Shown: piece after piece, positions 1 to 23,032 of the stretch
How the letters are laid out: every line of letters begins with the position of its first letter
Position numbering within the stretch: the stretch's first letter is position 1
NCBI GenBank assembly: GCA_964590575.1
Contig: CAZPWM010000046.1
Coordinates: 1 to 23,032 of the forward strand
Length of the DNA: 23,032 nt
Direction of reading: 5' to 3'
Source: an uncultured archaeon
GTDB lineage: Archaea > Asgardarchaeota > Thorarchaeia > Thorarchaeales > Thorarchaeaceae
Translations under genes and position numbers: made by a program
Notes under the pieces: generated by a model
The model's input: the letters and a program-made list of their open reading frames with translations, nothing else
Told to the model about the DNA's origin: nothing
Databases searched by the model: none

Positions 1-2
1 AT

Positions 3-107
3 GAGGATGAGTTTGAAGAAGCAATGGATGAATTAGAGAAGCAGGGCATAATCTACCGATCAAGTAAAGGCACTGTGAGCTATGTAGATATCGAACTAGA
101 TGCTTGA
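3..107 (+). CDS. 3' end of a gene entering the window; C-terminal winged-helix-like segment
   Basis: The frame from nt 3 reads EDEFEEAMDELEKQGIIYRSSKGTVSYVDIELDA then TGA (105-107). The pattern 'F-A--L-K-G-IY----G-V' resembles C-terminal winged helices such as the MCM/RPA32 type. Not in the ORF track; partial. Confidence 0.6.
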   Translation, partial: EDEFEEAMDELEKQGIIYRSSKGTVSYVDIELDA

Positions 108-167
108 ACTTGATACAAAGACTAATCTTGTTGCCTGCGAATACGTCAATCTCGGCGGATCTTTACA

Positions 168-1499
168 ATGAGCGAAGAACTTCTGATTAAGAATGGAATG
201 ATTGTCACCGGTGATAAGAAAGGAACTGTAATTCCCAAGGGGTACATTACAGTCAATGGTCCAAGAATCGCAGAGGTCAGTGAGGGAGAACCAAGATTCA
301 CCGCAGACATAGTAGTTGATGCATCTGGATGCGTGGTTATTCCAGGATTAATCACTGCGCATACTCATCTCTATGGAATTTTATTGCGCGGCGCGAATCT
401 TAACATCAAACCCCCTACAGATTTCGCTCAAGTTCTTCAGCGGATCTGGTGGCCTGTTGATGAAGCTCTAACAGTTGAAGATGCATATGCAAGTACCCTC
501 TCTGCAGGAGCAGATATGCTAAGAAATGGCTCTACACTCTTCGCCGACACCTACTCAGGACCAAATTCAATCGAAGGCAGTCTGCAGGCAATTGCGAGAG
601 GCACCAAGGAAGTTGGAATTCGTGGAATTCTTGCGTACGAAATGACTGAGAGAAACAACCCTGAAGAGGCGACTAGAGGTTTTCAAGAAGGTATCAAATT
701 CATCCAATCGTGCAAGAAGGAATATCTTGTATCTGGAATGATAAGTCTGCATGCCTCATTCACAGTTGGGGATGAAATAATCACAAAAGCAGTAGGTCAA
801 GCCAAAGAACTAGATGTGCCGATAACTGTTCATACATCTGAGGGTCTAGTGGATCTCTACCACAACCTTGAAGCTACTGGAGAAAGGACAGTTGAGAGGT
901 TGGACAGGCTTGGTGTTCTAGGACCCAAAACTGTGTTAGCCCACTGTGTCCATGTTAATGATCATGAAATCGATTTAATCGCAAAGCGAAGAGCATCTGT
1001 GGCTCACAACCCCATGAGTAACATGTTGAATGCAGTAGGAGTTGCGCCGATTCCGGCCATGCTTAAGAAGGGAATCAATGTGGGTCTTGGAAATGATGGA
1101 TGGATCTACGACCCATTTGAGAACATGCGGTGTGCTTTGACAGTGCACAGACTTGCCAGTGGGAATCCCAGTGTGATTGGTCCTGATGAAATCTTCAGAA
1201 TGGCAACCATCGAGGGAGCTTATTGTTATGGTCTCGAAAGCGACCTTGGTAGCCTTGAGAAGAGAAAACTAGCTGATATCGTGATAATAGATGGTTCGAG
1301 AGTTCCAACACCACTTACTCCTGCGTCAGTTGTGGGACATCTAGTCAACACTTTCAGTGGCCGTGATGTAAGAGATGTTATCGTGAATGGAAAAGTTGTC
1401 GTTAAAGATAGACTATTGACCCAGATAACTGATGCACATGTTTCAGATATTTCCAAAAAGTCCGCTGAGGGTCTTTGGTCACGGTTGAACCCAGAATAG
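168..1499 (+). CDS. Metal-dependent amidohydrolase, SsnA / MTA-SAH deaminase-like
   Basis: PGLITAHTHLY (HxH), 'DF..L..IWW..D.AL' segment typical of SsnA-like proteins, LHASFT, HTSEG (HxxE), LAHCVH, HNPMSNM, GLGND (metal Asp), GSLEK-K-ADIVI. Confidence 0.9.
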   Translation: MSEELLIKNGMIVTGDKKGTVIPKGYITVNGPRIAEVSEGEPRFTADIVVDASGCVVIPGLITAHTHLYGILLRGANLNIKPPTDFAQVLQRIWWPVDEALTVEDAYASTLSAGADMLRNGSTLFADTYSGPNSIEGSLQAIARGTKEVGIRGILAYEMTERNNPEEATRGFQEGIKFIQSCKKEYLVSGMISLHASFTVGDEIITKAVGQAKELDVPITVHTSEGLVDLYHNLEATGERTVERLDRLGVLGPKTVLAHCVHVNDHEIDLIAKRRASVAHNPMSNMLNAVGVAPIPAMLKKGINVGLGNDGWIYDPFENMRCALTVHRLASGNPSVIGPDEIFRMATIEGAYCYGLESDLGSLEKRKLADIVIIDGSRVPTPLTPASVVGHLVNTFSGRDVRDVIVNGKVVVKDRLLTQITDAHVSDISKKSAEGLWSRLNPE

Positions 1500-1559
1500 A
1501 AAAGTGCTACAAGGACAGAGTTTTCAGTGAGGAACACATCGCGGTCACAGGTGTAGAAA

Positions 1560-2501
1560 CTGTATCCTGAACTGACCTTTGATGACCCAATTTTCGATGC
1601 ACACATACACGTCGTTGATACAGATTCTTTAGATATGTTAGTTGAGATAGGCGAGAGCTTTGGTGTAAAAGAATCGCTCCTCATCTGTCATAGTTTAAAA
1701 GCCAAGAAATATGCTCAGGAAAAATATCCTGGTCGATTCATTTTTGCTAAATATTTCTCAGGGTCAATGCGATTCGGGGGCGGACTCGAAACAATACTTA
1801 AGGAGATTGCCACCCTTAGGGATGAAGGGTATCATCTGGCAAAGATGCAGTCAGCACCTGTGATGAGAGGTCGGGCTTCAGCAACTCCTGAAGAGTTGAG
1901 AATGGATGATGATGAGATGGCAAGGATGTTTGATGCCATGAAGGATGAAGAAATTCCATTCTTACTTCACCTATCTGACCCAGACACCTATTATAAAAGT
2001 AGATACACTGATACTTCGATCTACACCTCAAAAGAGAGAGACCTCAAGGAACTTGAAGGAGTCTTAAAAAGACATAGTTCCATAAAGCTCCAGTTAGCCC
2101 ATTTTGGAGCTCAGTCTGAGATTCATAGGCTTGAAAATCTAGCAAGATGGTTTGATACATATCCCAACTTCATCATTGATACGGGCTCTGCAAGGTGGGT
2201 TTCTAGAGAATTGAGCAAGGATCCGAAGAGAGCGAGGGAGTTCATTATGAAGTATCAGGACAGAATTGTCTTTGGTACAGACTGTGTCACATGGAGACCT
2301 GATAGAGACTATTATATCGGGAGATATCTTGCTCTAAGATTGTTGCTTGAAAGCGCGGTGGAACACAGAGCACTTCCTTTCACTGATTCAGATACTGTCG
2401 ACTCAGGTGGTACATTCATCAACGGGCTCAATCTTCCTAAAGATGTTCTTCAGAAGATATACTGGCAGAATGCTAAGGATTTCTATGCTGAGTTTGTATA
2501 G
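1560..2501 (+). CDS. Amidohydrolase_2 family metallohydrolase; probable start is CTG at 1560, not ATG at 1635
   Basis: The in-frame sequence upstream of 1635 encodes PIFDAHIHV (the family DxHxH metal motif). Downstream motifs: LLHLSD, LAHFG, IDTGS, RIVFGTD, KIYWQNA. Confidence 0.85.
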   Translation: MYPELTFDDPIFDAHIHVVDTDSLDMLVEIGESFGVKESLLICHSLKAKKYAQEKYPGRFIFAKYFSGSMRFGGGLETILKEIATLRDEGYHLAKMQSAPVMRGRASATPEELRMDDDEMARMFDAMKDEEIPFLLHLSDPDTYYKSRYTDTSIYTSKERDLKELEGVLKRHSSIKLQLAHFGAQSEIHRLENLARWFDTYPNFIIDTGSARWVSRELSKDPKRAREFIMKYQDRIVFGTDCVTWRPDRDYYIGRYLALRLLLESAVEHRALPFTDSDTVDSGGTFINGLNLPKDVLQKIYWQNAKDFYAEFV

Positions 2502-2504
2502 ATG

Positions 2505-3257
2505 CTAGAAAATGACAGATAGACAGGTTAAAGCTCCATCGCATTTCTCGAATTCGCTCATATTAAGTTGAACAACTTCAAAACCAGAATCCTTCACTAG
2601 TCGTGAAGATTGATTGTGACGAGCTGACATGATAACAACACCATTCACCGTTAGTGTGTTCGCTGAGTCGCTCTCTTCAATTGGTAGAACTATCTTTGAG
2701 AAAGAGTCTAGCACTTGATTATCTACATATCGTGGGTTAACAATTATCGTGTTGCTGCTAAGGTACGTAATATGACTCTTGATATGCATGATGCTGGAAT
2801 CTTCTATAAGATGAACTGGAGCCTTCAACCACTGTGCCATCTGAGAAGCTCCATCGTTGTTCGTCCTTTTTGTGATTCCACAGATTAGTGAATCCGGTAG
2901 ATGGATAACATCGCCGCCTTCCAAGGTGCCGGGTGCCTCTATGTGTCTAATCTGCTTGAATTCCGACAAGACAGACTCTACACCTAAACTCTCCCCTCTT
3001 CGACTCTCCATTGCCATCCGTGTGATTATTGCACGGTTTCCATGTACCACAACGGTATCTTCAACAAAACAAGAGTCTGGATGTTTATCATCCGGTTCTA
3101 ATTCTATAAGATCTACTCCAAGATTTCGAAGTGTCTGACAATACTCCTTGTGTTGATTCAAAGCTAAATCAACATCCAGAGTATGATGAAGCGGGTGTTC
3201 TGACAAACACTTTTTGAAAGAACGGCTAGGTGGTCGTACAATACCCCGGATTTTCAT
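2505..3257 (-). CDS. Dimethylarginine dimethylaminohydrolase (DDAH)-like amidinotransferase-superfamily enzyme
   Basis: ALNQHKEY, HPDSCFVEDT, SRRGE, LEGGDV, MHIKS (catalytic His), SEFEKCDGALTCLS (catalytic Cys). Confidence 0.9.
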   Translation of the reverse strand: MKIRGIVRPPSRSFKKCLSEHPLHHTLDVDLALNQHKEYCQTLRNLGVDLIELEPDDKHPDSCFVEDTVVVHGNRAIITRMAMESRRGESLGVESVLSEFKQIRHIEAPGTLEGGDVIHLPDSLICGITKRTNNDGASQMAQWLKAPVHLIEDSSIMHIKSHITYLSSNTIIVNPRYVDNQVLDSFSKIVLPIEESDSANTLTVNGVVIMSARHNQSSRLVKDSGFEVVQLNMSEFEKCDGALTCLSVIF

Positions 3258-3333
3258 TATGTTCAGGGAGTTGCAAGGGAAACTTGCTTAAGATATATCC
3301 GATAACATCATCAAACACGAACAGAGCTTATTA

Positions 3334-4902
3334 ATGGAACTCATTAATCATCGATTGAGGTTGTCATGGGTGAGAAATAGGTGTATACCAATCATAGCTG
3401 TAGTTCTTCTACTCTTGATAGTCCCCGCCTCTTGGAATCAATCAAAACGCATTATCTATCAAAATGAAATGAAAATAGCTGATGATGGTGCACCTCCAGA
3501 GATTCTACTCCTGAGCCCTGCTAATGGTTCGGTTGTGAAACCGCTTTCATTGATTGACATCGATGTGACAGACAATGTTGGAATAAGTCATGTTTTTTAT
3601 CATTGGGACTTGATAGCCAATGAAACTTTTGAGAGTCCGTATGACCTTCTTGCACGAACCAGTGAGGTTGGTCACTACCTCTACATCTATGCAAATGATA
3701 CATCTGGCACATGGACAACAGCTATGTTCTATTTCATCTCTGATTGGACAAGTCCAGAAATAACTCTAACAACACCCACAAACAATTCAGTACAATTATC
3801 AGGTACAGAAATCAATGCAACGGTCACTGACATCCACCTTACGGATGTCTATTATCAATGGGATGATCTTGAGATACTAAATATATGGACTGAACCGTAT
3901 ACTATTCAGCTGATTGTCAGTGATGGACCTCACACGCTCCATGTATATGCGAATGACTCAGCGGGGAATTGGGGAGAAACAAAATTCGTGTTCATTGTTG
4001 ATGACGAAGTTCCGATAATTACTCTTAGAGACCTAACCAATGGAAGTGCACGCCAATCCAATAGCTTAGTTGACATCGATATTATAGATGCAAGCATAGC
4101 AATAGTGCTATACAACTGGAATTCAGGCTTGCAAAACATAACCTGGGAGGAGCCATTCCTAACTCCAATCCCTGCGGGAGAGAGTATTCATACTCTAAGA
4201 GTGTACGCAAACGATTCATTTTCTAGATGGAGCTCGGTCATTTTTGAATTCACAGGTGACAATACGATACCGGAAATCCTTCTTGATTCTCCTTTGAATG
4301 GCTCACTTCACAATTCTGGAATCAACATCTCGCTATTTGTGACAGACCTGCATCTTTCTTCAATCAGGTATAACTGGGATGGTCTAGGGAATCAAACGGT
4401 GTCTGGTTCTATTTCTCTTCCGTCTGGGGATGGTGATCACATCCTCAAGATATATGCAGAAGACACTGCTGAGAACATGGCTCATTTGACATATCTATTC
4501 AGAGTAGATGATTCGCCACCTGTAATTACTTTATTTCCTGAATCTCTAATTTTGCAGGGATTCATTAATTTTACAATAGAGTGGCGTGCATTTGATGCTA
4601 ATCCCGATTCATATACAATTTTAATCAATGGTAGTGAAATTATCTCAGGCTCTTGGATTGACAGAATCAGATTGACTATTTCACATGAATTTGGCTTAAA
4701 AATCTGGTACAATTGTACAATCATCCTTACTGATTTAGTTGGTAATCTCATCATCAATTCGACGATGATTCTGATAGAAATATGGCCTGCGGATGAGTTT
4801 GGTTCCCTAATACCTTTGTTTGTGATTGGAGGAATTGTATCAGCGACAGGTGTACTGGTTCTGGTCATCATGAAGAAAAACGGCGTTCGTTTCACTGGGT
4901 AA
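3334..4902 (+). CDS. Membrane-anchored surface glycoprotein with tandem Ig-like beta-sandwich repeats
   Basis: N-terminal hydrophobic signal (IIAVVLLLLIVPAS), four ~86-aa repeats plus a divergent fifth, about 17 N-x-S/T sequons by my count, and a C-terminal TM helix followed by KK. The start could be a few codons downstream. Confidence 0.85.
   Translation: MELINHRLRLSWVRNRCIPIIAVVLLLLIVPASWNQSKRIIYQNEMKIADDGAPPEILLLSPANGSVVKPLSLIDIDVTDNVGISHVFYHWDLIANETFESPYDLLARTSEVGHYLYIYANDTSGTWTTAMFYFISDWTSPEITLTTPTNNSVQLSGTEINATVTDIHLTDVYYQWDDLEILNIWTEPYTIQLIVSDGPHTLHVYANDSAGNWGETKFVFIVDDEVPIITLRDLTNGSARQSNSLVDIDIIDASIAIVLYNWNSGLQNITWEEPFLTPIPAGESIHTLRVYANDSFSRWSSVIFEFTGDNTIPEILLDSPLNGSLHNSGINISLFVTDLHLSSIRYNWDGLGNQTVSGSISLPSGDGDHILKIYAEDTAENMAHLTYLFRVDDSPPVITLFPESLILQGFINFTIEWRAFDANPDSYTILINGSEIISGSWIDRIRLTISHEFGLKIWYNCTIILTDLVGNLIINSTMILIEIWPADEFGSLIPLFVIGGIVSATGVLVLVIMKKNGVRFTG
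3484..4506 (+). repeat. Four protein-level tandem repeats (86, 86, 86, 83 aa)
   Basis: Units begin at 3484 (DGAPPEI), 3742 (DWTSPEI), 4000 (DDEVPII) and 4258 (DNTIPEI); the next unit begins at 4507 (DDSPPVI). Consensus: D-x3-P-x-I-x-L..N-x-S...Y-x-W-D/N...H-x-L-x-(V/I)-Y-A-(N/E)-D. Confidence 0.85.
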
Positions 4903-4906
4903 ACAT

Positions 4907-5212
4907 TTAGCTCTTGGTCTTTCGTTTCTGTGAAGCCGAGAAGAACTGAGTTAACTCACTCTGTTGGACAGGGCCAAATCTCCAGCCATTACCTTCGGGG
5001 TCTCGTTCTACAACTCCTTCACGTGCGAGGTTTTTCAAATGATAGTTTACAGTGTGGTAGGTAACACTCACTTGCCGAGTAATCTCTGAAATAGTAATCC
5101 AAGACTTGTGATTTAGAAGTCTAATAATTTCGGTCCTAGTAACAAGACCTCTTCTGACGTTGCGGATCATGCTCAGATATGCAAGCCTATTGATACTCAG
5201 GAACCTCACCAC
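4907..5212 (-). CDS. Small winged-helix (ArsR-like) DNA-binding protein
   Basis: RTEIIRLL...TISEITRQVSVTYHTVNYHLKNLAREGVVER...W gives HTH plus wing. Confidence 0.85.
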   Translation of the reverse strand: MVRFLSINRLAYLSMIRNVRRGLVTRTEIIRLLNHKSWITISEITRQVSVTYHTVNYHLKNLAREGVVERDPEGNGWRFGPVQQSELTQFFSASQKRKTKS

Positions 5213-5260
5213 GAAAATACAGCACTCAATCGACTAAGTGTTTTCTGGTACTAGTGGTAT

Positions 5261-5548
5261 TCATTCCAGTTTCGTACCAATCAGATGTACGAAAGCTGCA
5301 GGTTCATTCCCTTCGGAGATTGGACGAATTCTGTAATCAGAATATGTATGACTTAATTTTGCAGCGACACGTGTGCCCATGAGCTTCTTGAAGATGTCAG
5401 CATTTTTACCTCTCCAAAGGTAGACAGTCTTGGTTTCATGAACAACAAAAACAAGCACTTTGTTCGTCTCCACTTCAACGACATCGCTTTTTGACTCTAT
5501 CATTTTCGCCTGTGAGTCAATCTCGAAAGCCTCTACCATCTTCCTCAA
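5261..5548 (-). CDS. Single-domain gelsolin/villin-family protein (Asgard ProGel-like putative actin regulator)
   Basis: VLVFV..ETKTVYLWRGKNA...KK..GTRVAAKL...RIRPISEGNEPAAF matches the gelsolin repeat pattern (hydrophobic strand, IY-x-W-x-G, long helix, V-x-EG-x-EP-x-x-F). The start may be ATG 5539. Confidence 0.75.
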   Translation of the reverse strand: MRKMVEAFEIDSQAKMIESKSDVVEVETNKVLVFVVHETKTVYLWRGKNADIFKKLMGTRVAAKLSHTYSDYRIRPISEGNEPAAFVHLIGTKLE

Positions 5549-5727
5549 GCCTCTAGCACAAGAAACCTGTGATACCTGCTCATGCAGACCCTCTTATGAG
5601 GCTTTTTCAGTGGGAATCAAAGGTCCAACATATCATTAAATAGAATCCCTTAGAATTGTATTTAGTCAAAAGACGGCAAAAAACCTGAAATCTGACCGCT
5701 AAAACAAAAAGTGACGGAGGATACCCG

Positions 5728-6459
5728 TTGTCGGAAGAGAAACCATCTACAATCAAGTTCATTGATCGCGAGATGCGAAAAATCGATATCAGCCTCAGTG
5801 GACTCGACATTTCTTTTCCTTTGAATGCAATTCCGGATTTGATTTATGAGGCAATTGTGAACATTCTTGAGGGTGCTCAAGATGCTGATGAAAAGACTCG
5901 TAGACTCTACGATTCCACCCTGATGAAACCAACAGTTTCGACTCAGAATGCTACAGGAATTTTCCCGATTAACTCCGCGAAGAAACTTGTCCGATTGACT
6001 CTCACTGATGAGGCTATTGAAGACATGATTCTTGAGCTTGAGGGTGCAGAGCTCTCACTTCAGGGTAGACCCTTCGATGAAACCATAGAGGAACGGATTG
6101 AACTATATCAAAAAATCATGCTTGATGATAAAAAGATAGACCGCTTCCGGCTGGGTGCTGTTGAAATGTATGGTGATGTTACTTATCAGAACATCCTTAG
6201 AGACCCTCGAGTTAGTTTGAATTTCTTCTGGAAACAAGATGCTGAGCCACAGAGCCAAAGTTATCAAGTGAATTGCATTGCAGAAATAGTTCCACCGGGA
6301 GACCCTTACTTCAGATACATGAGATTGATGAGGAGACTATTCAGTTCAAAGCTGCTTGACCTTCGCGGCACAGTCGATTACGTCTGCGCTTACAAATTTT
6401 GGTGCTGTGAGAGTAAGGAAAAATCGCTGACAGAGAAAGCAGGGTACTCCCCTCTCTAA
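5728..6459 (+). CDS. Pyridoxamine 5'-phosphate oxidase-like (FMN-binding split barrel) protein with a helical insertion
   Basis: KPTVST..., LGAVEMYGDVTYQNILRDPRVSLNF ('T--N---PRV-L' motif), SYQVNCIAEIV. TTG start preceded by GGAGG. Confidence 0.6.
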   Translation: MSEEKPSTIKFIDREMRKIDISLSGLDISFPLNAIPDLIYEAIVNILEGAQDADEKTRRLYDSTLMKPTVSTQNATGIFPINSAKKLVRLTLTDEAIEDMILELEGAELSLQGRPFDETIEERIELYQKIMLDDKKIDRFRLGAVEMYGDVTYQNILRDPRVSLNFFWKQDAEPQSQSYQVNCIAEIVPPGDPYFRYMRLMRRLFSSKLLDLRGTVDYVCAYKFWCCESKEKSLTEKAGYSPL

Positions 6460-9015
6460 TCAGTAGTTTGTCACTCTTAGTAGTTTCTCTGGCAGCTCAT
6501 CAATAGAAGCAATATCTAGGACCACGCCATGAGCTTTCTTCGCAAGACTATCTGCAGCATGAGGATTGTAGGATGATTTTGGAACAAGAATTATCATCTT
6601 GATACCAAGCGGTTTCATCCTTTCTACAAGTTGCTCACAAACAGTTTGATCACTGAGGTACATGTCAGTGGAGAAGACGAATATCTTCTCCTTAGCACGT
6701 GTGTCCTCAAAGCTCTCAAGAGCCAACTTGATGGACTCTGCACCTCCAGTTCCCCCACCAGCTCTTGCTTCAAGAAGGTCTGCAGCCACTTTGTCAACAG
6801 AAACGGTTTTCTCATCCATCCTTTTAACTACGTGAGTTTCATTATCAAATAGTACTACACCAAAGTCGTCGCGCTTTACGCCGTAGAGCCCTGCCATCAC
6901 GGATATCGCTAGCATCCCAAGTTTCTCTGCTGAGTTCATAGACCCACTCTTATCCAAAGCCCAATAGAAGGCACGATGACCTTGGTAGGTTTCAGTTACC
7001 AGGAAATCAGAGGTCTCTAATATCTTGAAGTTCGTCCGACCCTGTGACAAAAGAGCCTCTATTGTTTCTTCGAGATCGATGAGGTCCATGTCGTCCCCTA
7101 TTTTGAACGGTCTCACCGTAGTAGACTCTAAAATCCCTCCGAGCATACTACTGCCCATCGTCTGTTTAGCATATCTCATCCCTAAGTCTATCAAGAGTCG
7201 CCTGGCAATCTCTCTAAGTCTCTGCTTGAGCTCATCAGGTAGTTGATCTCGGTATGCATACCAGATTCGGACTATGTTTGTTGCGGGGCCACTTAAGAGA
7301 CCCCCAAACGCCATATCCGCACGGTCTTTATCGAACGGTTGAGTTCCAGCACCACTTCCAGGTCCAACACCTCTACTACCATATTGTCTACTCCCATAGC
7401 CTTGACTACTAGTCCCCAAAGCTGCATGAAGGTCTTCATGAGCGACAGCACCCAGAGCACTCTGGTTCCCTTTTTCTGCAGCCATATCTGCAAGTTGTCG
7501 GAGTTGTTGGTGAGATAAACCAGCCGCAGACATTAGGTTGTGAAGTCTATCAAAATCAGACACTCCAGCTTCAATCAACTTCTTGATCACCTCATAGGAA
7601 GGATTCAGAAGCTCGAGAATCTCCTCTTCAGACATACCTAAACGTTCTCCAGATTTCTGAATGGATTCTCTTGAGGGAACCTGCCCCATCCTCGATAATT
7701 GCTTCACAGTATTTCGAAGATGTGTTTTTGTAGGCGATGTCTCACATACTGCATCAGCAAGCTTCTGCATAGCTTTGGTCCACTCTTTTTTTGTATGACT
7801 ACTAGGTAGCTCGGCACCCATCCGCATTCCTTGAGCTACAGCTGACCTTAGGAAATCAGACGGAGATGACCGTGCATTCGCATCTTGAATAGTTGCCTCA
7901 GTCTCCTTCTCCAGCAGGTTGCCCCAATTTTGATTGTCCCGGGCAGTTTCAGAAAGTTGACGCATGTCGACGTTGTTATGGCCACCATTATCATACTGCT
8001 CATCATATGCTTTGAGAAGGTCATCCAGGATATCTTGACCAGTGTGTTTCTTGATCTTGTCTGCAAAGGCGGCAGCATCGCTCAGTGGATATTGATTAGG
8101 TGCATCTTGAATGAGCTTATCCAGATTATCGGGGATTCGTTTTAGTTCAGCCGCGTAGTCTGCAGCTTCATCAAGGTCAGTAAGATTGTCTTGAAGTGTT
8201 TTGTCTAAGGATTCCCTTGATGTTTCATCTAAGATCCCCATTTCCTCCATGTGTCGGAGTGCACGAGCCGCTGTTGTGGTGTCAAGCGTTGCTAGGTCTG
8301 AGAACTTTTGCTCAACATCACTGTCCCCGCGAAGAGATTTTCCTGCTATTTGTTCTGCAGCATTGGACAAATCACAGACAGAATCTAATACCTGGAGTGT
8401 TTGGGAATTTTGGATGTCCTTTGATGTAAGCACTCCCGCTTTGTCTAGCAATTGGCTACCTGCTATCTCCCTAAGTTCGTCATCACTTGTAATCCCACGA
8501 AGTACTATATCACCATCAGTTAGATAGTCAGTAGCTGCTTCGTAGAGCTGCTGGTCGCCACTTCTGTGAAGCTCCTGGAGGTAGTCATAGCCCGCTTGAA
8601 CCTTCTCTTTCTTTATGACCTTAGCAAGTTCCTGCTCGCGACGAATCTGTTCCATCACTTTCTCCAGTGCGTCGCTCTGCTTTTTTGTTGCAGCTTGTGT
8701 TGCTGCTGCTTGCTCCGTATCGCTAAGCCGAGGTCGTTCAACTTTCTCCCTCCCGAGAAGTATGTCTTCAGCAATCTCCCTAGCAATGTCTTGATCTGGA
8801 GGAAATGTTGTGAAAACTGCTGCCTCAAGAAAGTCTTCCAACGTCAATTTGCCATTTCTGAAGAACCTTGCTGACAGGAGTTGAGGAATAGATTGTGTCT
8901 GGCGAATGCTGGGTTTCTTTGTAATGTCCTTTCTAGAACGCATACGTTTTGTGAATTCGTGTGCAAAATGGGGTGCATTGCTTGGTACAGGAGTAATCTT
9001 AGGCTCAGCAGCCAT
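6460..9015 (-). CDS. Large vWA-domain protein (CoxE/ViaA-like partner of MoxR) with an N-terminal AAA+ lid-like segment and a long helical middle
   Basis: C-terminal vWA with intact MIDAS (LDKSGSM, GGGT, FSTD) preceded by 'RPF--GDD---IDLEETI'. Starts 1 nt after the ATPase stop codon. Confidence 0.9.
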   Translation of the reverse strand: MAAEPKITPVPSNAPHFAHEFTKRMRSRKDITKKPSIRQTQSIPQLLSARFFRNGKLTLEDFLEAAVFTTFPPDQDIAREIAEDILLGREKVERPRLSDTEQAAATQAATKKQSDALEKVMEQIRREQELAKVIKKEKVQAGYDYLQELHRSGDQQLYEAATDYLTDGDIVLRGITSDDELREIAGSQLLDKAGVLTSKDIQNSQTLQVLDSVCDLSNAAEQIAGKSLRGDSDVEQKFSDLATLDTTTAARALRHMEEMGILDETSRESLDKTLQDNLTDLDEAADYAAELKRIPDNLDKLIQDAPNQYPLSDAAAFADKIKKHTGQDILDDLLKAYDEQYDNGGHNNVDMRQLSETARDNQNWGNLLEKETEATIQDANARSSPSDFLRSAVAQGMRMGAELPSSHTKKEWTKAMQKLADAVCETSPTKTHLRNTVKQLSRMGQVPSRESIQKSGERLGMSEEEILELLNPSYEVIKKLIEAGVSDFDRLHNLMSAAGLSHQQLRQLADMAAEKGNQSALGAVAHEDLHAALGTSSQGYGSRQYGSRGVGPGSGAGTQPFDKDRADMAFGGLLSGPATNIVRIWYAYRDQLPDELKQRLREIARRLLIDLGMRYAKQTMGSSMLGGILESTTVRPFKIGDDMDLIDLEETIEALLSQGRTNFKILETSDFLVTETYQGHRAFYWALDKSGSMNSAEKLGMLAISVMAGLYGVKRDDFGVVLFDNETHVVKRMDEKTVSVDKVAADLLEARAGGGTGGAESIKLALESFEDTRAKEKIFVFSTDMYLSDQTVCEQLVERMKPLGIKMIILVPKSSYNPHAADSLAKKAHGVVLDIASIDELPEKLLRVTNY

Positions 9016-9016
9016 A

Positions 9017-9925
9017 TCAGGTAGCTCCTAGATTCCTCCTCACAAGTGAGTTGACCGCTGGCTCAGGATCGATCCCTGGCCTGAATCGTAATGCTCCTAC
9101 TAGCACATATGTTGCTGCTTTGGATAATGTCGAGTGGGAGATGGTCTTCTCCTTCATTCTCTTGGTCATCTCTGCAGCAAGTCTTGAGATTGAAATCCCT
9201 GCCCTGATACTGGCTGGAATCTCGATGTCTGTGCTTACTCTGGTCGATGAAACCAGACCATAGACCTTTTCGAGAACAGCATCAGTGAGCTTATACTCAG
9301 GGCAGTTCATCTTCACAATCTCAATTTCAGTTTCCTTTCGAGGATATCCAAGACGAATCCAAACTCGCACACGGTCTCTAAGTGCTTCGCTTAGTCTATG
9401 CGCTCCACTCATTTCTTCGGGATTCATCGTCAGCACTGGGAAGAATCCTTCATGTGCTCGTATCCTCCCGAGTCTCTGAACATTAATGGACCGTTCCTCA
9501 AATGGGTCCAACAAGGAGTTCTGCACATATTCACTGAGACGGTTCCCTTCGTTTAGACCAAAGACTCCGCCAAAAACCATCGATTTCAAGAGAGGTCCGG
9601 GCTCGAAGGCTTCTAGTGAAAAGCCCTTGTTCAACACAATACTTGGGTTAAACGCACCCACGAGGTGGGAAGGTCTCACGCCTTCATCCCCGGTGATCCA
9701 GAACAGCTCCCTTTTGCTTTTCTCAGCATAAGCACGCAAAAGAAGTGTCTTTCCAACCCCAGGAGGTCCGATTATACCTGGTATCAGGTTTGCGTTCTCA
9801 CAATCAGTGAGTACACCAAAAGCATCTGCGTATTGTTCCTTGATGACGATTCGGACCTCTTCAGAAACAGCGGCCCGGAGTCGGTCGTCGAAAGCCTCTT
9901 TGAAAAGTTTCATCTCGTTCTGCAA
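9017..9925 (-). CDS. MoxR-family AAA+ ATPase
   Basis: Walker A GPPGVGKT, LVG, F-PGPL, Walker B variant VFGLNEGNR, VQNSLL--EER, sensor-1 TMNP, LSEALRDR (Arg finger), L-YP, lid with SIR. The start may be ATG 9913. Confidence 0.92.
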   Translation of the reverse strand: MQNEMKLFKEAFDDRLRAAVSEEVRIVIKEQYADAFGVLTDCENANLIPGIIGPPGVGKTLLLRAYAEKSKRELFWITGDEGVRPSHLVGAFNPSIVLNKGFSLEAFEPGPLLKSMVFGGVFGLNEGNRLSEYVQNSLLDPFEERSINVQRLGRIRAHEGFFPVLTMNPEEMSGAHRLSEALRDRVRVWIRLGYPRKETEIEIVKMNCPEYKLTDAVLEKVYGLVSSTRVSTDIEIPASIRAGISISRLAAEMTKRMKEKTISHSTLSKAATYVLVGALRFRPGIDPEPAVNSLVRRNLGAT

Positions 9926-10036
9926 AACAATGCCCCCATTGTGACTGATAGGGAGTATGGTTGTAGGGTATATAATCTACTCTCAAAATGAACCAGTGGT
10001 GTGATAAGGGTTACTTTTCGATTGAGCATATGGAAT

Positions 10037-10074
10037 TCAAAAGCTAATTTTGAGTATTTGGAGTTTCCAAAAAA
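10037..10074 (-). terminator. Possible terminator region downstream of tetR (T6 tract and two short hairpins)
   Basis: Minus-strand TTTTTT at 10069-10074, just after the tetR stop. Hairpins TTGGA-GTT-TCCAA (10058-10070) and TCAAAA-GCTAA-TTTTGA (10037-10053). Confidence 0.35.
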
Positions 10075-10085
10075 CTAGGGGCTTG

Positions 10086-10667
10086 TCATGAAGATGTGTT
10101 ACCTTTGTTTAACCGACCAGCCAAAAAATTAGTTACATGATCTCTAACATCGCCAATTTGCAATCCATAGTCTGGAACAACTTTCTGCATATTGAAAGCG
10201 ATGAGTATCGGACTCACTAAGGATGCCCATGCAATTAAGGGATGTTCCTTGACCAATAATCCCTCGTTCTGATAACGAGCCATCAATTTTACATAAGATA
10301 AGACAATGTCAAATGGCTCATTAACTATATCAAGTAAATCTAGATGACGTTGCATTTCAAAAATCATGACTGAAAAAAAATCGCCGTACTCATGAGCCAA
10401 GTCATGGTATGTCCTCACCATTCTAGTCAAATCTGCATGGACATCACCAGTGTACAAACCAGCAGATTTCAGATCCACTTGTCCAACGATATATGAGATT
10501 GATGCCTTTACTAGATTCTCTTTACTTCCATACTTTCTAAACAGAGATACTTCGCTTATACCAGCAGCAGCAGCCATTTCTTTTGTTGTAGAACCACTAT
10601 ATCCGTTTTCAGAAACATGTTGAATGACAGCACGGAAAATCTGTTCGTCATCTAGTACCTTTGGCAT
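10086..10667 (-). CDS. TetR/AcrR family transcriptional regulator
   Basis: GYSGSTTKEMAAAAGISEVSLFRKYGSKENL is a canonical TetR HTH. ATG at 10667 (MPKVLDD) is the more typical start; the track extends to a TTG at 10688. Divergent from the ABC exporter. Confidence 0.92.
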   Translation of the reverse strand: MPKVLDDEQIFRAVIQHVSENGYSGSTTKEMAAAAGISEVSLFRKYGSKENLVKASISYIVGQVDLKSAGLYTGDVHADLTRMVRTYHDLAHEYGDFFSVMIFEMQRHLDLLDIVNEPFDIVLSYVKLMARYQNEGLLVKEHPLIAWASLVSPILIAFNMQKVVPDYGLQIGDVRDHVTNFLAGRLNKGNTSS

Positions 10668-10701
10668 AATAAACGACCAAAAGGACAATTGAACCAGGTT
10701 G

Positions 10702-10740
10702 TTTAAAGGTTATGTTAGTGATTACTAACAAAAGTTTAAA
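10702..10740. promoter_or_regulatory. Divergent TATA boxes for tetR and the ABC operon
   Basis: TTTAAA at 10702-10707 and TTTAAA at 10735-10740, the second preceded by a purine-rich BRE-like AAAAG. Confidence 0.5.
10713..10730. promoter_or_regulatory. Putative TetR operator 1 (TGTTAGT-N4-ACTAACA)
   Basis: Perfect 7-bp inverted repeat lying between the two TATA boxes. Confidence 0.7.
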
Positions 10741-10750
10741 TGACCGTTAT

Positions 10751-10768
10751 GGTTAGTAGACACTTACA
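10751..10768. promoter_or_regulatory. Putative TetR operator 2 (GGTTAGT-N4-ACTTACA)
   Basis: Degenerate copy of operator 1 with one mismatch per arm and the same spacer, just downstream of the second TATA box. Confidence 0.6.
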
Positions 10769-10830
10769 AAAAAGTTACATGTGTGTTGTACTATCAAGGA
10801 TAGAGAGAAGGATGTTTGGAGGACTAGAAA

Positions 10831-11748
10831 TTGATTAGAGCGGTCAATGTCACTAAGAAATTCGAGGACATTGTGGCTGTTGATAATGTTTCTCTTGACA
10901 TTCCTAAGGGAACAATTCTTGGCATGGTGGGACCCAATGGAGCAGGAAAGACGACTCTTGTGCGTATGATGATTGGCATTCTCGCTCCAACGAGTGGGAA
11001 TTGCTATATTGGAGATACACAGTCAGACCGTCTCTCCACTGAAGAAAGAGCCCGTACAGGATACATGACCCAGCTCAAATCACTCTACCCAGATTTGACA
11101 GCCCGACAAAACATCGATTTCTTTTCAGCTTGCTATGGAGTTAAGGATACTCAGAGGAGAAAGCAGTTAGGCGAGGAGGCAGCCAGATTCACTCGAATCA
11201 CAGAATCACTCGACCGCACAGTAGATGTGCTCAGTGGTGGAACAATTCAACGAGTCAGTCTTGCTTGCGCAATAGCTCATAATCCTGAAGTAATATTCCT
11301 TGACGAACCAACAGTCGGGGTCAGTCCAGAATTGAGAATGGAATTCTGGGAACACTTCCACAACCTTGCCCAAGAGGGCAAGACGATTGTAATGACAACA
11401 CATTATCTCGATGAGGCAACGAGATGCGATGATGTAGCAATGATCTTTGAAGGAAAATTAATCGCACATGGTCATCCAGATGACCTAATTGGCTCACTCC
11501 CCTTAGAGAGTACAATCACTGGTACTTTTAATTCCAATTATTCTACTCAACTCAAGAGTATCTTAGAGCATATAGCTCCCGTTGAAATCAAAGAGAACCG
11601 ATTCACTGTAAAATCAGCAGATAGTGATGTCAAATTCAAAGTGTTTCAGGCGTTGACACAAGCAAATTTCCAAGTGAAAGATCTTGTTGTGAAACAACCG
11701 GGCCTTGAGGAAGCATTTGCCTATTATGTCAGGAGGTCAAGACAATGA
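10831..11748 (+). CDS. ABC-2 type exporter ATP-binding subunit (CcmA/DrrA-like)
   Basis: GPNGAGKTT, LSGGTIQRV signature, IFLDEPT Walker B, TTH switch, C-terminal 'LEEAF'. TTG start after GGAGG. Confidence 0.95.
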   Translation: MIRAVNVTKKFEDIVAVDNVSLDIPKGTILGMVGPNGAGKTTLVRMMIGILAPTSGNCYIGDTQSDRLSTEERARTGYMTQLKSLYPDLTARQNIDFFSACYGVKDTQRRKQLGEEAARFTRITESLDRTVDVLSGGTIQRVSLACAIAHNPEVIFLDEPTVGVSPELRMEFWEHFHNLAQEGKTIVMTTHYLDEATRCDDVAMIFEGKLIAHGHPDDLIGSLPLESTITGTFNSNYSTQLKSILEHIAPVEIKENRFTVKSADSDVKFKVFQALTQANFQVKDLVVKQPGLEEAFAYYVRRSRQ

Positions 11749-13235
11749 GCCACAATATCAGCACTCTCCGAATTGGTACAATGATACGGAGAATCTTCCG
11801 TCAAATTCGTCGAGACCGACCAACTCTTGCTCTAATGGTTCTTGCACCACTCCTGGTCACTTTCCTATGGTCATTCATTCTTTCAGGAGAAGTTGTAAAT
11901 GTCCCAACAGCTGTGTGTGTACAAGACACTCCACTTGAGGATAATCTAGGAGCCACTGTATCATCTCTATTCGAGGACCATGAGAATGTGACACTCTTTG
12001 AAGTGACTCGTGCTCATGCGTTTGATGATTTTGGAGAATCGATACAAGCAGTTCTCATATTACCCTTCGATTTCACAGAGGGGCTTCTAACAAGCGGAAA
12101 TGTCACACTCGAATTGCATGTTAATGTGACTAGTGAGGTGGAAGCCAATTATATACAGGCGATAATAGCAAATATCACTACAGGGGCTGCTAGTGAAGTT
12201 TTCGGAAGTAGGGGTATGGATATACAACGTAACATAACATTCTCAGTTCCCCTGCCACCTAGTCCTTTTGACCTCTCATTTAACCTCTCACTAGTCAATG
12301 AGGATATTGGATTCACAACTATCATTGGGGAAATCTTCGAAGAGAATTTGTTAGAAAATGGTAATGTGTCTGTCACCTTATGTGACAGTCGTGAGGAAGT
12401 CATTCAGTTACTCGAAAGCAGAGCAGTAGTAGCAGGACTCTACGTGGGTTTTAATTTCACGCAGGCTACGATCCATGGTGAAGAACCACCTATTGAACTA
12501 TTTATCAATGGCATTCAGCGAGTAGAAGCTGCTTCAGCATTATCAGCTATTCAGACGGTGCTCGCTGAATCCATCTCTCAAACTTTCGGGCGAGAAAGTG
12601 AAACTAGTATAGACCTTACATATGTCTATGGAGAAGCTGGGATGTCAACGATAGAAGTCATGGGTCCAGCTATTATTGGTTTCATGAGTGTATTCTTCGG
12701 TTTTCTGATTCCAGGAATTTTCTTCCTACGAGAGAGGCAGCAAGGCACATTGGAGAGAATGCAGAGTACGCCTTTGTCGGATCTCGAGATAGTCCTCGGG
12801 TACTCTGTTGCATTCATTGGAGTTCTCTTAGTTCAAACGATGGTCATTAGCGTTGTAATAATCTACATCGCTCCAGGAATAGTATCGTCCATCTTAGTGT
12901 TGATCCCCTTGGTTGTTCTCCTAGCCATAGGATCTGTCACACTTGCACTTGCAATTTCTGTTCGGATGAAGAATGAACTGCAGGTGATTCAACTCATGCT
13001 CGTATTCATCCTCCCCCAGATGTTCCTATCGGGGCTCTTGTTCCCCTTAAGTCAAATGCCACCATATATTGCTTTTCTCCCGTATTTCTTTCCACTCACA
13101 TATTATGTGGAAGCAGCAAGAGCGGTGGCTTTCTACAATGCATCACTTCTTGATGAAATATTACCAGTGATAATCATGATACTATATTGTTTACTTGGCA
13201 TCATAGTATCTGTGGTAAAAAGGTCTGAGAAATGA
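11745..13235 (+). CDS. ABC-2 type exporter permease (YbhR/YbhS-like) with a duplicated extracytoplasmic domain
   Basis: FRQIRRDRPTL, RERQQGTLERMQSTPLS, FLSGLLFPLSQMP, PLTYYVEA. ATGA overlap with the ATPase gene. Confidence 0.93.
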   Translation: MSHNISTLRIGTMIRRIFRQIRRDRPTLALMVLAPLLVTFLWSFILSGEVVNVPTAVCVQDTPLEDNLGATVSSLFEDHENVTLFEVTRAHAFDDFGESIQAVLILPFDFTEGLLTSGNVTLELHVNVTSEVEANYIQAIIANITTGAASEVFGSRGMDIQRNITFSVPLPPSPFDLSFNLSLVNEDIGFTTIIGEIFEENLLENGNVSVTLCDSREEVIQLLESRAVVAGLYVGFNFTQATIHGEEPPIELFINGIQRVEAASALSAIQTVLAESISQTFGRESETSIDLTYVYGEAGMSTIEVMGPAIIGFMSVFFGFLIPGIFFLRERQQGTLERMQSTPLSDLEIVLGYSVAFIGVLLVQTMVISVVIIYIAPGIVSSILVLIPLVVLLAIGSVTLALAISVRMKNELQVIQLMLVFILPQMFLSGLLFPLSQMPPYIAFLPYFFPLTYYVEAARAVAFYNASLLDEILPVIIMILYCLLGIIVSVVKRSEK

Positions 13236-13251
13236 GAGATTACTCAGAATC

Positions 13252-14235
13252 TTATTTCCGCCCAAGTTCTGAATAAGTGAATAGAGCTGGCTCACCACCA
13301 GTATGGTAGAAGAGTGTTGGAGAGTCCCTAGCTATATCTCCGGCTAAAGCCATTCGAATGAGAGCTAGTCCAGCCTTGCCGGTATAGACTGGGTCAAGGA
13401 AAATTCCTTCCATCTTAGCAAACATCTCTATTGCGCTGACAACACCATCCTCGAGTATCGCATAGCCTTTCCCGATGAAACTGTCGTCCACATTGATCTT
13501 TGGTGAGAAAGACTCAATCTCAGGGTATGTTTGAACTGTTCGTTCAATAAGATTCTGAACCTCTTCTTTCAATTGATCTGCAGGCTTGCTAACTGTGATA
13601 CCAATGATATCCACATCAAGATCCAACAGATGCGCTCCAAGAATCAACCCTGCAAGAGTACCACCCGTTCCGACAGCGACAATGATCCTATCTGGAAAGA
13701 AGTCATTCTCCTTGAATTGATTGTTCAACTCATCCATTGCTATTGCATATGGAACGATACCTACTGGCATGGCTGCTCCAGCAGGGATTGCATAGGGGGT
13801 AAGACCAAAGTCAATAAGGGTCTCCATGATTGCGTCGATTCGCTTGTTCAATGTGAAGGCTGATTCATCTGGAAAGAATTTCATCTCAGCCCCAAGCATC
13901 CTATCGAGTAGGAGGTTTCCAGTGTATTCCTCTGGCTCTTCACCCCCAAGGAGTAGAATGCACCTCATTCCCGAAACTGCTGCTGCCGCCGCTGTTTGAC
14001 GACAATGGTTGCTCTGTATTCCACCCACTGTGACCAGAGTATCACACTTATTTGCGATGGCATCACCTACAACATACTCGAGTTTTCTTGTCTTGTTTCC
14101 ACCAAACGATATCCCTGTGAGGTCATCGCGTTTAATCCAGAGTTGGTCTAGTCCAATGGATTCACCGAGATTCTTCAAGCGGTGCATTGGTGTTGGGAGG
14201 AAAGCAAAACGCTCTCGAGGAAGGTCATCGAACAT
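13252..14235 (-). CDS. PLP-dependent D-cysteine desulfhydrase family enzyme (ACC deaminase superfamily)
   Basis: WIKRDDLTG, GGNKTRKLEY (PLP Lys), QSNHCR, GTGGTLAG. LDPVYTGKA and HTGG carry the Thr/Thr residues of the D-CDes type, not the Glu/Leu of true ACC deaminases. Confidence 0.9.
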   Translation of the reverse strand: MFDDLPRERFAFLPTPMHRLKNLGESIGLDQLWIKRDDLTGISFGGNKTRKLEYVVGDAIANKCDTLVTVGGIQSNHCRQTAAAAAVSGMRCILLLGGEEPEEYTGNLLLDRMLGAEMKFFPDESAFTLNKRIDAIMETLIDFGLTPYAIPAGAAMPVGIVPYAIAMDELNNQFKENDFFPDRIIVAVGTGGTLAGLILGAHLLDLDVDIIGITVSKPADQLKEEVQNLIERTVQTYPEIESFSPKINVDDSFIGKGYAILEDGVVSAIEMFAKMEGIFLDPVYTGKAGLALIRMALAGDIARDSPTLFYHTGGEPALFTYSELGRK

Positions 14236-14238
14236 TTT

Positions 14239-14943
14239 CTATCCCGTAGCTCCTGTGAAATAAGAAATCATGAGCATCAAGAAAGCCGTCAAAATTCCAG
14301 CAAAGAGTGTCTTTGCACCATATGCCCACATATTCTTTTTCGATACTGCTCCGAGGAACAGACCAAGTATAAACAGCAAAGCCATGCAGATTGCAATGGC
14401 TATGTAAAATGCCATTCGATAACCAAGAATACCACTGGGCACAAAGAAAAGGGGGATTATAATAATAAAAGCAGCCATTGCAGGGGATGCACCATCAACG
14501 AGGGCAACAACTAATGATGTGGTCTTTGTTGCTTTTGCATACATAGATTCACTCATGTCACTCAACATGGCTTTTCCCATCTCCTCAACTTCACGGTCTC
14601 TCTCAGCACTCTCTGTCAAATATGATCCACTAAATCCTGAGATGGCCATAGCGATGCTTGTACCAGCAGCTGCAAGAAGAATTGCATCAAATTGAAGACT
14701 AGCTTCTGCCGGAATTTCTGGATGAATTGTGATAAGACCACCAAGAATGAGACCGAGCATTGTGAGGGCTCCGTCAAAGGCATTCATAGCAAGATATCGT
14801 CGTGCTATTTCAACACCTTTAGTTAATTCGAGGGCTCTCATAATTCGTCGAATGCGCCCACCTTCGAGAGTGGGGTATAGATTGTTGTTATCCTCAGAAT
14901 CGGACACTGAGTTCGTTACTCCATCGTCAGATACAGGGCTCAC
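14239..14943 (-). CDS. VIT1/CCC1-family membrane protein (putative Fe/Mn transporter)
   Basis: RRYLAMNAFDGALTMLG, AMAISGFSGSYLTESAERDRE and about 5 TM helices. The true start may be GTG 14907, which has GGAG upstream and a minus-strand TTTATAA at 14957-14963. Confidence 0.8.
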   Translation of the reverse strand: MSPVSDDGVTNSVSDSEDNNNLYPTLEGGRIRRIMRALELTKGVEIARRYLAMNAFDGALTMLGLILGGLITIHPEIPAEASLQFDAILLAAAGTSIAMAISGFSGSYLTESAERDREVEEMGKAMLSDMSESMYAKATKTTSLVVALVDGASPAMAAFIIIIPLFFVPSGILGYRMAFYIAIAICMALLFILGLFLGAVSKKNMWAYGAKTLFAGILTAFLMLMISYFTGATG

Positions 14944-14982
14944 TGCTTTGTGTCTGTTATAAATTAATGGATTGTTTAGTTA

Positions 14983-15180
14983 CTAAGGAAAGAGACCAAA
15001 GAAGAGGAACCCAGGTATCATCATTGCAAGTATGAACAATGTGGCAAATAACAGAATCACAGCAAGAAGAATCCACATCCAGCATTCGCAGCATCGGGAG
15101 CAACAACCTTTCTCCTGCGGTGGTGGTTGCGGTTGGGTACCATAGTCTCCGGGCATTGGAATCTCAGTCATGTCAATCAC
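14983..15180 (-). CDS. Small membrane protein: Pro/Gln-rich N-terminus, CCxxCCxC cluster, hydrophobic C-terminus
   Basis: MTEIPMPGDYGTQPQPPPQEKGCCSRCCECWMWILLAVILLFATLFILAMMIPGFLFFGLFP. It fills an otherwise empty gap and is co-oriented with the downstream genes. Probable start ATG 15171. Confidence 0.7.
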   Translation of the reverse strand: MIDMTEIPMPGDYGTQPQPPPQEKGCCSRCCECWMWILLAVILLFATLFILAMMIPGFLFFGLFP

Positions 15181-15254
15181 TCAACGTTGTAGTAGGTTCT
15201 CGTTGGGAGATATCTTTCTCACTTATGAGCATTTTCGGTTTGTAGGCGTAGAGG

Positions 15255-15303
15255 TTTTAAGCGCTCAAACAGTAGGGCTGTTGTGAATCAAGTTAGGTTC
15301 ACA
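15255..15303 (+). promoter_or_regulatory. Candidate promoter (TTTTAA) plus inverted repeat upstream of the Zn-finger operon
   Basis: TTTTAA at 15255-15260. TGTGAATC-N6-GGTTCACA at 15282-15303 (7 of 8 pairs match). AGGTG SD-like motif before the TTG at 15329. Confidence 0.4.
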
Positions 15304-15328
15304 CGCACGCGTATAGGGGATAGGTGTT

Positions 15329-16816
15329 TTGTCCAGGGAGAATAAGGTCTACACCATCTTAGACAGGCCATGGGGACTCCGAATGATTGGCGTCACTCAG
15401 ATGACGTTCGGAATATTTGGGCTATTTGCTTCAATTGGGATATTCATCGCTACGGTCATAGGAACATTGGATTCAATAGGATACATATTTGCATTGTTAC
15501 TTTTCGGAGGAGTAGCATTTCCATGTTTAGCGATTGGCAATAGTGTCGACGACCTCAGAAGATGGGCAGTGATTGCACAGATTTTGTATAGTCTTATAGC
15601 TGTGGGGCTTTGTATCTTTTTCCTCTATGTCCAAGGGATTTCCTATTATTGGAGTTTTCCAATATTTGGATTCCCGGATTTTGGGATAGCCATTGGAAAT
15701 ATTGCGGCATTTATTGTAGTATCACAGACTCTAATCATACTCTATCTTCTTGTCAGGTGGAACAATGTCGTACCTCCTCCAGGAGTCGCTGTAGAGAGGG
15801 ACAAAGCAAGAGCTAGATTGCTAGAAGCAGGGCTTATGCCAACACCCCTGGAACCCTCTCTATTGGCACCTGATGGCACAACCGCTCTCTCTCCAGAGGA
15901 TCAACAAAAAATCCTGGATGTCACAAAGGTCGTAACTGAGGAGGGTATGGCAATCCTCTGTTCAAACTGTAATGGAGCAACTCCACTTACCAAGGTCGAG
16001 GATAACAATACTATCCATTGCATGTATTGTGGAGTTGCCTTAGGTGTGAGTAGTGTGTTTGTACCTTGTCAGAACCATCAAGATGTACTAGCGGCTACAA
16101 CATGCAATGTCTGTGGAAACCACTTCTGCAGACAATGTCTGACGGTTCAAGAACCTCCAGTCGATGAGAGGTGGCAAGGGTCAGCAGTGTATCTTTGTAA
16201 GAAATGCTTCGAGGGAAGATATCGCCCGGCTGTCACAACCGCCGCATTAGTCATTCCAATTGATCAGCTCTTCTCAACGGCAGGTGGAAGAATCTCCAAA
16301 GTTGGGGGTATGTATAGAAGTTTTCTAGGTGCGTACGCTAGTGGGATGAAGCACCTTTGGAGGTTGCCCCTGGAACTTCTCGCCAGTCTTGGCAAGTCGG
16401 GAGGTAGTGGTGGTGGCGATAACTGTGCAGGAGCTTTGATTATGATTGTCATAATCATAATTGCAATTCCTATCTTAGCAGGTATTCTCATGTTACTAAG
16501 TGCTATCATCGTTATTCCAATCCTCTTCTACGCTGGTTTGATTGCAGTCACGGTTGAAGCTGCAAAAATCATCAGTGGAACTGATTTCATATCAGTGGAT
16601 AACGCCCGTGTCATGAGTATCCACGCTAACCGCAAACCCAAGGTTGTAGAGTCCAGACTACGACCCTCAGCACGTGTTTGGGAAGATGAATTTAGAAAGG
16701 CTTCAATTGATCATCAGAGAATAAAACAAAGACATGAAGAAGAACTAAGACAACGCGAAAGAAGAAGACAGGAGCAAAAGAGAACTGATTCATTCTGGAG
16801 GACACAATATGACTGA
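15329..16816 (+). CDS. Multi-pass membrane protein with an internal Zn-ribbon + B-box-like Zn finger and a charged coiled-coil tail
   Basis: Four N-terminal TM segments; CSNC-x16-CMYC; CQNH-x8-CNVC-x4-CRQC...CKKC; Gly linker; long hydrophobic hairpin; C-terminal RIKQRHEEELRQRERRRQEQKR. Confidence 0.85.
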   Translation: MSRENKVYTILDRPWGLRMIGVTQMTFGIFGLFASIGIFIATVIGTLDSIGYIFALLLFGGVAFPCLAIGNSVDDLRRWAVIAQILYSLIAVGLCIFFLYVQGISYYWSFPIFGFPDFGIAIGNIAAFIVVSQTLIILYLLVRWNNVVPPPGVAVERDKARARLLEAGLMPTPLEPSLLAPDGTTALSPEDQQKILDVTKVVTEEGMAILCSNCNGATPLTKVEDNNTIHCMYCGVALGVSSVFVPCQNHQDVLAATTCNVCGNHFCRQCLTVQEPPVDERWQGSAVYLCKKCFEGRYRPAVTTAALVIPIDQLFSTAGGRISKVGGMYRSFLGAYASGMKHLWRLPLELLASLGKSGGSGGGDNCAGALIMIVIIIIAIPILAGILMLLSAIIVIPILFYAGLIAVTVEAAKIISGTDFISVDNARVMSIHANRKPKVVESRLRPSARVWEDEFRKASIDHQRIKQRHEEELRQRERRRQEQKRTDSFWRTQYD

Positions 16817-17678
16817 AGCAATACAAGAACGAATTATGTGTCCTGTTTGTGGTGGACCAGTCAAAGTTGATCAAATGGACAAGGTCAATCGATGCGAGTA
16901 CTGCGCAAGTCCTGTGCTTGGACCCAGTCAGAGCAGGGATTGCGTTAACCATCCGGGGGTTCTTGCAAAAGAGGTCTGTCATGTTTGTGGGGATCTTATA
17001 TGTGAGGACTGTATTCAGAAACGTGTCGGAGATTATGGTGGAAAACTCCTTACTATTGTCAACTGTGAAAAAACGACTTGTGTGTCCCAGAGTGATTGGG
17101 CGAAGCCCCTCAATGAGGAATATCAGAAACTAGCCAATATGGATTGGGCTGATAGAATAGATAATTTCATACTCCGTATTACCGGACTTGGAGCTATCAT
17201 CATGATGATCTTTGAGTTGATCTTCTTTATTGGGGTCATGTTCTATCAGTTCATTACTCCGTGGAGCATCCCGGACGTTTCAATCGGAGGCTTAGGACCG
17301 GTCATAATGATTCCAGTGACAATATTGCTTCTCAGCATTCTTGGCAACATATTGTCAGCGATATTGCTTCAGTCAGCTCTTCAAGTATACGTCCATGAAC
17401 GCCAACTAGGAGCAGGAATCACCCTGTTAGTGATTCTCATAATTGAAGTTTCATTTCTACTCTTCAGAGGACTATTCTTAGGATTGTTGACATTTCCAAA
17501 TCCGTTGTTCCTGCCCTTGATGCTAGGTGCATTTCTCTTCGGAACAATCTTTGTCTTTGTGGGTTCTCTAATGGCAATCTATACTGGAAACAAGAAGCGG
17601 ATTCAACTGAAGGAAGCCAGAGAGAAACTGCAACTCTCTGTTAAACAGGGATTAGAATCTCTTTCAAAGAACTCTTGA
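16809..17678 (+). CDS. Membrane protein with an N-terminal Zn-ribbon + B-box-like Zn finger and four C-terminal TM helices
   Basis: CPVC-x14-CEYC; CVNH-x8-CHVC-x4-CEDC...CEKTTC; four hydrophobic segments. 8-nt overlap (ATGACTGA) with the upstream gene. Confidence 0.85.
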   Translation: MTEAIQERIMCPVCGGPVKVDQMDKVNRCEYCASPVLGPSQSRDCVNHPGVLAKEVCHVCGDLICEDCIQKRVGDYGGKLLTIVNCEKTTCVSQSDWAKPLNEEYQKLANMDWADRIDNFILRITGLGAIIMMIFELIFFIGVMFYQFITPWSIPDVSIGGLGPVIMIPVTILLLSILGNILSAILLQSALQVYVHERQLGAGITLLVILIIEVSFLLFRGLFLGLLTFPNPLFLPLMLGAFLFGTIFVFVGSLMAIYTGNKKRIQLKEAREKLQLSVKQGLESLSKNS

Positions 17679-17685
17679 ATACAGA

Positions 17686-19431
17686 TTATACAGGCACGTC
17701 AAAAAGATCAATGAGCCTGAACCGATCGACATCCACTAGACCTAAGTCAGTGATCTTGAGCTTGGGAATCACCGGCAACGAGAGAAAGGCCATCGCCATA
17801 AATGGCTCTTCTAGAGGCGTGCCCAACTGCTTTGCTGCAATCTTCAAGGCTTTCAGTCTCTCACTAACATGCTCTATTGGTTGGTCAGACATAAGACCTG
17901 CGATAGGTAGCGGTAGAGACTCAATCACCTTTCCATCCTTGGCGAGTGCAATACCACCTTGCATTCTGACAATCTGGACAGCAGCTTGGATAAGGTCTCT
18001 ATCATTGGTTGCGACAGCTACGATATTGTGGGAATCGTGGGCAATGGAGGAAACCATGGCTCCTTCCTTGATGCCCATCCCTTTCACAAACCCTACAGAT
18101 CTTGGTTCGGAGGCATTGTGGCGTTCGATGATTGCCACTTTCGCAATATCCCGGTCGATATCGGGTACAACAAGTCCATCTACAACTTTTGGTTCTTCAA
18201 TTAGATGTTCGGTAAGGATCTGGTCTGGAATCATACCTATCACATTCATCAAATCCCCACGAACCTTTACTTGGAAATCTTCGGGCTCAAGATAATGGAT
18301 GTTTACTGAGCGTCTCAGACGTGGTTGTTTATCAACTCCAAACTCCTGAACCATCTTGCCATTCTTAGCAACAAGAACTCCTTGTTTATAGACCATTTCA
18401 ACATTGATTTTTTCAAGGGAGTCAAGAACGACAATATCCGCATGATAGCCAGGAGCCACAGCACCGACATATTGGAGACCATAATGTCTTGCGGTGGATA
18501 ATGATGCGACCTTGATGGCTAGAACAGGGTCAACACCTAGCCTAATGGCTTCACGAATCATACTGTCTATATGACCTTTTTCTATCAAATCCAGTGTGTT
18601 TCTGTCATCTGTTACAAAGCTACAATAATCTGCGGTGTGAGGTTCAATCAATGGAGCGAGAGCCCTCAGGTTCTTGGCGGTGGATCCCTCACGGATGTGA
18701 ATTTGCATCCCTCTTGTAAGCTTCCGTCTTGCTTCCTCGATGTCCACACATTCATGATCAGATGTAATTCTTGCGGCAACATAGGCATTTAGATCAAGTC
18801 CCTCAAGATTAGGAGCGTGACCGTCTATCTTCTTACCCATATTAAGAGCAACCCGTATCTTCTCAAGTATAGAGGGGTCTCTGGTGATAACACCAGGGTA
18901 GTTCATCACCTCAGCAAGACCCAGGACATAGTGCTCAGTCATAAGCGGCTTAATGTCTAGAAAATCAAGAGCGACTCCATTTGTTTCAAGGTCTGTGGAT
19001 GGGACACATGAGGGAAGCATCATGTAAAACTCGAGAGGCCCTCCACGCATACTTTTGCTCATATAGAGAATACCCTCCATCCCCAGTACATTAGCAATCT
19101 CATGGGGATCGGCTACCACGGCACCAGTGCCATGAGGAACTACTGCACGGGCATATTGTATTGGCATGACCATTGAAGACTCAACATGAACATGTCCATC
19201 TATAAAAGATGGAGAAACATACTTGCCCTTGAGGTCTATAACTTCCTTCCCCACATACTCACCAATTCCCGCGATGTATGCTCCATGAATAGCAATATCT
19301 CCAGGGGTCACATCACCAGTGAAAACGTTGACGACATTAGCGTTCTTCAGAACAAGGTCTGCGCGGGTCCGACCTGCTGCTACGTCAATCATTTGATCAA
19401 GAGGGTAGTCTTCTGAACGTGTTAGAAACAT
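17686..19431 (-). CDS. ade: Adenine deaminase (Ade/AdeC type)
   Basis: PSFIDGHVHVESSM, ADPHEIANV, GLAEVMNYPGV, IDGHAP, SDHEC, IREGSTAKNL, VTDD, SSIAHDSHN, LPLPIAGLMS, FLSLPVIPKLKITDLGL. ATG 19431 has GGGGAG upstream; the track extends to TTG 19449. Confidence 0.96.
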   Translation of the reverse strand: MFLTRSEDYPLDQMIDVAAGRTRADLVLKNANVVNVFTGDVTPGDIAIHGAYIAGIGEYVGKEVIDLKGKYVSPSFIDGHVHVESSMVMPIQYARAVVPHGTGAVVADPHEIANVLGMEGILYMSKSMRGGPLEFYMMLPSCVPSTDLETNGVALDFLDIKPLMTEHYVLGLAEVMNYPGVITRDPSILEKIRVALNMGKKIDGHAPNLEGLDLNAYVAARITSDHECVDIEEARRKLTRGMQIHIREGSTAKNLRALAPLIEPHTADYCSFVTDDRNTLDLIEKGHIDSMIREAIRLGVDPVLAIKVASLSTARHYGLQYVGAVAPGYHADIVVLDSLEKINVEMVYKQGVLVAKNGKMVQEFGVDKQPRLRRSVNIHYLEPEDFQVKVRGDLMNVIGMIPDQILTEHLIEEPKVVDGLVVPDIDRDIAKVAIIERHNASEPRSVGFVKGMGIKEGAMVSSIAHDSHNIVAVATNDRDLIQAAVQIVRMQGGIALAKDGKVIESLPLPIAGLMSDQPIEHVSERLKALKIAAKQLGTPLEEPFMAMAFLSLPVIPKLKITDLGLVDVDRFRLIDLFDVPV

Positions 19432-19488
19432 CTCTTTCTCACTCCCCAATGCTCTACGCGTTCGGCGTGAAAAGGGTTTCCAATGAGC

Positions 19489-20247
19489 TTACTTGGTTGC
19501 AACAACTACAAGTCTATCAGCTTCGTTGTCATAATCTCGGCCATCAAGGGTACCAAAAATCTTGACATCTGAGAATCCTACACTCTCAAGCATTTTCATA
19601 ATCTCAGTTCCAGAATAAATCCAATGAGTCACGTCCCACCTGTGGACTTTTCCATCTCGTTCAATGAAGATCCATGTATTGTGCATCTTACTCCAGTTTT
19701 CGATAACCTCTCGTTCTTCTAGTAAAAACCCATGTGGCCATTCGGACCAACTCTGCCGTAAGAATATCCGTGCTAGAACCTCCTTTCCCATTGACTCAAG
19801 AATGAATCGACCTCCCGGTCTGAGAGAGGCGTAGATATTCCGAAGGACAAGCATCTGTTCCTCATGGTCATCAAAATAGCTGAAGGATGTCCACATACTC
19901 AAAACAATGTCAAATGTGTTCTTTCGATAGAATGTTCGCATATCATCCAAAACAAACTCAATTGAAAGATTCTCTTCATTCGCGACTTTTCTCGCCTTTT
20001 CTAGATACATCTTTGTTCTGTCAACACGTACAACCTTGTGACCTCGTTTAGCAAATTCAAGAGAATGTCTACCAACTCCACAGCAGAGATCTAGCACAAC
20101 TTCATCCGGTGCTATTTTGCAGAGAGACTTGATTGCATCAATCTCATTTGATGTGAATGCGATTCTTGCCTCAGTGAACATCACTTGTTCCATAATCTCC
20201 CACAATTTATCATCATCATACCAAGATACCGAATTCTCGTTTGTCAT
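19489..20247 (-). CDS. Class I SAM-dependent methyltransferase
   Basis: VLDLCCGVGRH (motif I), DDMR, FDIVLSMWTSFSYF, LRPGGRFILE. ATG 20247 has GGAGG upstream; the longer ORF in the track runs through the upstream hairpin. Confidence 0.9.
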   Translation of the reverse strand: MTNENSVSWYDDDKLWEIMEQVMFTEARIAFTSNEIDAIKSLCKIAPDEVVLDLCCGVGRHSLEFAKRGHKVVRVDRTKMYLEKARKVANEENLSIEFVLDDMRTFYRKNTFDIVLSMWTSFSYFDDHEEQMLVLRNIYASLRPGGRFILESMGKEVLARIFLRQSWSEWPHGFLLEEREVIENWSKMHNTWIFIERDGKVHRWDVTHWIYSGTEIMKMLESVGFSDVKIFGTLDGRDYDNEADRLVVVATK

Positions 20248-20315
20248 ATCATCTAGCCTCCAGTCACGAATAACCATCTCTATAATAAGAATCAATGGAC
20301 AAAAGGATTTGGCTA

Positions 20316-20361
20316 GAAAAAGAGAGAGAACATCGGTCTCTCTGTTAATCAAGACCGATGT
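20316..20361 (-). terminator. Stem-loop plus pyrimidine/U tract downstream of the 773-aa surface protein gene
   Basis: ACATCGGTCT (20330-20339) and AGACCGATGT (20352-20361) form a perfect 10-bp stem with a 12-nt loop, followed on the minus strand by TCTCTCTCTTTTTC. Confidence 0.65.
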
Positions 20362-20370
20362 CGTGTTATT

Positions 20371-22692
20371 CTATTTCTTGAACTTCTTAATGTAGACTAT
20401 GTAAACGACTACGATAGCCCCAACACCAATAACAGCTGGAAGAGCCACTGCGCCTAAAATCCCAAGGATATCTGGACCGAGAGGAGTTACCTCTTCAATC
20501 AGAAGTGGATGTGTTTCCATTGGAGTAATCTGAACGTAGAGGAAACCGTCAATAGCCTGGTTCCGAGTTATATCTATTTGCAAGAACAGATAATCGGAAA
20601 TTGCACCAAATTGGAATGAATAGTCAGCGAGAGATCCAACAAGCTCGTCATTAAGGTCAGTCCAACTTGTTGAATGAGTTCTTCCATCATATTCACTATA
20701 GAGGATTCCACCCCTACCAACCACATCTGCGGTCATTACAGATACATTATACCATGTTCCAGGCGTCGTATTTAGCATCAAACCATGAAGCTCATTGGAA
20801 CTACCCGGAAAAGGCAGTGTGAAGTTGTATGCTGCTGCTCCAGCAGTAACATCCAGATTCTCAATGTTGACGAAATAGTCATTCAACCTGTTTGTCCATT
20901 GGATAGTTAGATTTACTGGGTAGTCATAATAGTGGTTAGTTGCACCTTGGGTATTGTTATCGACAAGATAGGCGCAGATTCCCACAAACGCATGACTGTC
21001 ATACCAATCATGACCAGCATAGTAGAAAGTAGCATTATCCCAGTACACTGGGTGTGGTACAATCTGAGATCCATCCCATCGGTTTGCAAGAAGCATTCCA
21101 GCGCTATACATTGAACGACCTGAGGCATCATAGATGGTGACATCAAGAGCTACAGTGACGTTATCCTCGTTGTTTAGGAAGATTGTCATATTATACATCT
21201 GGAAGATATCAGTATCAACAAAGAACCCTCCAACATCTACAATCGTTGTGGATGTGTCATCAACTATGGGGCCAATATTGAACTCCACCCACTCATTCAC
21301 ATAGCTCGGAATAACCATCTCAACCAAATACTCACCTGCTGGCAGGTAGTACTCGGGTGAACTCAGAAGATCATTACTAAAGACGATTGTTCTCTCATTG
21401 CGGAAACCATCCTCAAAGAGCCCTGTCAATCTGACGGTTAGATCTCCTCCAGGAGCTGTTGAGTTCATTCTGAGGATAGATGGTTCCTCGACATCAAGAG
21501 TGTACCCGCGAGTCACTGTTACACCAATGTAGTTTTCAAACTGGAATTCCTCATTCAAAGGAAGTGCTCCGTGACTATTCATTTGGTGATAGAGAGTGTA
21601 TTGTGTTCCATCACCGCCTATCACTGTCACGTAGTAAGGTCCTCCTCTAAAGAAGTACTCACCATTGGACGGAAAACCTGTACCCTCATCATATCGAACA
21701 CCACCATTGTATCCGTACTCAAAAGCACTGCTCGTGAAACCAATGCTATGCATCTGTGTGATTGGCAAGATTCCTTCAGGGTAGTTGAAAGAGTAAGCTA
21801 GGGAAGCCACATCATCTTGAGAGTCCACCTTGTAGGTATGAACAGTTGGAGCCATTTCTTGATATACCCAGCTGCCAGTGTCATCTCTCATAACAATCTC
21901 ACCAGTGGGAAGTTCACCAGTTACTATATTGCCTGGGGCAATCAGTTGCGGTGAAACTGCGACTGGTAAAATGTCAAACAATGCGAAAGTCCCTGACGAA
22001 GGAAATGCTTGTAACACCACGTAGTAAGTCCCTGAGATTGATGGCTTGAAAGGAAGGGTCCATATGTCACCATCAGCCCCACTATAGGATGTTATGAAAC
22101 GACCCTCAGGATCAAGTACTGTGACAGCCCATGTGACATCATCTTGATTACTAGCAACAGTCAGATGAACGAACTCTTCTCCACCAATACCTAGTGTACC
22201 AAAATACGTGTAACCAACATCAACAGGCACCGCTGTGTGCTGACCAAACGTAAGACCGAAGGTTCGTGTTTCCAAGGTCGTATTTACAACAAGGGCTCCT
22301 CCACCTGATGCTTCAAAGTCATAGAATTCAGGAAGACGTGTTGGGTTATCGAAAGGACCAGTTGGCCAATTATTGAAAGACATCCAATTATAGGGAACAT
22401 TTGTGTCTTCCAAGAAAGCCCCGCTAGATCGAGCCCATCCAGTATTATCAAACCTATAAGCGTAGTAGTCCAAATTATCATTCAGATGCATAGTGCTTCT
22501 AGACACCATGTCTAGCGGATCAGGTTCAACATACATGTAGGTATGATTGTTTGCTCCTGATGCATATGCTTGATTAAATGTTTCAATTTTGATATTAGTC
22601 TGAAGTGCGGATACTGGGGCAGCAAGCGCTCCGAAGAGAAAAATCATCGAAACTGCTAGCCCTAATACCATCTTCATATTGACGTGCTTCAT
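20371..22692 (-). CDS. Large secreted, C-terminally anchored beta-rich surface protein of unknown function
   Basis: Signal peptide (MVLGLAVSMIFLFGALAAPVSA), recurring beta-sandwich/PPC-like motifs (SGTYYVVLQ, GGPYYVTV, PAGEYLVEM, PGTWYNVSV), C-terminal TM followed by KKFKK. SD GAGGTGAGG. Confidence 0.85.
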   Translation of the reverse strand: MKHVNMKMVLGLAVSMIFLFGALAAPVSALQTNIKIETFNQAYASGANNHTYMYVEPDPLDMVSRSTMHLNDNLDYYAYRFDNTGWARSSGAFLEDTNVPYNWMSFNNWPTGPFDNPTRLPEFYDFEASGGGALVVNTTLETRTFGLTFGQHTAVPVDVGYTYFGTLGIGGEEFVHLTVASNQDDVTWAVTVLDPEGRFITSYSGADGDIWTLPFKPSISGTYYVVLQAFPSSGTFALFDILPVAVSPQLIAPGNIVTGELPTGEIVMRDDTGSWVYQEMAPTVHTYKVDSQDDVASLAYSFNYPEGILPITQMHSIGFTSSAFEYGYNGGVRYDEGTGFPSNGEYFFRGGPYYVTVIGGDGTQYTLYHQMNSHGALPLNEEFQFENYIGVTVTRGYTLDVEEPSILRMNSTAPGGDLTVRLTGLFEDGFRNERTIVFSNDLLSSPEYYLPAGEYLVEMVIPSYVNEWVEFNIGPIVDDTSTTIVDVGGFFVDTDIFQMYNMTIFLNNEDNVTVALDVTIYDASGRSMYSAGMLLANRWDGSQIVPHPVYWDNATFYYAGHDWYDSHAFVGICAYLVDNNTQGATNHYYDYPVNLTIQWTNRLNDYFVNIENLDVTAGAAAYNFTLPFPGSSNELHGLMLNTTPGTWYNVSVMTADVVGRGGILYSEYDGRTHSTSWTDLNDELVGSLADYSFQFGAISDYLFLQIDITRNQAIDGFLYVQITPMETHPLLIEEVTPLGPDILGILGAVALPAVIGVGAIVVVYIVYIKKFKK

Positions 22693-22758
22693 GGCACATC
22701 CTCACCTCGAAGGACAATATTCGTTTGACTTGTTAAGAATACTTCTTGTTCAGACTCA

Positions 22759-23031
22759 CTAACGTTTTTTGAAAACGAGAACAGCAACTACAAGGATAAC
22801 TATTGACGAACCTATTGATACTATCATTGTAATTGCACCGATGTTGTTGAATTCTCCATTGCTTGTTGTGTTTGTTGTAGTAGAAGTTGTTGGTGACGTG
22901 GTTGTCGTAGTTGGACTAGTGACTATCTCTAGAACTTCAACCAGCACTGTATCGATAGTTTCCAGCATCACTTTGTCTAGAACTCGAATGGTGTAGTTGT
23001 GGATTCCTACAGGGAGTTCACCAATATAAAC
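22759..23031 (-). CDS. 3' end of a surface protein: Ig-like strand, Thr-rich linker, TM anchor (gene begins outside the window)
   Basis: The frame is open to the window edge: VYIGELPVGIHNYTIRVLDK...DTVLVEV...TSPTTTTTSPTTSTTTNTTS...IVILVVAVLVFKKR-stop. Confidence 0.85.
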   Translation of the reverse strand, partial: VYIGELPVGIHNYTIRVLDKVMLETIDTVLVEVLEIVTSPTTTTTSPTTSTTTNTTSNGEFNNIGAITMIVSIGSSIVILVVAVLVFKKR

Positions 23032-23032
23032 T

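Follow-up and report, generated by a model that had tools for sequence, protein, structure and literature searches.

The locus analysed here raises the question of what two overlapping genes for multi-spanning membrane proteins do in an archaeon, and whether their products act as one unit. It lies in a window of 23,032 nucleotides (the whole stretch of DNA that was analysed) from an Asgard (Thorarchaeota-type) archaeon. The adjacent reading frames A and B, their overlap and the Cys/His strings quoted in a preliminary description of the locus are all present in the sequence and its translations (Table 1). In A, four transmembrane (TM) helices (about residues 20-143) are followed by a zinc module, a hydrophobic hairpin (362-416) and a basic charged helix; in B, the module precedes four TM helices (about 122-257). 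This architecture agrees with the preliminary description and is recovered by hydropathy and by AF2. The long start of A is supported, since the N-terminal 'TIFDRPxGLR' that it adds is conserved in the family alignment of 50 A sequences. Homologues are numerous: gene A retrieves 176 clusters at E≤0.001, with 53-91% identity among the matches listed (120), and gene B retrieves 171 at the same threshold, some of them annotated by NCBI as 'B-box zinc finger protein'.

Table 1. Genes, overlap and protein segments of the A-B locus, with nucleotide positions in the window.
Feature	Position	Strand	Remarks
Gene A	15329..16816	+	ORF; TTG start, 495 aa, 6-TM membrane protein
Gene B	16809..17678	+	ORF; ATG start, 289 aa, 4-TM membrane protein
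A stop/B start overlap, 8 nt	16809..16816	+	read as translational coupling
A residues 20-143, N-terminal four-helix TM domain	15386..15757	+	short beta-hairpin in outer loop 3-4
A residues 209-295, Zn ribbon and B-box-like cross-brace finger	15953..16213	+	12 ligands
A residues 362-416, hydrophobic stretch of ~52 aa	16412..16576	+	read as tight TM hairpin (TM5-TM6)
A residues 440-495, basic R/E/Q-rich cytoplasmic helix	16646..16813	+	ends with conserved SFW motif
B residues 9-91, Zn ribbon and B-box-like finger	16833..17081	+	12 ligands
B residues 92-121, cytoplasmic linker WAKPLNEEYQKLANMDWADRxDN	17082..17171	+	strongly conserved
B residues 122-257, four-helix TM bundle	17172..17579	+	conserved polar residues

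The two proteins have in common a homologous module of ~85 residues, consisting of an RpoP-like Zn ribbon and a TRIM-type B-box-like cross-brace finger. The module runs from C211 to C293 in A (nt 15959-16207) and from C11 to C91 in B (nt 16839-17081). The ribbon ligands are C211, C214, C231 and C234 in A and C11, C14, C29 and C32 in B, while the finger ligands are C247, H250, C259, C262, C267, C270, C290 and C293 in A and C45, H48, C57, C60, C65, C68, C86 and C91 in B. All 12 positions are invariant in the A family (50 sequences) and are invariant or at least 90% conserved in the B family (45 sequences). The spacing had been described as identical from the second CxxC onward. This is correct through the sixth B-box ligand, where both proteins follow CxxC-x12-C-x2-H-x8-C-x2-C-x4-C-x2-C, and fails at the last ligand pair, which is x19 then CxxC in A and x17 then Cx4C in B; the spacer of the first ribbon also differs (x16 in A, x14 in B). 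The common origin of the modules is supported by BLASTP of A209-271 against B9-69 (33% identity, E 5e-9) and by profile-profile alignment of the two families (hhalign probability 98.6%, E 1e-15, 69 columns); on these comparisons the similarity is far beyond chance. Between the TM parts (A TM1-4 or TM5-6 against B TM1-4), no homology is detectable, at an hhalign probability of 0.1-0.2%. The full module occurs in the window's own genome in A and B only, and five other matches there are ribbons only, for which reason a set of ESCRT-adaptor zinc modules in this genome was rejected.

The zf-B_box consensus has C-x2-H-x7/8-C-x2-C-x4-C-x2-C as its first six ligands, followed a few residues past the sixth by a His/His or Cys/His pair, and B-boxes self-associate. 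The six-ligand spacing is found in A from C247 to C270 and in B from C45 to C68, and is invariant in the module alignment. With the TRIM-type B-box (PF00643; TRIM2 8ams_C, MID1 2ffw/2jun), A and B thus share C-x2-H-x8-C-x2-C-x4-C-x2-C and the signature 'C.NH....L....C..C'. The final H-x-H, which in TRIM B-boxes lies near the sixth ligand, is replaced by CxxC or Cx4C past a 17-19-residue beta-hairpin insert; no conserved His follows the sixth ligand, and the next ligands are C290/C293 in A and C86/C91 in B. Unlike TRIM/RBCC proteins, A and B have a Zn ribbon before the finger and TM helices after it, with neither a RING nor the TRIM coiled coil; no RING family matches whole A or B at E≤1.

In profile searches the module scores below the family thresholds. 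Pfam zf-B_box (PF00643) matches whole B at E 7.8e-4 (20.0 bits) and the B module alone at 22.6 bits; its gathering score of 24.1 bits is reached by neither A nor B, and whole A has no B_box match at E≤1. Across the families, sub-threshold zf-B_box matches are found in 43 of 45 B proteins (best E 1.8e-5), in 20 of 22 isolated modules at E≤0.1 (best E 3.4e-6) and in 1 of 50 whole A proteins at E≤0.01. Among solved structures, the module profile weakly matches the B-boxes of TRIM2 (8ams_C, E 4.8e-4) and MID1 (2ffw, E 0.0026) and, weaker still, several other TRIM B-boxes (E 0.03-0.7), and the RpoP ribbon is also retrieved. With matches of this breadth, 'B-box-like', as the module was first labelled, is a fair description.

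FYVE and FYVE-like fingers (PF01363; rabphilin-3A 1zbd, ZFYVE19 1wfk, ZFYVE27/protrudin 1x4u) also appear among the weak Pfam and PDB matches, and share with the module an eight-ligand cross-brace and a long spacer before the last CxxC. Pfam FYVE matches 18 of 50 A-family members (E≤0.01, best 9e-4) and Pfam IBR 11 of 50, all sub-threshold; the FYVE gathering cut-off of 27.8 bits is reached by neither A (16.8 bits) nor B (11.5 bits). The basic motif R(R/K)HHCR, located before the third ligand pair of FYVE and needed for PI3P binding, is missing: the site reads LAATTCNVCG in A and LAKEVCHVCG in B, with the family consensus LAATTCAVCG and LAKEVCHVCG, respectively.

Linkage of the two genes in other genomes had been set beforehand as a condition, and it is found. 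Apart from the window's own genome, 200 genomes of the phylum were searched, and the pair occurs in a single order: in 39 of the 43 other genomes of the window's family (f1) and in the single genome (1/1) of f2, the sole other family searched in that order. In 39 of the 40 pair-bearing genomes, the two modules share a contig and a strand and are separated by 0.75-0.9 kb; in the 40th (G149), B is 690 nt from the contig end. Wherever both genes are complete (24 of 24 loci), a start of B falls -8 to +6 nt from the stop of A. B is 53-84% identical to the window's copy within f1, with 41% in G016, and order and coupling are kept in the most distant pair-bearing genomes, G108 (f2) and G016, at 38-41% identity. 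A-B is a genuine gene pair that its lineage has conserved. It is single-copy and located in conserved housekeeping synteny, beside genes for VIT1, a PLP enzyme and adenine deaminase in the window; across both families, only A-B itself is conserved in the neighbourhood. In one related genome (G164, 93% complete) the syntenic slot is present without the pair, which is therefore dispensable there.

A small Cys-rich peptide, encoded directly upstream of VIT1 on the same strand as VIT1, had been put forward as a possible third partner. Among 30 A-B-bearing genomes, 13 encode it at E<1e-8, G149 does so weakly and 16 have none, while G164 keeps it as four tandem copies despite the missing pair. The peptide travels with VIT1 and persists where the pair is absent, and its role as a third subunit was rejected.

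The topology of both proteins follows from hydropathy and the positive-inside rule. Family-wide, Lys plus Arg counts are 0-0.5 in the loops read as outside, which are short (3-20 aa), and 1-25 in those read as inside. By this reading both Zn modules are placed in the cytoplasm, in line with the preliminary description. The N-terminal domain of A (20-143) has four TM helices and both termini inside, as judged by hydropathy and charge bias, a topology that it shares with the tetraspanins (CD53 6wvg_B, CD9 6k4j_A, Tspan15 8esv_B), which are among the closest known systems. Tetraspanins have a large second outer loop with a CCG motif and disulfides; the corresponding loop of A (102-121), unlike theirs, is only about 20 residues long and contains no Cys. 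An inner-loop motif of this domain, IGNYVDDLRR, is conserved. A search for stand-alone copies of the domain gives just three short fragments of the A family, and the best score of A 1-160 in the ESM Atlas structure search is 0.86, below the 0.9 lead level. In the hydrophobic stretch 362-416, residues P381, P397, F400, Y401 and G403 are conserved; AF2 draws 366-416 as one long helix of 51 residues, not as a hairpin. The middle region of the A model has a pLDDT of 50-75 (moderate confidence). A further AF2 helix at 450-494 lies at the C-terminal end, and the tail has a family-wide K+R mean of 19.0.

In B, the linker contains the invariant or near-invariant residues W97, L108, W113 and D118 and AF2 predicts helices at 89-94 and 103-108. 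The model has a mean pLDDT of 82.9, with about 85-97 in the TM bundle. Among 45 B sequences, mid-membrane E136 is invariant and N180 and E213 are near-invariant, and Q188, Q192, H196, R198 and R220 are conserved at the inner helix ends. The three mid-membrane residues exceed the needs of a passive anchor and would fit a transport or a sensing site equally well. Fold searches with the TM bundle return generic helical-bundle matches only, the best ESM Atlas score of B is 0.83 (below the 0.9 lead level), and the whole-family profiles of A and of B yield nothing useful against PDB sequences.

Complex modelling predicts that A and B associate through the Zn modules, the heteromeric interface that had been proposed. 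The ipSAE of the A-B model is 0.63 (runs 0.63, 0.55 and 0.63) against 0.00 for the best of three controls, a score that expresses the model's own confidence on input alignments of vertically co-inherited genes. Of 157 solved complexes, 116 attain this mark, as do 2 of 215 mismatched pairs; these counts hold only roughly here, because author-made alignments were fed to the model. The partner has a pLDDT of 74 or more, and the runs agree on no less than 65% of their contacts. The predicted contact comprises both Zn modules together with the A TM hairpin against B TM1/TM2: A 397-415 packs on B TM1/TM2, N180 of B faces A TM6, and several residues of the B linker 92-121 take part; D182 and Y401 of A and Y76-L80 of B are also among the interface positions of the model. 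Positions with at least 90% conservation make up 58% of the interface in A versus 27% elsewhere, and 51% versus 25% in B; this enrichment persists after removal of the conserved Cys/His, and cannot be fully separated from the overall conservation of the Zn modules or from the model's input alignment. On this model, A and B probably lock together through their Zn modules.

The structural reading, that A and B are subunits of one Thorarchaeota-specific integral-membrane complex with the Zn modules as its assembly platform, is judged quite likely; for the fuller and preferred reading, that A-B is an obligate heteromeric membrane scaffold, the case is evenly balanced. In the structural reading, A and B would be made together, because they are translated from overlapping reading frames, and each subunit would insert with its N-terminus inside, leaving all soluble parts, including the Zn modules, in the cytoplasm. 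Each module would hold three zinc ions, one in the Zn ribbon and two in the binuclear B-box-type cross-brace finger. The paralogous modules of A and B would then pair, much like the B-box/RING fingers of eukaryotic proteins, with contacts from the linkers ('LAPDG' in A; 'YGGKLLT' and the WAKPLN helix in B). The TM5-6 hairpin of A would dock on TM1 and TM2 of B, giving a 10-helix heteromeric assembly in which the N-terminal four-helix domain and the basic C-terminal helix of A stay free for other partners. The Zn modules would serve as an assembly platform, neither as nucleic-acid binders nor as ligases. As to function, a non-enzymatic membrane scaffold or adaptor for the organisation or stabilisation of other membrane proteins is the leading candidate, and a tentative one. 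Gene context lends it no support: conservation around A-B extends to no peptidase, chaperone or client gene.

The main rival takes A-B as a channel or transporter for cations (metal ions or protons), in which the B bundle, perhaps oligomeric, carries a site formed by E136, N180 and E213, and the Zn modules gate or assemble it. The invariant or near-invariant acidic and amide residues of B TM1, TM2 and TM3 are consistent with such a site, as are the TM segments, which in A and likewise in B are conserved as strongly as the soluble parts in the family alignments. The predicted position of N180 opposite A TM6 may instead make it an interface residue, not a pore residue, and no transporter family or fold matches, the weak rows being generic four-helix bundles. 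The VIT1-family metal transporter gene that adjoins the pair in f1 counts in favour of transport; it is absent beside the pair in G108, of the other family, and its proximity is inherited synteny. A transport function is considered unlikely on balance.

Cys-rich zinc sites can serve as redox or metal switches, and the pair could accordingly be a membrane-tethered sensor or regulator of an envelope, redox or zinc signal, holding or releasing a cytoplasmic partner through the Zn modules or the basic helix of A, like bacterial envelope-stress modules. The long charged helix of A, with its conserved terminal SFW, is free in the model and would suit such a role. A 2024 survey names the B-box among the domains that accompany bacterial envelope-stress (PSP/Lia-type) proteins (PMC11237479), a further point in favour. 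The short outer loops leave little for sensing outside the cell, and across families the pair has no conserved neighbour that encodes a transcription factor or a partner; the sensor reading appears rather improbable.

A and B might also be independently acting tandem paralogues, adjacent through duplication and shared regulation, with an artefactual interface. The shared module does reflect common descent, structure models can put related domains together, and the small relatives that carry it also occur singly, as in G126. Against this, A and B share nothing outside the module (hhalign 0.2% for the TM parts); adjacency, order and coupling are kept down to 38-41% B identity (G108, G016); all three complex-model controls scored 0.00; and conserved non-ligand residues concentrate at the interface. 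Independent action is thus held to be distinctly improbable.

The preliminary description had also suggested quality control, ubiquitin-like signalling or defence, for none of which is there direct evidence. The genes that flank the pair, in the window and in the neighbourhoods of other genomes, include none for ubiquitin, ESCRT components, peptidases or chaperones. A membrane ubiquitin-like ligase or adaptor with a RING-like finger, tied to the Asgard ubiquitin/ESCRT machinery, would suit an Asgard organism and the weak ANCHR-like B-box matches of 20 of 22 modules (E≤0.1); it is very unlikely, given that neither the window nor the surroundings of the pair in other genomes contain a RING, E1, E2, ubiquitin or ESCRT gene, that the full module in this genome is restricted to A and B, and that the pair occurs in one order only. 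An anti-virus defence or toxin-antitoxin-like module, as a two-gene cassette of overlapping genes with no assigned role that is missing from its slot in G164 might suggest, is extremely improbable for a single-copy pair in housekeeping synteny, unlike a defence island, that occurs in 39 of 43 related genomes, has no mobile-element genes nearby in the window and gives 0 PADLOC-DB 2.0 families at E≤0.01 for A, B or the small peptide.

The scaffold reading is best compared with the membrane-linked B-box proteins of prokaryotes. Burroughs, Iyer and Aravind reportedly treated prokaryotic membrane-associated B-box proteins in 2011 (Mol Biosyst 7:2261), with an argument said to draw on their association with membrane peptidases or chaperones through gene fusions or shared operons; to our knowledge, the Thorarchaeota lineage was not yet known in 2011. 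Like these proteins, A and B join a B-box-type finger to TM segments, place the finger in the cytoplasm and have no catalytic domain of their own. Unlike them, A-B consists of two paralogous copies in adjacent, translationally coupled polytopic proteins, a Zn ribbon precedes each finger, the last ligand pair is a distant CxxC, and no peptidase or chaperone is a neighbour. A scaffold or stabiliser of other membrane proteins is the role proposed for the prokaryotic group in the literature (PMC4506424). Searches of Pfam, NCBIfam, PADLOC and PDB sequences and structures returned no characterised family that matches the pair, as had been anticipated, with weak zinc-finger matches only for whole A and B; neither protein yielded a catalytic domain, a solved relative or a match to a defence family, and no Rhomboid domain matches at E≤1 in Pfam or NCBIfam.

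Eukaryotes have their closest known relatives in the Asgard archaea, and B-box and RING-like fingers are central to eukaryotic membrane and ubiquitin biology. A strongly conserved, lineage-wide pair of polytopic membrane proteins that appear to be clamped together as a heterodimer by paralogous B-box-type fingers would be of interest in this respect. No description of such an arrangement was found in the searchable literature; supplements of Asgard orthologous-group papers may list the families undescribed. A-B offers a compact, testable two-protein system for the role of membrane-anchored B-box fingers in prokaryotes. Protrudin brings together a hydrophobic hairpin, a coiled coil and a FYVE-like finger. 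On a bolder and distinctly improbable reading, A-B would be an Asgard-specific membrane-organising machine, with a tetraspanin-like domain, a wedge-like hairpin and a charged arm (A) clamped to B by the B-box-type finger heterodimer, and an archaeal counterpart or even forerunner of tetraspanin webs or of eukaryotic membrane scaffolds in which hairpins and coiled coils are joined to B-box/FYVE fingers (TRIM13/59, ZFPL1, protrudin). If true, it would build or shape membrane domains in Thorarchaeota.

The module also defines a wider, uncharacterised family of small 'Zn ribbon + B-box-like + TM hairpin' metagenome proteins, with about 90-95 representative clusters that carry it in full (E≤1e-10). 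Most are 150-350 aa long, with the module N-terminal and two TM segments about 30 residues further on. This module-then-hairpin layout is exactly the core of A, without its N-terminal four-helix domain and basic tail, and without the four-helix bundle of B. In two related genomes the small relatives are arrayed in tandem next to an ABC ATPase and an ABC-2 permease, and their tandem occurrence is an arrangement that fits a family habit of hetero-oligomerisation.

Genes A and B encode membrane proteins on the same strand (Table), and the two reading frames overlap by 8 nt; ORFs and translations are exactly as the preliminary description had claimed. Homologues form about 170 clusters at 90% identity for each protein, under names that are mostly those of Thorarchaeota-type Asgard archaea, among which they place the organism, with a few other Asgard labels. 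Across 200 genomes of the phylum, with the window's own genome kept apart, B is present in 39/43 genomes of the window's family and in the single genome (1/1) of another family of the same order. It appears weakly in 2/19 genomes of a third family, and none was found in the remaining 24 families. A search with the profile of the zinc module common to A and B again returns 39/43 and 1/1, with exactly two matches in most bearers of the pair in these two families. Linkage is kept: in 39 of the 40 genomes a single contig carries both modules on the same strand, separated by 0.75-0.9 kb, and in the fortieth (G149) B is 690 nt from a contig end. In all 24 loci where both genes are complete, a B start falls -8 to +6 nt from the stop of A. 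The four genomes of the window's family that gave no match are 74%, 85%, 93% and 97% complete.

In the window the pair stands among ordinary genes of metabolism and transport, and a tRNA search across the window found none. Within the family, A-B is flanked by adenine deaminase and VIT1. These flanks differ in G108, the genome of the second family, so across the two families the conserved unit is A-B alone. In G164 the small-peptide genes and VIT1 come straight after adenine deaminase, with A-B absent from the interval; the pair is dispensable in this lineage. Gene A of G152 is split into two ORFs, by a frameshift or through misassembly, and in G069 the open frame over the module of A is likewise short (340 aa). 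A multi-pass membrane protein gene follows B in G108, 84 nt away on the same strand, and has no counterpart beside A-B in the window.

Coordinates of genes and loci
Feature	Location	Strand	Description
Gene A	window 15329-16816	+	495 aa, TTG start
Gene B	window 16809-17678	+	289 aa, ATG start
Genes around A-B	window		amidohydrolases, ABC-2 transporter, PLP enzyme, VIT1-family transporter, adenine deaminase, methyltransferase
Small Cys-rich peptide	window 14983-15180	-	55-75-aa single-pass membrane peptide
Small-peptide genes	L036 3334-4298		
Tandem arrays	L024 1765-4635; L025 868-6333		four to five small module proteins; flanking an ABC ATPase and ABC-2 permease
Split gene A (G152)	L027 2890-4246	-	171 aa and 310 aa
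Membrane protein after B (G108)	L023 813-2186	-	457 aa
AAA_5 ATPase, then 851-aa ORF	window 6460-9925 (ATPase 9017-9925)	-	MoxR/dynein-type ATPase
773-aa ORF	window 20371-22692	-	
243-aa ORF	window 5728-6459	+	

A common module in A and B, already noticed in the sequence, is borne out by BLASTP (A209-271 against B9-69, 33% identity, E 5e-9) and by profile-profile comparison of the two families (probability 98.6%, E 1e-15); the transmembrane parts have no detectable relationship (0.1-0.2%). Each module contains twelve conserved ligands: four in a ribbon, CxxC-x14/16-CxxC, and eight in a finger, C-x2-H-x8-C-x2-C-x4-C-x2-C followed after 17-19 residues by CxxC in A or Cx4C in B. This arrangement implies three putative zinc sites per module. 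All twelve are invariant in the A family (n=50) and invariant or at least 90% conserved in the B family (n=45), and eleven ligand positions and one Tyr are invariant in a joint alignment (n=22). The spacing described as identical is so over the stretch that begins with the second CxxC and ends with the sixth ligand of the finger, and differs in the first ribbon and the last pair.

In Pfam, window B scores 20.0 bits against zf-B_box (cut-off 24.1), and the only match of window A is FYVE, at 16.8 bits (cut-off 27.8). The zf-B_box family matches 43/45 B proteins at E<=0.01; among 50 A proteins, FYVE matches 18, IBR 11 and zf-B_box one. Isolated modules (n=22, E<=0.1) match zf-B_box and ANCHR-like B-box in 20 cases each and FYVE in 14. 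Compared with PDB sequences, the module profile finds the B-boxes of TRIM2 (E 4.8e-4) and MID1 (E 0.0026) through its second half and the ribbon of RNA polymerase subunit P (E 6.5e-4) through its first; PRDM9, in the top rows, was discounted as repeated C2H2 matches. These matches point to an RpoP-like ribbon joined to a B-box-type cross-brace finger in which, much as in FYVE, a long spacer precedes the last ligand pair. Fingers of the FYVE type have a basic motif, which is absent here. Below the curated thresholds, the module is best called B-box-like, the term first proposed, and not a B-box member.

At E<=0.001 the module profile retrieves 645 representative proteins, of which 95 reach E<=1e-10. 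In a crude hydropathy scan of the best 92, most are 150-350 aa long, with the whole module N-terminal and, some 30 residues further on, a pair of TM segments. This layout is embedded in A, which therefore looks like an ancestral module-hairpin unit extended by a four-helix domain at its N-terminus and by a basic tail; B resembles the module set on a bundle of four helices. Small module-hairpin proteins also stand in tandem arrays beside an ABC ATPase and an ABC-2 permease in two related genomes (G152, G112), and the window's own genome has the full module in A and B only.

Hydropathy places four helices at about 20-143 in A, then, beyond the module, about 52 uninterrupted hydrophobic residues (362-416) before a basic tail; in B the module precedes four helices at about 122-257, the layout first described. 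Family-wide mean K+R is 0.0-0.5 in loops read as outside vs 1.0-25.6 in segments read as inside, termini included. Both proteins are accordingly predicted to be N-in and C-in, with both modules on the cytoplasmic side. AF2 models agree with hydropathy on the helices (mean pLDDT 82.9 for B, 73.4 for A, above 85 in the N-terminal domain of A), and they draw A 366-416 as one long helix.

The A-B complex model predicts an interface with ipSAE 0.63 (runs 0.63, 0.55, 0.63) vs a best of 0.00 in three controls, partner pLDDT of at least 74 and at least 65% of contacts common to the runs. The ipSAE mark is reached by 116/157 solved complexes vs 2/215 mismatched pairs, counts that apply only roughly here because custom alignments were used for A-B. 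In the confident part of the modelled interface, A 209-301 (the module) and A 172-184 face B 7-84, comprising the B module and a 'YGGKLLT' hairpin, and A 397-415, the second half of the hairpin, faces TM1 and TM2 of B (118-137 and 173-197). Positions conserved at 90% or more are enriched in the interface (A, 58% vs 27% elsewhere; B, 51% vs 25%), also without the Cys/His ligands, an enrichment that is supportive only since conservation and model share the same alignments. Model and topology agree with the heteromeric membrane complex with cytoplasmic Zn fingers suggested earlier: A and B probably form an obligate complex, in which the paralogous modules would pair as a heterodimer and the A hairpin would pack on the B bundle.

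As noted before, no catalytic domain is matched in either protein, and neither Pfam, NCBIfam, PDB nor PADLOC yields a transporter family, solved relative, defence model or characterised family for the pair. Foldseek gives nothing at E<=0.001, a wide structural search with B returns generic helical bundles, and the literature searched contains no description of the pair. Our best guess, a tentative one, is that the pair serves other membrane proteins as a scaffold or adaptor and has no enzymatic role, in agreement with the prokaryotic B-box account in an excerpt of PMC4506424, citing Burroughs et al. 2011. In the excerpted text of PMC11237479, the sole B-box mention found in an Asgard-mentioning paper concerns bacterial envelope-stress contexts. 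B carries conserved polar residues near mid-membrane (E136 invariant; N180 and E213 near-invariant) and an invariant R220, which could mark a subunit interface or a site for ions or for sensing. N180 lies within the predicted A-B interface. A cation channel or transporter, the main rival, could use E136, N180 and E213 as its ion site, but no transporter family is matched, and we consider it rather unlikely. The ubiquitin-like and defence roles once suggested, like an ESCRT-linked role, lack contextual support, and no defence model is matched. LapA_dom (Pfam) matches 9/45 B-family proteins weakly (best E 2.4e-4).

The small Cys-rich peptide occurs in 22/46 genomes of the family, directly upstream of the VIT1-family gene and on its strand, and in G164 as four tandem copies. 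It begins with a conserved MSEIPMPGDYG, carries clustered juxtamembrane cysteines (window sequence GCCSRCCEC), and is possibly a metal-related partner of VIT1 rather than of A-B. Elsewhere in the window, the 773-aa, 243-aa and 851-aa ORFs match nothing in Pfam or PADLOC at the thresholds applied; the last, with the adjoining AAA_5 ATPase gene, may form a two-gene system.
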